From Alphaproteobacteria bacterium (lineage in GTDB: Bacteria; Pseudomonadota; Alphaproteobacteria; SP197): a DNA stretch of 64,000 nt. A model generated the notes under the pieces. The model worked only from the letters and a program-made list of their open reading frames with translations, searched no databases and was not told where the DNA came from. Positions 1-64,000 of the stretch are shown piece after piece (position 1 is the first letter of the stretch; the number at the start of each line of letters is the position of its first letter). Where the stretch lies: positions 2,624,001-2,688,000 of the forward strand of contig OZ245842.1 in NCBI GenBank assembly GCA_965228895.1, given 5' to 3'. Made by a program: the position numbers and the translations under genes.

Positions 1-418
1 CGATCGGGATGCCGCCCGCGACGGCAGCCTCGTAACCGACATGCACACCGTTGGCGTCGGCGAGCCGCGCGATTTCGGTCCCGTGGACGGCGAGCAGCGC
101 CTTGTTCGCGGTAACCACATGCTTACCGGCGGCAACCGCGTCGCGCACCAGGTGAAGCGCGATACCGTCTTCGCCGCCAATCAGTTCGACGACAACATCG
201 ACGTCATCGCGTGCGGCAAGTGCACGCGCATCGTCACACCATGCCATTCCGCTCAGGTCGACGCCGCGGTCGCGCGATTTATCACGCGCGGCAACCGCGC
301 TGACCTCCAGCACGCAGCCGGCGCGCTGCTCGATCGTCGCCTTGTTGTCGCGCAACAGGGCAAGCAAGCCACAACCGACCGTGCCCAAGCCGGCAATTCC
401 CAGACGCAGCGTTGCCAT
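1..418 (-). CDS. hom: Homoserine dehydrogenase, N-terminal part (runs off window start)
   Basis: Not in the ORF track. Manual translation from ATG at 418 gives MATLRLGIAGLGTVGCGLL...DVVVELIGG...GKHVVTANKALLA...YEAAVAGGIPI, the diagnostic HSD motifs. The start overlaps the upstream stop (TAATG). Confidence 0.95.
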   Translation of the reverse strand, partial: MATLRLGIAGLGTVGCGLLALLRDNKATIEQRAGCVLEVSAVAARDKSRDRGVDLSGMAWCDDARALAARDDVDVVVELIGGEDGIALHLVRDAVAAGKHVVTANKALLAVHGTEIARLADANGVHVGYEAAVAGGIPI

Positions 419-2151
419 TAGTTCGTAACGTAGACTTCGACGCGCCGCTGTTGGGCCTCGTCGAGTTGGCCCTGGGCCAGATGAACAAAGGATTGATCGC
501 CCTGGGCGTCAACGACGATATCGCGGCTGGGCACGCCCTGACGGACGAGTTCGTCGGCGACGGCCGTTGCGCGGTCGACCGAGATCTTGAAGTTGACCAG
601 CGCCTCGTCGGTCGCGTTCTTGTTGCCGGGATCGTGGCTGGCATAGCCGACCAATCTGATCTTCCCGCCGCGCTCGCGGTAAATGGCGGCCAGCTGCCCG
701 ATGATCTCGCGGTCCCTGTTATCGAGCGCTGTCGACCCGAGGTTGAACCGGATGATGGCGGCCAGTGTCTCAAAGCCGTTGGCGGTGATGGTTGGCGACG
801 GCGCATCGGAGAAGCTCGCGGTCACGGTAGCCGCGCCCGAACCCGACGACACCGCATTGGCGCCGGACTCCGCAAACAACGCATCGAATGTTTGCTGGAT
901 GCCGCCGGAGCCCCCGCTGGAAACGGTGACCTCGCGTTCGACGACTTCCTGCGAAGACGAGGCCACGCTCTCCTCAACCACGACGACCGTCGGCGCCGCC
1001 ACAACGACGACCTCCTCGGCAACAGTTTCATCAACGACAACCGTTTCCGCAGCCATCGAGTCAGAAATCGAGTCAGGCATCGATTCAGGCATCGAGGACG
1101 TAGGCGCCGGCGCCACGGCCACGTCCGTTACAACCATCCGGCCGACCGCCTGCGGCGGCAGCGCGTCATCGGGCGAGCCCACGGGCACCTGAATTTCGGG
1201 TTCGCCCGGACTGACAACCGTCTCGCTCACCACCACTTCGTCGGCCATGCCGCTCGTTGCGACACTCTCGGTGACGATCGCCTCCTCGACGACAGCAGTG
1301 GTGGATGAAGGCGTCGTCTCGGTAGCAGCGATGCTCTCTGCGCTTGATTCATCGACGTCGTCGCTGGGCAAGGAAAACAAATCGGCATTATCGGCGTCGC
1401 GCTCGGACTGGGCGACGAGAGACTGACTTGTTGGTTCCGCCTCGTCCGCAACCGCTTGGGAGACGACACTACCTTCGGTCATCGCTTCGACGCTCGTTGT
1501 CTCCTCAACGGCCACCTCCTCGACGACCGTCTCTTCGACCACCGCCTCCGCGACAACAGTCTTCTCAACAACGATCTCTTCGGCGACGAGTTCGCCGGTC
1601 GCCGACGTCACTGTCTCGACTTCCTGGACCTCTGTGACCTCTGTGACCTCTGTGACCTCAACGTCTTCGACGACGGTCACGGTCTCTACTGCCTCACTCT
1701 CTTCGGCTTCACTCTCGCCGCCGAAATCCAAGAACCCGAAAATGTCGTCATCCTCGGCGTCTTCCTGGATCTCCTCTTCGATGACTTCGGGTGCGGGTTC
1801 CGGGACAGGCTCAAACTCGACCTCTTCCTCGGCACGCTGATAGGTGCCGCTGCTGTGCTGGGCGTTCTGAAGGTCGGATGTCAGCGACTGCTCCATCTGC
1901 TCGATATCCTCGAGGGTGGAAACATTTTCCGGCGGTTCTGGCACCGAGCCGAGCGTCGGGAAGTCTTCATCGGCACCAGGGACCTCGCCCTCCACCTCCG
2001 GTTCGCCCGACCAATCGGTGATGTCGTAGTCGTCAGGCCAATCCGCGCACGCCGCAAGCACGACACAGGCCGCCACAACCCCTAGGGGCCGGGCAACAGC
2101 CAGGCGCCAATGCCGCCAGCCAATCCGATCTTTTGCACTGCAATCTGACAT
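418..2151 (-). CDS. Lipoprotein with a long acidic low-complexity linker and a C-terminal OmpA-like domain
   Basis: Lipobox VLAA-C, then about 400 aa rich in E/V/T/S/A, then IRFNLGST...LVGYAS...NFKISVDRATAVA...RRVEV. Likely start is ATG 2151 (ORF track starts at 2217). Confidence 0.8.
   Translation of the reverse strand: MSDCSAKDRIGWRHWRLAVARPLGVVAACVVLAACADWPDDYDITDWSGEPEVEGEVPGADEDFPTLGSVPEPPENVSTLEDIEQMEQSLTSDLQNAQHSSGTYQRAEEEVEFEPVPEPAPEVIEEEIQEDAEDDDIFGFLDFGGESEAEESEAVETVTVVEDVEVTEVTEVTEVQEVETVTSATGELVAEEIVVEKTVVAEAVVEETVVEEVAVEETTSVEAMTEGSVVSQAVADEAEPTSQSLVAQSERDADNADLFSLPSDDVDESSAESIAATETTPSSTTAVVEEAIVTESVATSGMADEVVVSETVVSPGEPEIQVPVGSPDDALPPQAVGRMVVTDVAVAPAPTSSMPESMPDSISDSMAAETVVVDETVAEEVVVVAAPTVVVVEESVASSSQEVVEREVTVSSGGSGGIQQTFDALFAESGANAVSSGSGAATVTASFSDAPSPTITANGFETLAAIIRFNLGSTALDNRDREIIGQLAAIYRERGGKIRLVGYASHDPGNKNATDEALVNFKISVDRATAVADELVRQGVPSRDIVVDAQGDQSFVHLAQGQLDEAQQRRVEVYVTN
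1627..1659. repeat. 9-bp in-frame tandem repeat (GACCTCTGT x3 plus partial), encoding EVT repeats
   Basis: Read directly: gacctctgt gacctctgt gacctctgt gacctc. Confidence 0.9.
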
Positions 2152-2275
2152 GGAATCCGTATATGTTCCGCGCCTACGCGAGGGCCAATACCTTAACCAT
2201 TTTGCCCCCCACGACAACCGGGAACCGTCCTATCGGGCACCCGATTTGTCGGCGGCGGGGCCGAAAGACAGGTTG

Positions 2276-4069
2276 ATGAACAAGCAGACGACCGAAGAAA
2301 CCTCCGGACCGGATCTTGACCCCAACGAGTGGGCCAAGATTGTCGAGCAGAGCCAGCGGGTGATGCAGGAGTATATGAGCCGCCAGGCGAGCGACTCCGG
2401 CGCTTTCGACGATGCCATGCGCATCGGCCAGACCTTCATGGAAGCGACCGCCCGACTGATGAGCGATCCCGCCCGCCTGTTCGAAGCCCAGGCAAGTCTA
2501 TGGCAAAGCTACATGGACCTGTGGCAGACGACCGCCCGGCGCATGGCCGGCGAAGAGGTCGAGCCCGTGGTCGCGCCGGCCAAGGACGACCGGCGTTTCC
2601 GCGATGAGCATTGGAGCGACAACGCGGTCTTCGATTATCTCAAGCAGTCCTACCTGCTGACATCGAACTGGCTGACCTCGACCCTCTCCGATGTCGAGGG
2701 TTTGGACAAGAAGACCCAGCACAAGCTGGATTTCTACACCAAGTTGATCGCCGACGCGGCCGCGCCGACCAACTTTGTCATGACCAACCCGGAGGTCCTG
2801 CGCGCGACGTACGAAAGCCACGGAGAGAACCTGGTCAAAGGTCTGAAGAACCTGTTGGACGACTTCGAGCGCGGCAATGGCCAGCTCGCCATACGCATGG
2901 TCGACGAAAAGGCGTTTAAAGTTGGCGAAAACCTGGCGGTGACGCCGGGCAAAGTCGTCTACCAGAACGACCTGATGCAACTGATCCAGTACACGCCGAC
3001 GACCGAAACCGTGCACAAAACGCCGCTGCTAATCGTGCCGCCGTGGATCAACAAGTTCTACATTCTGGACCTGAAACCGGAGAACTCGTTCATTCGTTGG
3101 ACTGTTGAACAGGGGTTTACAGTCTTCGTCGTCTCCTGGGTCAATCCCGACGAAAAACTCGCCCAAAAGACGTTCGACGACTATCTGCTCGAAGGCCCGC
3201 TCGCGGCCATCGATGCGGTGAAGAAGGCGACCGGCGAAACCAAGATCAACACCGTCGGCTACTGCATTGGCGGTACGCTGCTGGCCTGTGCCATGGCTTA
3301 CCTCGCCAAACAGAAGAAAAAGTCGCCGGTGGCGTCGGCGACCTATCTCACCACCCTGGTCGATTTCGAGCAGGTCGGCGATGTCGGCGTTTTTGTCGAC
3401 GAGGAGCAGGTCGAGGGCCTTGAGAAGCTGATGGCCAAGCGCGGCTATCTCGAGGGTTCCGAGATGGCGGCGACGTTCAACACATTGCGCGCCAACGACC
3501 TCATCTGGTCCTTTGTGATCAACAACTACATGCTGGGCAAGGAACCCTTCCCCTTCGATATCCTGTTCTGGAACGGGGACTCGACGCGCATGCCTGCGGC
3601 CATGCACAGCTTCTATCTGCGCAAGCTTTATCTGGCGAACGCGCTGTCGAAGGGCGAGCTCGTCCTTCTCGACACGCCGCTCGATCTCGGCCGCGTCAAA
3701 CAGCCGTCTTACATCCTGTCGACGATCGACGACCACATCGCGCCTTGGGTGTCGACCTACAAGGCGACGCAGCTCTATGGCGGCGACATCACCTTTACCC
3801 TCGCCATGTCCGGCCACGTCGCCGGCGTCGTGAACCCGCCCGCGAAGAACAAGTATGGCTATTGGACCCATGACGACCTCAAGGCGAGCCCCCAAGCCTG
3901 GCTGGACAGTGCCGAACAGCATGAGGGTTCCTGGTGGCCCGATTGGGCGACATGGCTTGCTAAACAGTCTGGCGAGCACGTTCCCGCCCGCACCCCCGGC
4001 GACGGCAAACTCGAGGTCATCGAGGATGCGCCGGGCTCTTACGTCAAGGTCGACCTGCGCCAGGATTGA
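2276..4069 (+). CDS. phaC: Class I poly(3-hydroxyalkanoate) synthase
   Basis: DRRF..W, PTNF, VTPGKVV, PPWINKFYILDL, lipase box GYCIGG, DHIAPW and SGHVAG. Start placed at ATG 2276. Confidence 0.96.
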   Translation: MNKQTTEETSGPDLDPNEWAKIVEQSQRVMQEYMSRQASDSGAFDDAMRIGQTFMEATARLMSDPARLFEAQASLWQSYMDLWQTTARRMAGEEVEPVVAPAKDDRRFRDEHWSDNAVFDYLKQSYLLTSNWLTSTLSDVEGLDKKTQHKLDFYTKLIADAAAPTNFVMTNPEVLRATYESHGENLVKGLKNLLDDFERGNGQLAIRMVDEKAFKVGENLAVTPGKVVYQNDLMQLIQYTPTTETVHKTPLLIVPPWINKFYILDLKPENSFIRWTVEQGFTVFVVSWVNPDEKLAQKTFDDYLLEGPLAAIDAVKKATGETKINTVGYCIGGTLLACAMAYLAKQKKKSPVASATYLTTLVDFEQVGDVGVFVDEEQVEGLEKLMAKRGYLEGSEMAATFNTLRANDLIWSFVINNYMLGKEPFPFDILFWNGDSTRMPAAMHSFYLRKLYLANALSKGELVLLDTPLDLGRVKQPSYILSTIDDHIAPWVSTYKATQLYGGDITFTLAMSGHVAGVVNPPAKNKYGYWTHDDLKASPQAWLDSAEQHEGSWWPDWATWLAKQSGEHVPARTPGDGKLEVIEDAPGSYVKVDLRQD

Positions 4070-4125
4070 TACCATTCAATAGAGCGCGGGCAACCTCGGA
4101 TGGACCCGGTTAAGATGTGCCGGCC

Positions 4126-4731
4126 ATGGACCTCGTGCTCTTCACCAGCCTGCTCAGCCTGGCCTTCGTCGGGGCGGTCACGCCAGGCCCGAACAACCTG
4201 ATGATCATGACGTCCAGCGCGGCGTTCGGTTGGCGTCGTAGCCTGCAGCACCTGTGGGGTATCGCGATCGGGTTCGGCTTCATGAACGCGGTGGTGACAC
4301 TGGGCTTAGGCCAAGTCGTCCAGCAGCTTCCCGAGCTCTTGGTCGCCGTTAAGATCGTTGGAGCAGCCTGGCTGTTGTGGCTGGCCTATCAATTCATTCG
4401 GCCCAAGGCTGCGTCTCAGGACGGCGAACCGAGCAGCGGGCGTCCGCTGCGCTTTTATGAAGCCGCGTTGTTCCAATGGGTCAACCCGAAGGGATGGACC
4501 TTTGCGCTTGCCGTGGCCAGCGGCTATGTCGGCCTGTTGCCGTCCCACTGGTCGCGCGCCGGCGTTGTCGGACTGGTTTTTGTCGTCATGGCATTGCTGT
4601 GCGCCGGCACATGGATGATGGCGGGCGAAGCCCTGCATCGCTATCTCAAGGGTCCCCAGGCGAACCGCATCTTCGGCCTGATCATGGCCGGCGTCATCGC
4701 CGCGACGGCGGTGGTTATTCTTTTGTCTTAG
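4126..4731 (+). CDS. LysE/RhtB family amino-acid exporter
   Basis: TPGPNN, G.AWLLWLA and FQWVNPK motifs in a hydrophobic protein of about 200 aa. Confidence 0.9.
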   Translation: MDLVLFTSLLSLAFVGAVTPGPNNLMIMTSSAAFGWRRSLQHLWGIAIGFGFMNAVVTLGLGQVVQQLPELLVAVKIVGAAWLLWLAYQFIRPKAASQDGEPSSGRPLRFYEAALFQWVNPKGWTFALAVASGYVGLLPSHWSRAGVVGLVFVVMALLCAGTWMMAGEALHRYLKGPQANRIFGLIMAGVIAATAVVILLS

Positions 4732-4744
4732 CGCCAAACACGGC

Positions 4745-5380
4745 TCACTGTTGCCTCAGCAAGTCACTGACCGTGTCCGATTGATAGAGGTCATCGGGCG
4801 TATCGAAGACGTAAGCCTCCCAGCCGGCCGCAATGGCGCCCTGCACCACGGCTTGGTTATCGTCGAAGAAGATGAGCGGATCGTCGTCCGGTTTACCAAT
4901 CAGGTCCTCCGCCCTCTCGAAAAACGCGGGCTCTGGTTTGAGACAGCCGACCCGGCCAGAGTTGATGATGTCCACGAAGTAGCGATTAAAGCCAACGACC
5001 TCCATGAGGTAGCGTGCTCGCGTGTTCTCTTGGTTGGTTGCGATGAACAGCTGTAGGTCCGGCACTGCTGCCAGCCGTTCGACATGAGCGATCAGATCAT
5101 CGTTGACGACGCCGTCCCGCTCCATCCAGTAATCAATGAAGACCTGTGGATCGCCGGCATAGCCAAGGGTTGGCAGCACGTCTTTAAGAGCAGCATAGAG
5201 GTCCAGGCGGCCCGTCAGCACGTCGTGCGCAAACACGCCGCGAATGAACGTGTCGGCAAAGTCCTCACGCGATACCCCGAAGTCGGACTCCAGTTCTTCA
5301 TCCCAACATCGGCGACGCTCGGGCTTCGCGTGGTAGCCGTGGATCAGAACGCCGTCCACGTCGAAGAGTATGATCGTCAC
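4745..5380 (-). CDS. HAD-superfamily hydrolase
   Basis: Motif I FDVDGVL, ATN, KP and motif IV FFDD. Confidence 0.88.
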   Translation of the reverse strand: MTIILFDVDGVLIHGYHAKPERRRCWDEELESDFGVSREDFADTFIRGVFAHDVLTGRLDLYAALKDVLPTLGYAGDPQVFIDYWMERDGVVNDDLIAHVERLAAVPDLQLFIATNQENTRARYLMEVVGFNRYFVDIINSGRVGCLKPEPAFFERAEDLIGKPDDDPLIFFDDNQAVVQGAIAAGWEAYVFDTPDDLYQSDTVSDLLRQQ

Positions 5381-5395
5381 CGGATTCGCCCAAGC

Positions 5396-5935
5396 CTATA
5401 GAGACCCAATCGTCTCGCGATAGATCTTCGCGTGGTTCACATAACGGTCGATGGTCGCCTGGAAGCCAGCAATCTCGTCATCCGACAGATCGCGCATTTT
5501 CTTGGCCGGACTGCCGGCCCATAGCTCGCCTGCCGGCACGCGTTTTCCCGGTGTCACCAGCGCACCGGCCGCGACCATCGCGCCGGTCTCGACAACCGCG
5601 TCGTCCATCACGGTCGCGCGCATGCCGATAAAACTACGGTCTTCCAGCGTGCAGGCATGGATCAGGCAGTGGTGGCCGATGGTGACCTCGTCACCGATGA
5701 CGGTCGGCGAACCCTTCCCGCTGACGTGAACGACCGTCGCGTCCTGGATGTTGGTCCGCGCGCCGATGGTGATCGAGTTGACATCGCCACGCAGGACCGA
5801 GCTGGGAAAGACGCCGGTCAGCGAGCCGATCGTCACCTCGCCGGCGACGAAGACGCCGGGTGCCACGAACGCGTCATCGGCGATCTGCGGCCAGACGCCG
5901 TGATGGGGCAGAATGATCGGTCCCGGCACACTCAC
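5396..5935 (-). CDS. Gamma carbonic anhydrase-like hexapeptide repeat protein (YrdA/CaiE/PaaY family)
   Basis: LRGDVNSITIGARTNIQD, His ligands in VVHV and IGHHCLIH, W.GSPAK. GTG start at 5935 overlaps the argC stop (GTGA). Confidence 0.9.
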   Translation of the reverse strand: MSVPGPIILPHHGVWPQIADDAFVAPGVFVAGEVTIGSLTGVFPSSVLRGDVNSITIGARTNIQDATVVHVSGKGSPTVIGDEVTIGHHCLIHACTLEDRSFIGMRATVMDDAVVETGAMVAAGALVTPGKRVPAGELWAGSPAKKMRDLSDDEIAGFQATIDRYVNHAKIYRETIGSL

Positions 5936-6981
5936 GGGAACATGGGTGCGGCGGAGAGCCCGTCGGTTTCCTCGAAACCCGCCATCACGTTCATGTTCTG
6001 CAGCGCCTGGCCCGATGCGCCCTTGACCAGGTTGTCGAGAGCGGAGACCAGAATAGCGCGGCCCGGCAGACGGTCGGCAAAGACGCCGATCAGGCACAGG
6101 TTCGAGCCACGCACATGGCGTGTTGCCGGCGCCTGACCTTGAGGCACCAATTTGACGAAGGGTTCGCCTTCGTAACGCCTGGCGATCGCGGCGCGCAGGT
6201 CGTCGGCTGTATGACCGTTCTTCAAGCGCACATAACTGGTCGCCAGAATGCCCCGGTTCATCGGCATCAGATGCGGCGTGAAACTGACAGTTATCGGTTC
6301 GCCCGCCGCCGACGACAGTTCCTGTTCGATCTCCGGCCCGTGCCGATGCGTTCCGATGCCGTAGGCATGAATGCCCTCGGAAACCTCCGTGTGCAGGTTG
6401 GCTTCCTTCGGCGAACGGCCGGCGCCGGTCACGCCCGATTTGGCGTCGATGATGATATCGCCGTGTTCGATGAGATCGCATTCCAACAGCGGCACCAGCG
6501 GCAATTCGGCGGCCGTCGTGTAGCACCCGGGGTTGGCGACCAGCCGCGCCTGGCGCACGGCGTCACGATAAATCTCGGTGAGGCCATAGACGGCGCTCTT
6601 CTGCAGCTCGACCGCGCGGTGCTTGCCGCCATAGATCTGTTCGTAAAGCGCGGTGTCGGCGAGCCGAAAATCGGCCGACAGATCGACGATCTTCACGTGC
6701 TCCGGCAGACCGGCGATGGTTTCCTGGGTCGTGCCGTGAGGCAAACAACAAAAGACGGCATCGACCTCGTCCCAATTGACATCGTCGATGGTGACGAGGT
6801 CCGGCAGGTCAAGATGATGCAGGTGCGGGTAGACCTCGCCCATCGCTTCGCCGGCGCGGCGGTCCGCGGTCAACGCCACAATGCGCAAATCCGGATGGCT
6901 CACCGCCAGGCGCAACAGTTCGGCGCCCGTATAGCCACTTGCGCCCAAAATCGCGACGTTCAGCTTGCCGTTGGCCGACAT
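5932..6981 (-). CDS. argC: N-acetyl-gamma-glutamyl-phosphate reductase
   Basis: GASGYTG, DLSADFRL, ANPGCY, SGVTGAGR, HRH.PEI, DNLVKGASGQA. Confidence 0.97.
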   Translation of the reverse strand: MSANGKLNVAILGASGYTGAELLRLAVSHPDLRIVALTADRRAGEAMGEVYPHLHHLDLPDLVTIDDVNWDEVDAVFCCLPHGTTQETIAGLPEHVKIVDLSADFRLADTALYEQIYGGKHRAVELQKSAVYGLTEIYRDAVRQARLVANPGCYTTAAELPLVPLLECDLIEHGDIIIDAKSGVTGAGRSPKEANLHTEVSEGIHAYGIGTHRHGPEIEQELSSAAGEPITVSFTPHLMPMNRGILATSYVRLKNGHTADDLRAAIARRYEGEPFVKLVPQGQAPATRHVRGSNLCLIGVFADRLPGRAILVSALDNLVKGASGQALQNMNVMAGFEETDGLSAAPMFP

Positions 6982-7035
6982 GATGGTTCTCCTGCATTGG
7001 CGGCGCGGCTTCTAGCACAACTGCGTGCCCGATGG

Positions 7036-8031
7036 CTAATGCGTCGACTCGCTCTTGCGATAGGCGAATGACTCATCGAACCGCCCGCGGATGTAGTCGC
7101 CGCAGGTGACCGGCGGGTAATGGGCGTCCTTACCCGGCGCACAGACCGGGTCGATCACGGTCTGGCTGTCGGGATCGACGGCCATGGCGATGGAGTAGCG
7201 TTCGCGCCCGGCCCGGTTGACCACCCGATGCCGGGTCGAGGCGAAGAGATCATTGGTCCAGCGCTCCAGCAGGTCGCCAACATTGACGACCAGGGTGCCT
7301 GAGATCGGGTGGGCGGTGAGCCACGCGCCGTCGCGCCCCAGAACCTCCAGGCCGCCGACGTCATCCTGGGCCAGGATCGTCATGCAACCATAATCGGTGT
7401 GCGGCGCAACGCCGAACTGCCCGTCGTCACGGGCCGGCTGGGCGGGGTAGTGAATCAAGCTGGCGCGCGAAATCGGCCGCTCGAAACCGTGCGTGAAGAT
7501 ATCGCGCGGCGCGCCGAGAGCGGCGGCGAAGGCACCGAACATCAGCCGCGCGACATCATGGGCGCCGTCGAAGTAGGCCGTGAGGGTCTCCCGCATGTCG
7601 GGCATGGCAGCGGGCCAGCGGTTGACGCCGATCATCGCGCCCTTGCCGATCACCGCCGGGTCGTCGGCGGGAAGGTCGAGCCCCCAGATGTAGCTTTCTT
7701 TCAAGTCAGGCTGGTCGTGGCCCGCCATCTTGGCCTGGCCGATCGGCAACCAACCGCGATGGCGTTCGCTGACCCGAACCTCCTCCTTCACAGCGTCCGG
7801 CTGGGCAAAGAACCGACGCGAGCAGGCAAAGGCGCCATCGACGACGTCTTGTCGCAGACCATGATTGCCGACATAAAAGAAGCCGGCCGTCCTGGCCGCG
7901 CGCAACAGCTGCGCGCCGACGTCTTGATAGGCCGCGTCATCGGCCGTTCCGCCGTTCGCGTGCAAAGGGCCGATGTCGATAATCGGAATGTCGTCGACGG
8001 CGATCTCATGGGCGGCAGCGAAGTCAGTCAT
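7036..8031 (-). CDS. Isopenicillin-N-synthase-like 2OG-Fe(II) oxygenase
   Basis: IPIIDI, GFFYV.NHG, DLKE, HTD...H facial triad, R.S 2OG-binding motif. Start placed at ATG 8031. Confidence 0.9.
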   Translation of the reverse strand: MTDFAAAHEIAVDDIPIIDIGPLHANGGTADDAAYQDVGAQLLRAARTAGFFYVGNHGLRQDVVDGAFACSRRFFAQPDAVKEEVRVSERHRGWLPIGQAKMAGHDQPDLKESYIWGLDLPADDPAVIGKGAMIGVNRWPAAMPDMRETLTAYFDGAHDVARLMFGAFAAALGAPRDIFTHGFERPISRASLIHYPAQPARDDGQFGVAPHTDYGCMTILAQDDVGGLEVLGRDGAWLTAHPISGTLVVNVGDLLERWTNDLFASTRHRVVNRAGRERYSIAMAVDPDSQTVIDPVCAPGKDAHYPPVTCGDYIRGRFDESFAYRKSESTH

Positions 8032-8614
8032 CGCCCGCACTGGCGCCATAGTAGCCGACCTGATCGCCATCAAGGCTGACACCAAGGCCGTTCAGGACAC
8101 GGTTCGAATAGTTGAAGTAGGCGACGACCTGATTGACCTCCAGGATCTCGCCATCGTCACAGCCGGTTTCGCGCAACGCGGCGATATCTTCTTCTTCCAT
8201 GACACCGACCCACACGGTCAGCTTTTCCGCGTAGCGCAACAGGGCGAGTTCCCTGCCGTCGAACTCGGCCTCCGGCGCGCGGCTCGTCAAGGCGGAGCGA
8301 ACACGTTTGGCGCGATCTTCATCGCCCATCAGGCGCGCGGCATTGGCGAAGTGGTGCCTCAGGCTATAATTGCAGTTGTTGACGACGCTGACATAGCTCG
8401 CAACGACCTCGAGGAACCACAGCGGCAGCACGGTCTCCGGGTGGTGCAGTACGCTGCGGTAAAGCGCTAGGTGACCTTCCATGGTGTGGGGCCGCAGCGA
8501 ATGGACGCGCATGACATTGTCGACCGTGCCGTGGGGCGTGCGCGCCAACTCGAACGCCTGTCGCAACGACCCATCCGCATCTTCTTCGGTGATAATCCTG
8601 ATCCAAGCGGCCAT
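8024..8614 (-). CDS. AhpD/CMD-fold peroxidase-related protein
   Basis: VS..NNCNYS..HH, LRYAEKLT, D.EILEVNQVVAYFNY.NR...GLG. Confidence 0.85.
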   Translation of the reverse strand: MAAWIRIITEEDADGSLRQAFELARTPHGTVDNVMRVHSLRPHTMEGHLALYRSVLHHPETVLPLWFLEVVASYVSVVNNCNYSLRHHFANAARLMGDEDRAKRVRSALTSRAPEAEFDGRELALLRYAEKLTVWVGVMEEEDIAALRETGCDDGEILEVNQVVAYFNYSNRVLNGLGVSLDGDQVGYYGASAGDD

Positions 8615-8729
8615 ACCGCACCCCGCCTTACCTCAACTATCTATGATTATCAGCCATCCCGCCACGATCACAAGTGGTGGTCATCATTCCGTCCCCAATG
8701 CTGAAGCAAGAGGCGGCCTGCCCAACGGC

Positions 8730-9653
8730 CTAGCGCCTAGAGGGATGCACCGTGTTCGGCACGATACCGGCAACGATGTCCGCCAGCTTCTCGACCAACG
8801 CCATGCGCGGATAACCCTTACGGTGCGTCAAGCGGACGGTCCGCCCGGCGGTGCCGCTTTTTTCGCGGCGGACCGAGATCCCCGCATCGGTCACCCAGCC
8901 GCCCGTGAGGCTCATCGCCGGCACCAGCGTGATGCCATCGCCAGAACCAACCAGCGAGAGGATGGTCGACAGACTGGTCTTTTGCGTCCTGGGACCACGA
9001 TCGCCGGCCGTGCGGGACCGATCGAGTTTGCAGGCCTCATAAATCTGATCACGCAGGCAATGGCCGTCCGACAGGAGCAACAGTTCGCTTGGTTCAATCT
9101 GCTCGATATCGACGGTTTCGTCCTGGGTCAGCGGATGATCGTTCGGCATCGCGACCCAGAACGGCTCATCGTAGAGGACGATCTCGGACAAAAGAGCGTG
9201 GGTCGGACTGGTGGCCAGAATCGCCACATCCAGAGCGCCATCCACCAGTTGTTGTTCCAGGTGATCGGTGAAGTCCTCGATCAGCTCCAGCCGCACATCG
9301 GGCAGATAGTGTTTCACCGCCGGCAGCAGTAACGGGGTCAGAAACGGCCCGATGGTCAACGGCATGCCAAGGGTGCATGGACCCACCAGCGGATCCTTGT
9401 GGGCTGCGGCGGTCTTTTGCATGGCGTCGACATTGCGTAGGATTTCGCGGGCGCTTTCGACGGTCTGTTCGCCGATTTCGGTCAGCCGCACATGGCGCTT
9501 GGTGCGCTCGAAGAGCCGCACGCCGAGCCGCTCTTCGAGCTTGCGCAACTGACCGCTCAGGGCCGGCTGACTGGCGTGGCAGCGCTCGGCAGCCCGGCCA
9601 AAGTGCAGCTCCTCGGCGACGGCAACGAGATACTCGAGATCCCTAGTGTTCAT
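8730..9653 (-). CDS. oxyR: Hydrogen-peroxide-inducible LysR regulator OxyR
   Basis: LysR HTH (HFGRAAERCHASQPALSGQ) and redox cysteines in GHCLRDQIYEAC. Divergent from katG. Confidence 0.93.
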   Translation of the reverse strand: MNTRDLEYLVAVAEELHFGRAAERCHASQPALSGQLRKLEERLGVRLFERTKRHVRLTEIGEQTVESAREILRNVDAMQKTAAAHKDPLVGPCTLGMPLTIGPFLTPLLLPAVKHYLPDVRLELIEDFTDHLEQQLVDGALDVAILATSPTHALLSEIVLYDEPFWVAMPNDHPLTQDETVDIEQIEPSELLLLSDGHCLRDQIYEACKLDRSRTAGDRGPRTQKTSLSTILSLVGSGDGITLVPAMSLTGGWVTDAGISVRREKSGTAGRTVRLTHRKGYPRMALVEKLADIVAGIVPNTVHPSRR

Positions 9654-9697
9654 GGCCCAAACCAACAGTTTCGAGACTCGACAGCCTAGCCTGATTA

Positions 9698-9734
9698 ATC
9701 GGCAACGACGATCAGGTTGATATTTTTATTCTAT
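9698..9734. promoter_or_regulatory. OxyR binding site
   Basis: ATCG-N7-CGAT-N7-ATAT-N7-CTAT matches the ATAG-N7-CTAT-N7-ATAG-N7-CTAT consensus with exact spacing, between oxyR and katG. Confidence 0.85.
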
Positions 9735-9970
9735 TTCTCTTATGAAAGGCGCAGGCCTATTTTTAGTTGGTCATCCAGAAACGAGGTTGCCATGCCCCAC
9801 CCGCCCAAGCGAACGGCGAACGCCGACACACCAACGCCCGGCAGCCAGCGCAACTGGCGATCGCGGCATACCCAGACATCGTCATCCACCGCAGTCACCG
9901 TGTGGGCGCTGGATCGGATGTCACGGGGACGCGGTCTCATTGATACGATCTTTCCACTAACGCAGCATGA

Positions 9971-12193
<2,223 letters not shown>

Positions 12194-12215
12194 CCACCAT
12201 CGCAACCGCGACAAC

Positions 12216-12254
12216 AAAAAACGGCCTTCCCGTCTGACGGGAAGGCCGTTTCTT
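12216..12254. terminator. Bidirectional intrinsic terminator between katG and rpsI
   Basis: Perfect inverted repeat AAACGGCCTTCCCGTC-T-GACGGGAAGGCCGTTT flanked by an A tract and TTTCTT. Confidence 0.9.
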
Positions 12255-12276
12255 CGTGTCGTCTGTTTGGTGTCGC

Positions 12277-12762
12277 TTAGCGCTTGGAGAACTGGAAGCT
12301 GCGTCGCGCCTTGCGCTTACCGTACTTCTTGCGCTCGACCACGCGCGGGTCACGGGTCAGGAAGCCGCCCTTCTTGAGCGTCGCGCGCAATGCCGGCTCA
12401 TAGAGCGACAGCGCCTTGCTGATACCGTGACGGATGGCGCCGGCCTGACCGGAGAGACCACCGCCCCTGACCGTCGCGAAAACATCGTACTGCTCGCCAC
12501 GGCCGACAACCTGGAACGGCTGGTTCATGATCAGGCGCCATGTCGGGCGTGGAAAATACTTCTCGACCTCGCGGCCGTTGACGACGATGCGTCCGCTGCC
12601 CGGACGGATCCAGACGCGCGCAATGGCATCCTTGCGTTTGCCGGTCGCGTAGGCGCGGCCCTTATCGTCGATCTCGGGATCCGGCAGTTCGACAGGCGCA
12701 GCGGCCTGCTCGACAGGCGCGGTCGCCTGCTCGATCGCTTCGGAAAGTTCGGTTGCAGCCAT
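12277..12762 (-). CDS. rpsI: 30S ribosomal protein S9
   Basis: [28 protein letters not shown]-terminal [17 protein letters not shown]. Confidence 0.99.
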
Positions 12763-12764
12763 GG

Positions 12765-13229
12765 TCAGGCAGCCCTCTTGTTCTTGCGGTTACGGCTCGC
12801 CAGGTCCAGCACCTCGGGGCTCTGGGCCTCATGCGGGTGGTCGGGACCGACGTAGACTTTCAGCTTTGTCATGATGTCGCGGCCCAGCGGGTTGCGCGTG
12901 ATCATGCGTTCGACCGCCTTGATCACGACACGCTCCGGATGATCGCCTTCCAAGCGCTCGCCCATGGTGCGGCCCTTGACGCCGCCGACCCAGCCGGTGT
13001 GCCAATAAAATGTCTTCTGATCGCGCTTGTTGCCGGTCAGAGCGACCTTTTCGGCGTTCACGACGATCACGTGGTCACCGCAATCGACATGGGGCGAAAA
13101 GGTCGGCTTATGCTTGCCGCGCAGGATTTTGGCGATTTCGGACGCCATACGGCCGAGGACCATGCCCTCGGCATCGATGACGTACCATTTACGCTCCACG
13201 TTCGCGGGCGTCGCGACGTAAGTCTTCAT
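12765..13229 (-). CDS. rplM: 50S ribosomal protein L13
   Basis: [34 protein letters not shown]. Confidence 0.99.
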
Positions 13230-13296
13230 AACGTACCATGTCCCAAAAATTCAGGGGCCGCGGGCGCTTGAGAGCCGCCGCAGCCCAGGGCGGCGG

Positions 13297-13324
13297 AAAC
13301 TACCACAAAAGTCCGGGCTGTCAA
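13297..13324 (-). promoter_or_regulatory. Sigma70-type promoter of rplM-rpsI
   Basis: Minus strand TTGACA-N16-TAGTTT with extended -10 TG, followed by a GC-rich discriminator. Confidence 0.7.
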
Positions 13325-13410
13325 CGCTTTCAGAGCACCTTGTGGCCCCGCGATCGCGCTGCCAGGATGCGCGCGCGCCAGGAGGACGTTCCCAGCATGT
13401 TTCAAGCCCC

Positions 13411-14304
13411 ATGACCGACCAGAAAACCGCCAGCAACAGCGCCAGCGTTGAGGCGCTGCAGGACGTTCTGAACCCGGTGATCGACGGTATCAACCAGCTT
13501 TTTTTCCACTCCCGCGCGCTGAGAGCCTGGGGCATCACCGAAATCGGCCGTGCCGAGCATAGGGAGTGGATCGTCAAGATGCAGCGCGCCGAGATGCTGG
13601 TTGTGCGCTTGACCGCGCTCGACGGGGCGCCGCGCAGCCGGGACGCCGTCGACCTGGACCTGGGATCCGACGTCACCAGTGCCCTCGCCTCGAACCGCGC
13701 GCTGACAGAGCGCCTGATAACGGTCCTCGACAAGGCGAGCGCCGCGAGCGCCGGCGATACGGCGACCACGGATATCCTGAACGACTGCCGCAAGGTCGAG
13801 ATCGCCTATCTGGAACGGCTGGATGGATGGCTTGACGCGCCGGATGCCCTGCCCAAGCCAGCCAACGCCAAGCACCTGATGCCCAAGGACGGCGGCAAGA
13901 GCGCGATTGAGGCAATCAACCGCCTGCTCGTGCCGCTGACCGACTGTGTCAGCCAATTCTTCTACCACAGCCTGATCTTCGACGGCTGGGGCGATAAGGA
14001 CCTCGCCGAGCGGGAACTGAACGCCGCACTCGACAAGATGTACCGGTCCGAGGCCCTCCTGGAGCGCCTGCTCGACCTGGGCGGCACGCCCGACGGTCAT
14101 GACTTCGGCAAGATCGTGATCGGAACGAGCGAGGCCGAGATCGACCGCCTCAGCCTGGCCAGCCAGAAAACCATCCCGCCCCTGGCCGCCGCAGCCCGCG
14201 ACCTCGTCGATCCCTCCGACGACCCGACGACCTATGTCATGATCGAAGGCATCTGGCGCGGCGAAGAGGCCGACCTTGCCCGCAGAGAGGCGGCAGTCTC
14301 TTGA
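13411..14304 (+). CDS. Tandem two-domain bacterioferritin-like protein with degenerate ferroxidase centres
   Basis: Both halves align by eye to Bfr helices A-D (INQLFFHSR..WG / SQFFYHS..WG; KMQRAE / KMYRSE; RL..L.G.P; GK..IG). Domain 2 begins at about 13879. Confidence 0.8.
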   Translation: MTDQKTASNSASVEALQDVLNPVIDGINQLFFHSRALRAWGITEIGRAEHREWIVKMQRAEMLVVRLTALDGAPRSRDAVDLDLGSDVTSALASNRALTERLITVLDKASAASAGDTATTDILNDCRKVEIAYLERLDGWLDAPDALPKPANAKHLMPKDGGKSAIEAINRLLVPLTDCVSQFFYHSLIFDGWGDKDLAERELNAALDKMYRSEALLERLLDLGGTPDGHDFGKIVIGTSEAEIDRLSLASQKTIPPLAAAARDLVDPSDDPTTYVMIEGIWRGEEADLARREAAVS

Positions 14305-14363
14305 CGGTCTCGACCGAGCAAGGCTGTTGCGCGGGCTACACTGCATCCGCACACTGAGCAACC

Positions 14364-15152
14364 ATGACCGAAACCGACGATATCCTGCTGCGCGACGACC
14401 ACGACAACGGGGTCACCGTGCTGACGTTGAACCGCCCGAAGCAGCGCAACGCGCTGTCGGTCGGGCTGATGACCGCGCTGCAAGACGCGCTTGCCGCCGT
14501 CGCCAACGACAAGAACGTTCGTGTCGTCGTCCTGGCGGCGAGCGGCCCGGTCTTCTGCGCTGGGCACGATCTGAAGGAAATCCGCGCCAATCCCGGCCGC
14601 AACTACTATGACGCGCTGTTTGCCCAATGCAGCGAACTCATGACGTCAATCGTGCGCTTACCCAAACCGGTCGTCGCACAGGTTCAGGGGGTGGCGACCG
14701 CGGCCGGCTGTCAGTTGGTGGCAAGCTGCGATCTGGCCATTGCCTCGACCGAGGCGGGCTTCGCAACGCCGGGCGTCAATATCGGGCTCTTTTGTTCGAC
14801 GCCCATGGTGGCGCTGTCGCGCAACGTCGGACGCAAGGCGGCGATGGAAATGTTGCTGACCGGCGAGATTGTCGATCCCGAATGGGCAGTGGCGATTGGA
14901 CTGATCAACCGGGTCGCGGAGCCCGAGCAGTTGTCCCAGACCGTGCTCGAGCTCGCCGGATCGATCGCGGCGAAATCGCCGCTGACGCTCGCCATCGGCA
15001 AGGAGGCGTTCTATCGCCAGGTCGAGATGCCGCTGGACGACGCCTATCGCTATGCCAGCGAGGTGATGGCGCGAAACATGCTGGCCCGCGACGCCGAGGA
15101 AGGCATCGATGCGTTCATCGAGAAACGCGATCCCGTGTGGACGGGCGACTGA
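14364..15152 (+). CDS. Enoyl-CoA hydratase/crotonase family protein
   Basis: LTLNRP..RNALS, FCAGHDLKE, ATAAGCQLVASCD, TPGVNIGLFCSTP. Confidence 0.93.
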   Translation: MTETDDILLRDDHDNGVTVLTLNRPKQRNALSVGLMTALQDALAAVANDKNVRVVVLAASGPVFCAGHDLKEIRANPGRNYYDALFAQCSELMTSIVRLPKPVVAQVQGVATAAGCQLVASCDLAIASTEAGFATPGVNIGLFCSTPMVALSRNVGRKAAMEMLLTGEIVDPEWAVAIGLINRVAEPEQLSQTVLELAGSIAAKSPLTLAIGKEAFYRQVEMPLDDAYRYASEVMARNMLARDAEEGIDAFIEKRDPVWTGD

Positions 15153-15156
15153 GATC

Positions 15157-15651
15157 ATGAACCACGACCGCTACGACGACGCTTACCTGCGCGACATCCT
15201 GCGCCGGTGCCGGACGATCGCGATGGTCGGCGCCAGCCCGAAATGGGTCCGGCCGAGCTTTTTCGCCATGAAGTACCTGCAGATCAAAGGTTATCGCGTT
15301 TTGCCGATCAACCCCGGCACCGCCGGGCAAACCATCCTGGGCGAAACGGTCTATGGCTCGCTGGCCGAGACGCCCGGTCCCTTCCAGATGGTCGACATTT
15401 TTCGCAATTCAGAAGCCGCCGGCGCCGCCGTCGACGAGGCCATCGCGCTGAAGGACGACAAAAGCATCGAGGTCATCTGGATGCAGCTTCTGGTGAGAAA
15501 CGACGACGCGGCCGCACGGGCTGAAGCCGCAGGTCTGAAGGTCGTCATGAACCGGTGCCCCAAGATCGAGTACGGCCGGTTGTCCGGCGAGCTCTCATGG
15601 GGCGGCATCAACTCGGGCATCATCACGGCAAAGGCGTTGCGGGCGCCATGA
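15157..15651 (+). CDS. CoA-binding protein (YccU-like)
   Basis: TIAMVGAS...RPS, PINP, MVDIFR, WMQL, VVMNRCPKIE. Confidence 0.9.
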   Translation: MNHDRYDDAYLRDILRRCRTIAMVGASPKWVRPSFFAMKYLQIKGYRVLPINPGTAGQTILGETVYGSLAETPGPFQMVDIFRNSEAAGAAVDEAIALKDDKSIEVIWMQLLVRNDDAAARAEAAGLKVVMNRCPKIEYGRLSGELSWGGINSGIITAKALRAP

Positions 15652-15818
15652 AACGGCTGTCCCGTCTGGCTGTGGCTGTCGTCCTGTGCCTTTCGCTCGC
15701 CGGCTGCGGCTGGTCCGTCGATTGGCAGAAGACGGGCGAGCTTTGGATCGGCGCGCTGTGCGACGGCGTGTCGAAGTGCAGCTACGACGCCGACGGCGAT
15801 CCCTACACCCTCCATTAG
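15648..15818 (+). CDS. Small lipoprotein, 56 aa
   Basis: MKRLSRLAVAVVLCLSLAG-C signal and lipobox. ATGA-coupled to the upstream gene and fills the gap before metY. Confidence 0.72.
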   Translation: MKRLSRLAVAVVLCLSLAGCGWSVDWQKTGELWIGALCDGVSKCSYDADGDPYTLH

Positions 15819-15830
15819 ACGGACGCGCCC

Positions 15831-17123
15831 ATGGCAGACAGCGACGGCAAGACCTATGGCATCGAGACAAAGGCGGTTCACGCCGGCGCCCGGCCCGATC
15901 CGGTTACCGGTGCGCGCGCGACACCGATTTATCAGACGACCAGTTTCGTCTTCGACGATGTCGACCACGCGGCCTCCCTCTTCAACCTCCAGACTTTCGG
16001 CTACATCTATTCGCGCATCACAAACCCGACGGTCGCGGTGTTCGAGGAACGCATCGCGAGCCTGGAAGACGGCCGCGCCGCCGTCGCCTGCGCATCCGGA
16101 CATGCGGCCCAGTTTTTGTGTTTTTTCACCCTGCTGGAGCCGGGCGACCATATCGTCGCGTCAAAGTACCTTTATGGCGGCTCGGTCACCCAGTTCACCC
16201 GCACGTTCCCGAAGATCGGCTGGACGTCGTCCCTGGTCGATCCCAACGACCTCGCCGCGGTTGAGGCGGCGATCCAGGACAACACCAAGGCCATCTTTGT
16301 TGAGGCCCTGGCCAATCCCGGCGGCATCATCGTCGACCTGGAACCGCTGGTGACGATCGCGAAGGCGCACAAGATCCCGCTGGTCGTCGACAACACCATG
16401 GCGACACCCTATCTGTGCCAGCCCATCCACTGGGGCGCCGACATCGTTATTCACTCGGCGACCAAGTTCATCGGCGGTCACGGTAATTCCATGGGCGGCG
16501 TCATCGTCGAATCCGGCCAGTTCGACTGGTATGCCAGCGGCAAGTTTCCCGGCATGACCGAGCCGGAGCCGGCCTATCACGGGCTGACCTTTGCCGAGAC
16601 CTTCGGCGACTTCGGCTTCACCATGAAAGCGCGCGCGGTAGCGCTGCGCGATTTCGGGCCCGCGTTGTCGCCGACCAACGCCTTCAATCTGATTACCGGG
16701 TGCGAGACCCTGCCGCTTCGGATGCAGCGCCATTGCGACAACGCACTGGCCATCGCGACGTTCCTGGAGACCCACCCCAAGGTCGCGTGGGTGTCTTATG
16801 CTGGTCTGCCGGCCAATCCTTACCATGATCTGGCAAACCGTTATCTTCGAGAGGGTTACGGGAGTGTTTTCACATTTGGCGTGAAGGGCGGTTTCGATGC
16901 CGGGACCCGTGTCGTCGAGACCGTGAACCTGTTCAGCCACCTCGCCAATATCGGTGACACCAGAAGCCTGATCATCCACCCGGCAAGCACCACCCATCGC
17001 CAGCTGGAGCCGGCGGAACGCGAAGCCGCCGGCGCCGGCGATGACGTCATCCGACTTTCGATCGGCATCGAGACCGCCATCGACCTGATCGACGACCTCG
17101 ACCAGGCGCTCAACGCCGCCTAA
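15831..17123 (+). CDS. metY: O-acetylhomoserine aminocarboxypropyltransferase (sulfhydrylase)
   Basis: TPIYQTTSF, YSRITNPT, PLP lysine in HSATKF, HLANIGD..SLIIHPASTTH, RLSIGIE. Confidence 0.95.
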   Translation: MADSDGKTYGIETKAVHAGARPDPVTGARATPIYQTTSFVFDDVDHAASLFNLQTFGYIYSRITNPTVAVFEERIASLEDGRAAVACASGHAAQFLCFFTLLEPGDHIVASKYLYGGSVTQFTRTFPKIGWTSSLVDPNDLAAVEAAIQDNTKAIFVEALANPGGIIVDLEPLVTIAKAHKIPLVVDNTMATPYLCQPIHWGADIVIHSATKFIGGHGNSMGGVIVESGQFDWYASGKFPGMTEPEPAYHGLTFAETFGDFGFTMKARAVALRDFGPALSPTNAFNLITGCETLPLRMQRHCDNALAIATFLETHPKVAWVSYAGLPANPYHDLANRYLREGYGSVFTFGVKGGFDAGTRVVETVNLFSHLANIGDTRSLIIHPASTTHRQLEPAEREAAGAGDDVIRLSIGIETAIDLIDDLDQALNAA

Positions 17124-17626
17124 AGCCGCAGTTCCTTGGTGATCACGTCTGGAGACGGTGCGTTGTCCGAGGCGACGACCTCGAAACCCAGATCGTCATA
17201 GATGACGTTTGCAGCGACCATGGACGGCAGCGTTTCCAGCCGCACGCTGCGGCAGCCGATGCCGCGCGCCTCGCCAAGGATCGCCTCGGTCAGGCGGCGG
17301 CCCAACGCCATGCCGCGCGCACTTGGCTCGACATAGAGCCGCTTGATCTCGCAGGCCCCGTCCGCGCCCAGCGAACGAAGTGCGATGACGCCCAGGACCT
17401 CGCTTTCGTTTTCGGCCAGAAGCAGGCGCCCCGCCGGCGGTGCGTATTCTCCGGGCAAGGATTCAATTTCCTTATCAAACCCTTGAAAACACGTCTTAAA
17501 ACCCAGCGACCTCGCGTAAGACATGAAGAGCTCGCGGACCACGGCAAGATCGGCTTCACCGTCGGCCTCACGCAACGTCACGGACGCCGCGGCCCCGGCG
17601 TTGGGAGATGTCTGGTCAGTGGTCAT
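17120..17626 (-). CDS. GNAT family N-acetyltransferase
   Basis: LPGEYAPP.G, EIKRLYV...RG..LGR, LETL..M..A..IY..LGF. Confidence 0.9.
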   Translation of the reverse strand: MTTDQTSPNAGAAASVTLREADGEADLAVVRELFMSYARSLGFKTCFQGFDKEIESLPGEYAPPAGRLLLAENESEVLGVIALRSLGADGACEIKRLYVEPSARGMALGRRLTEAILGEARGIGCRSVRLETLPSMVAANVIYDDLGFEVVASDNAPSPDVITKELRL

Positions 17627-17755
17627 GGCACGATCTCGTTCAGGTTCACCCGGGATCATTCCGCTTACTCCTTGATCGTGTCAATGCGCACAATTGACGC
17701 ATGGACGCCATACACCCGGAGAGCTATGCAGCCTGCCTCTGGTTGGAGGTCCGCC

Positions 17756-18658
17756 ATGGCGCCACGGGATCGCACACATCTGGGGCTGGGCATCCTGTTC
17801 GGTTTCCTGGTCGCCAATCTTTGGGCCGGCTGGATGGTGGTCTCGCGCTATGGCGCGACCCACGACTTGACGGCGCCCGACATTACCTTTCTGCGCTTCC
17901 TGGCAGCAGGTCTCGTCACACTGCCCATCTTCATCATCCGCTGGCCGGAGATCCGGCGCATCGGCTGGACGGGGCTGGTCATCCTGGCCGCCTTTGGCGG
18001 CGTGCCCTACAGCCTGGCGTCCGTCGCGGGCATGGGCTTCGCGCCGGCGGCACAGGCGGCGGTGGTGATTCCGGGCGCCCTTCCCGTCTTCGCCACCCTG
18101 CTCGCCTGGGCCTGGCTGAGCGAGCGCCCAGGGGGCTTGCGTTGGCTGGGACTGGCCCTGGTTCTCGGCGCGATCGCCCTGATCGGCCTGGAAGGCGGGG
18201 TGACCGGCACCTGGCATGGCTACGCGATGTTCCTGGCTGCCGCCGCCATGTGGGCCGTCTTCACGGTCGGCACACGCGTCTACGGCCTGCGGCCAATGAG
18301 CAACGTCGCGGTTATCTCGGTCCTGTCGCTGGTGTGGTACGCGCCACTCTTCCTGGCCTCGGGCGCAAGCCGCCTTAACCAAGCAGGTTTCGGCGATATC
18401 GCCCTGCAGTTCGTCTACCAGGGACTGATCGCGGGCGTGCTGGCGCCGATCATGTACACCCGCGCGATCCACGCGATCGGCGCGGCGCGCGCGGCCTTGA
18501 TCATGGTGCTGGTGCCGGTGCTGACGCCGATCCTGGGCTGGATGTTCCTGGGTGAGATACCGGGCTGGCTGACCGTGGCGGGCATTCTTCTGGTGCTGCC
18601 CGGCATGGCCATGGCGGGCGGCGTGGTCGACGCGATGACCAAGTCACGGCGGCGGTAA
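17756..18658 (+). CDS. DMT/EamA family transporter
   Basis: About ten hydrophobic segments in two EamA repeats (LRF, L.ER, FLGE). RBS GGAGG before ATG 17756. Confidence 0.9.
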   Translation: MAPRDRTHLGLGILFGFLVANLWAGWMVVSRYGATHDLTAPDITFLRFLAAGLVTLPIFIIRWPEIRRIGWTGLVILAAFGGVPYSLASVAGMGFAPAAQAAVVIPGALPVFATLLAWAWLSERPGGLRWLGLALVLGAIALIGLEGGVTGTWHGYAMFLAAAAMWAVFTVGTRVYGLRPMSNVAVISVLSLVWYAPLFLASGASRLNQAGFGDIALQFVYQGLIAGVLAPIMYTRAIHAIGAARAALIMVLVPVLTPILGWMFLGEIPGWLTVAGILLVLPGMAMAGGVVDAMTKSRRR

Positions 18659-18670
18659 GCAACGCGCGGA

Positions 18671-19177
18671 CTAGCGGCAGATGCCGACGGACCCTTCGGC
18701 GCAGATCGTCTCGCCATCGGTCCATGTCGCGCCGGACAGATTGGCGCCGGTGAAGTCGGCGCTTCTGAGGTTGGCGCCGGTGAAATCGACACCGGTCAGA
18801 TTGGCGAAAAGATACTTGCTGTTGCGCGCGCTGACGCCACGAAACGACGCGCCGGTCAGGTCGGCACGGTCGAACCGGGCATCGGTCAGGCTGGCATTGT
18901 CGAAAACCGCACCAACCAGAATGGTCTCGACGAAACGGGCGCGATAGCCGTCGATCTCGGAGAAGTTGGACTCCGTAAGAACGGAGTTGCTGAGGCTGGC
19001 GCCGCGCAGGCTCGCTCCGGTGACGTCGATGCCGGGAAAATCGGAGCGGCTGAGATCGCAATTGCGCCAGTTCACGCCCGGTCGTGGCAGGTCGGTGCAA
19101 TCGGCCATCGCCGGAGCTGCAAAAAACAACGGCAGCAGGCCGAAGCCGACACCCATTAAGCAGAAAAGTCTAAACAT
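18671..19177 (-). CDS. Exported pentapeptide-repeat protein
   Basis: Signal peptide ending AMA, A[D/N/S]LxG repeats, Cys-capped ends (CTD...C; WTDG..C....G.C). Confidence 0.9.
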   Translation of the reverse strand: MFRLFCLMGVGFGLLPLFFAAPAMADCTDLPRPGVNWRNCDLSRSDFPGIDVTGASLRGASLSNSVLTESNFSEIDGYRARFVETILVGAVFDNASLTDARFDRADLTGASFRGVSARNSKYLFANLTGVDFTGANLRSADFTGANLSGATWTDGETICAEGSVGICR

Positions 19178-19267
19178 GGCGGGCATTAGGGCATTGCCCG
19201 CCCGTGAACACAAGATAGCTGAACACAAGACGGCGCTCTCATTTCCCCGAACCTCTCTCGAATTGCG

Positions 19268-19825
19268 TCAAGGCAACAGGCAAGCACGGCATGGGCCGGC
19301 GCCAAGCCGCACGCCGCGACGCCATGCCTGCGGGTCGACGAAGTCGCCTTGCCATAGGCCAAGTCCTTCCATCTCCGCGCGCGCTTCAGAAGCGTGCAGA
19401 GCATTGCTGAAGAAAGCACGGCCCAGCGCCATGCCCGAGCGCACCATCGCCGCGCCGATATCGCGTTCGCCGTCCAAACATGTCGCGAGCGTGCGTCCTC
19501 TCTCGTCGGTGCCACAGGCCAGGCATTCGAGGTTTTGACCGTCGACCAAGCTTGCCAGGGTCGACTTTGCTTCACGGCCACAATCCCAGATCTCTTCGCC
19601 AATTCGGCAGGTTTGGATCAAGTCCGGCGCATCGACGGCGTGCAGACGGATAATGATCGTCGTGTCAGCCGATGTTGTCAGAGTCAACGTATTGCCGTCG
19701 ATCGCCTCGGCAACGCCCGTGATCCCCGGCGGCTGACACGCCTCGGTGATCGGATCGAAGAAGGCGCTGGCGCCACCCGGTAGAAGCGCGGCGAGCACAG
19801 TGATGGCAATCAGACGGCACACCAT
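19268..19825 (-). CDS. Thermonuclease (SNase-like) family exported protein
   Basis: IDGNT, IRL..VDAPD..Q.C, D..GR.LA.C, MVRSG.A, AR....GLW.G.F..P..WRR. Confidence 0.85.
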   Translation of the reverse strand: MVCRLIAITVLAALLPGGASAFFDPITEACQPPGITGVAEAIDGNTLTLTTSADTTIIIRLHAVDAPDLIQTCRIGEEIWDCGREAKSTLASLVDGQNLECLACGTDERGRTLATCLDGERDIGAAMVRSGMALGRAFFSNALHASEARAEMEGLGLWQGDFVDPQAWRRGVRLGAGPCRACLLP

Positions 19826-19885
19826 TTGGCCACCATAGACGATGGGCCAAGCCATGCCGTTCACATCCTAGCGGGGTGGTGCGCG

Positions 19886-19963
19886 TGGGGTGGCTGATGG
19901 GATTCGAACCCACGGCCTCCTGGACCACAACCAGGCGCTCTAACCGACTGAGCTACAGCCACC
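19886..19963 (-). tRNA. tRNA-His (GUG) with encoded G-1, C73 and CCA
   Basis: Minus strand G-GTGGCTGTAGCTCAGTCGGTTAGAGCGCCTGGTTGTGGTCCAGGAGGCCGTGGGTTCGAATCCCATCAGCCAC-C-CCA forms a cloverleaf with anticodon GTG. Confidence 0.98.
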
Positions 19964-19990
19964 ATCCGAAACGCTTGCCTAACTGCCGCT

Positions 19991-20019
19991 TCTGTACGAT
20001 CAACCCCTATCCGGGTCAA
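19991..20019 (-). promoter_or_regulatory. Putative promoter of tRNA-His
   Basis: TTGACC-N17-TACAGA on the minus strand, ending 28 nt upstream of the tRNA. The -10 element lacks the final T, as is common in Alphaproteobacteria. Confidence 0.55.
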
Positions 20020-20055
20020 CCGCGATCTGGGGTTCTGAGGGGGATACGCGCGGCC

Positions 20056-21228
20056 ATGAAGACAGCGGCCAATCTCGACTTTCTTGGTTCCGAGACGGCG
20101 TTTGCCGTGCTCGCACGCGCGACCGAACTGTCTGCCCAGGGCCGCGATATCATCAATCTCGGCATCGGCCAGCCGGACTTCAAGACGCCGGACCACATTG
20201 TCGATGCCGCGATCAAAGCGCTCACCGACGGTCACCACGGCTATACCCCGGCACCCGGCATCCCTGCCTTGCGCGAAGCGGTCGCCGCCGACGTGCTGGC
20301 CCATCGCGGGGTCGAGGTGAGTCCCGAACAGGTCATGATCGTGCCGGGCGGCAAGATGACCATGTTCTTTGCCATCTTGATGTTCGGCGAACCGGGCACC
20401 GAGATCCTCTACCCCAATCCCGGTTTCCCGATCTATGAATCGATGATCCGCTACGCCGGCGCAAAACCGGTACCGATCGCCCTCCAAGAGGGCAAAGGAT
20501 TCTCGTTCGACGCCGATGAGGTGATCGCCAATCTGAACGAGCGGACCCGTCTGATCATCCTGAACAGCCCGGCCAACCCGACCGGCGGCGTGATCGACGA
20601 CGACACCCTCGAACACCTGGTCGAGGGCCTCGAAAACTGGCCCGACATCGCCGTTCTGTCTGACGAAATCTACAGCAGACTGCTTTATGACAACCGTGAA
20701 CATCGTTCACTTTTGAGCTTTTCCGCCATTCGCGACCGTGTCATCCTGCTGGACGGCTGGTCGAAGACCTACGCAATGACCGGCTGGCGTATTGGCTATG
20801 GGGTGTGGCCTGGGGCGCTGGTTCCCATGATCGACAAGCTGATCGTTAACGCGAATTCCTGCACCAACGCGGCGACCCAGTACGCTGCGCTGGCGGCCCT
20901 GACCGGTCCCCAGGACTGCGTCGAGACCATGCGCAGCGCCTTCGACGAGCGGCGTAAGCTTATCGTCGACTTGCTGAACGGCCTGCCGGGATTCAGATGC
21001 CAGACACCGCTTGGTGCCTTTTACGCCTTCCCCAATATTGAAGGCACCGGACGCACCGCGCGCGAGCTTGGCCACGACCTGCTCGAAGAATGCGGTGTGG
21101 CAACCATCCACGGCACCAGCTTCGGCGCCATGGGCGAGGGTTTCTTGAGGTTCTCGTACGCCGCCTCCAGCGATGACATTCGAACCGCCGTCGCGCGTAT
21201 CGCCGACTTCCTGGAGCACGCGCAGTGA
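20056..21228 (+). CDS. Class I/II PLP-dependent aminotransferase (aspartate aminotransferase-like)
   Basis: LGIGQPDF.TP, NSPANPTG, SDEIY, SKTYAMTGWRIGY, LRFSYA. Confidence 0.93.
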   Translation: MKTAANLDFLGSETAFAVLARATELSAQGRDIINLGIGQPDFKTPDHIVDAAIKALTDGHHGYTPAPGIPALREAVAADVLAHRGVEVSPEQVMIVPGGKMTMFFAILMFGEPGTEILYPNPGFPIYESMIRYAGAKPVPIALQEGKGFSFDADEVIANLNERTRLIILNSPANPTGGVIDDDTLEHLVEGLENWPDIAVLSDEIYSRLLYDNREHRSLLSFSAIRDRVILLDGWSKTYAMTGWRIGYGVWPGALVPMIDKLIVNANSCTNAATQYAALAALTGPQDCVETMRSAFDERRKLIVDLLNGLPGFRCQTPLGAFYAFPNIEGTGRTARELGHDLLEECGVATIHGTSFGAMGEGFLRFSYAASSDDIRTAVARIADFLEHAQ

Positions 21229-21863
21229 GCTTGATGCCCGACCCCGCGGCCTTTGCCGTTTTCCTCACGGCGAGTGTCGTCATCTCGATCACGCCGGGCC
21301 CCGATCTCACCTACGTCTTCGCACGCGGCCTCGCCCACGGCCGGCGGGCCGGCATCGTCTCCGTCGCCGGCATCGTGTCAGGCTTGGTGGTTCACACCTT
21401 GCTGGTGGCGCTCGGCCTGGCCGCCCTGGTCGCGGAATCCGACACGGCGTTCGACATCATCCGCTATGCCGGCGCGGCCTACCTGTTGTGGATGGGCTAC
21501 AGGCTGATCCGCAGCCGCGCGGGTCTTGCCGAAAATGGTTCACCAGACACCAGCCGCTGGTCGACGATCTATTTACAAGGACTCTTAACAAACCTCCTTA
21601 ACCCCAAGATACTGCTGTTCTTCTTGGCATTTCTTCCCCAGTTCGCCGATCCGTCGCGCGGGTCGGTGGCGCTGCAGATCCTGATCCTGGGCGGCATCCT
21701 GATCGCCTGTGGTCTGGTGGCGCTCATGAGCACGGCTTTCGCCAGCGGGTCGCTGCGTCGACTGCTGGCCCGCCATCCCCTGTGGCTTAGGATTCAGAAC
21801 ATCGTGACGGGTTCGTTGATGATCGCGCTGGCCGCCCACCTGCTCGCCTTCGGGCGGCGCTGA
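21225..21863 (+). CDS. LysE/RhtB family exporter
   Basis: ITPGPD, GAAYLLWMG, NLLNPK..LFFLAFLPQF. Confidence 0.92.
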   Translation: MSLMPDPAAFAVFLTASVVISITPGPDLTYVFARGLAHGRRAGIVSVAGIVSGLVVHTLLVALGLAALVAESDTAFDIIRYAGAAYLLWMGYRLIRSRAGLAENGSPDTSRWSTIYLQGLLTNLLNPKILLFFLAFLPQFADPSRGSVALQILILGGILIACGLVALMSTAFASGSLRRLLARHPLWLRIQNIVTGSLMIALAAHLLAFGRR

Positions 21864-21989
21864 CGCGATGGTCATCCACCGCTTGATCTGTGACGTCACA
21901 CACAATTGCGCGGCCACCCCCTGTAATCCGCCATGTTCTGGCCCACATGTTGCGACGTGTGAGGGACGTTTTACCCAGGATGGGACCAG

Positions 21990-23753
21990 ATGACCCGGTT
22001 TTCTGCGTTTTTTGCTGTTCTAACCCTCGCGCTCTTTCCCGCCATAGCTGTAGCCGCTCCCGACAAGGGTGAGGTCACGAACCGCCTGTTGGCGGCGCTT
22101 TACGGCGATTCCGGGGCCGTCGAGACCGACCTCACCGGTGATTTGCGCACGCTTTATGCGCGTACCGGTTACCGGCCGATCTGGTGGCAGGAGGGCGGCT
22201 GGTCGCGCCAGGCGCGCGATGCCATCGCGGCACTCGACGTGTCGAATTGGCACGGAATCAACAACGCACGGTACGGCGCTGACACCCTCGGCCAGCTGAT
22301 GGCCCTGCCGACGGAAAGTCTTTCGGTTGAGGGGGTTACCTATATCGATCTAGCCCTCTCCTCGGCCATGCTGGCCTATGTCGGCGATCAGGCATCCGGC
22401 CGCGCCGACCCCAGCGCGACCAACTGGTATGCGCGCACCGATGCCGCGATCGACCCGGTCGACCTGCTGGTCGAAGGTTTGGGCACACGTGAATTCGCGG
22501 CGTGGCTCGACGATGCGGCGCCGCTCCACGGCAGCTATGGCGCCTTGGTGGTCGAGCTTTCTCAGCTCAACTATCTGACTCCCCTGCCCTGGACCGACCT
22601 GGAGCGCCAGGGCCTGATCCGGGCCGGCGAGACCGATGCCCGCATTCCCGAGATCCGCGACCGGTTGATCACCCTGGGTGACTATCGGGTGACCCGCGGC
22701 ATCAACCCGGTCGACCAACGCTTCGATGCGTCAAGCCAGGTCTATGACGACGCGCTCGTCGCCGCGGTCGAGCAGTTCCAACACCGCCACGGGCTGGAAG
22801 ATGACGGTGTCATCGGGCCCAAGACAATGGCGGCGCTTAACATGTCGCCGGCCGAACGCATGCAGACGATCGCCGTCAACTTGGAACGGCTGCGCTGGCT
22901 GCCCGATCCCTCGCGCTTCGCCGGACGGCATATCGTCGTCAACGTCGCGGGTTATCATCTCACCGCCTATCTGGACGGCGCCGTCGCGCTGACCATGCCG
23001 GTGATCGTCGGCCAGCCGCGTCATAAGACACCGCTGCTGGCGGATCAGATCGTCAACGTGAAGTTCGCGCCGACATGGACTGTGCCCGAACGCATCGCCC
23101 GTCGTGAGTTGCTGCCCAAGATCCAGGAAGATCCGACTTACCTGTCCAGCAACAACTTCCGTGTGTTCGCCGACTGGTCGGCCACTGTCGAAGTCGATCC
23201 CGCCAGCATCGATTGGACGAGCTATACGACCAGCTATTTGCCCTTCATGCTGCGCCAAGATCCCGGCCCCTCGAACGCGCTTGGCCAGATCCGCTTCTCG
23301 TTGTCGAACGATCTGGACATCTACCTGCACGATACCGGCTCGCGCCACCTGTTCACCGAAGCCGAGCGCAGCTTGAGCCAAGGTTGTGTGCGCGTCGGCG
23401 CGCCTGTCGAATTGGCCGACTTCCTGCTCGACGGTCTGGACAAGACGTGGACCCGAGACGAGATCCTGAACGCCATGGACGCGCCGCGGCCGCACTACCA
23501 GCGTCTGGCCGAGCCCGTCCCCGTTGACCTCGTTTACGTCACGGCCTGGGTCGATGACGACGGTAGCGTTCACTATCGCAAGGATATCTACGGCTACGAC
23601 CAGACCCTAGCCGAACAGCTCACGGCAGTGGACAACAACGGTAACGCCACCCTGGTGTCGCTGATGAAAACGCTCGACGGGCTCGATATCGAGCATTTTG
23701 ACGCGCCCGATTCGCCGACCGTCACAGCGGCCCTGTCTGAAGCTGCTAACTGA
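21990..23753 (+). CDS. L,D-transpeptidase, YcbB/LdtD type
   Basis: Signal peptide, PG-binding domain (FQ.RHGL..DG.IGP.T), NLERLRW, RQDPGP.NALG, IYLHDT...S.GCVRV, Y.TAW, DIYG.D. Confidence 0.93.
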   Translation: MTRFSAFFAVLTLALFPAIAVAAPDKGEVTNRLLAALYGDSGAVETDLTGDLRTLYARTGYRPIWWQEGGWSRQARDAIAALDVSNWHGINNARYGADTLGQLMALPTESLSVEGVTYIDLALSSAMLAYVGDQASGRADPSATNWYARTDAAIDPVDLLVEGLGTREFAAWLDDAAPLHGSYGALVVELSQLNYLTPLPWTDLERQGLIRAGETDARIPEIRDRLITLGDYRVTRGINPVDQRFDASSQVYDDALVAAVEQFQHRHGLEDDGVIGPKTMAALNMSPAERMQTIAVNLERLRWLPDPSRFAGRHIVVNVAGYHLTAYLDGAVALTMPVIVGQPRHKTPLLADQIVNVKFAPTWTVPERIARRELLPKIQEDPTYLSSNNFRVFADWSATVEVDPASIDWTSYTTSYLPFMLRQDPGPSNALGQIRFSLSNDLDIYLHDTGSRHLFTEAERSLSQGCVRVGAPVELADFLLDGLDKTWTRDEILNAMDAPRPHYQRLAEPVPVDLVYVTAWVDDDGSVHYRKDIYGYDQTLAEQLTAVDNNGNATLVSLMKTLDGLDIEHFDAPDSPTVTAALSEAAN

Positions 23754-24076
23754 CCGCAGAAAACTTCCTCAACCACTTGATTTAGAATAGTTTTTTGCCT
23801 CCACCGAAATGGTGGAGGAAAGCGTTTTTGCGGCTGCAACAGAACTGCAACGTTCGCCGCCACATTTCCGCCACACTACCACTTTCGAGTGATACCACTG
23901 GTTGGGGCAGCACTCTTGACCGACCTGTGAACTAGACACTTTTCTATTTTGTTTCAATAATTTAGAGGTTGCCGACCAACTCCCCGCATGGGTGACACGG
24001 GGCGTGTCCTTTACACCCTACTCCGGAAGTTGCTAGACCCTCTCCATAGAGGGAGTTCACAAAACGGGACACACCC

Positions 24077-24742
24077 ATGCAGGTTCGGAATGGCGGCCGT
24101 CGCCAGGGGCTTAGTCGGCGCCGCGCACTTCATTTGATCACCGGCGGTTTGGCCGCCACAGCAAGCTTTTCTGCGGTTGAGGCCGGCAAGGCGCTCGCGG
24201 TGCCACTGCCAGGCGTAAAACCGGATTTGGAGGCTGCTTCGGGCGTCCCGATTCCGGGCACCAAGCCCCAGTGGGCTGATCAGGGCCTTAGTCACGATGT
24301 CCGGACGATCTCGTTCGAACATCAGTGGACCGGCGAAAAGCTGAACGTGCCCTATTATGAGCGGGGACATGTCCTGATCGATGCACTTGCAGAGATCGAT
24401 CACATCTTGCGCGACAGCCGTAATGGCCAAACCCATCCGACAGACCCGGCCATGCTGGATATTCTGGTCGCGATGCGCCAGCGGCTGGGCACCGACGGGC
24501 CGTTCTATGTGGTCTGCGGCTACCGTTCGCCCGAAACCAACGAGATGTTGGCCGAACAAGGCGGCGGCGTTGCGAAGAACAGCTATCATATGGCCGGCAA
24601 AGCGATCGATGTTCGCATGCCGAACCGCGACACCGCGTCGATGCACGCGGTCGCCCTTGACCTGCAGGCCGGCGGCGTCGGGTATTATGGCCGCTCCGAT
24701 TTCCTGCACATCGATTCCGGGCCGGTTCGCAGCTGGACCTAA
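24077..24742 (+). CDS. YcbK/MepK (DUF882, peptidase M15) Tat-exported murein peptidase
   Basis: Twin-arginine SRRRAL, GYRSPETN, SYHM.GKAID, GGVGYY....FLHIDSG..RSW. Confidence 0.92.
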   Translation: MQVRNGGRRQGLSRRRALHLITGGLAATASFSAVEAGKALAVPLPGVKPDLEAASGVPIPGTKPQWADQGLSHDVRTISFEHQWTGEKLNVPYYERGHVLIDALAEIDHILRDSRNGQTHPTDPAMLDILVAMRQRLGTDGPFYVVCGYRSPETNEMLAEQGGGVAKNSYHMAGKAIDVRMPNRDTASMHAVALDLQAGGVGYYGRSDFLHIDSGPVRSWT

Positions 24743-24766
24743 ACGCCTAACCGCGTTTCATCGCGC

Positions 24767-25927
24767 CTAGCTCGAAAACCGGTTCGCCAACCGGTTTGAC
24801 GCTTCGTCCAAGATGTCGTCCTGCTTCGAGAAGCAAAAACGCGCGAGGTGTTGCACCTCGCCGGTGCGGTAAAACGCGCTGACCGGCACGGCGGTGACGC
24901 CGGATTCCAGCGTGATCATCCGACAGAACTCCTCGTCCGTGCCGTTGAAACCCAACGGCCTGAAGTCGGCGCTGACAAAATAGGTGCCGCCGGAAGGCAG
25001 CACATCGAAGCCGGCGCGGCTAAGGCCGGCCGAGAGACGGTCCCGTTTGGCCTGCATGTCACCGGCCAACCCACTGAAGTATCCGTCCTCCTTGGCAAGG
25101 CCATAGGCCACGGCCTTCTGCAGGTCCGGCGGTGTGGTGAAGGTCATGAACTGGTGGGTCTTCATGATCGGCGCCAGCAGGTCGGGCGCGCCGACAACCC
25201 AGCCGACCTTCCATCCAGTCAGCGAAAAGATCTTGCCTGCCGAACCGATGCGCAACGTGCGCTCGCGCATGCCCGGCAGGTTGATGAGCGGCAGGTGTTC
25301 GCCGCCATCAAACACCAGATGTTCATAAACCTCGTCACAGATCGCCACGATGTCGTGACGCACGCAGAGCTCGGCAATGATCGCCAGTTCGTCAGCGCTA
25401 AACACCTTCGAGGCGGGGTTCATCGGCGTGTTCAACAGGATCGCCTTGGTCTTCGGACCGAACGCCTGTTCCAGCGCCTCGATCGGCAGTTTCCAATCAG
25501 GCGGTTCCAGACGCACATAACGCGGCACCGCGCCGGCGCGCGCCACGATCGGCGGATAGGAGTCATAGAGCGGTTCGAGCAGGACGACCTCGTCGCCCGG
25601 GTTCAACAAACCAAAGAAACAGTCGGCCAGCGCTTCCGTCGCGCCGGACGTCACCAGCACTTCGCGTTGCCAATCGACGTCGAGGTCATAGAAACGCGCG
25701 GCATGGGCGGCGATCGCCTGGCGCAATTCGGGCAGACCGGCCATGGGCGGATACTGATTGGGGCCTGCCATCAAGGCATCGGCGGCCGCCCGGCGCACAT
25801 CTTCGGGACCGTCTTCATCGGGGAACCCCTGGCCCAGATTGATCGATCCGTGCTCGATTGCCAGTCGCGACATGACCTCGAACACGGTCGTGCCCAGACC
25901 GTCCATCACCTGATTGGCGGGTTTCAT
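24767..25927 (-). CDS. PLP-dependent aminotransferase (YbdL/methionine-kynurenine type)
   Basis: INLGQGFPD, NQYPP, TSGATEA, CDEVYEHL, SAGKIFSLTGWKVGW, RFCFSK. Confidence 0.92.
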   Translation of the reverse strand: MKPANQVMDGLGTTVFEVMSRLAIEHGSINLGQGFPDEDGPEDVRRAAADALMAGPNQYPPMAGLPELRQAIAAHAARFYDLDVDWQREVLVTSGATEALADCFFGLLNPGDEVVLLEPLYDSYPPIVARAGAVPRYVRLEPPDWKLPIEALEQAFGPKTKAILLNTPMNPASKVFSADELAIIAELCVRHDIVAICDEVYEHLVFDGGEHLPLINLPGMRERTLRIGSAGKIFSLTGWKVGWVVGAPDLLAPIMKTHQFMTFTTPPDLQKAVAYGLAKEDGYFSGLAGDMQAKRDRLSAGLSRAGFDVLPSGGTYFVSADFRPLGFNGTDEEFCRMITLESGVTAVPVSAFYRTGEVQHLARFCFSKQDDILDEASNRLANRFSS

Positions 25928-25983
25928 GAAGACCTCCCGGAAACGCCGGGCGCACCTTGCCGCAGCACTGTGCCCGTCGCAAC

Positions 25984-26019
25984 TGACTGAAATTTAGGCA
26001 ATCGCCCAAAACAGCGGCA
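25984..26019. promoter_or_regulatory. Tandem NtrC-like binding sites
   Basis: TGACTGAAATTTAGGCA (25984-26000) and CGCCCAAAACAGCGGCA (26003-26019) are degenerate 17-bp matches to the TGCAC-N7-GTGCA type, about 80-110 bp upstream of the sigma54 promoter. Confidence 0.5.
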
Positions 26020-26094
26020 GCCACCTCTTACAGTTCAATTAAGAAAATCGGTGCAACTTATTGTTTTCTTTGGAAATTCGATTCTTCGCCTGAT

Positions 26095-26110
26095 TGGCAC
26101 GCGACATGCT
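26095..26110 (+). promoter_or_regulatory. Sigma54 (-24/-12) promoter of glnB-glnA
   Basis: TGGCAC-GCGAC-ATGCT with correct GG/GC spacing, 48 nt upstream of glnB. Confidence 0.8.
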
Positions 26111-26115
26111 CTTAG

Positions 26116-26496
<381 letters not shown>

Positions 26497-26543
26497 ACCA
26501 ACCCTCACCGTTTCAACCTTCTCGCATCTAAGGAGCAACAGCC

Positions 26544-27953
26544 GTGTCCGACGCCGAAAGCCTTCTCAAGCAGATCAAGGATGACGACATCCCCTTTGTC
26601 GATCTCCGCTTCACCGATCCGCGCGGCAAGTGGCAGCACCTGACCATTGCCAACCGCATGGTCAACGAAGATTTCTTCACCGACGGCATCATGTTCGACG
26701 GCTCCTCGATCGCCGGCTGGAAGGCGATCAACGAGTCCGACATGACGCTGATGCCGGACCCCTCGTCGGCGGTGATGGATCCGTTCGAGCCGCAGCCGAC
26801 CATGGTCGTCAACTGCGACATCATCGAGCCGTCGACGGGCCAGGCCTATAGCCGCGATCCCCGCTCCACCGCCAAACGCGCGGAAGCCTATCTGAGCTAT
26901 TCGGGTATCGGCGACACCGCTTACTTCGGACCGGAGCTGGAATTTTTCATCTTCGACAGCGTGCGTTTCTCGGTCGATGCCGACCACTGCTTCTACGATC
27001 TGGACTCCGACGAAGGCCCGTACAACACCGGCACCTTCTACGATGAAGGCAATCTGGCGCACCGGCCGCGCGACAAGGGCGGCTACTTTCCTGTCGCGCC
27101 AGTTGACCGCGGCAGCGAGATTCGCTCTGAAATGCTGACGACTATGGCTGCCATGGGCGTGCCGATCGACAAGCATCACCACGAAGTGGCGCCGGCCCAG
27201 CACGAGCTTGGCGTCACCTTCAACACGTTGCTGCAGTCGGCCGACGATGTGCAGAAGTACAAGTACGTCGTGCATCAGGTCGCCCATAGCTACGGCAAGA
27301 CCGCGACTTTCATGCCCAAGCCGGTCATGCACGACAACGGTTCGGGCATGCACACCCATCAGTCGATCTGGAAGGATGGCAAGCCGCTGTTCGCCGGTAC
27401 CGGTTATGCGGATCTCTCGGAGATGGCGCTGTTCTACATCGGCGGCATCATCAAGCACGCGAAAGCGCTGAACGCCTTCACCAACGCCTCGACCAACAGC
27501 TACAAGCGCCTGGTGCCGGGCTTCGAGGCGCCGGTCCTGTTGGCCTATAGCTCGCGCAACCGGTCGGCGTCATGCCGTATTCCGTTCGCGGCCTCGCCCA
27601 ACGGCAAGCGTGTGGAGATCCGCTTTCCCGACCCGACGGCCAATCCCTACCTCGCCTTCTCGGCGATGCTGATGGCCGGCATCGACGGTATTGAGAACAA
27701 GATCCATCCCGGCGACGCCATGGACAAGAACCTGTACGACCTGCCGCCGGAAGAGCTGCAGGACGTGCCGACGGTCTGCGGTTCTCTGCGCCAGGCGCTG
27801 GAAAGCCTGGAGGCCGACCGTGACTTCCTGAAGAAGGGCGATGTCTTCACCGACGACCTGATCGACGGCTACGCCGAGCTGAAGTGGGAAGAAGTCCTGA
27901 ACTTCGAAACGACGACCCACCCGATCGAGTTCGACATGTACTACAGCGTCTAA
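26544..27953 (+). CDS. glnA: Glutamine synthetase type I
   Basis: FDGSSI.GW, HHHEVA, FMPKP..DNGSGMH, NRSA..RIP, adenylylation site KNLYDLP. Confidence 0.98.
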
Positions 27954-27978
27954 GCTGATCCAGCATGACGTGCTCTAG

Positions 27979-28014
27979 GGGGCGCGGGCCACTTTGGTCC
28001 GTGCCCCTTTTTTT
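27979..28014 (+). terminator. Intrinsic terminator of glnA
   Basis: GGGGCGCGGGCCA-CTT-TGGTCCGTGCCCC followed by T7. Confidence 0.88.
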
Positions 28015-28084
28015 GATCATGTCCCGGCTTGCCCAGGGGTCGGCCTCGGCATAGCGTTGCGGGGTCAACAGCCGGGGGCACGCC

Positions 28085-28909
28085 ATGCGCAACAGCCTTA
28101 AGATTGATCGGGTCACGCCCGCGATCGGCGCGGAGGTCAACGGTGTCGACCTGACCCGGCCACTGGAACATGACGACAAGGCCGCAATCCTGGATGCCCT
28201 GCGTACTCATCTGGTCCTCTTCTTCCGTGACCAGCCGCTTGATCCCGATGCTTTGTCGGCGCTGGGTAACGGCTTCGGATCGCCGCACACCCACCCGGCC
28301 GAACCGGATCTGGATGGTTATCCCGGCATCATGGCGATCCATACGGACGCCAGTTCGACCACCTATGCCGGGCGCCTGTTCCATTCCGACGTCTCGTGCG
28401 ACAAGGAGCCGCCCATGGGCAGCATCCTGCATCTCTATGACGTGCCGGAAACCGGCGGCGACACGATCTTCGCCAGCATGATCGCCGCCTATGACGCGCT
28501 CTCCGACAGCATGAAACAGAGCCTGGAGGGTCTGACCGCGCGGCACGATTCCGCGCACAACTTCGATGGCTACTACGGCTACGACCTCGCGCAATCGCGC
28601 GACGGCGAACATCCGTCCAACGTTCACCCGGTGGTCGCGGTGGAGCCGGAGACCGGACGCAAGTCGCTCTTCGTCAACGAACTCTTCACCAAGCGGATCA
28701 TGGAACTGGAACCCGATGAGAGCGCGACGCTGCTCGATTTCCTGTTTCGGCATATCCGCCAGCCGCAGTTCCACTGCCGGTTCCGCTGGCGCCCCGACTC
28801 CATCGCCTTTTGGGATAACCGCGTGACCCAACACATGGCGCTGTGGGATTACTATCCGCATACACGGTCGGGGCGTCGCTTCACGATCGCGGAACTGCAG
28901 CCGAACTGA
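28085..28909 (+). CDS. TauD/TfdA family 2OG-dependent dioxygenase
   Basis: IGAEV.GVDL, HSD, GGDT.FA, HPVV, WDNR.TQH, R...R. Confidence 0.92.
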   Translation: MRNSLKIDRVTPAIGAEVNGVDLTRPLEHDDKAAILDALRTHLVLFFRDQPLDPDALSALGNGFGSPHTHPAEPDLDGYPGIMAIHTDASSTTYAGRLFHSDVSCDKEPPMGSILHLYDVPETGGDTIFASMIAAYDALSDSMKQSLEGLTARHDSAHNFDGYYGYDLAQSRDGEHPSNVHPVVAVEPETGRKSLFVNELFTKRIMELEPDESATLLDFLFRHIRQPQFHCRFRWRPDSIAFWDNRVTQHMALWDYYPHTRSGRRFTIAELQPN

Positions 28910-28980
28910 CCGCGCCACCAACCACCTGTCAATGACCCGCCGGACGGCGGGCGTCGAAACACGAGCGTAAACACCTCTTC

Positions 28981-30174
28981 ATGACAACACCGGTACCGAC
29001 TCAAGACCTGACGCCCTCGCAACGACGCCGGGGCCTGACGGCTGTCCTGATCGGTATGGCCGTGATCGGCATCAACGTCGGTCTGTTCAATCCTCTGGTC
29101 GCGCTGAACCTGGAGGCGCGCGGCGTCAGCACGACCATGAACGGCATCAACGCGGCGATGCCCTATGTGGCGGCGATCATGTTCGCGCCGCTCGTGCCGC
29201 TTCTGGTCAAACGGATCGGCCTGCTCAACCTTCTTTTTCTGAGCGGCGCCATCGATGTCATCGTCATCCTGGCCTTCACGTTAACGGAGAACGTCTGGGC
29301 CTGGTTGATCCTGCGTTACCTCGTCGGCTTCGGCATGCTGTTCCACTGGGTCGGCAGCGAGATTTGGGTCAATGCGGCGGTCACCGACCAGAATCGCGGC
29401 AAGATCATCGGGCTCAACGGCGCCCTCTTCTCCGCCGGCATGTTTTGCGGACCGATCGTGCTGGGCGTCATGGGTACCGAAGGCAGTCTGCCGTTCATTG
29501 CCAGCGCCTGCCTGATCATGCTGGCGATGTCGCCCCTGCTGATGGCGTTCGGCACCGCGCCCTCCGCCAGTTACGAGCATCGCACCCGATTGATCACCGC
29601 CATACGCAAGGCGCCGACACCGATGCTGTCGGCCCTGGTCGAAGGTGTCTTGTTCGTCGCGCTCTTCGTCCAGTTACCGATCTACGGGCTGCGCAGCGGG
29701 CTGAGCGAAGCCGAAGCGATCACGCTGTTGAGCGCGCTGGTCGTTGGCGGCATGGCAGCCCCGATCCCGATCGGCTGGCTTGCCGATCACGTCGACAGGC
29801 GCCGACTGTTGATCCTGTGCGGCCTGGTCATTTTGATCGCCACCCTGCTGCTGCCGGTCGTCTTCCACAACAGGTACATGCTGTGGATCCTGCTGTTCGT
29901 CTGGGGTGCGGGCGGCGGCGGCCTTTATACGCTCGGCCTGGTCCGGCTCGGCGAACTGTTTGGTCCCGGCCAGCTTGGTTCCGCGACCGCCGCCTTTGTC
30001 ATGATCACCCATATCGGCAGCATCGCCGGCCCGGTGCTGGCCGGCGGCGGCATGGATATCTGGAACCCCCACGGCTTTGTCGTCGTGACGGCGGCGACCG
30101 CGTTCCTGTTCGTAGCGTTCGGCACCTGGCGCTATCTCACGACGCCGGACCAAGCACAGAGCCGATCGCAGTGA
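28981..30174 (+). CDS. MFS transporter (YcaD-like)
   Basis: About 12 hydrophobic segments, E.W.N....RG, GWLAD..DRR motif A. Confidence 0.9.
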   Translation: MTTPVPTQDLTPSQRRRGLTAVLIGMAVIGINVGLFNPLVALNLEARGVSTTMNGINAAMPYVAAIMFAPLVPLLVKRIGLLNLLFLSGAIDVIVILAFTLTENVWAWLILRYLVGFGMLFHWVGSEIWVNAAVTDQNRGKIIGLNGALFSAGMFCGPIVLGVMGTEGSLPFIASACLIMLAMSPLLMAFGTAPSASYEHRTRLITAIRKAPTPMLSALVEGVLFVALFVQLPIYGLRSGLSEAEAITLLSALVVGGMAAPIPIGWLADHVDRRRLLILCGLVILIATLLLPVVFHNRYMLWILLFVWGAGGGGLYTLGLVRLGELFGPGQLGSATAAFVMITHIGSIAGPVLAGGGMDIWNPHGFVVVTAATAFLFVAFGTWRYLTTPDQAQSRSQ

Positions 30175-30489
30175 GTGAACCCTGACAGTAGTTTCCGATT
30201 ACGCTCTGTGCGGCCTGTCACCGTCATCCGACTCCAAGGCTGTTGAACCGGGCACCACGCCCTCGGCGTATCAAGGCATTGGCGAGCGCCACCGCGACAT
30301 CTACGATTGATGTGACTTCCATGGTCAACCGTCATTCACCCGCTGTCGATCAGCTTGTGATGTGCGGGTAGCAAGTCGAGAAAGTCAAGATTGGGCATCG
30401 CCTGACAGCAAACCTGGATCACGCAGCAAAATGCCACATATTCATCGCTTCCTATTGCCCCACCGTCGTCAGCTCATGCCATACGACCG

Positions 30490-31851
30490 GTGAACCAAAT
30501 CGCATTCAATCCGCAACTGCGTTATCTCAGACACAAGCTAACGCATAGCTTCTGGTTCCTGCCGACCCTGATTGCAATGGGCGGCATTGTCCTTTCGTAC
30601 GTCACGCTCTCGTCGAGCAACGACGCCTGGCCGGCCAGACAGATCGTCGGACTTGGCCTGTTCCCATTAAGCACCGAGTCGGCCCGTTTGGTCCTTTCAA
30701 CAGTCACGGCATCGTCTGTGACGATCACCAGTCTGGTTTTCTCCATGACTTTGATCATGCTGTCACAGGCGACACAACAGCTCGGACCCCGATTGTTGGT
30801 GGAGTTCCGCGGCAGCCGCGCGAACCAAACTGTCCTCGGCACCTTTGTCGCCACAATCGCGTTCTCTCTTGTTGCCCTAACCATGTCGGAGAGCTCAGTG
30901 CCCGTGCTAACCGTTGCATGCGCGACGGTCTTGATGCTCGTCTGTGTCGCTCTGCTGGTTTTTTTCATCCATCACGTCTCGCGCCTTCTGGAGGCTGACC
31001 AAATCATTGCCCTGGTCAGCGAAGACATGTTCGACGCCATACCCGACAGTTTTACGTCACGAGATGATTTTCAGAATGACGCGCCACATGCGACCGCTGA
31101 GGACGGCTTACCAGGGTCCGACGTTGCGCGGATTCGCGCTTCAGAAACGGGCTATGTTCAAACACTTGACCACGACATCCTCGTCGACTTGGCGTCAACC
31201 GAGGATCTTCGTATCGAGCTCTTCAAGCGGCCTGGCCATTTTGTCGTCAAAGGCGCCACCATCGGTACGGTCGTCCCGCAACCACCCGATTCAGATGAGT
31301 TCGCTGCGGCGCTTGCCCGCGCGATCGTAATCGGACGGCACAGAACACCGGCCCAGGATGTCGAATACTCGATCAAGGCCATTGTCGAGGTAGCCCTTCG
31401 CGCACTGTCCCCGGGGTTCAATGACGTCTTCACCGCGGTGACCTGCATCGACCGGTTAGGCGCCGCATTGGCCGAGGTCATGCAGCACGTTCCGCTACCC
31501 GCACACACCGTAGATCGACGGGGTCAGGTGCGGGTCATCCTGAGCCGGGTAACGTTCAGCGGACTCATTGACAGTTCGTTCAATGAGATCCGTCAGAACG
31601 CCGAGGGGGCTGTTCCTGCCCTTATCCGTCTCGCGGAAACCCTTAGCCTGTTGGCCGAGTTCATCGTGGAGAAAGAACACCTTGATGCCTTAACACGCCA
31701 TGCCGACAAAGTAGCGTGGACAGCCAGCGTGTCAGTGGCAGAACCTAACGACAAGGCCGATGTCGAGCATTGTTTGCGTAACCTGAGGAAACAGCTTGCG
31801 CATGCCGATGAGAGACTCCAGGACCGTCCGGCGCCAAATGCGCGCGGTTAG
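30490..31851 (+). CDS. DUF2254-like membrane protein
   Basis: SFWFLP, FSMT......Q.GPRL, FIHH, GY.Q..D, R...QD, RALSPG.ND..TA..CID.L. Confidence 0.85.
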   Translation: MNQIAFNPQLRYLRHKLTHSFWFLPTLIAMGGIVLSYVTLSSSNDAWPARQIVGLGLFPLSTESARLVLSTVTASSVTITSLVFSMTLIMLSQATQQLGPRLLVEFRGSRANQTVLGTFVATIAFSLVALTMSESSVPVLTVACATVLMLVCVALLVFFIHHVSRLLEADQIIALVSEDMFDAIPDSFTSRDDFQNDAPHATAEDGLPGSDVARIRASETGYVQTLDHDILVDLASTEDLRIELFKRPGHFVVKGATIGTVVPQPPDSDEFAAALARAIVIGRHRTPAQDVEYSIKAIVEVALRALSPGFNDVFTAVTCIDRLGAALAEVMQHVPLPAHTVDRRGQVRVILSRVTFSGLIDSSFNEIRQNAEGAVPALIRLAETLSLLAEFIVEKEHLDALTRHADKVAWTASVSVAEPNDKADVEHCLRNLRKQLAHADERLQDRPAPNARG

Positions 31852-32759
31852 TCCTCCAGCACCGCCGGGAAACCGTCGGCGCGCAGGTCGGTGCCAAGCG
31901 CATCCTCCAACAGCTTGACCACCTGCGACGACCAGGCATCGCCACCGTATTCTTCGCGGGCGCGGACGAAGATCTGGTCAACGAGTGCGGCGAGCTCCAG
32001 GGGCACGCCGAAGCTGCGGCCCATGTCGAGGGCAAAGCCCATGTCCTTCAGCGCCAGATCCATGGTGAAGCCGATGTTGTAGCTGCCGTTCAGGATCACC
32101 TGGCTTTCGGTCTCATGCACGAAGCTGTTGCCGGAGCTGGCGCGGATCGCCTCGAAAGACTGGGCGAGGTCCAGGCCGCCGCGCTTGGCGAGCATCAACG
32201 CCTCGCCCGCCGCGACGAGATGAATGAAGGCCAGCATGTTGGTAATGACCTTGATGACGGACGCACTGCCCAAGGGGCCCATGTGGAAGATCTCACCGCC
32301 CATGGCCTGCAGCGCGGGACGGTGTTTCTTGAACACCGCTGCGTCACCGCCGACCAGGACGGTGATCTCGCCCGATGCCGCGCGGTGGACGCCACCGGTA
32401 ACCGGCGCCTCCAGGGTCGATGCGCCTTTCTCGGCCAACAGGCCTGCCAAGCGCTCGATCTCGTCGGCGTCGTTGGTGCTCATCTCGATCCAGGCGGCGC
32501 CCTCGGCGATGCCTTCAAGAACGCCGTTCGGGCCGGCGACAACCGCGGTCGCCGCCTTGGGCGACGGCAGGCAGGTGAAAACCGCATCGGCGCCATTGGC
32601 GGCATCGCGCGGTGACTCCGCCCAGACCGCGCCGGCCGCAATCAGGCCCTCGGCGGCTTTCTTGTCGAGGTCGTGGACTTGGACGTCGAAACCTTCACGG
32701 ACCAGGCTTGCCGCCAGGTGCGCGCCCAGGTTTCCAAGACCGATGAACCCATAGCGCAT
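31848..32759 (-). CDS. Beta-hydroxyacid dehydrogenase (3-hydroxyisobutyrate dehydrogenase family)
   Basis: GFIGLGNLG, EAPVTGG, catalytic K in VIKVITN, F..DL..KD. RBS AAGGAG. Confidence 0.9.
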   Translation of the reverse strand: MRYGFIGLGNLGAHLAASLVREGFDVQVHDLDKKAAEGLIAAGAVWAESPRDAANGADAVFTCLPSPKAATAVVAGPNGVLEGIAEGAAWIEMSTNDADEIERLAGLLAEKGASTLEAPVTGGVHRAASGEITVLVGGDAAVFKKHRPALQAMGGEIFHMGPLGSASVIKVITNMLAFIHLVAAGEALMLAKRGGLDLAQSFEAIRASSGNSFVHETESQVILNGSYNIGFTMDLALKDMGFALDMGRSFGVPLELAALVDQIFVRAREEYGGDAWSSQVVKLLEDALGTDLRADGFPAVLED

Positions 32760-32800
32760 CGGCATTCTCCTTCGTTGCAAGATATTGGGGGCCCCACCGG

Positions 32801-33985
32801 TTAGAGCGGGTGTTCGACCGACTCCAGGTGCAGCTCGGTGTCGTCATAGGGGTTGGCGGCGGCGACGTCTTCGTCGAGCTCGATGCCCAGTCCCGGCGCC
32901 TCCGGCGGGATGACATAACCGTCTTCCCACACCATCGGCTTTTTCAGGATTTCGGCGTGGAAGCCGCCCCATGTATGGATGCTCTCCAGGATCAGGAAGT
33001 TGGGCGTGCAGGCGGCGAGCTGCGCGTTCGTCGCGCCCTCGACCGGGCCGCAGTAAAGGTGCGGCGCGATCTGGGCATAGTGCGCCTCGGCCATGCCGGC
33101 GATCTTTTTGCCTTCCAACAGGCCGCCGACCCGGCCCTGCGCCATCTGCAGGATCGAGGCCGCGCCATGGCGCAGGACACGGGCGAACTCGTACTTGGTG
33201 GTCAGGCGCTCGCCGGTCGCGATCGGGATCGACGTGTGGCGCGCCACCTCGGCCATCTGTTCCGGCATTTCGGGCGGCACCGGTTCCTCGAACCACAGGG
33301 GGTCATAGGGCTCCAGCCGCCGCGCCAGACGGATCGCGCCGGACGTGGTGAACTGACCGTGGGTGCCGAACAGGAGATCGCAGCGCGTGCCCAACGCCTC
33401 GCGCAGCTTTTTGACGAACTGCTCGGAAAGCTCCATGCGCTCGAGTGAAGGCTGGCGTGGATCGAAACTTGAAAACCTTCCGGCGGGATCGAACTTGACC
33501 GCGGTAAAACCCAGATCGGCGTACTCCAGCGCACGCTCGACGGCGAGGTCCGGATCCTCGTAGACATCGGTCTTATCGTCGGGCTTGGGGTAGATATAGG
33601 TATAGGAGCGCAGGCGGTCGTGCACACGGCCGCCCAAGAGCTCATAGATCGGCTTGTTGACCTCCTTGCCGACGATATCCCAGCACGCCGTCTCCAACGC
33701 CGACAGCACGCCCATCAGCGAGATATCCGGGCGCTGAGAAAAGCCCCGGCTATAGACGTTGCGCCACATGACCTCGATGCGAAAGGGGTCCATGCCGCGG
33801 ACATGGCGCTCGAACACATCCTCGACCATGCGCGCGATCGTGTGGGGACCGAAGGTGGCGGCGTACACCTCGCCGATGCCTTCGACACCGCTGTCTGTGG
33901 TCAGCTTCAGGAAGACGAAGTACCGGCCGCCGAAATGGGGCGGCGGGTTACCGACGACAAAGGTCTTGAGGTCCGTGATCTTCAA
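32801..33985 (-). CDS. Enolase-superfamily (mandelate racemase/galactonate dehydratase-like) enzyme
   Basis: TTG start at 33985 after GGGAGG. G.GE, WDI.GK....P.YELLGG, KFD, EEP, TGE, APH, PGLG. Confidence 0.92.
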   Translation of the reverse strand: MKITDLKTFVVGNPPPHFGGRYFVFLKLTTDSGVEGIGEVYAATFGPHTIARMVEDVFERHVRGMDPFRIEVMWRNVYSRGFSQRPDISLMGVLSALETACWDIVGKEVNKPIYELLGGRVHDRLRSYTYIYPKPDDKTDVYEDPDLAVERALEYADLGFTAVKFDPAGRFSSFDPRQPSLERMELSEQFVKKLREALGTRCDLLFGTHGQFTTSGAIRLARRLEPYDPLWFEEPVPPEMPEQMAEVARHTSIPIATGERLTTKYEFARVLRHGAASILQMAQGRVGGLLEGKKIAGMAEAHYAQIAPHLYCGPVEGATNAQLAACTPNFLILESIHTWGGFHAEILKKPMVWEDGYVIPPEAPGLGIELDEDVAAANPYDDTELHLESVEHPL

Positions 33986-34101
33986 GGCAGCCCCCTCCCC
34001 GCGCCAACTGTCACTGCCGCGGAATTGATGGCGGACCATGCAACCAAACGGTCTCGCCAGGCAATCGGAAATGCCTGTTGCTTGATCTGCTGGTGCAGAG
34101 C

Positions 34102-34216
34102 CGGCACTGGCCCGCTCTCCCTCCTCCGGGGCAAAACGCCGAGAGGCGTTTTCGCCGAGGCCACCCCGAGGATGCTGCCATGGGTGGCCGGGAGGGGGAG
34201 CGGGCCGGTGATGCCG
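34102..34216. repeat. Branched palindromic (REP/MITE-like) stem-loop element
   Basis: A 20-bp outer stem (34105-34124 with 34191-34210) encloses hairpin AAAACGCC-GAGA-GGCGTTTT and stem GGCCACCC/GGGTGGCC. Confidence 0.75.
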
Positions 34217-34230
34217 ACGAGACGTTAGCT

Positions 34231-35064
34231 CTAGCTTTGGTCGACAAATGTTTCGAGCGGTGCGGGCAGGTTCGATTGGGTCGCCTCGTCGCCGATCAGG
34301 ACCATGTAGAGCAGCGTGATTGCGCCGGCGATCAGCGCCAGGAGCGCCAGGAACACCAGGCTGGACACGAAGCGGGCGATGAGGTCGACGGCCATGCCCA
34401 GCGGTCCTAACGCCGCGGCACCGGAAGCGGCCACGGAGCCGAAGACCGAGATCAACAGCAGTTCGATCAGCACGACCGGAATGCCGACCAGCAGCAGCGT
34501 CGCGACAACCCGGCCGGTGTTGCCGCTGACGCCCTGCCAGCTCCGGCTGGGGTCTGCCGCCTCGTCGAACGCCACCATCGGCAGCATCAGACACAGGCGC
34601 GCGATCAACATGATCGCCACGACCGGCACGGCCAGGATGACGATGCCGCCCAGGCCGCCGCCCTGTGCAATCAAGCTGGAGACCGTGAAGAGCGCACCCA
34701 TGCCCAGTGACAGGATCGAAACGATGACGAAGGCGACAAGCGCGTAGACGAGTTCGCGGCGGCCAAAGCGGAAGTAGTATCGCCGCCCGGCGAAACTCTC
34801 TCCCAAGCCGACATGGCGGTGCCATGCGACCACAAACACCGTCTGCATGACGGCCGCGATGACGACAAACAAGAGCAAGGCGCCGAACCCGACCTGGACT
34901 TCGCCGGTCTCCGGCGACACGGCGAAGATGCTCGACTCGAGCACCATCCCGGCGACCGAACTGATCAAGGCGGGTAGCCAGCCAAGCCGGAGCGCGGTGT
35001 CGAAGCTTTTGACGACCGAATGCACGGCGTAGCGCGCGATGGACAACGGAAGGATCTTGGTCAT
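34231..35064 (-). CDS. Polytopic membrane protein, YciC-like family, paralog A (divergent)
   Basis: About 6 TM segments. A.R.GW.P, AWHR....GE, RFGRRE, RL.L.LP.VA.D, W....GN..R. Confidence 0.8.
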   Translation of the reverse strand: MTKILPLSIARYAVHSVVKSFDTALRLGWLPALISSVAGMVLESSIFAVSPETGEVQVGFGALLLFVVIAAVMQTVFVVAWHRHVGLGESFAGRRYYFRFGRRELVYALVAFVIVSILSLGMGALFTVSSLIAQGGGLGGIVILAVPVVAIMLIARLCLMLPMVAFDEAADPSRSWQGVSGNTGRVVATLLLVGIPVVLIELLLISVFGSVAASGAAALGPLGMAVDLIARFVSSLVFLALLALIAGAITLLYMVLIGDEATQSNLPAPLETFVDQS

Positions 35065-35207
35065 GCAGGCTCACTCAGGTTGCCGGCGACCCTTAGCACA
35101 GGCTTCCCGCCGGCGCGACGGGCTGTGGATGGCGACCGTCGCCAACCGGCGAGCAAGCGGCTATAAGGCCGCGTGCAGGCAACGGCCGGTGTTCCAGGGG
35201 AAGGCGT

Positions 35208-36326
35208 ATGGGTTGGGTGAAGAGGCTCGCGAGAGAGTATGCGCTGTGGGCAGCGCTGGTGTCGGTTGTGATCGCCTTCTTGATGGGCGCCGGCTTCACC
35301 ATCGACGAAACCCTGGTCGACAGCTTTCCGGGACCCTGGGCGGGAATCGGCCTGTTCGCCTGGCTGTTTGTCATCATCCTGTGGGCTGCCTCCAGCGTCG
35401 TCGCCCATGCCGAATACCTCGCCCACAAATACGGCGAGCCCTACGGCACGTTGATCCTGACGCTGTCGGTCGTGATCATCGAGGTCATCATGATCGCCGT
35501 CGTCATGCTGCACGAAGAGAACAACCCGACCTTCGCGCGCGACACGCTCTATACGCTGCTGATCTTGATGATGAACGTCATGATCGGCCTGCCGATCCTG
35601 GTCGGCGGCCTGAAACACGGCGAGCAGCGCTACAACCTCAAGAGTTCGGAGACCTACTTCTCCGTCATCCTATGTTTTGTCGGCCTGGGCCTTTTCATGC
35701 CGGCCGCTATCGAGCCGTCCTACGTTGCGACCTATGAGCTGTTCCTGATCCTGGCGTGCGGCGCGCTCTACGCGGTTTTCCTGCGCATTCAGACAAAGGA
35801 GCATCGCTACTTCTTCGTCTTCGAGCCCTCCAGCACCGCCAAGGAAGTGACCGAAGGCGAAGCTAAGCATGCCGGCGAAAGCGCGATTTTTCACATCATC
35901 GTTCTGATCGTTGTCCTGTGCCTGTTGGCCTTTCTGTCGAAGAGCATGGCGATCGTCACCGACCGCGCGGTCAAGGATCTGGATGCACCGCAAGCCCTTG
36001 GCGCCCTGATCGTCGCCGTGTTGATCTTGACGCCGGAAGCGCTGACGTCGCTGCGCGCCGGCCTCAACAACGAAGCCCAGCGGGTCGTCAACATCGGCCT
36101 GGGTTCGGCCCTATCCACCATGGGTCTCACCATTCCGACGGTGCTGATTATCGGCTTGGCAACGGGTCACCCGGTCAATCTTGCGCTGACGCCGACGCAG
36201 ATGATCCTGCTGGGCCTGACGCTCCTGGTCGGTATCGTGTCTTACCGCCGCGGCGAGACCAACGTCCTGATGGGCATGATCCACATGGTGCTGTTCGCGA
36301 CCTTCGCCGTCTTGATCTTCATGTAG
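35208..36326 (+). CDS. chaA: Ca2+(Na+)/H+ antiporter, CaCA family
   Basis: HAE.LA...GEPYGTLILTLSV..IEV, ARDT, GGLKH.EQ.YN, PE..., LGSALST.GLTIP. Confidence 0.9.
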   Translation: MGWVKRLAREYALWAALVSVVIAFLMGAGFTIDETLVDSFPGPWAGIGLFAWLFVIILWAASSVVAHAEYLAHKYGEPYGTLILTLSVVIIEVIMIAVVMLHEENNPTFARDTLYTLLILMMNVMIGLPILVGGLKHGEQRYNLKSSETYFSVILCFVGLGLFMPAAIEPSYVATYELFLILACGALYAVFLRIQTKEHRYFFVFEPSSTAKEVTEGEAKHAGESAIFHIIVLIVVLCLLAFLSKSMAIVTDRAVKDLDAPQALGALIVAVLILTPEALTSLRAGLNNEAQRVVNIGLGSALSTMGLTIPTVLIIGLATGHPVNLALTPTQMILLGLTLLVGIVSYRRGETNVLMGMIHMVLFATFAVLIFM

Positions 36327-36341
36327 GCGACGGCATCACCG

Positions 36342-37238
36342 CTAGTCGTCGAAGACCGCGAGGTCCTGGTCGGAAACGCCGGCGCCCGGGCCATTCAATT
36401 GCCTGTAGCAGTCGGCCAGCGACCCCAGCGTGATCATGAAACCGCCGACATAAATGGCGTCGTAAGCCAGCAGCGGCAGGACAATGCCGAACGAGATGCT
36501 GCCCGGCGCCATGGCGCCGACCAGGCCCGAAACGAGGCCAACCGGTATGAAGGCGACAAACGACAGAATGCCGACGAAGAATGTGATGACAAAGTAAGTC
36601 CAGAACAGGCGCCAGCTGTTACTCCGACCCAAACGCCAGGCCGTGCCCCAATTCGCGCCTTGATCCAGCGCGACCATCGGAAACAGAAGCGCCATCCGGA
36701 CGAATGCCAGCATCAACGCGCCGTAGACGACGAGGATGACGACGTTAACGAAACCGCCGATCACAAACGCAAGACCGGCGGCGAGCGAAATGACGGCAAA
36801 CCCGACAATGCCGAACACCAGCATCAGCAAAACGGACGCCCCGAGCATCCTGAACTCGCGCCCACCGAACTGGAACATGCCGGCCCGTCCGGCCAAATCA
36901 TCGCGACGCAGCAGAAACCGCAGCCATCCGGTCGTGACCATGACATAGGCCAGGATCGTTACCAGGCCCGCGATGACGCCCAGCCAGCCGAAACGCCGCA
37001 TGAACTCGATGCCAAGCTGCTGCATTTCGCCCTCGGTCAGAACCTCACTCTGACCATCGGCTGCACCTTCTTGGGGCACGAGCGCTTCCAGTTCCGGCAG
37101 CACCACAGCCATGAAAATACCGTGCACGAGGACCAGGATGACAAGCGGCACCCAGCCGATTTTTACGGCGCTACGAAACTGCCCGAAGAACTGTTTGATG
37201 CCGGCGCCGACCGCCTGACCGATCTGCAGCTTTTGCAT
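36342..37238 (-). CDS. Polytopic membrane protein, paralog B
   Basis: IGWVP, GWLRF, FGGRE, R..L.FP.VALDQG..W..AWR...N.WRL; ends GSLADCYRQLNGPG...LAVFDD. Confidence 0.85.
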   Translation of the reverse strand: MQKLQIGQAVGAGIKQFFGQFRSAVKIGWVPLVILVLVHGIFMAVVLPELEALVPQEGAADGQSEVLTEGEMQQLGIEFMRRFGWLGVIAGLVTILAYVMVTTGWLRFLLRRDDLAGRAGMFQFGGREFRMLGASVLLMLVFGIVGFAVISLAAGLAFVIGGFVNVVILVVYGALMLAFVRMALLFPMVALDQGANWGTAWRLGRSNSWRLFWTYFVITFFVGILSFVAFIPVGLVSGLVGAMAPGSISFGIVLPLLAYDAIYVGGFMITLGSLADCYRQLNGPGAGVSDQDLAVFDD

Positions 37239-37339
37239 GCCCCCTCCTCTCGACCTTCACAGCATTATAGCGGCGACCTCAGCAGGTGCGCGACAATCAC
37301 CTGCGTTGTGAGGGTAACCGCAGGTACCGCGGTTGAGGA

Positions 37340-38245
37340 TCAAGCGTCGTCGAAGACGGCAAGCACGGACTCCGGCACACCGAGCCCGGGCCCGCCGAGC
37401 TGACGATAGGCTTCGGCCAGCGACCCCATCAGCATCATAAACCCGATCGCACCGGCAACGCCGTAGACCGCCATCGACGCCTGCGTGGCAAGGCCCGGCG
37501 TCGGGCCACTTACCGCTTCCAGCAGGTGTCCGATCAGCACAGCCGGCAGCCCGACCAGCACCACGGGCATCCAGGAAAGGACAAAGGCTAACGTCAACGC
37601 CAGAGCCAGCTTGCCTGTCTTACCGCTGGCCAGTCCGCGCAAGGTCATCCAACCCATGGTTCCGGTCACGACAATCATCGGCAGCACCAAGGCGATGTCC
37701 ATGACGAGGGCGATGGTGAAAATCAGCACCAGAAAAAACACCAGGATCCCAGCGACGATATCGGCCTCAACACCGACCACAAAAGCCAGATAGATCGAGC
37801 CGACAAGGCCCGCCAAGGCAACCGAACAACAGATGACGGTGACCAGCAGCATGCGTAGAAAGCGCCCGCCGGGCGCGAGCCGTTCCCCATGGACCGTCTT
37901 TTGATCAGGCAGGACGCGTGAGAGCCATATCCGTGCGAACACCACATAACAACCTGCCAGGGCGATCAGTAGCGCGAACACCGACCAATCGAAGGGATTG
38001 AGGCTGTCGATCACAAGCGAGACAACCGCAAAGACCGCCTCGAAAAAACCCCACCGTTCGGCGCCAAGGTATGTCGCGCGACGCCCCATTTCGATGAGAA
38101 CGCCCTGCCCAATCAGGATCATCATGACAGGCAGAAGGCATGCGCTTGCCGCCCCGGGAATGTCTGCAAGGATTGGCCGCAGGCCGGCGCCAAGAATGCG
38201 GCCCGCCCGAAGCGCGCCGTCGCCAGGCGACACGGCAGCCTCCAT
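37340..38245 (-). CDS. Polytopic membrane protein, paralog C (start uncertain)
   Basis: Similar TM pattern; ends GSLAEAYRQLGGPGLGVPESVLAVFDDA. Confidence 0.8.
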   Translation of the reverse strand: MEAAVSPGDGALRAGRILGAGLRPILADIPGAASACLLPVMMILIGQGVLIEMGRRATYLGAERWGFFEAVFAVVSLVIDSLNPFDWSVFALLIALAGCYVVFARIWLSRVLPDQKTVHGERLAPGGRFLRMLLVTVICCSVALAGLVGSIYLAFVVGVEADIVAGILVFFLVLIFTIALVMDIALVLPMIVVTGTMGWMTLRGLASGKTGKLALALTLAFVLSWMPVVLVGLPAVLIGHLLEAVSGPTPGLATQASMAVYGVAGAIGFMMLMGSLAEAYRQLGGPGLGVPESVLAVFDDA

Positions 38246-38403
38246 GTACCGGCTGGCCGGCAAGCGCGGCATCAATGGCTCCAAGAACGAGGCTCCGAGG
38301 TCGTCGGCGCTGATCTAACGCTTGTCGGCATGGTTGCCATCGGCACGTCTCCCAGGCGGGCTTTCTAGCGGCCTAATAGGGCGGTTTTCAGACCGCCCCA
38401 GCT

Positions 38404-39306
38404 TTAGTCGTCGAAGACCGACAAGACCCTCTCGGGCACCGCGATCCCGGCACCGTTCAACTGCCGGTAGGCCTCGGCCAGGGAGCCAAGCAGGACCATG
38501 GCGGAAAAGACGCCCGTAATCTGCTGGATGATCGCGCTGATCAGATCGATGACACCGAACGAAACGCTGCCGCCAAAACCCATGGCGAACGCAAGAATGC
38601 CGACAATCACGCTGGGCACCAGCGATATCGCCAGCACCAAAAGGGTTGCCAGACCGAAACCGGTGAACAGCCGCCAGCCGTTGCCCTTCGTCAGACGCCA
38701 CGCCGCGCCCCAGCGCATGCCCTGATCCAATGCGACCGACGGAAAGACCAACAACAAGCGTGTCGTCCACAGGACCATGAGAATCGCCAGCGGCACCACG
38801 GCGACGGCCGAGAGCCACGGACTGACCTGCGCCAGCCCGGCGCCGATCAGCACGATCACCGCCATCATAATGAGCCACAGCAACGCCCAAAGGATGTAGG
38901 CGAAGAACGTTATGACTTCGCGCCCGCCGAGACGAAGCAGACCGATGCGGCCGGCAAGATTGTCGCCGAGGAGTCCGAACCGCAGCCATGCGACCACGAG
39001 CATCATGTAAGCCGCGGCGGAGACAAGGATAAAAGCAAGCGCCTGCCAGCCGATCTGTGAGAAAAGCTCGCCGCCGGCCGCGATGACCTGTTCGACAACG
39101 GCAAGATCGTCGTTGGGATCGACGTTCTCGTAATAGAAGGTTGAGCCGAATGCCTCCATGGCTGGCGTGATCAGGACGATGTAGGCGATTTGGGCAAGGA
39201 TCAGGATCACCAGCGGCACCCAGGCGATCCTGATTGCCGTGCGGAACTGTCCGAAGAACAGGCGCAAGCCCTCGATGGCCACTTTGCCGACTTGAACCTT
39301 CGTCAT
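38404..39306 (-). CDS. Polytopic membrane protein, paralog D
   Basis: IAWVP, AWLRF, LGGRE, RLLLVFPSVALDQGM.W..AWRLTKGNGWRL; ends GSLAEAYRQLNGAG...LSVFDD. Confidence 0.87.
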   Translation of the reverse strand: MTKVQVGKVAIEGLRLFFGQFRTAIRIAWVPLVILILAQIAYIVLITPAMEAFGSTFYYENVDPNDDLAVVEQVIAAGGELFSQIGWQALAFILVSAAAYMMLVVAWLRFGLLGDNLAGRIGLLRLGGREVITFFAYILWALLWLIMMAVIVLIGAGLAQVSPWLSAVAVVPLAILMVLWTTRLLLVFPSVALDQGMRWGAAWRLTKGNGWRLFTGFGLATLLVLAISLVPSVIVGILAFAMGFGGSVSFGVIDLISAIIQQITGVFSAMVLLGSLAEAYRQLNGAGIAVPERVLSVFDD

Positions 39307-39367
39307 ACTAGCCTCGCCCAGAACGTGTCATAAGCCGCAAGCGCGGCGCCGGTAGAGCACATGGCCT

Positions 39368-40219
39368 CTAGTCGTCGAAGACCGAGAGCATCTCCTCCGG
39401 CACCACCATGCCCGGACCGTTGAGCTGGCGGTAAGCCTCAGCCAGCGAGCCCAGCAGAACCATCAGGAAAAACATGCTGAGTGCCTGTTGGACAAGGGAA
39501 TCGATCACACTCGCGGCGGAAAGTTCCAACGACGGCGCGACGGTCAGCAATTGAAGGGGAATGTTGACAACAACGACGATGACAAAGCCCAGGAGGAACG
39601 AGAGCATGAAGCCGATCAGCAAGCGCCAGCCGTTGCCCTTCGTCATGCGCCAAGCCCTGATCCAGCCCATGCCCTGGTTGAGGGAGATCATCGGGAAGAT
39701 CATCAACAGGCGTGCCGTCCACAGCATGGCGACCACCGTGAGCACAATGGCGACGACGGCGGCGATCCAGCCATCCAGCCGGGCTGCGGCCGTTGTGATC
39801 AGCCAGATGGCAATGCCCAACAGCGCCAACCAGATTGTCCACAACACATAAGCTAGGAAAAGCTTCACCTCGCGCCCGCCAAACCACAAAACGCCAACGA
39901 TTTCGCCGCGCAGGATGAAACGGATCCAACCGACCGTCAGCAGGGCATAGGCGAGGGTCGAAACAAGAAGCAACGCGAACGTCTGCCAGTCGATCGCCTG
40001 CCAAAACTGCCCGAGCACGGCGAGAGCTTCGTCGTCGCCCGCCTGGTCAAACTCAGCGCCGAATTCCTCGGCAACCGACGAGATGAGGCTGAAGTAGGCG
40101 AGTTCGGCCACGATCAGGAGAAGGTAAGGAAACCACGCGATCCGAAGCGCCTTACCGGCGTGCGTAAACACCAGGTTGACGCCCGAGATCGCGGTCCGGC
40201 CGATCATCAGTTTCGTCAT
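39368..40219 (-). CDS. Polytopic membrane protein, paralog E
   Basis: ATG 40219 after AGGAGG. IAWFP, GWIRF, FGGRE, AWRMTKGNGWRL; ends GSLAEAYRQLNGPG...LSVFDD. Confidence 0.87.
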   Translation of the reverse strand: MTKLMIGRTAISGVNLVFTHAGKALRIAWFPYLLLIVAELAYFSLISSVAEEFGAEFDQAGDDEALAVLGQFWQAIDWQTFALLLVSTLAYALLTVGWIRFILRGEIVGVLWFGGREVKLFLAYVLWTIWLALLGIAIWLITTAAARLDGWIAAVVAIVLTVVAMLWTARLLMIFPMISLNQGMGWIRAWRMTKGNGWRLLIGFMLSFLLGFVIVVVVNIPLQLLTVAPSLELSAASVIDSLVQQALSMFFLMVLLGSLAEAYRQLNGPGMVVPEEMLSVFDD

Positions 40220-40370
40220 GGCGACCTCCTTGCGGTCGTCATATCCGGCGCCCGCACAACGATGGCGCGTGGCGGCGTATCTTGGTGCGCACCACATATG
40301 GCCTGTCAACTGCAAAGAAATACCGCATCTTCTTGTTGCGGCGCACACGTTCCCGATATAGTCCGGAGCC

Positions 40371-42341
40371 ATGAACGATCTATTTTCCGACCAGAAACCC
40401 GCCAAAAAGTCGAGTTACACCGCCAAGGACATCGAGGTCCTTGAGGGGCTGGAGCCGGTGCGCCGGCGGCCCGCCATGTATATCGGCGGCACCGACGAAG
40501 GCGGCCTGCATCACCTGTTCGCCGAGGTCCTGGACAACGCCATGGACGAGGCGGTCGCCGGCCACGCCAACCGGATCGAGGTCGAGTTGGCCGCCGACGG
40601 CGTCATCACGGTGAAAGACAACGGCCGGGGCATTCCGACCGACCCGCACCCGAAGAACAAGAAACTCTCGGCGCTCGAGGTGATCATGACCACCCTGCAT
40701 GCCGGCGGTAAGTTCTCGGGCAAGGTCTATGCGACCTCCGGCGGCTTGCACGGTGTCGGTGTCTCGGTCGTCAATGCGCTGTCCGACGCGCTGACGGTCG
40801 AGGTTGCGCGCGACAAGAAGCTGTGGCGCCAGACCTATAAACGCGGCAAGCCGACATCGAAGCTGAAGAAGGTCGGCGCGGCGTCCAATCGCCGCGGCAC
40901 GATGATCCGCTTTCATCCCGATCCCGACGTCTTCGGCGAGGCGACGACATTCCGGCCCTCACGCTTGTTCCGCATGGCCCGGTCGAAAGCCTACCTGCAT
41001 CGCGGCGTCGAGATCCGCTGGTCGTGCGCCAAGTCGCTGCTGAAAGACAAGGACGACACGCCGGCCGAGGCGGTGTTTCATTTCCCCGGCGGGCTCGGCG
41101 ATTTCCTGACAGCCATTGTCGGTGACAGAAAGACAGCGACGCCGAAACCGTTTTTGGGCCAGGCTTCGTTGGGTGATGAGGTCGGACGGGTCGAATGGGC
41201 CGTCGCCTGGCCGTTGGACGGCGATGCCTTCACGTCGACCTATTGCAACACGGTACCAACGCCGGAAGGCGGTACCCATGAGAACGGGTTCCGCAACGCC
41301 ATGACCAAGGCGATGCGTGCTTATGGCGTTTTGATCGGCAACAAGAAGGCGGACAAGTTGAACGCAGACGACGTGGCGGGCGATGCCGTCGTGCTGTTCT
41401 CAGCGTTCATTCGCGAACCGCAGTTCCAGGGACAGACCAAAGAAAAGCTGGTCAACCCGGAAGTGACGCGCCTGGTCGAACAGGCGGTACGCGATCATGT
41501 CGATCATTACCTGACCGGCGATCCCGAGGGCGCCAACGCGCTCCTTGAGTTCGCGCTCGAGCGCATGGACGAACGTCAGCGGCGCAAGGCCGAGAAAGAC
41601 GTCAAACGTAAACAGCCAACCCGCAAGCTGCGCCTGCCCGGCAAGCTTGCCGATTGTTCGCGGTCCGGACGCGATGGCACCGAACTCTTCCTGGTCGAGG
41701 GCGATTCCGCCGGCGGCTCGGCAAAACAGGCGCGCAACCGCGAGACCCAGGCCATTCTGCCGTTGCGCGGCAAGATCCTGAACGTCGCCAGCGCGTCGGC
41801 CGACAAGAAGCGCGCCAACCAGGAAATCCAGGATCTCATGCAGGCGATAGGTTGCGGCGCCGGTGACAAGTACCGCGAGGACGACCTGCGCTATGAGCGC
41901 GTCGTTATCATGACCGACGCCGATGTCGACGGCGCCCATATCGCGTCACTCCTGATGACGTTCTTCTTCCGCGAAATCCCGGGCCTGATTGACGACGGCC
42001 ACCTGTTCCTCGCCGTCCCGCCGCTCTACCGCCTGTCGCGCGGCGGCGATGTCGCCTATGCCCGTGACGACGCCCATCGCGAGGAGCTGATGGCCACGCA
42101 GTTCAGCGGCAACGGCAAGGTCGAAGTCAGCCGCTTCAAGGGGCTCGGCGAAATGCCGGTGCGCCAGCTCAAGGAAACGACGATGGACCCGGCGACACGC
42201 ATCCTGCTGCAGGTCGTGGTCGACGACAGCACCCAAAAGCAGACGGCGCGCCAGGTCGAGAGCCTGATGGGCAGAAAGCCCGAACTGCGCTTGAAGTTCA
42301 TCCAGGAGAACGCCGGCCAGGCCGTCGACCTGGATATCTAG
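40371..42341 (+). CDS. parE: DNA topoisomerase IV subunit B
   Basis: LEGLEPVRRRP.MYIG, EVLDNAMDE, GLHGVG.SVVNALS, EGDSAGG, PLRGK.LN, DADVDG. At 656 aa it lacks the proteobacterial GyrB insertion. Confidence 0.93.
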   Translation: MNDLFSDQKPAKKSSYTAKDIEVLEGLEPVRRRPAMYIGGTDEGGLHHLFAEVLDNAMDEAVAGHANRIEVELAADGVITVKDNGRGIPTDPHPKNKKLSALEVIMTTLHAGGKFSGKVYATSGGLHGVGVSVVNALSDALTVEVARDKKLWRQTYKRGKPTSKLKKVGAASNRRGTMIRFHPDPDVFGEATTFRPSRLFRMARSKAYLHRGVEIRWSCAKSLLKDKDDTPAEAVFHFPGGLGDFLTAIVGDRKTATPKPFLGQASLGDEVGRVEWAVAWPLDGDAFTSTYCNTVPTPEGGTHENGFRNAMTKAMRAYGVLIGNKKADKLNADDVAGDAVVLFSAFIREPQFQGQTKEKLVNPEVTRLVEQAVRDHVDHYLTGDPEGANALLEFALERMDERQRRKAEKDVKRKQPTRKLRLPGKLADCSRSGRDGTELFLVEGDSAGGSAKQARNRETQAILPLRGKILNVASASADKKRANQEIQDLMQAIGCGAGDKYREDDLRYERVVIMTDADVDGAHIASLLMTFFFREIPGLIDDGHLFLAVPPLYRLSRGGDVAYARDDAHREELMATQFSGNGKVEVSRFKGLGEMPVRQLKETTMDPATRILLQVVVDDSTQKQTARQVESLMGRKPELRLKFIQENAGQAVDLDI

Positions 42342-42365
42342 CTAGCTAAGAAAACCAGTCTCAGC

Positions 42366-42917
42366 TCAGAAGTCCCGGCATTCTGGCCTGGTAATCTGAG
42401 CCCGGCAGAATGACGTGTCCTCTTTTTTGGTTTCGCTGGGAAGGTCGTAGTAGCTGCTTGAATGGCTGGGTTCCCACGCTTCGGCAGCATCGGCGTAGGT
42501 GTCGGCGTTAGGCAAGTGTCGATCGATCATCTCTTGCAGGTCAACGATCAGGTCGCGGCCACAGGTGTACCGGCAGATTGTAAGCTGGTTGTCATAGGCT
42601 TCACGCAACGCGAGCCTCATATGACCTGAGGCCTGTCCCGCATAAGTCTCGCCGTAGGCGCTGACCATGAACGCCTGATAGATTGCCAGCACCGAACTTT
42701 GATCGCCGGCAACGCAACTGCACGCGACGGTCCGCCCGAGAAACGTGCCGAGATCATCGGGCGGAGGCGGGCTATCCGCCCACGCCGGGCCGCCCGTGCA
42801 CATCGCAAGAACGGCGGCCAAACAGGCGAGGCGCCGGCAAGCCTTGATGGCGGACGTCAGGGAGCGGGCCCATGTCAGAATTGCCTGCAACTGTCCAAAC
42901 TTAAGCTGCGAATGCAT
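42366..42917 (-). CDS. Hypothetical exported Cys-containing protein (start uncertain)
   Basis: Signal-like RRLACLAAVLAMCTGGPAWA; the mature part has CSC, CRYTC and C-x8-C. Confidence 0.6.
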   Translation of the reverse strand: MHSQLKFGQLQAILTWARSLTSAIKACRRLACLAAVLAMCTGGPAWADSPPPPDDLGTFLGRTVACSCVAGDQSSVLAIYQAFMVSAYGETYAGQASGHMRLALREAYDNQLTICRYTCGRDLIVDLQEMIDRHLPNADTYADAAEAWEPSHSSSYYDLPSETKKEDTSFCRAQITRPECRDF

Positions 42918-43172
42918 GGCTGGGCCGTTCAGTAACCACTGACCCGGCTCTTTCGGCGCCCCTCGCATTGGTCACCGGGGAACATGTCCTCAATCGCCGA
43001 GCATGCGGGTAGTTCGTCATCAGACTGGACGGGACTTAGCGGTCGGCCGGATCGTCGAGATCGCGGCATGCGGGCGACTTCGAGCGCCAATAGCAGTCGC
43101 GCCATTGGCCGTAGTTTCCGGTCTCATGGGAACGTGATTGGCGAGACGGTTATGATGGCTTAAATCGAAACT

Positions 43173-43754
43173 ATGACGATCCGCACCCTATTCGGCGCAT
43201 GCTTGGCATTGGCGCTGGCGTCATGTGCCTCCGGCGGGACCGGCGGTACCGTGACCACGAACACCACCGTCAACCCGCTCTACACGCCGGCCCTTTACCA
43301 ATGGGTCGCGGTTGGCCGAGATGTGCCGGTGGAGATTTTCGGCAGGCCCTCGACGATTCCGCCCGAAGTTTGGGGTCCGGCCGTGACCGATGCCATGAAC
43401 GCATCATCTTGGGTCACCGCCGGCAACTTCACGACCACCCCTGACGGTAGCGAACGAGGCAATTTCGACATTGTGCTCGTGTTTGGCGCGACGTCGACAA
43501 TGTGGTCCAAGCAGGCCTGCGAAGGCACCATCGACGTAAGCGCGCTGGGCCCAGTCGACGGCCGTCTGGCCATTCTGGCTGCCTTCTGCAACAACGACCG
43601 CACGATCACGACGACGCGCGTGACGGTCAACGAGTTTGCAAGCGCGAATTCACCGGAGCTTCGCGCGGCGACAGATCAGTTGCTCGTCCATCTGCTGCCA
43701 AAGCGCGAGCCCGACCGGTCCGATCGGCGCGGCGGCCCGCTGATTTTCGACTAG
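43173..43754 (+). CDS. Hypothetical lipoprotein
   Basis: MTIRTLFGACLALALAS-C lipobox and two further Cys. Confidence 0.75.
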   Translation: MTIRTLFGACLALALASCASGGTGGTVTTNTTVNPLYTPALYQWVAVGRDVPVEIFGRPSTIPPEVWGPAVTDAMNASSWVTAGNFTTTPDGSERGNFDIVLVFGATSTMWSKQACEGTIDVSALGPVDGRLAILAAFCNNDRTITTTRVTVNEFASANSPELRAATDQLLVHLLPKREPDRSDRRGGPLIFD

Positions 43755-43806
43755 ACGGCCGCCTATCGCATGGCCGGGATCCTGCGAAGCTCGATAACAG
43801 GTTCGC

Positions 43807-44349
43807 TCACCGTATCAGCGAGCTCAGCTCCTTGAAGGCTTCGCCGCCGGCCTCCCGCAGCCACTCGAACAGCACCATTTCGGTGGTGACGATATCGGCG
43901 CCGTGTTGCGCCAGACGTGTCAGGGCGGTGGCTTTGCTGGACGGACACCGGCTTGAAACGGCATCGGCGACCACGGCGATCTGATACCCCTCGCCGATCA
44001 GGTCGTCGGCGGACTGCAGGACACAAACATGGGTCTCGACGCCGGCCAGAACGAATTGGTCGCATCCCAGATCGAGCAGTGCCGCGCGCAAGGCCTCGTC
44101 GGCGAAACAAGAAAACGTCAGCTTGTCATAGACCGGCGCGTCGCCCGCAGCATCACGCACCGGCTCAACCACGTCGCCCAATCCCTTGGGGTATTGACGC
44201 GACAGAATGATCGGAACGACCATGCGGTGGGCCGCACGCATGAGGACGACCGTATTGTCGACCACCTCATCGCGGTCGGCCATGGCAGGCATCAAACGGT
44301 CCTGGACGTCGATAATCAGCAGCGCGCTGCGGGTGTGATCAAGGAGCAT
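43807..44349 (-). CDS. Isochorismatase-family cysteine hydrolase
   Basis: LLIIDVQ, QYPKGLG, K.TFS, GVETHVCVLQ, DAVSSR, EM.LFEWL. Confidence 0.92.
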   Translation of the reverse strand: MLLDHTRSALLIIDVQDRLMPAMADRDEVVDNTVVLMRAAHRMVVPIILSRQYPKGLGDVVEPVRDAAGDAPVYDKLTFSCFADEALRAALLDLGCDQFVLAGVETHVCVLQSADDLIGEGYQIAVVADAVSSRCPSSKATALTRLAQHGADIVTTEMVLFEWLREAGGEAFKELSSLIR

Positions 44350-44409
44350 GATGGTGGTGAGACTATCGAATTTGGTAGGCCCGCGCCACGGCCGCATGGT
44401 CGCAAACCG

Positions 44410-44438
44410 TTGACGCGGGCGGCAAGCGCGGTTATCTA
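44410..44438 (+). promoter_or_regulatory. Putative sigma70 promoter of the DEAD-box helicase
   Basis: TTGACG-N17-TATCTA, about 60 nt upstream of the start. Confidence 0.5.
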
Positions 44439-44496
44439 GCCGCAAGCCGAGGCCCACGAGCCACGTGACACCCCTTGGCGTCGCCAACGGACAGGC

Positions 44497-45939
44497 ATGA
44501 TATTTGAAGATTTGGGCTTAGGCCCCGACGTGCTCAAAGCCGTCACCGACGCGGGCTATCGCGTCCCCACAGCCATCCAAGAAAAAGCGATCCCCGTCGC
44601 CTTGCAGGGTCGTGACCTCTTGGGCTGCGCGCAAACCGGCACCGGCAAGACCGCTGCCTTTGTGCTGCCGATGATCGACATTCTTTCCGGCAGCCGGGCC
44701 AAGGCGCGGATGCCGCGCGCGCTGATCCTGTCGCCGACCCGCGAATTGGCCCAGCAGACCTTCGAGAACTTCGAGATCTACGCCAAGAACGCCGAACTGG
44801 ATGGCGCGCTCCTGATCGGCGGCACGTCGATGCGCGACCAGGAAAAGGTCCTGGAGTCCGATATCGATGTCTTGATCGCGACACCGGGCCGCCTGCTCGA
44901 CCTGATCGAGCGCGGCCAGATCTTGATGCGCGGGGTCAAGTTCCTGGTCATCGACGAAGCCGATCGTATGCTCGACATGGGTTTTATCCCGGACGTCGAA
45001 CGCATCGTCGGTTTCCTGCCGCCGCTTCGCCAGACGCTGATGTTCTCGGCGACCATGCCGAAAGAGATCCGCAAGCTGGCCGACAAGTTCCTGCATAATC
45101 CCAAAGAGATCACCGTCGCGCCGCCGGCCTCCCCGGCCGAGATGGTGGAACAGTCGCTGGTGCGTGTCAGCAATGCGCGCGACAAAGGCAAGGCGCTGCG
45201 CACATTGCTGGAAGGCGAAGCCGTCAGCAACGCGATGATCTTCTGTAACCGCAAGCGCGATGTCGACAGCCTGACGCGCTCGCTGCGCCGTTTCGGTTTC
45301 GATGTGGTGCGAATGCAGGGCGACATGGATCAGCGCTCGCGCGAAGCCGCCTTGAGCGCCTTCAAAAGTGGCGAGGCGAAGTTCCTCGTCTGCACCGATG
45401 TGGCCGGCCGCGGCATCGATATCTTCGGGCTTAGCCACGTCTTCTGCTACGACATACCCGTCAACGCCGAGGACTATGTCCATCGTATCGGACGCACCGG
45501 CCGCGCTGGCCATCGTGGCCGCGCCTATGTCTTTGCTACACCAGAAGACAGCAAAGGGTTGGCCGCAATTACGCGCTTGATCCGACGTGACATCGAAGAG
45601 GTCACACTGGACGGCAAACCGAAGCAGAAGGCCGAAGCACCCGCCGAAGCCGTCCAGGAAGAAACCGAAGCCGCGCCGAAGACCGAGAAGACGGGGCGGC
45701 GCAAAAAGGCGGCGCCAAAGCGAGAGGACAAGAGCCAGAAGAAAGCCGACGAGGCCGACGACCAGAAATCTGCGGCCTCGACCGCCGACGACGAACCGGC
45801 CAAGCCGAAGTCACGCCGTCGCCGCGACAAGGACTCCAAAGAAGAAAAGGTGCCCTTCGGTAAGGGCGACCATGTACCCGCCTTCTTGATGCGCTCCATC
45901 GTCATCGACGACGACAGCAAGGACGCGCGTTCAGCATAA
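44497..45939 (+). CDS. DEAD-box RNA helicase (RhlE-like)
   Basis: Q motif, AQTGTGKT, PTRELA, TPGRL, DEAD, SAT, HRIGRTGRAG, charged C-tail. Confidence 0.96.
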   Translation: MIFEDLGLGPDVLKAVTDAGYRVPTAIQEKAIPVALQGRDLLGCAQTGTGKTAAFVLPMIDILSGSRAKARMPRALILSPTRELAQQTFENFEIYAKNAELDGALLIGGTSMRDQEKVLESDIDVLIATPGRLLDLIERGQILMRGVKFLVIDEADRMLDMGFIPDVERIVGFLPPLRQTLMFSATMPKEIRKLADKFLHNPKEITVAPPASPAEMVEQSLVRVSNARDKGKALRTLLEGEAVSNAMIFCNRKRDVDSLTRSLRRFGFDVVRMQGDMDQRSREAALSAFKSGEAKFLVCTDVAGRGIDIFGLSHVFCYDIPVNAEDYVHRIGRTGRAGHRGRAYVFATPEDSKGLAAITRLIRRDIEEVTLDGKPKQKAEAPAEAVQEETEAAPKTEKTGRRKKAAPKREDKSQKKADEADDQKSAASTADDEPAKPKSRRRRDKDSKEEKVPFGKGDHVPAFLMRSIVIDDDSKDARSA

Positions 45940-45962
45940 GCAACGTTTAGGGGTGACACGCG

Positions 45963-46733
45963 ATGGCGCAAGGCAGCAGGATTCGCGAACGTCTTAACGC
46001 CGGCGAACGCCTCGTCGGCGGTTGGATCACCATGGCCAGTCCAATCGGCGCCGAAATCATGGGTATGGCCGGATTTGACATCCTGATGATCGATCAGGAG
46101 CACGGTCCCGGCGACAGTCTCGCCGCCATCCAGCTGCAGCAAGCGATTGCCGCCGGCAGTTCGACCGCGGCCTTCATGCGCGTGTTCGACAGCGACACAC
46201 AGTTGATCAAACGGGCGCTCGATACCGGCACCGATGGATTGATGGTGCCGATGGTCGAGACCGCCGAGGAGGCAGCGCGTGTCGTCGCCGCCTGCCGCTT
46301 TCCGCCCGAGGGTGTGCGCGGCGTCGCGCCGGGTAACGTCCGCGCAGCGGCCTATGGTTTCAACAAGGATGGATTCATGGCCGCGCGCGGCAGCGACGTT
46401 TTTGTCATCTGCCAGGTCGAGACCGCCGCGACGGTCACAAACCTCGACGACATCGGCAAGGTCGACGGCGTCGACATGCTTTTCATCGGCCGAAATGATC
46501 TGGCCTCCAGCATCGGCCATCTGAACGATCCCAATTGCGCGGAAGCGTTGGAGCTGCGCCAGGAGGCCGAACGCCGCATCAAGGAAGCCGGTCGCAAGCT
46601 GGGCGGCATTCCAGGACCCGGTGATGATGCCCAAGCCATGTTCGACCGTGGCTATGATTTGGTCATTGCGATCGCGGACCACGCCATCTTGCGCGACGGC
46701 GCCGTCGCCTGTGTGACCTCGCTGAAGAGTTAA
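45963..46733 (+). CDS. HpcH/HpaI class II aldolase family protein
   Basis: GFD...IDQEHG, KRALD.G..G.MVPMV, FPP.G.RG, QVET, FIG.NDL. Confidence 0.92.
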   Translation: MAQGSRIRERLNAGERLVGGWITMASPIGAEIMGMAGFDILMIDQEHGPGDSLAAIQLQQAIAAGSSTAAFMRVFDSDTQLIKRALDTGTDGLMVPMVETAEEAARVVAACRFPPEGVRGVAPGNVRAAAYGFNKDGFMAARGSDVFVICQVETAATVTNLDDIGKVDGVDMLFIGRNDLASSIGHLNDPNCAEALELRQEAERRIKEAGRKLGGIPGPGDDAQAMFDRGYDLVIAIADHAILRDGAVACVTSLKS

Positions 46734-46735
46734 CG

Positions 46736-47407
46736 GTGGCAAAATCCTTCGAACCGATCCTGAAGCGCGCCATCAAACGCACCGGCGGGCTCGACCGGCT
46801 GGAAAAGCAACTGCCCAAACCGAAGTCGGCGCGCCAGTTGAAAGCGGTCAAGGACGACCGCTATCTCTCCCAGATGTGCTTGCGCGTGTTTCGCGCCGGC
46901 CTGAAACATTCGCTGGTCGACAGCAAGTGGCCGGCCTTCGAGGAGGTCTTCCACGGCTTCCAACCCGGCCGCATCACGCTGATGAACGACGAAGACATGG
47001 AAGCCTGCATGGGCAACCGGGCGCTGATCCGCCATTGGGCCAAGATCAGTTCCGTGCGCGACAATGCCGCGGCCTTGCAGTCGATCATCAAACAGCACGG
47101 CAGCTTCGGCGCCTGGCTTGCCGACTGGCCGGTCGATGACATCATTGGCCTGTGGGATACGCTGGCCAAAGACTTCTCGCAGCTCGGTGGCAATTCCGGC
47201 CCCTACTTCCTGCGCATGGTCGGCAAGGACACGTTCGTTCTGACCGGCGATGTCGTGCAGGGCCTGGTCGACGCGAAAGTCGTCGCGAAGAAGCCGACCG
47301 GCAAGGCCGACAAACGCAAGACCCAGGACGCCTTCAACGCCTGGTCGGACGAGACCGGCCGGCCGCTCTGTCAGCTATCCAGGATCCTCGCCTTTTCCGT
47401 CGGCTGA
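46736..47407 (+). CDS. DNA-3-methyladenine glycosylase I (Tag)-like protein
   Basis: VFRAGL....V..KWPAFEE.F.GF, IRH..KI.SV..NA, F..LG.....YFLR..G. Confidence 0.82.
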   Translation: MAKSFEPILKRAIKRTGGLDRLEKQLPKPKSARQLKAVKDDRYLSQMCLRVFRAGLKHSLVDSKWPAFEEVFHGFQPGRITLMNDEDMEACMGNRALIRHWAKISSVRDNAAALQSIIKQHGSFGAWLADWPVDDIIGLWDTLAKDFSQLGGNSGPYFLRMVGKDTFVLTGDVVQGLVDAKVVAKKPTGKADKRKTQDAFNAWSDETGRPLCQLSRILAFSVG

Positions 47408-47413
47408 TTTCGG

Positions 47414-48352
47414 TCAGCCGGGCTGCGGCGCCACAAGCCCTCGCGCCAACAGATCTTGAAACGCTTCAATGGTCATCCGCGTGCCGTCACGAAGCGACAC
47501 GCGCGGCCAGTCGCCAACCACGGCGCGCAGGTCGGCATCCGACTGATCGATCGCAAAACTGGCCGCCTCATTGGGCACGCTGATCTCGGCATCGGGAATG
47601 ACGTCGCGAACGGCGTCAACGATCTCGGTGATGGATGCAGCGTCCCCTTCGAGGTCGCCAACGAATGCGCCCTCGGCCGCATGATCGACGCAGCAGACAA
47701 CGGCCGCGGCGACTTCGTGAACGTGCTGCATGCGCAGGACGCCGTTATAGGGCATGGCGAAGGGCTGGCCGGCGGCCGCCGCCAGCATCGCCTTGGTTGG
47801 TGCCGACGTGAATCCCTGGTCCCGACCCGGTCCGAAAACGGTGTGAGGACGGATCCCGATGCTGGGGACCTGCCAGTCCTGCCAGTAGATCCGCGCGACA
47901 CCCTCGTCAGCCAGCTTGTAAACACCGTAGAGCGTATTGGGGCCGGAAAACCCAGGCCGGGACTGGGCGGCGACGGAGCTGGCGTAGACGAAGTGTTTCA
48001 GGCCGTGCCGGCGCACCGCCTCGAACACGGTCACGGTGCCCGCAACATTGACCATGGCGCCAGCAACCGGATCGGCCTGGCAGAACGGGATTTGGAGCGC
48101 CGCCAGATGCACCAGGCCACCGATCTCGTGGCGCGTCACCAAACCATCGATAGCACCCTCGTCCGTGAGGTCTCCGGTTTCCCAGGTCACCGCGTCAGCC
48201 TGTTCCCGAGGCAGGGCGAGGTAGAGGCGGCGCCGGTCGGAGGCCTTGTCGAACGCGACAACCGGGCGCCCCGCCTTCACCAGATGGGCGACGACCCATG
48301 AGCCGATACAGCCCGCTGCGCCGGTCACCAGGATCGGTGTTTGATCGTCCAT
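47414..48352 (-). CDS. NAD-dependent epimerase/dehydratase (extended SDR)
   Basis: TGAAGCIG, HLAA, N..GT, YASS, YGVYK, GPGRD. Confidence 0.92.
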   Translation of the reverse strand: MDDQTPILVTGAAGCIGSWVVAHLVKAGRPVVAFDKASDRRRLYLALPREQADAVTWETGDLTDEGAIDGLVTRHEIGGLVHLAALQIPFCQADPVAGAMVNVAGTVTVFEAVRRHGLKHFVYASSVAAQSRPGFSGPNTLYGVYKLADEGVARIYWQDWQVPSIGIRPHTVFGPGRDQGFTSAPTKAMLAAAAGQPFAMPYNGVLRMQHVHEVAAAVVCCVDHAAEGAFVGDLEGDAASITEIVDAVRDVIPDAEISVPNEAASFAIDQSDADLRAVVGDWPRVSLRDGTRMTIEAFQDLLARGLVAPQPG

Positions 48353-48550
48353 GCTCTCTCGTCCCCGCCATCAACCAAGATTCGATGGCATCGAGAGTAG
48401 CTGGCATCAACACCGGTCAGCCACCGGCAAAGCGTGAGGGCTGGTTCTAGAGGCTACTGTGGAGTTGGTGAGAGGACGTCGAAAGCTCGAGACCGGCGGC
48501 AGGCACCTGAGAGGGGGAAGCGGTGGCCGCCGGTCGCGACGCGCCCGGCT

Positions 48551-48808
48551 TCAGGAGAGCTTTCGGTAGACTTGGCACTTCACGATATAGGAGTCCGACG
48601 AAACACCGACCTTGATGAAACGGTTCTCAACCCGTCGGAACGACGGTTCGACGATCAGACCCGCCAGAATGGCGCGATCCATCGCCTCTTGGAATTCATG
48701 CAGCTTCGCCAGCAGCTCATCGGCGATTTCCCGATCGGTCTGCTCCTGAGGCTTCCGCTCAACCTCGACGGGCGACAGATTTTCTGCATACGCCGCTGTC
48801 ATCGTCAT
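48551..48808 (-). CDS. Small hypothetical protein, 85 aa
   Basis: Strong RBS AGGAGG before ATG 48808; soluble helix-then-strand composition. Confidence 0.75.
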   Translation of the reverse strand: MTMTAAYAENLSPVEVERKPQEQTDREIADELLAKLHEFQEAMDRAILAGLIVEPSFRRVENRFIKVGVSSDSYIVKCQVYRKLS

Positions 48809-48934
48809 GCGCCTCCTTTTGGGCAATCTCCCCGCCGATAACCATCATCGGGGAAGCCTTGCGTTCCGCCGTTCCCAGCGGTTAGTGATTGTTCTGGAGA
48901 TGGCGGCGCCTGTTCCCGGCTCGCGTCGCATCTC

Positions 48935-48949
48935 CTAACGATTGGTTAA
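48935..48949. promoter_or_regulatory. CtrA-like box
   Basis: Minus strand TTAACCAATCGTTAG, i.e. TTAA-N7-TTAA with one mismatch, in a divergent intergenic region. Confidence 0.5.
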
Positions 48950-49018
48950 ATTTTGGCGTTTTGGTGGTAGGGAGTCTACGGCTCGTCACCCTTCCCGTGA
49001 CCACCATCACTTGTTCTC

Positions 49019-50074
49019 ATGAACCCCTTCTCCGACAGCCGGATGGATGTTCTGCCCATGCATGTCCTGGTGCCCGATGCAAAGATCGCCAAAACCGCCC
49101 TGTTCACCGATCCTCAGGGCCGATTAACCTTTGATATTCAAAAAGTTAGCGATCTCGGCGAGGTGTCGGACGAGGCGCTCGCGGCGTGCGACGCCTTCTG
49201 TATGTTCAGTGTCATACCGGTGGGCGAAGAGATCATCGACAAACTCTCACGATGCCGCCTGATCGTCAGGGCGGGAGTCGGCTACGACAACGTCGATCTG
49301 GCGGTCGCCAGCGAACGCGGCATTGCCGTCGCCAATGTACCGGATTACGGCATCAACGAGGTCGCCGACCATGCGCTGGCGCTGATGATGACGTTCACGC
49401 GCAGCATTAGCCGGTCAAATCGTCTGCTGCGCGCCGACCCCGAAATCGGATGGGGCTGGCAGCCCGCCATCTTCAACCGGCGCACCTATCGCCGTACCGG
49501 CGGCATCATCGGCCTGGGGCGTATCGGCAGCGCCATGGCGCGGCGCATGCAGGGCCTCGGCATGCAGGTCATGGCCTATGACCCCTACCTGCCCAGCGGC
49601 ATGGAGCTGGCGCTCGGCGTCGAGCGCGTCGCGAGCCTAGAGGCGCTGCTGGGCGCCACCGACATCGTCAGCATCCACGTGCCGCTGACCGACGAAACCC
49701 AGGGCATGATCGGGCGCGATGCGATCGCCGCCATGCGGCCGGATACGATCCTCATCAACACCTCGCGCGGCCCCGTGGTCGACTTCGACGCACTTTATGA
49801 CGGCCTGAAGGACGGCCCCATCGGCTGCGCCGGGCTGGACGTCATGCCGGTCGAGCCGCTCGATACCGACCACCCGCTGATCAAGGCCTGGCTCGCCGGC
49901 GAAGCCTGGCTCGAAGACCGCCTGGTGATGACGCCGCACGCCGCCTTCTTCAGCCCCGACAGCATCGACGACATGCGCACCAAAGCGATCGACCTGATCT
50001 CCGACTACCTGGGCGGCGGCGCGTTGCGCAACTGCGTCAACGGCGACCTGCTGGCGCCGGCGGACCGGCGTTAG
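49019..50074 (+). CDS. D-2-hydroxyacid dehydrogenase (CtBP-like); true start may be 49058
   Basis: RAGVGYDNVD, NVPDY...EVADH, GLGRIG, NTSRG, LDV...EP, TPHAAF. Confidence 0.92.
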   Translation: MNPFSDSRMDVLPMHVLVPDAKIAKTALFTDPQGRLTFDIQKVSDLGEVSDEALAACDAFCMFSVIPVGEEIIDKLSRCRLIVRAGVGYDNVDLAVASERGIAVANVPDYGINEVADHALALMMTFTRSISRSNRLLRADPEIGWGWQPAIFNRRTYRRTGGIIGLGRIGSAMARRMQGLGMQVMAYDPYLPSGMELALGVERVASLEALLGATDIVSIHVPLTDETQGMIGRDAIAAMRPDTILINTSRGPVVDFDALYDGLKDGPIGCAGLDVMPVEPLDTDHPLIKAWLAGEAWLEDRLVMTPHAAFFSPDSIDDMRTKAIDLISDYLGGGALRNCVNGDLLAPADRR

Positions 50075-50087
50075 ACCCCACCGGCGG

Positions 50088-50909
50088 CTAAGCCGTTAGG
50101 CTGGCCCACGCCTTGCTGTCGTACTTTACGAGGTCGAACCGCATGGACTGATCCATGTAGTCGTGACCGTGGACGATGATCGCGTCATCGCGGATCAAGA
50201 CCACCGCATAGGCCGGCTGTTCGTGACAGCCCGGGATGGTCTCGCGGTCGTCGAAGTGAAGCACCGTCTGGTGCGCGGTCGCCCGGATCGTCGAAAACGG
50301 AATGCCGTGCCAGGACCCGCTGACCGGGCGATGCAGGTGTCCGAAAAAGATGTGTCGGATGCGGTCGGCATAAGGCAGGACGACGTCGGCGAATGCCTCT
50401 TGGTCCTGCAGGCCGATACGGTCGAGGCGCGGAATGCCGACATCGAACGGCGGATGATGCATGGCGATCAACAGCGGGCCTGTCGTGTCAGCAAGCTGAC
50501 GGTCGAGCCAGCGACAACGCCGTTCGCAGTAGCGACCGGCGGCGATGCCCGGCTCGTTGGTATCGAGCAACAGCAACGACTGGTCACCAACGGTCACGAC
50601 ATCCTGCACGAAGCCATCACCATCGACCGGCGTCTCCGGCAATACATCCAGAAAAATCTGCCGGTTGTCATGGTTGCCGATCAAAACACGCCACGGCACT
50701 GTCAGACGATCGAGATGGCGCCGCAGGGCGTCATAGGCCGCACGCTCGCCGAGGTCGGCCAGGTCACCGGTAATCAAGCAAAGGTCGGCGTCGGCGTTTT
50801 CGGCGTTCACGCTGTCGACAAACGCCGCGAAACGATGTTCGGGATCAAGCCCGTAGAGCGTCTCGCCGGGCGCAACGAGATGCGGGTCGGTCACGTGGAT
50901 GAGTTTCAT
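50088..50909 (-). CDS. Metallophosphoesterase, CpdA/GpdQ-like phosphodiesterase
   Basis: D.H, TGDL, GNHD, MHHPP, GHLH. Confidence 0.92.
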   Translation of the reverse strand: MKLIHVTDPHLVAPGETLYGLDPEHRFAAFVDSVNAENADADLCLITGDLADLGERAAYDALRRHLDRLTVPWRVLIGNHDNRQIFLDVLPETPVDGDGFVQDVVTVGDQSLLLLDTNEPGIAAGRYCERRCRWLDRQLADTTGPLLIAMHHPPFDVGIPRLDRIGLQDQEAFADVVLPYADRIRHIFFGHLHRPVSGSWHGIPFSTIRATAHQTVLHFDDRETIPGCHEQPAYAVVLIRDDAIIVHGHDYMDQSMRFDLVKYDSKAWASLTA

Positions 50910-51012
50910 TGGTCTGCTTGTCCGGTGCCGTACAAAGGATCAAGAGGTCAGTCAGCAGGACGCAGTATACGCGGGCGCTCCGGCACTATCATGACATCCG
51001 ACGACCGCCACA

Positions 51013-51915
51013 TCATCGCGGCGCCGTGCCCGCCAACAAGCGCCGCTTTTTCTTTAGCGCGCCGGCCACATAATCCAGCAGGACGCGAACCCGCGCGGTT
51101 TTCCGCAGGTCGGGATGGGTCAGGAGCAGCAGATCGACGGACATGTCCGGAATCGTCTTGCCAAGGCGCGACAGTCTGGGGTCGACATCGCCCAGATAAC
51201 ACGGAAGCACGGCGAGCCCGTGTCCGTCCGCTACGGCCGCCTGCATGGCGATCACGCTGTCGACCTTGAAGCGGCACTGTCCATCCAGTCCCTTCGCCGC
51301 CATCCACGCCACAAGATCGGGGTAGTACATAGCCTCGTCGGGACCGACCCACGGGGCATCGTGGATATCGAAACCGCGGCCGGCTCCGGCAACCCACTCC
51401 CGCACGCCATAGACCGCATAGGCGATCGTGCCGGCCTTTCGCCCAACCAGGGCCTCCGCTTGTTGATAGGATGGCCGGACCGCCACATCAGCTTCACGCC
51501 TCGTCAGGCTGGACAGGTGGTTGGAGAGCGAAATCTCCAGGGCGATCTCCTGCTGTTCGACCTGAAACGCCGCCAAGATAGGCGAGAGAAAACCGATCAG
51601 AAACGAGTCGAGCGTCGCGACGCGCACGGTGCCTGATGGGCGGAGATCGCGGCCGACAACCCGGCGCTCGACGTTCAGCACTTCTCGTTCGATGGCGCGC
51701 GCTGAAGCGGCCACCTCCTCGCCGGCCAGGGTCGGCGTGTAGCCGGTGCGTGATCGCTCAAAAAGCGCGACCCCCAACCGATCCTCGACCCCGCCCAGCC
51801 GGCGGAACACCGTCGCGTGGCTGACGTCAAGGTGCCGTCCGGCAGCCGACAAGCTCCCGGTCTCAGCGATGGCGAGAACGAGCCGGAGATCATCCCATGC
51901 AAGCGACATGTTCAT
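51013..51915 (-). CDS. LysR family transcriptional regulator
   Basis: WDDLR..LAIAETGSLSAA...L.VSHATV.RR, L.RREADVA.R, HPDLR...RVR. Confidence 0.95.
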   Translation of the reverse strand: MNMSLAWDDLRLVLAIAETGSLSAAGRHLDVSHATVFRRLGGVEDRLGVALFERSRTGYTPTLAGEEVAASARAIEREVLNVERRVVGRDLRPSGTVRVATLDSFLIGFLSPILAAFQVEQQEIALEISLSNHLSSLTRREADVAVRPSYQQAEALVGRKAGTIAYAVYGVREWVAGAGRGFDIHDAPWVGPDEAMYYPDLVAWMAAKGLDGQCRFKVDSVIAMQAAVADGHGLAVLPCYLGDVDPRLSRLGKTIPDMSVDLLLLTHPDLRKTARVRVLLDYVAGALKKKRRLLAGTAPR

Positions 51916-52016
51916 ACATGCAAGCTTAGTTGTCGATTTCTTGGAATTGCTGTTCGCCAGTCAACAGGTCAATTGACTGCCATGCAAACGGAAAAAACCT
52001 CTTAGGGATCTCATTC

Positions 52017-52766
52017 ATGCACGCGCTGATCGTTTTCTGTCACCCCGAGCCCGCCTCGTTCAACGCGACCTTAAAGGATGTCGCGATCAAGACACTGACC
52101 GCGCTGGGGCACACAACGGAGGTCAGCGACCTGCACGCGGACGGTTTCGACCCCGTCGAAAAGGCCGAACATTACGCGTGCCGGAAGGACCCGCTTGTAT
52201 TCGATGCGACGACCGAGCAGCGCTACGCCGGTCAAACCGCCACACTGCCCCGGGCCGTTCGCCGCGAGATCGACCGATTGGAACGCGCTGATCTCGTGGT
52301 TCTGCAGTTTCCGCTGTGGTGGCATGCCCAGCCTGCCATGCTGAAAGGCTGGTTCGACCGGGTGTTTATCAACGGCGGCCTCTACACCAGCACCATGCGT
52401 TACGACCGCGGCTACTTTCGCGGCAAACGGGCGATATGCTCGGTGACAACCGGCGCACCGGAAGCGGCATTCGAAGGCAACGGCCGCGGCGGCAACATGG
52501 AGACCATGCTGTGGCCGATACAGTACTCTCTCTATTACATGGGCTTTGCCGTGCTGCCGCCCTTTCTCGCTCACGGCGTTCAATCGCAGTCAGACTTCGT
52601 GCGTCTGGAGGGGCGGAACTTTGACGAGCACTTGGAAGGTCATCAGGGCGCTTTGGCCGAACGGCTTGAGCAGTGGCAGCGGGACGAACCCCTTCCCTTC
52701 CCTGGCTGGGATGATTGGGATGAGGCCGGCCACGCGAAAACCGCGATCGCGACTGGCAGCCCGTGA
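52017..52766 (+). CDS. NAD(P)H:quinone oxidoreductase (flavodoxin-like fold)
   Basis: HPEP.SFN, SDL...F.P, QFPLWW...PAMLKGWFDRV, TTG. Divergent from the LysR gene. Confidence 0.92.
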   Translation: MHALIVFCHPEPASFNATLKDVAIKTLTALGHTTEVSDLHADGFDPVEKAEHYACRKDPLVFDATTEQRYAGQTATLPRAVRREIDRLERADLVVLQFPLWWHAQPAMLKGWFDRVFINGGLYTSTMRYDRGYFRGKRAICSVTTGAPEAAFEGNGRGGNMETMLWPIQYSLYYMGFAVLPPFLAHGVQSQSDFVRLEGRNFDEHLEGHQGALAERLEQWQRDEPLPFPGWDDWDEAGHAKTAIATGSP

Positions 52767-52813
52767 CCTTGTCGGGCATCATCCGGTCGATCACCGACGG
52801 GAGTTTCGCCACC

Positions 52814-53164
52814 ATGGCCGTGACCATTTTTCACAATCCGCGCTGCAGCAAGTCACGCCAGACACTGGCTCTGCTACAGGAAAACGGCATCGAACCTGAG
52901 ATTGTCGAATACCTGAAAACACCGCCCGACGCCGCTGCGCTCGACGCCGTCCTGACCCTGCTGGGCAAGGAGCCGCGCGACGTCATGCGCAAGAAAGAAG
53001 AGCCCTATAAGGCCCTCGGTCTTGACGACCCCGCGAAATCGCGGGCCGAGCTGATCGAGGCGATGGTCGACAACCCCATGCTGATCGAACGCCCGATCGT
53101 CGTCAAGGACGGCAAGAAGGCCGCGCTCGGCCGCCCGCCCGAACAGGTGCTGGACATCCTCTAG
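52814..53164 (+). CDS. arsC: Arsenate reductase, glutaredoxin-dependent ArsC family
   Basis: HNPRCSKSR, EYL..PP, P.LIERPIV, GRPPE.V. Confidence 0.88.
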   Translation: MAVTIFHNPRCSKSRQTLALLQENGIEPEIVEYLKTPPDAAALDAVLTLLGKEPRDVMRKKEEPYKALGLDDPAKSRAELIEAMVDNPMLIERPIVVKDGKKAALGRPPEQVLDIL

Positions 53165-53191
53165 GCAGCGCGGTTCCGGGGCGGACGCGAC

Positions 53192-54406
53192 ATGGCAAAA
53201 AAAATCATCATCGTCGGTGGCGGTGTTATCGGCACCAGTATCGCCTGGCATCTGGCCAAGGCCGAGGCGGGCGACATCACACTGGTCGAACGCGACCGGC
53301 TGGGCGCCGGCACAACGTGGCACTCGGCCGGCAACATCACGTGGATGGCGAACAGCGACCGGCACATCAGGGCGGTCTTTGACGCCATCGACGAGGTCGC
53401 CAAGGAGGCCGAGCAGGAAACCGGATGGCTTAGGACCGGACGCCTGTACCTCGCCCGCACGGCCGAGACACTCGCCTGGATGGAACGCCAGGCGCCGATC
53501 GCCGAAGCGGCGGGGTTTGAGTCGCGGTTAATCGAACCGCGCGACGCCGTCGCGCTCAATCCACTGATCGATCCGGGCGTGCTGCTCGGCACGTGGCTGA
53601 TCGGCGCATCGGGCCGCGTCAATCCGGCCGACCTGACCGCCGCCTATGCCCGGGCCGCGCGTCGGCGCGGTGTCACGCTCCGTGAGAACTGTGCGGTCGG
53701 GGCGGTCCGTGCGAGCGGCAGTGACGTGACCGGCCTTGCGACGAGCGACGGGGATCTCGACGCCGATGTCGTTATCGTCGCCTGCGGCCTGTGGTCGCGC
53801 CGTCTGCTGGCGCCCCTGGGTATCAAACTGGCCCAATGGGGCTGCGAACACTTCTACATCATCCAGCGCACCGATCCGCCGTTGCCGCGCACCATGCCGT
53901 CCTTCGTCTCGCCGGATGACTCGATCTATGGCCGCGAGGAAGTCGGCGGCCTGTTGTTCGGTTGTTTCGACACCGACGCGCTGCCGCTGCATCTCGACAA
54001 CGGCGCGCCGCCGGACGGGTTTGCGTTTTCGCTGCTAGACGAAAACTGGGACCAGTTCGGTCCCTATGGCGAGCGGGCCGTGCGCCTGTTTCCGCAGCTT
54101 CAAGACGCACCGGTGCATCGTTTCGTCAACGGGCCGGAGACGTTCACGCCCGATGGCGAACCACTGCTTGGACCACTGGAAAGCATTGACGGGCTTTATG
54201 TCGCCAGCGCGTTCAACTCCGGCGGCGTCACCTATTCGGCCTATGCCGGCCAACTGATGGCCGATCTTGTCACCGGCAGCACGCCGCGTTTCGATCCCGA
54301 CCCCTGCGATCCCAAGCGCTTTGGCGACAAGGCCGACGACGAAGCCTGGCTGCGCCAAAAGGTTGCCGATACACCGGCCGGCCACTACCACGCGCGCCAC
54401 ACCTGA
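53192..54406 (+). CDS. FAD-dependent oxidoreductase, sarcosine/dimethylglycine dehydrogenase N-terminal type, without GcvT domain
   Basis: GGGVIG.S.A.HL, GTTWHSAG, NGPETFTPDG, FNS.G, DP.RFG. Confidence 0.88.
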   Translation: MAKKIIIVGGGVIGTSIAWHLAKAEAGDITLVERDRLGAGTTWHSAGNITWMANSDRHIRAVFDAIDEVAKEAEQETGWLRTGRLYLARTAETLAWMERQAPIAEAAGFESRLIEPRDAVALNPLIDPGVLLGTWLIGASGRVNPADLTAAYARAARRRGVTLRENCAVGAVRASGSDVTGLATSDGDLDADVVIVACGLWSRRLLAPLGIKLAQWGCEHFYIIQRTDPPLPRTMPSFVSPDDSIYGREEVGGLLFGCFDTDALPLHLDNGAPPDGFAFSLLDENWDQFGPYGERAVRLFPQLQDAPVHRFVNGPETFTPDGEPLLGPLESIDGLYVASAFNSGGVTYSAYAGQLMADLVTGSTPRFDPDPCDPKRFGDKADDEAWLRQKVADTPAGHYHARHT

Positions 54407-54492
54407 TCGAAACAACGATTGCGTTGGTCGCACGGCCTGCGCCAAGCTCTGCGGTGTTCAATCATCTGTTTCCGTTAAGGAGGGAACCACCC

Positions 54493-54708
54493 ATGAAGAA
54501 TTGGCAGGCCATCTTGATTGCCGGCGCCATGATCGCTGCCGCGGTCATCATTCGATTTGATGTCGACCCGGTCCGCCCGGCCCATGCCGGCATCTTCAAC
54601 GAGCAAGTCTCCAACTGCATCCTGGATGCGGCCAAGGGTGGTGTTGGCCTGGGCGCCGGTGCCGATCTGCTGCGCTCGGCGTGCGAAAGCCTCTATCCGG
54701 GCGGATGA
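54493..54708 (+). CDS. Small exported or membrane-anchored hypothetical protein
   Basis: RBS AAGGAGG, hydrophobic N-terminus ending PAHA, Cys pair NCIL...SAC. Confidence 0.7.
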   Translation: MKNWQAILIAGAMIAAAVIIRFDVDPVRPAHAGIFNEQVSNCILDAAKGGVGLGAGADLLRSACESLYPGG

Positions 54709-54977
54709 GAACCCCACACCTTATCGCCGCTTTCCTGGTCGCGGGCGCGCTCGCCGCTTGCGATCAGGAAGAGGAGACGGCGACAGACGGCAGCACGGAA
54801 CTGGCGAACCCCGCCTCGGTCTTCTGCGTCGAACAGGGCGGCAAATCGGAAATCCGCACCGGCGACGATGGCGGCCAAGTCGGTATCTGCATCCTGCCCG
54901 ACGGTCAGGAAGTCGACGAGTGGGAGTACTTCCGCGAGCATCATCCCGAAGCAGAAAGTTCGGGCGACAGCGGCTGA
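54705..54977 (+). CDS. DUF333-domain lipoprotein
   Basis: LAA-C lipobox and LANPASVFC...GG......G.C.LPDG..V.EW. ATGA-coupled to the upstream gene. Confidence 0.88.
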   Translation: MRTPHLIAAFLVAGALAACDQEEETATDGSTELANPASVFCVEQGGKSEIRTGDDGGQVGICILPDGQEVDEWEYFREHHPEAESSGDSG

Positions 54978-55056
54978 CCCGATTCCGCCATGTTTTTGAC
55001 CTAACATCGCGATGCCGGCCGATCGTGGTTTGGCCAACAACAAGAGGGCAATCGCA

Positions 55057-55770
55057 ATGCCGAAACCAAGTGGTTTAACCGCAATTCTTGTGGTCGTGAC
55101 GTTGACGCTAGTTCAAGGTCACGCGCGAGCGGATGAGACGGCGGAACGCATCTATCTGCCTGCCGGTAGCGTCGATGTGGAATCGCTGATCCCGCCGCCG
55201 CCGGCTGTCGGATCGCCAGAGTTCAACGAACAGATGACGGTCGTCGAATGGCTGCAGACGACCCGCACGCCAGACCAGGTCGCGTTCGTCGAGACCACGC
55301 TGAACGTGGAGCGGTTTGCTCCGCTGCTCGGCGATGCGCTGTTCACCGTCGACGGGCTGGAGCTCAAACAAACAATTGACGACGCGATCGATGAAGCGCG
55401 CGCCGAATACGATGGCTTGAAGGAAGTTTACGACCTTCCCCGGCCCTTCGTGGTCAACGACAAGATCGAACCGATTGGCGAAGCGCGCCCGGTGTCGGCC
55501 TATCCCAGCGGCCATTCGATCCGCGCCGTCATCTACGCCCGGCTGTTGGCCGAAGTCTTCCCCGAGCACAAGGATGCCTTGATGGATCTGGCCATGCGGG
55601 TGGGTTATGGCCGGGTGATCGCCGGCGCCCACTATCCGATCGATGTCACCGCAGGCCAGACGGTGGGCGACGCCTATGCGGACGTGATCGTCCAGCAACC
55701 GGCCTTCAAGGAAGCCCTGGAGCGTATCTTCGGACGCCAGCCTCCGCTTCGGACCATCACGGACGGCTGA
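55057..55770 (+). CDS. Exported PAP2-family (class A non-specific) acid phosphatase
   Basis: Signal peptide, K-x6-RP, YPSGH, R...GAHY..D. Confidence 0.9.
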   Translation: MPKPSGLTAILVVVTLTLVQGHARADETAERIYLPAGSVDVESLIPPPPAVGSPEFNEQMTVVEWLQTTRTPDQVAFVETTLNVERFAPLLGDALFTVDGLELKQTIDDAIDEARAEYDGLKEVYDLPRPFVVNDKIEPIGEARPVSAYPSGHSIRAVIYARLLAEVFPEHKDALMDLAMRVGYGRVIAGAHYPIDVTAGQTVGDAYADVIVQQPAFKEALERIFGRQPPLRTITDG

Positions 55771-55783
55771 TGAGCATTTAGCG

Positions 55784-55824
55784 AAAGAAAAAGCACCCCC
55801 CGTGCGAATTCGCACGGAGGGTGC
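55784..55824 (-). terminator. Intrinsic terminator of icd
   Basis: Minus strand GCACCCTCCGTGCG-AATT-CGCACGGGGGGTGC followed by TTTTTCTTT. Confidence 0.85.
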
Positions 55825-55871
55825 AGGCGGAACGGACTTATGGGGGGTGCCGTTCTTGCTTGTTGTCCTTC

Positions 55872-57374
55872 TTACTGACCTTGACCGAGCGAAAAGCCGG
55901 GCTCGCCATCGAAGGTGAAAAGATGTTCGGTCTTGATGAAGTCGACGCCTTCCTGCGCCAGCTTGTTCAAGATCTCAACGACCATCGCCTTGTTGAATTG
56001 CTTGCCGGGTTCGGCCAGGAAGCGGCAACGCCAGTGATCGGTACAAAAGGTCTCCGGTAGACCGTCCGGCCAGACCTTGACGCCGCGGTTGGTGATCATG
56101 GCGAGCTTGTAAGCGCCGTTCTGAGCCTGCTGCATGACGGCGGCGAGCGCCACGGGGTCACGATCCGGCCAATGGACAAAAACGTCGATGCCGACCAGAT
56201 CCTTGCGCGCGGGCGGCCGGGGCGTGGCGACCGGCACCTTGAACGAGCGCGCGTGCTCGGCATAACGCACCGGCGTCAACGTGCTGGGTTCCTCGTCCAG
56301 CCGGTCGATAATGGCTTGGGCGAAAGCCGACGTACCGACCTTCCGCGTCGACACGCCGTCGGCGAAGATGTCGTAGGTGTGGACGCCGTCCTCCATGGTC
56401 TTGAGCCAGGCGTTGTGGATGCGCTCGGCGGCCCTCGCCTGGCCGATATGGTTCAACATCATGACGCCGGCGAGCAGCAGGCCCGACGGATTGGCGATAT
56501 CCTGACCGGCCCGGCGCGGCGCCGAACCGTGGATCGCCTCGAACATGGCGCCGGCGGCGCCGATATTGGCGGATGGCGCCAAGCCCACGGATCCTGCGAT
56601 CTGCGCCGCGACATCCGACAGCACGTCGCCATAGAGGTTGGGCAGGACGACGACGTCGAAATCCTCCGGCGTGTCGGCCAGCTTGGCCGCGCCGATGTCG
56701 ACGATCCAGTGCTCCTTCTCGATGCGCGGGTAGTCCTCCCCGACTTCCTCGAACACCTTGTGAAACAGACCGTCGGTCAGCTTCATGATGTTGTCTTTGG
56801 TGAAGCACGTGACCTTCTTGCGGCCATGGGCCTCGGCATAGTCGAAAGCGTAGCGCGCAATCTTCTCGCAGCCGGGCCGCGAGATCAGCTTCAGGCACTG
56901 AACGACCTCATCGGTCTGCTGGTGCTCGATGCCGGCGTAGAGATCCTCCTCGTTCTCGCGGACGATCACCACGTCCATGTTGCTGTGCTTGGAGGCGACG
57001 AAGGGTTCGTAGGTGCGGCACGGGCGGACATTGGCGAACAAGCCGAGTGTCTTGCGCACGGTAACGTTTAGGCTCTTGAAACCGCCGCCCTGGGGCGTGG
57101 TGATGGGCGCCTTGTAGAACACCTTGGTGCGGCGCAGGCTGTCCCAGGCCTCCGGCGCAATGCCGGCCGTCTGGCCGGCCAGGTAAACCTTTTCACCGAT
57201 ATCGATCGGCTCGACCGCAATATCGGCGCCGCCGGCGAGCAACACGTTCAGACTGGCCTTCATGATCTCTGGACCGATACCGTCGCCAAAGGCGACCGTG
57301 ATCGGCACCGTGCCCGTGGACGCGTTGGCCGCCTCGACCGATGATGAAGCCTTGGGCAGCGTGACGGTGTTCAT
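55872..57374 (-). CDS. icd: NADP-dependent isocitrate dehydrogenase (alphaproteobacterial type with C-terminal extension)
   Basis: GDGIGPEI, KAPITTPQGGG.KSLNV, RENEEDLY, KDNIMK, NLYGD..SD, EAIHGSAP, C-terminal ITNRG.KVWP...DHWRCRF...GFSLGQGQ. Confidence 0.95.
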   Translation of the reverse strand: MNTVTLPKASSSVEAANASTGTVPITVAFGDGIGPEIMKASLNVLLAGGADIAVEPIDIGEKVYLAGQTAGIAPEAWDSLRRTKVFYKAPITTPQGGGFKSLNVTVRKTLGLFANVRPCRTYEPFVASKHSNMDVVIVRENEEDLYAGIEHQQTDEVVQCLKLISRPGCEKIARYAFDYAEAHGRKKVTCFTKDNIMKLTDGLFHKVFEEVGEDYPRIEKEHWIVDIGAAKLADTPEDFDVVVLPNLYGDVLSDVAAQIAGSVGLAPSANIGAAGAMFEAIHGSAPRRAGQDIANPSGLLLAGVMMLNHIGQARAAERIHNAWLKTMEDGVHTYDIFADGVSTRKVGTSAFAQAIIDRLDEEPSTLTPVRYAEHARSFKVPVATPRPPARKDLVGIDVFVHWPDRDPVALAAVMQQAQNGAYKLAMITNRGVKVWPDGLPETFCTDHWRCRFLAEPGKQFNKAMVVEILNKLAQEGVDFIKTEHLFTFDGEPGFSLGQGQ

Positions 57375-57471
57375 GGCTGGGTCCCCCAATCGTTGCCAAC
57401 ACCCGAAACCGGGCAGACCCAAGATCAGCCAGAACGCTCAGAATGTACAATCGATCGTAAGGCAAACTTTG

Positions 57472-57486
57472 ATAGATAAAACCTAT
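57472..57486. promoter_or_regulatory. LysR/OxyR-type box upstream of icd
   Basis: Perfect ATAG-N7-CTAT (GATAGATAAAACCTATC), about 100 nt upstream of the icd start. Confidence 0.55.
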
Positions 57487-57533
57487 CGAAACGGACTCGC
57501 ATGACCGCTGGTGGTCACATGCCCTGACGCAGA

Positions 57534-58565
57534 CTAGGTCTTGGCCGTCATGCGCGAGGCGCGCCAGCGCTCGCGCATCTTAGCGAGCGATTCCGGCGTG
57601 CCGTCCAGATCGGACCCGAACCACTTGTCGCACGGCGTGAACGTGTTGCCGTAGTTGCAGTTGTAGTAGCGGTGGTGCAGTTGGTGATGGAACGCGCCCA
57701 ACGCGAAGATCGGCTTGTCCTTCAAGAGAATGCTGTCATAGCCGGTGTGTGACGTCGCCGCGCCCAACGTGTTCCACTGGTTATGAAACAGGATGTGGAT
57801 GGGATGCGACATCAAGACGACGTGGATCAAGACGCTGCTGAGATAAAGCACGTGCTCGATCGGATGCATGGAGAGCCCGGACCACGGTCCCGGGTTGTCG
57901 TTCCGGTGATGCAACGCGTGGGCGACTTTGTAGAGCGGCGGCCAGTGCAGCAGGCGATGAACGCAGTAGAAGTGGAACGATGCCCAGAACGGGATCGCCA
58001 GGAACATCAAGACGAACCATACGGGGTGGCGTGTCCACTCCAGGTAGTAGGGCAGATAGTCGTTGGCATAGGCCCACAGGAAGAAACACTCATAGGCCGT
58101 CCAGATCGTGACGCCGCTGGCGCAGGTCCAGAAGATGTTGTCCCAGACCTGATTGCGCGCGAAGAACTTCTTGTTGTCGCGGTCGAGGTCGCGCGGGTCG
58201 AACTTGCGCTTCGTGCCCTGGCGCTGGAACGCATAGAAAAAAAGATGCAGGCCGCCCGCCACGACCACCATCAGACCGAGATTGCGGGCGAAGACCCAGA
58301 GCACCCAATCGACCTGCCACGTGACGCTCATCGCAAGCGGCGGCTGCAGGTAGTACCAGGTCAGCGTCGCCAGCGCGCCGAAGGGCAGGATGAGCGACCA
58401 CAGAAAGAACGGCGAGACCAGGTACTTGGCCAACGCCACCGGTTGCGGCGGCCAGACGAGAAGCGGCGCGCTTTTGATCGGCAGCGGTGGGTGCCACAGC
58501 CAAGCCGTCTTGGCCGCGCCGGGTTTTGCCGCGCCTTCGTTTGCGCCAACCGTCGTATCCGCCAT
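57534..58565 (-). CDS. Sterol desaturase/fatty-acid hydroxylase superfamily membrane di-iron enzyme
   Basis: His boxes HFY..HRLLH, HALHH, HP.E, FHHQLHH, NYG. Confidence 0.92.
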   Translation of the reverse strand: MADTTVGANEGAAKPGAAKTAWLWHPPLPIKSAPLLVWPPQPVALAKYLVSPFFLWSLILPFGALATLTWYYLQPPLAMSVTWQVDWVLWVFARNLGLMVVVAGGLHLFFYAFQRQGTKRKFDPRDLDRDNKKFFARNQVWDNIFWTCASGVTIWTAYECFFLWAYANDYLPYYLEWTRHPVWFVLMFLAIPFWASFHFYCVHRLLHWPPLYKVAHALHHRNDNPGPWSGLSMHPIEHVLYLSSVLIHVVLMSHPIHILFHNQWNTLGAATSHTGYDSILLKDKPIFALGAFHHQLHHRYYNCNYGNTFTPCDKWFGSDLDGTPESLAKMRERWRASRMTAKT

Positions 58566-58671
58566 GACCGCGCCTCCCGCCACACCTCGGCTGCCGTCAG
58601 ATCAACGGAAGCCGTAGCACAGGATAAAAACAAACGCGATCCCCTCCATGTTGTCGCCTCAGTAGCGATCC

Positions 58672-59790
58672 TCAGCTATCCGTCGGGTAGGCAATGCTCG
58701 CGTTGATGGTCGAGGCGGCCGGCTGGTCGTTGGTGTGGCAATGGGCGCCGCCGCCGGCGAGCCATGAGTCGAGCATCTCGATCACGTAGACGTTGCGGCC
58801 AGGAAAAAACGATTCAAGCCGCGCCTTGGCCGCGGCGTCCGTCTCCGGATTGTCAAAGCCGACGGCGATGACGAAACCGTTGCCGACGATCCAGTTCATG
58901 TAGTTGGTGTCGAAGGTGTACCCGCCGGCGCTGGCCGTGCCTTCGATGGGCATGCGGATGACGTCGAAACCGGCCGCCTCGATTGTCGCGGCGGCGTTGT
59001 CATAGACCGCGTCGTCGCGCCCCTCACCCGGCCGGCACAGAGAGTTCGCCGTGCACTCGGCCACGACCACGGTGGTCGGGTTGATAAATCGGGCGATGCC
59101 GTCAATGTGGCCGTTGGTCAGGTCGCCTTCAACAACCCCTTCGACGAACACGACCTTGCTGACGCCGAAGTGTTCCTTCAGGTCGGCCTCGGCCTGCTCT
59201 TTCGTGTAGTCGGGATTGCGGCGGGGGTCACCCAGCGTGCTCCAGTTCAGGATGACCGTATCGATGCCGTTGAACTCCAGATTGCCGCGTTCGTGCACGA
59301 TGTCGATGGTGTCGAGCGACATGTCGAGATAGGCGGCGACTTCGGCCGGCACACGGTTATCCTTGCCATAGGGAATGTCGGCGCCGAACGCGCCGCCCCA
59401 GGCGTCGAACTCCCAGTTCTGGACCCGCATCTCGCCGTCCTCGATGACGTAGACCGGCCCGTTGTCGCGCATCCACGCGCTGTCGTTGGCGATGGCATGC
59501 CAGACAATGTTGGTGTGGTCGGGATCGCCGCCGGCTTTGGTGATGGCGGTGCGTGCGTCGTCGCGTACGGTCTCGTTGTCGACCAGGATGTGCAGGGTCT
59601 GATAATCCGCGATCACCGCAGACATCTTGGCGAAGGCCTCCTCATAGGCCTTTTCCCACCGGCCGGGCCATTGCAGCCAGACGGCTTCCTGCGGTTCCCA
59701 CTCGGCGGGAACCCGCTTGGTCGTGGTGCCGGTTGCCGGCGCAGCGCTCCCGGCGAGCACAAGCGAAACCAGGGCAGCAAAGGCCGGCAT
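58672..59790 (-). CDS. Agmatine/peptidyl-arginine deiminase family protein with signal peptide (alternative start 59844)
   Basis: PAEWE, W.RD.GP, F.AWG, E.G, GHIDG..RF, Y.N, catalytic GG.HC.T. Confidence 0.9.
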   Translation of the reverse strand: MPAFAALVSLVLAGSAAPATGTTTKRVPAEWEPQEAVWLQWPGRWEKAYEEAFAKMSAVIADYQTLHILVDNETVRDDARTAITKAGGDPDHTNIVWHAIANDSAWMRDNGPVYVIEDGEMRVQNWEFDAWGGAFGADIPYGKDNRVPAEVAAYLDMSLDTIDIVHERGNLEFNGIDTVILNWSTLGDPRRNPDYTKEQAEADLKEHFGVSKVVFVEGVVEGDLTNGHIDGIARFINPTTVVVAECTANSLCRPGEGRDDAVYDNAAATIEAAGFDVIRMPIEGTASAGGYTFDTNYMNWIVGNGFVIAVGFDNPETDAAAKARLESFFPGRNVYVIEMLDSWLAGGGAHCHTNDQPAASTINASIAYPTDS

Positions 59791-60152
59791 GGCGAATCGA
59801 TGTCTCACGCTTTTTCTGGCAAACACGGCTTGTTCCTTCTTCATGCTTTGCGATCTGCAGGCAGGCCCTCGTCGACAGATCGACACGTTCAATCAATTCA
59901 CCTCATCCATTCCGTCAATCCCAAAACCACGGGATCAACTTGCAAACACCCAATGGCGAGGCTCTCTGTGACAAGTATCTGGTGAAAACGGTCCCCGGGG
60001 GCAACATCTGATTTCTCATCAAATCAATCGATCTTGCTCATGAGTTCCCTGGACATGCGGAAAACGCCGGCTATGGCGAAGCCTTGTCCCCGCATGGCCC
60101 TTCGCTTTGCCCCGGACAACAGGCAAGACTGACCGGCTTCAACGGAGGCGAC

Positions 60153-60623
60153 ATGCGTCACCTGGTACCGGTCCTGGTCTTAGGGCTTGTGATCGTTTCG
60201 CGTGCGCGGGCCGAGTTTGACGACGGTCTCATCGCCTTCGACGAAGGCGACCATGCGACAGCACCGGTCATCTGGCAGCCGCTGGCCGAAGCCGGCGATG
60301 CGGATGCCCAGAACGCTCTTGGCGACATGTACCTTTATGGCCGTGGTGTCCCGCGCGATCCGACGGTGGCGATCGACTGGTACGAACGGGCGGCCGCCCA
60401 GGGCCATGCCGGTGCGCAAAATCACCTGGGCGTCATTCACGTCAACGGCTATGGCGTTGCGGTCGACCGGGTGACGGCCTTCATGTGGTGGAAGCTTGCC
60501 GCCGAGCGCGGCATCAACGATGCGTCCCATGCGCCCAGCGTTCTGGGTGACCGTATGACGCCATCGGAAATCAACGAAGCGAATGCGCGCGCCGTTGCCT
60601 GGTCACAAGGCAACGAGCCGTAA
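60153..60623 (+). CDS. Exported Sel1-like repeat protein
   Basis: RBS GGAGG, signal ending ARA, two AQ..LG.MY..G.GV..D...A..W..AA..G repeats. Confidence 0.9.
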   Translation: MRHLVPVLVLGLVIVSRARAEFDDGLIAFDEGDHATAPVIWQPLAEAGDADAQNALGDMYLYGRGVPRDPTVAIDWYERAAAQGHAGAQNHLGVIHVNGYGVAVDRVTAFMWWKLAAERGINDASHAPSVLGDRMTPSEINEANARAVAWSQGNEP

Positions 60624-60714
60624 CCGCGACCCGCCCTGGCGTTCGCCGGCGGCCGGCACTTACACGGGTCTAACGACACCAAACGAAACCGAACGCTCCT
60701 GCGTTACCGGCCGA

Positions 60715-61008
60715 TCAAGCGCCCCACTGAATGATGGTCATCGCGATAAGCAACAACAGACAGGCCAGTGCCTGAGGCACCAGCACCATCGCGGCAACGA
60801 TAACCTTCAGCCAGCTACCGTCTCCGGAAAAGGCCCCAAACAGATCGGCGAAGTAGTCACGCACGTCGATGGCGTGATCCAGACTGCTGCCGCGTGGGCG
60901 CCCGGGTCCGCGCAAGCGGTAGTAACCGGGCGTCGTTGTCGAGCGCGCTGTCTGGCGCAGCAACTCGGCTTCCTCGTGGCGTTGTCGTGGTGTCCGTCGT
61001 TGGACCAT
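60715..61008 (-). CDS. Small hypothetical protein with C-terminal TM segment
   Basis: GAGG before the ATG, basic N-terminus, hydrophobic C-terminus. Confidence 0.45.
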   Translation of the reverse strand: MVQRRTPRQRHEEAELLRQTARSTTTPGYYRLRGPGRPRGSSLDHAIDVRDYFADLFGAFSGDGSWLKVIVAAMVLVPQALACLLLLIAMTIIQWGA

Positions 61009-61250
61009 CGCAAGCCTCGCTTCAGCTTCGAGGTACTAAAGATAGATAATCATAGGCGCCAGGTCGACGAATGTTTCCCATCCACCATAATCGGCACCAA
61101 GACTCCACGGACGTAGACATGAAGTAGACCACTCCAAAAGGCGGGTTGTCAGATCAAATCACGACTTGTCTATCGACCGCTTCCAAGCGAAACTTCCACC
61201 CATTGCTAAAGTTGCATTACCTCTGCAGGTTCCACACCAGGAGTTGGATC

Positions 61251-61616
61251 ATGGCAAATTGTAGCGGTAACGGTAACGGCAAGAGCTGGGACCATGTTCG
61301 GCCATACATTCAAGTCAACACCGGCATAACAGGAGCATGCGTTGTGCTGGTTGCGCCCATATTCATCGGTTTCCCAAACATTCAGTCAAGCAGTCCGGCA
61401 TATCTTCAGGATATCTACGAACTGTTTCTGAAAAACATGGCCTGGGCTATCTTCGCAGGTGCGGTGGTTGGCGTGCTATTACAGGTCTTGCGCGATTGTT
61501 GTCGTAGCAACGAGTGGACGCACGGACTTGTTTCGGTTCCGGCCGTCATTCTAACCATCGTGCCGGCCATTTTCGGTTACTACGCTCTAATGGCTGTTGT
61601 CGACAATCTACCTTAG
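61251..61616 (+). CDS. Hypothetical membrane protein with about 3 TM segments, lower GC
   Basis: RBS AGGAG before ATG 61251, three hydrophobic stretches, many A/T-ending codons. Confidence 0.6.
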   Translation: MANCSGNGNGKSWDHVRPYIQVNTGITGACVVLVAPIFIGFPNIQSSSPAYLQDIYELFLKNMAWAIFAGAVVGVLLQVLRDCCRSNEWTHGLVSVPAVILTIVPAIFGYYALMAVVDNLP

Positions 61617-62206
61617 CGGCTGGAGCAATCTCTCAGCGGTTCAAGGGCGCACCGTCTTAGATCCATGGGTCGCGGCCAACTAGCATCCAGGCATCAGGTA
61701 CGGTGCATAATGGGTGATGCTTGAATTGGTGCGTGTTGTTCAGCCGCCACTTTGCCGGACATCGGACAGCTCAAAGAGCTGACTGAGACAAACTGACCGT
61801 TAGCGTAGGGTCGGCTCGAATGCCCAGGGCGGGAACCTGCCAAAAGCAACAACCGAACAGACACTTAACCCTGCAATCGCATCCTGCATTGCGAAGAGAA
61901 AAGTGGTGCGATTGGTCGCGCCAGTTCGATCACTGATGACCGTCTACCAGCCGGCGCGCCGTTTGGTGCCACATCTCGGCTTCCATTTGGCGGCCGCTGT
62001 CGATCCAACGCAATCCTCGTTTCAGATTTGTGACCTTGAGGGTTCGCTGATCACCATCGAGCATCCGATGCGCGCGTTCCAAGCCAATCGGTCGCGACAA
62101 GACCCGTCCCGATCATATCCACACGACGTAGGCGCAAACATTGTTTTGCCGACACAATTGTCTGACAGTGCTTGGGAGCGCTCTTGCGTTATGCACGGGT
62201 ATCGTC

Positions 62207-63100
62207 ATGAAGCATCTTCTACTTGTTCCCAGTTTTTTGATCCTGGCCGCGGCACCCGCCCTCGCCCAGGATGTGGAAGGCAGCGCCGACCACCCGTTGG
62301 TCGGTCGGTTCGACGGCAGTTGGATTCGCGCCTACGAAACGCGTGAGTTCGACGAGGTCGCGGTGGCAACCGCGGCCGGAACGGTCGGGACCGTCGAGGG
62401 CGCCGTCACCCGGCTGTCCTATGGTTATCCGCCGGAAACATCGCTGATCCATATCGCGCGCAACTTCGAACAGGCGCTGGAAGAGAAGGGCTTCACCATC
62501 AAGCTCAGTTGCGACCAGGACGATTGCGGACGCATCAACTATGACGTCGAGCAGTTCGGCAACTCGCCTTCATGGGCGACGTCGTTTGATTACCGCTATG
62601 TCATGGCAACGCGTTCTGATGCTGATGGCATCGTGCACGCGACTCTCTTCCTGTCGATCAACAACAGCAAGGCGATGTCTGTCGTCACGGTCACCGAAGA
62701 AGAAGCCATGAGTTTCCGCATGGTCGATGCGGCGGAAATGCAATCCGAGCTGACGGATACCGGACGGGTCGCGCTTTACGGCATCCAGTTCGACACCGAT
62801 GAAGCGACGATCAAACCGGAAAGCGAACCGACACTCGTGGAAATGGCGGCGTTCCTGTCAGCCAATCCGGGCCTGCAGATCGTCATCGTCGGTCACACCG
62901 ATAATCAAGGCTCGATGGAGTACAATCTCGGCCTGTCAGCCCGGCGCGCGGAAGCGGTACGCGACGCGCTCGTTTCGACCTACGGCATCGACGCCGACCG
63001 CATGGCCCACGCCGGCGCCGGTTTCCTGGCACCCTTGGCGCCGAACACGACGGAAGAAGGGCGCGCTTTGAACCGCCGGGTCGAGATCATCGCGCGTTAG
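62207..63100 (+). CDS. OmpA-family protein with DUF4892-like N-terminal domain
   Basis: Signal ending ALA, D..GS.DHPL..RF.GS.I, then GI.FDTD, VGHTD, N..LS.RRA.AV, NRRVE. Confidence 0.92.
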   Translation: MKHLLLVPSFLILAAAPALAQDVEGSADHPLVGRFDGSWIRAYETREFDEVAVATAAGTVGTVEGAVTRLSYGYPPETSLIHIARNFEQALEEKGFTIKLSCDQDDCGRINYDVEQFGNSPSWATSFDYRYVMATRSDADGIVHATLFLSINNSKAMSVVTVTEEEAMSFRMVDAAEMQSELTDTGRVALYGIQFDTDEATIKPESEPTLVEMAAFLSANPGLQIVIVGHTDNQGSMEYNLGLSARRAEAVRDALVSTYGIDADRMAHAGAGFLAPLAPNTTEEGRALNRRVEIIAR

Positions 63101-63105
63101 GGCGT

Positions 63106-64000
63106 CTACTCACTCTCGGTGACGGCCTCTTCGGCGACCTTCGAAAACGTCGTTGTCATCGGGCCCAGGCCGGGGAAGTCGAGTGTCGTCGTCATGGTCG
63201 TTTCGCTGCAGGTATAGCTTTGCTGCAGCATGCCGGCGCCAGGCTGGCTGACCGGGCCGGTCATGGTGGCATCCGGCGATGTGACCGTCACCTGACCGCT
63301 CAAGCCACCGGTTTCCTGGCATGTGTTCAGCAAGCCATCTTTCGCCGACCAGGTGCCGGTCGCCGCGGTGAGGTTGCCGACGCCCTCGCCTATGGCGTCG
63401 TCCATCTCGATCGTCAGGCCGCCGCCAAAGGGTTCGGTGATAAAGATACCGTCGCTGCGCAGAGTCATATCGCCGGGCGTGATGTTGGCCGCGGTAATGT
63501 TAATTCCCTGCGACTTCATCCATTCGACCGCGCCGCCGCTGGCATAGGACCACGTCCCGACCAGGCAGGCGTCGATTTCCTCGGTACCGCCGCAAGGGTC
63601 GCACGACGCCGTGCGCTCCACCTCGACCTCCACGCGCTCGGCGCCGTCGCCGGTATGCAGACCGACCATGCGGTAGCGCGCCATGCTGCCAGCCCGCGCG
63701 TCGACCTCCTCCGGCCACGGCCTTATCCAATCGCGCGTATCCATCTCGCGCACCGACACGTTGGGCGAAGACGGTGATAGGTTGACGCGCCGCCACTCTC
63801 CACATTCGTGATCGGCATATCCCTGCAGGACGACAAACGGTTCCAGCGTGACGGTCTCGGTCTCGTTGCCGTCGAAATAGATCTCGGTGCCCTCGACCTC
63901 GCCAAAGGCCAGCGGGTTTCCGCTGGGATCGGTGATGCTGAGGTCGGCATAGGCTTCGACAAAACTGAGCCATTGTTCGTCGCTCAACGCATCGCGCATG
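63106..64000 (-). CDS. Hypothetical, probably exported protein, C-terminal part (start beyond window)
   Basis: Frame is open to the window edge. Acidic and beta-rich, with several Cys (SCDPC, DACLVGTW, YTC). Confidence 0.7.
   Translation of the reverse strand, partial: MRDALSDEQWLSFVEAYADLSITDPSGNPLAFGEVEGTEIYFDGNETETVTLEPFVVLQGYADHECGEWRRVNLSPSSPNVSVREMDTRDWIRPWPEEVDARAGSMARYRMVGLHTGDGAERVEVEVERTASCDPCGGTEEIDACLVGTWSYASGGAVEWMKSQGINITAANITPGDMTLRSDGIFITEPFGGGLTIEMDDAIGEGVGNLTAATGTWSAKDGLLNTCQETGGLSGQVTVTSPDATMTGPVSQPGAGMLQQSYTCSETTMTTTLDFPGLGPMTTTFSKVAEEAVTESE

Follow-up and report, generated by a model that had tools for sequence, protein, structure and literature searches.

A double bacterioferritin-fold protein of uncultured Alphaproteobacteria that keeps both heme-ligand methionine positions and lacks both di-iron sites

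The heme of bacterioferritin (Bfr) is usually studied inside the 24-mer, where it is inseparable from iron oxidation and from the mineral core. The E. coli Bfr variant E128R/E135R (PDB 3e2c) is reportedly a cage-less heme-binding dimer and represents the Bfr two-fold dimer without the cage while still offering the inter-subunit Met/Met heme site. That variant is an engineered pair of separate chains whose ferroxidase site is intact, whereas the protein described here is natural and covalently joined and, judging from its residues, is predicted to be catalytically dead. In heteropolymeric Bfrs, heme binding has been split from ferroxidase function after gene duplication (PMC12120770). Two ferritin domains can also reside in a single chain. 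According to the preprint on double ferritin-like proteins (DFLPs; bioRxiv 10.1101/2025.09.13.676036; PDB 9VIW, TmDFLP of Thermocrinis minervae), these are dimeric, cage-less, heme-binding proteins whose domains are antiparallel as in Bfr and whose heme Met is 100% conserved in both domains. An intramolecular Met/Met heme site with sub-stoichiometric heme is reported there, with an occupancy of only 3–8% and a crystal without heme. The dFTNs of Asgard archaea are described as cage-forming double-ferritin-fold proteins (bioRxiv 10.64898/2026.08.25.747088). The initial annotation of the locus examined here regarded its architecture as undescribed, a claim that these two preprints overturn. What is new is that neither ferroxidase site survives, that there is no encapsulin signal, that a canonical Bfr often accompanies the gene and, probably, that the origin is separate.

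The gene lies in a window of 64,000 nucleotides from contig OZ245842.1 of an Alphaproteobacteria bacterium (assembly GCA_965228895.1, positions 2,624,001–2,688,000). Its features, in window coordinates, are as follows.

13411–14304, plus strand: coding sequence of the 297-residue double Bfr-fold protein, from the open reading frame and its translation, with start ATG at 13411 and stop TGA at 14302–14304 included.
13411–13836, plus strand: N-terminal Bfr-like four-helix bundle, residues 1–142, from AF2 secondary structure and alignment to the genome's own Bfr.
13579–13581, plus strand: codon of Met57, the N-terminal-domain equivalent of Bfr heme ligand Met52, from alignment (Met in 48/48 family members).
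13837–13896, plus strand: inter-domain linker of 20 residues (143–162), from the AF2 model and family conservation.
13867–13896, plus strand: conserved end of the linker, AKHLxPKxGG, residues 153–162, from family frequencies.
13897–14301, plus strand: C-terminal Bfr-like four-helix bundle, residues 163–297, from alignment, AF2 and VIA-align.
14011–14091, plus strand: helix B of the C-terminal domain and the turn that follows it, residues 201–227, with the highest family conservation and contributing to the homodimer interface that is predicted.
14038–14040, plus strand: codon of Met210, the C-terminal-domain equivalent of Bfr Met52, from alignment (Met in 48/48).
14212–14271, plus strand: turn between helices C and D in the C-terminal domain, with the first half of helix D, residues 268–287, conserved and supplying the other half of the interface predicted for the homodimer.

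Each half on its own is matched by the Pfam family PF00210 (E 7.4e-8 and 8.4e-9; E 1.3e-17 in two stretches for the whole protein) and by the NCBIfam bfr model TIGR00754 (53.6 and 52.9 bits), which bears out the reading of the chain as two fused Bfr domains. The whole protein scores 102.2 bits with TIGR00754, below the cut-off of 125.55, and so does not reach the bacterioferritin equivalog score. The two halves share 30% identity over 79 residues (E 3e-13), the nearest solved structures are bacterioferritins (5zur_A, E 3.6e-13), and the internal Met codon that begins at 13879 encodes residue 157. Homologues of equal length number 35. Current databases label the homologues either "hypothetical" or "bacterioferritin (cytochrome b1)", the latter implying a function in iron storage that the sequence does not support, and the ESM Atlas gave no more than generic ferritin-like clusters, none of which reached 0.9. 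Rfam gave no match over positions 13150–13450 at E values up to 1, and inspection by eye revealed no obvious Irr, RirA or Fur box upstream.

AF2 predicts the whole two-domain chain with a mean pLDDT of 93.2 and a pTM of 0.89. Both domains are modeled as four helices with short A-B turns, comprising residues 4–39, 43–69, 88–112 and 117–142 in the N-terminal domain and residues 163–193, 196–222, 241–265 and 272–296 in the C-terminal domain. By using VIA-align, the N-terminal domain was superposed on 4toc_A (Z 20.5, rmsd 1.4, 141 residues) and the C-terminal domain on 4am2_A (Z 18.9, rmsd 2.0, with model residues 154–297 paired with chain residues 1–139). Each half thus resembles canonical Bfr (TIGR00754; the genome's own protein, 1bcf and 4toc) in its fold, with VIA-align Z values of about 18–20 and rmsd values of 1.4–2.4, as well as in its helix lengths, its ligand spacing, and its retention of Met52 and F26. 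Unlike canonical Bfr, the chain has two domains, its di-iron sites are gone, helix E is missing, the TIGR00754 score falls below the cut-off, and no cage is expected. Among the structural matches are PDB entries in which BfrB residues L68, E81 and E85 are mutated. We take these to be the residues that contact Bfd.

Domain 2 ends near Bfr position 139–141, the end of Bfr helix D. Helix D of domain 1 runs to residue 142, and the Pro-rich linker after it contains no helix beyond a three-residue one (residues 144–146), although linker residues 143–152 sit roughly in the place of Bfr helix E (model residues 6–152 pair with residues 1–155 of 1bcf_A). Helix E was found in neither half by alignment, AF2 secondary structure or VIA-align, in agreement with the initial annotation, which had both halves stopping after helix D. 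Within the linker, the pLDDT falls to 74–82, and conservation is concentrated at K154 (47/48), L156 and P158 (48/48 each), K159 (45/48) and G161 (43/48). Matches from PDB fold libraries that do not include 9VIW each span one domain only, and the Bfr-like arrangement of the two halves within one chain is predicted on the basis of the pTM and of analogy. The DSSP bridges present in the model (77/80 and 232/235) were considered as proof of inter-domain loop pairing of the kind seen in ferritin dimers, and were dropped because two local turns are equally possible.

To map the ligand positions, we used the genome's own canonical Bfr (L001:1501-1983) as the reference, since it bears E18, Y25, E51, M52, H54, E94, E127 and H130 at exactly those numbers. 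Relative to this protein, domain 1 carries E18V, Y25L, E51K, H54R, E94T and H130Y and keeps M52 (M57) and E127 (E130), and domain 2 carries E18L, Y25F, E51K, H54R, E94Q and H130D and likewise keeps M52 (M210) and E127 (E285). The di-iron positions of the N-terminal domain are thus occupied by V23, K56, R59, T99 and Y133, with E130 the sole ligand left, and those of the C-terminal domain by L176, K209, R212, Q252 and D288, with E285 the ligand left. Every substitution listed earlier for the two domains was reproduced, and the loss of both di-iron sites with retention of both heme Met residues holds in this protein and across 48 family members.

Family frequencies are based on these 48 non-redundant members; 5 of the 53 unique sequences were left out (three distant, two truncated). 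The heme-ligand Met and the pocket Phe equivalent to Bfr F26 are present in 48/48 members in both halves, whereas an intact di-iron site is found in 0/48 in either half. The E18 equivalent is Glu in 0/48 members in both halves, and none of the 48 has Glu at the E94 equivalent. The equivalent of H54 is Arg (27/48) or Gln (16/48) in the N-terminal domain and Arg (48/48) in the C-terminal domain, and His survives at the H130 equivalent only in the N-terminal domain, where 16/48 members have it. Lys replaces E51 in 29/48 members in domain 1 and in 8/48 in domain 2. The K-M-x-R motif, which the initial annotation had singled out as retained, is indeed present in both halves of the query but does not extend to the family, where only the Met of both halves and the Arg of domain 2 are invariant. 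Two distant tandem relatives, P0040 and P0041, have Thr in place of the C-terminal-domain Met, and, from these sequences, the wider tandem group does not share the putative heme site throughout.

DFLPs share with the family a single chain of ~300 residues that holds two four-helix domains related to Bfr, and a heme-ligand Met conserved in both domains (here 48/48). The differences are several. DFLPs are reported to be ferroxidases, with the EEHEEH ligand set in 79.6% of their N-terminal domains and 57.3% of their C-terminal domains, whereas the site is intact in 0/48 members here in either half. A C-terminal encapsulin-targeting peptide is given for 56/157 DFLPs, whereas the pattern [LF]x[VI]xx[LI] occurs within the last 30 residues of 0/48 members here, and PF04454 (encapsulin) has no match in the 98.7%-complete genome. 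The two characterized DFLP hosts are described as having no other ferritin, whereas a canonical Bfr is usually present alongside the family. Ligand spacings of TmDFLP are 30/45/30 and 30/43/30, compared with 33/43/31 and 33/43/33 here and 33/43/33 in canonical Bfr. For TmDFLP a symmetric parallel homodimer is reported; here such a dimer is predicted only.

The A1 profile of the family aligns collinearly over both domains of 9viw_A (52–288 to 57–287, E 4.8e-6), and the family profile scores 79.6 bits with canonical Bfr versus 29.4 bits with 9viw_A. When the alignment was widened and its profile searched at E values up to 10, 58 proteins were returned, which are the family and a second alphaproteobacterial tandem family, with no DFLPs among them. 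In PDB searches with P0040, P0041 and a protein of the second family, 9viw was not among the matches. P0040 has a canonical C-terminal domain in which helix E is retained (E 2.8e-31 to Bfr). Together, the Bfr-like spacing, the higher profile score for Bfr, and the canonical C-terminal domain of P0040 point indirectly to an origin separate from that of DFLPs, and on this sequence evidence the family probably arose from canonical Bfr.

The likeness to dFTNs lies in the two ferritin domains, which in dFTNs are related by a pseudo two-fold axis, in the Met residues that project, or here would project, into the domain interface, and in an ordered linker. In contrast, dFTNs assemble as 12-chain tetrahedral cages, whereas the protein here is a predicted homodimer; their domains have five helices, helix E having moved to a place between helices 1 and 3, whereas AF2 gives four helices per domain here; and they occur in Asgard and TACK archaea with ferroxidase-type residues kept, whereas this family was found in one alphaproteobacterial order only and has lost the sites. 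The heme subunits of heteropolymeric Bfrs are separate chains that have helix E and form 24-mers, whereas here the duplicates are fused, both ferroxidase sites are lost, and the cage elements are missing.

When two copies of the chain were predicted together with two hemes, the median ipSAE was 0.70, compared with 0.09 for the best control, and the runs agreed in at least 78% of contacts with a partner pLDDT of at least 84. The ipSAE mark is reached by 20/30 solved homo-pairs and by 1/23 solved single chains. Note that this run used a custom alignment and a riding heme, both of which fall outside the calibration, and that it may lean on memory of the solved DFLP dimer. The predicted interface comprises residues 210–212, 214–215, 218–219 and 221–222 of helix B and residues 268, 272–273, 275–277, 279–281, 283–284 and 287 of the C-D turn and helix D, along with linker residues 154 and 156. 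R283 and D222 pair with themselves (283-283 and 222-222) on the predicted two-fold axis, and the near-diagonal contacts between the two D helices (276-277, 279-280 and 283-283) indicate parallel packing of the predicted dimer.

The interface residues, which lie on C-terminal-domain helices B and D, are the most conserved of the family. In the helix B stretch, R201, L203, M210, R212, A215, L217, E218, R219, L220, L221, L223 and P227 are each found in 48/48 members. The C-D turn and helix D carry the motif DPxTHTLxDG together with a small-xxx-small stripe in the interface (T276/G280/A284); D271, P272 and G280 occur in 48/48, T274 in 46/48, R283 in 44/48 and A284 in 41/48. The modeling supports a homodimer formed through these two helices, whose face lines the cavity in Bfr. 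The burial of this side in the predicted dimer, the missing helix E, and the spread of pI values across the family (4.7 to 9.6, the upper value being reached in one clade) argue against a cage. The cage-less state proposed in the initial annotation gains support from these observations, as well as from the published DFLPs being dimers.

We favor, with some reserve, the reading that the double Bfr-fold protein is a dimeric, cage-less, ferroxidase-less bis-Met heme b protein. Within each chain, the two halves would pack together like the subunits of the Bfr two-fold dimer, by analogy with the TmDFLP crystal structure, and M57 and M210 would face one pocket able to hold one bis-Met heme b. Iron would be neither oxidized nor stored, no cage would be built, and two chains would pair in parallel via helices B and D of their C-terminal domains. 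The most likely role would be that of a soluble dimeric low-potential heme b protein, serving in heme holding or buffering or in electron transfer, uncoupled from iron storage. If this is true, a natural Bfr pseudo-dimer with neither cage nor ferroxidase activity would show what the Met/Met heme site does alone. The double ferritin-fold proteins of 2025–2026 would gain a branch that is catalytically dead and probably arose separately, which would mean that Bfr dimers have been fused into single chains repeatedly. More tentatively, the family may be a third, independently evolved double-ferritin lineage, derived from a helix-E-bearing canonical Bfr rather than from DFLP or dFTN stems, that converged on a covalent pseudo-dimer and a parallel C-terminal-domain homodimer with both di-iron sites deleted. 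That would leave a dedicated cytoplasmic bis-Met heme protein, in effect a natural experiment on the heme function of Bfr in isolation from iron storage, in which the invariant acidic/His interface might be a new functional site.

That the conservation peaks on helices B and D of the C-terminal domain rather than in the heme pocket could also be explained by a protein that binds no heme. The Met residues would then serve the packing of the pseudo-dimer, and a sensor or regulator would have gained a metal or ligand site between chains, built from E214, E218, D222, D271, H275 and D279. The self-contacts D222-D222 and R283-R283 on the predicted two-fold axis fit this reading, as do the small amounts of heme reported for DFLPs (bioRxiv 10.1101/2025.09.13.676036) and the lack of heme reported for the dFTN (bioRxiv 10.64898/2026.08.25.747088), both produced in E. 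coli. Nevertheless, Met is invariant at the exact Bfr heme-ligand position in both halves, accompanied by F26, and H275 is present in only 39/48 members. We consider this explanation rather unlikely.

Co-assembly with the cell's canonical Bfr has lower prospects still, and we judge it quite improbable. By this account, the protein is a heme-bearing, ferroxidase-inactive block that enters a mixed cage and supplies covalently linked heme dimers, as in heteropolymeric Bfrs. The genome does carry a canonical Bfr (L001:1501-1983) adjoined by a Bfd-like gene, and within the one order sampled, where relatives are not independent, canonical Bfr co-occurs in 17/23 genomes with the tandem gene versus 2/10 without it. 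However, canonical Bfr is missing from 6/23 genomes that have the tandem gene, including G028 (100% complete) and G006 (99%), which makes obligatory co-assembly with a true Bfr unlikely; co-assembly as a modulator was among the roles suggested at the outset. In addition, neither half has helix E, the predicted homodimer buries the cavity face of its C-terminal domains, the equivalents of BfrB L68, E81 and E85 are not conserved in the family, and the pI rises to 9.6 in one clade. DFLPs are reported to form no shells (bioRxiv 10.1101/2025.09.13.676036).

The double Bfr family is rare, and the members found all come from a single order of uncultured Alphaproteobacteria. The gene is full length and free of stops in 20 genomes of the order, is absent from nine others, and is damaged by a TAG at the W40 codon in G014, by truncation past domain 1 in G026, and by a frame change in G007. 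Being broken or missing in some genomes, it is dispensable. Both halves are under purifying selection, with dN/dS values over 10 locus pairs of 0.098–0.359 for the N-terminal domain and 0.105–0.263 for the C-terminal domain, and 25 columns are invariant across 36 sequences down to 35% identity. Selection rather than decay, which the initial annotation had argued from the motif in the two halves, is thus upheld by the comparison of homologues. A decaying duplicate or fused pseudogene without a function of its own, as the loss of all catalytic residues and the interrupted, truncated, frame-changed or absent genes might suggest, is scarcely credible, because it is contradicted by the selection data (dN/dS 0.10–0.36 in both halves, and the invariant columns), as well as by the intact copies in 20 genomes and the confident fold prediction.

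The gene context holds no hint at the cellular role, and the four sequencing runs listed as containing this stretch include no RNA run. The heme enzyme gene katG ends 1.2 kb upstream, with rpsI and rplM in between on the opposite strand, so the distance of about 1.2 kb given earlier stands. Among seven related loci with upstream flank, katG lies near the gene in one (L004, whose protein is 85% identical), and a functional link is not supported, as katG is not syntenic beyond this closest relative. The neighbors in one clade are a ribosomal-protein operon and an enoyl-CoA hydratase gene, and the neighbor in the other clade is glnS.

The gene comprises an uninterrupted 297-codon reading frame from ATG to TGA, and the same genome encodes one canonical bacterioferritin (Bfr), whose gene lies on stretch L001. 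The features are as follows.

Window 13411–14304, + strand, double Bfr-fold coding sequence
L001:1501–1983 (G000:C1 near 3,678,275), + strand, canonical bfr (160 aa, 243.5 bits, six di-iron ligands plus Met52)
L001:2049–2261, − strand, 70-aa Cys-rich ORF adjoining and convergent with the canonical bfr, which by eye looks like a bacterioferritin-associated ferredoxin (Bfd)

The product of this gene is a genuine two-domain Bfr-fold protein that is maintained by selection. As the initial annotation had proposed, two Bfr domains are present in one chain: each half matches the Pfam ferritin-like domain PF00210 once (E 7.4e-8 and 8.4e-9) and the NCBIfam bacterioferritin model TIGR00754 at ∼53 bits, with the whole protein, at 102.2 bits, falling below the curated cut-off of 125.55 bits for that model. 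Bacterioferritins are also the closest solved proteins by sequence (best 5zur_A, E 3.6e-13), and the halves share 30% identity. By using the genome's own canonical Bfr as the reference for residue mapping, we found that N-terminal positions 23/30/56/57/59/99/130/133 are V/L/K/M/R/T/E/Y and that C-terminal positions 176/183/209/210/212/252/285/288 are L/F/K/M/R/Q/E/D, which exactly reproduces every substitution previously listed for both halves. M57 and M210 are the equivalents of the Bfr heme ligand Met52.

With 36 family sequences as input, AlphaFold2 gave a model (mean pLDDT 93.2, pTM 0.89) that contains four helices in the N-terminal domain (4–39, 43–69, 88–112, and 117–142) and four in the C-terminal domain (163–193, 196–222, 241–265, and 272–296). 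Foldseek and VIA-align matched each domain separately to Bfr chains (model residues 9–149 with 4toc_A, Z 20.5, rmsd 1.4 over 141 residues; residues 154–297 with 4am2_A chain residues 1–139, Z 18.9, rmsd 2.0), and no solved chain spanning both domains was present in the libraries searched. The proposed absence of helix E from both halves agrees with the model, wherein the C-terminal domain ends where Bfr helix D ends, and N-terminal helix D gives way to a Pro-rich linker whose sole helix spans three residues. This linker sits roughly at the location of Bfr helix E, given that model residues 6–152 pair with 1bcf_A residues 1–155.

Searching 5.8 billion proteins by word index recovered 35 homologues (267–313 aa, 37–97% identity), all from metagenomes or metagenome-assembled genomes (MAGs) and either labeled "bacterioferritin (cytochrome b1)" or unnamed. 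An exhaustive phmmer search of 1.84 billion cluster representatives gave 442 matches at E ≤ 1e-3, of which just 12 reached E ≤ 1e-10. Alignment over both domains was seen for nine representatives (P0008, P0037, P0021, P0024, P0026, P0036, P0040, P0041, and P0044), and the other matches were fragments or single-domain Bfrs. Contigs representing one genome per species yielded 19 loci encoding the tandem protein, titled as Alphaproteobacteria MAGs (14), Rhodospirillaceae (three), "Proteobacteria bacterium" (one), and "bacterium" (one). The window's GTDB order comprises 33 genomes in one family; 23 of these carry the gene, 20 of them at full length without stops, and nine lack it. One copy (L039, G014:C10) has an in-frame TAG in place of the conserved Trp40 codon, leaving the annotated remnant P0036, and another (L038, G026:C2) retains only a truncated domain 1 followed by unrelated sequence. 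Some lineages can do without the gene. The copy in G007 changes frame, and that in G017 is cut by the contig end. The family is conserved, rare, and lineage-restricted.

To count conserved residues, we collected 58 sequences, of which 53 were unique, and removed three distant and two truncated proteins to leave 48. The heme-ligand Met and the equivalent of Bfr F26 are present in 48/48 members in both halves. The di-iron set is not intact in either half of any member. Glu is never found at the E18 equivalent, and the position of H54 holds R27/Q16/L3/W2 in the N-terminal half and R48 in the C-terminal half. Glu at the E127 equivalent occurs in 48/48 and 35/48 members, respectively. Therefore, the "KMxR" motif noted in both halves holds at the family level only for the Met residues and the C-terminal-domain Arg. 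Conservation peaks in helix B of the C-terminal domain plus the turn after it (R201 to P227, with twelve positions at 48/48) and in the C–D turn together with the beginning of helix D (DPxTHTLxDG, including G280 at 48/48, plus R283 and A284), and is also among the strongest at the linker end (AKHLxPKxGG) and in N-terminal-domain helix A. Over ten locus pairs, dN/dS is 0.098–0.359 for the N-terminal domain and 0.105–0.263 for the C-terminal domain. Purifying selection acts on both halves, which rules out a decaying duplicate and upholds the earlier preference for selection over decay.

Among PDB chains, the family profile has a single long match, 9viw_A ("Bacterioferritin", 306 aa), which aligns collinearly across the two domains (29.4 bits, E 4.8e-6). 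According to the corresponding preprint (bioRxiv 10.1101/2025.09.13.676036), "double ferritin-like proteins" (DFLPs), 157 of which are in InterPro IPR008331, originated when a Bfr-like gene was duplicated. In the crystal structure of TmDFLP, the domains lie antiparallel, as they do in Bfr, with a putative heme site at M48/M198, both Met residues being 100% conserved in DFLPs, and heme occupancy is 3–8% after expression in E. coli. DFLPs form a "parallel symmetric" homodimer, with no cage by SEC-MALS, SAXS, and AlphaFold3. They are ferroxidase-active, the EEHEEH set occurring in 79.6% of their N-terminal and 57.3% of their C-terminal domains, and 56 of the 157 carry an encapsulin-targeting peptide; the same text states that "Some DFLPs lack both ... 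function ... is not clear." Asgard double ferritins (dFTNs) are described in another preprint as assembling into 12-chain cages (bioRxiv 10.64898/2026.08.25.747088). The architecture is therefore not undescribed, as had been supposed, and the idea of a fused Bfr pseudo-dimer is sound, with experimental precedent. From this precedent and the pTM, we infer that the two domains are mutually arranged as in Bfr, which would set the M57–M210 geometry.

What is new is a ferroxidase-dead, encapsulin-independent, probably independently derived variant rather than a new category. Whereas DFLPs mostly keep EEHEEH, di-iron sites are lost in both halves of all 48 members. Likewise, unlike the 56 DFLPs with a targeting peptide, 0/48 members have an encapsulin-targeting motif, and no PF04454 encapsulin was matched in the window's genome, which is 98.7% complete. 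The gene usually lies in a genome with a canonical Bfr (17/23 genomes of the order; the six without one include a 100%-complete genome).

An origin separate from DFLPs is probable on indirect evidence from sequence comparisons. Ligand spacing is 33/43/31 and 33/43/33 in the double-Bfr protein and 33/43/33 in canonical Bfr, versus 30/45/30 and 30/43/30 in TmDFLP as calculated from residue numbers in the preprint (bioRxiv 10.1101/2025.09.13.676036). The family profile gives 79.6 bits for one-domain canonical Bfr versus 29.4 bits for two-domain 9viw_A. A quick LG+G4 tree of 96 rows (26 of the 48 members and two distant tandem proteins as halves, 39 canonical-length matches, and the genome's Bfr) sets off N-terminal halves, C-terminal halves, and Bfrs each by a branch of their own (SH-aLRT 99, 100, and 99); the halves of the distant proteins P0040 and P0041 group with the corresponding family halves (support 80 and 85). 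Finally, the C-terminal domain of P0040 is a near-canonical Bfr (E 2.8e-31) that keeps E18, Y25, E127, H130, and a full helix E.

The distant tandem proteins P0040 (319 aa), P0041 (304 aa), and P0044 (306 aa) are 28–32% identical to the window protein, and have its N-terminal K-M-R-R motif and a C-terminal Thr instead of the heme Met. They may represent an intermediate or a side branch between canonical Bfr and the family. A second tandem ferritin-like family (∼340–375 aa; about 25 clusters, P0184–P0209 and P0181) occurs in the same Alphaproteobacteria group, with a much more degenerate domain 1 and a domain 2 that retains E51-M52 (DEM) but not H54. It is absent from the window's own genome, where only the canonical Bfr was matched. 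Two of its loci are as follows.

L037:1888–2934, + strand, second tandem family
L035:1444–2403, − strand, second tandem family

As judged from modeling and analogy, the likeliest form of the protein is a soluble homodimer that has a single Met/Met heme pocket in each chain and performs no iron chemistry. We infer from the residues that heme would be bound via this predicted pocket. When two copies and two hemes were modeled with the family alignment, the median ipSAE was 0.70 versus 0.09 for the best control, with at least 78% contact agreement between runs and partner pLDDT of at least 84. The same mark was reached by 20/30 proteins solved as homo-pairs and 1/23 solved as single chains, counts that apply only roughly here because our own alignment was supplied and a ligand was included. 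The predicted interface (39, 154, 156, 210–212, 214–215, 218–219, 221–222, 268, 272–273, 275–277, 279–281, 283–284, and 287) coincides with the most conserved residues, which were found independently in the alignment. Predicted contacts near the diagonal (276–277, 279–280, 280–284, 283–283, and 222–222) would place the two helices D in parallel about a two-fold axis, and the invariant Gly within the T276/G280/A284 stripe fits a tight helix contact. In Bfr, helices B and D line the cavity; burial of this face in the predicted dimer is incompatible with a Bfr-type shell. Note that the prediction may be colored by memory of a solved double-ferritin dimer. Family pI values of 4.7 to 9.6 do not fit a conserved acidic mineralizing surface. 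The equivalents of BfrB L68, E81, and E85, which we take to be Bfd-contact residues, are not conserved in the family.

Apart from the window, eight of the 19 loci form a clade sharing an rplM-rpsI/enoyl-CoA hydratase setting, with a divergent rplM-rpsI operon on one side (7 loci) and a string of enoyl-CoA hydratase, CoA-binding protein, and O-acetylhomoserine sulfhydrylase genes directly downstream (7 loci). This context is absent from the other eleven. In the three of these scanned with Pfam (L007, L010, and L018), the gene immediately upstream encodes glutaminyl-tRNA synthetase, and in L010 its end overlaps the start of the double-Bfr gene.

L010:4226–5956, glutaminyl-tRNA synthetase (glnS)
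L010:5956–6846, double-Bfr gene

Co-transcription with glnS is likely in this second clade. Judging by ORF size, L011, L012, L016, and L017 have the L010 layout, and GMC oxidoreductase, FdhD, and MobA-like genes lie farther upstream in this clade. The suggested link to katG does not extend beyond the window and its closest relative locus, L004. Context thus identifies no functional partner and suggests only housekeeping-level expression.

An AGGAGG at window 13381–13386 lies 10 nt ahead of a five-codon mini-ORF (ATG 13397 to TGA 13412–14) whose stop overlaps the ATG of the double-Bfr gene (ATGA). L004 retains the mini-ORF but not the Shine-Dalgarno-like hexamer, and the overlap could reflect translational coupling or chance. 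Between rplM and the double-Bfr gene, a ∼75-nt block (window 13253–13350) has no Rfam match and shows strong conservation even between loci with proteins only ∼45% identical. Its minus strand carries TTGACA at a suitable distance from TAGTTT, and the block is probably the rplM-rpsI promoter and leader.
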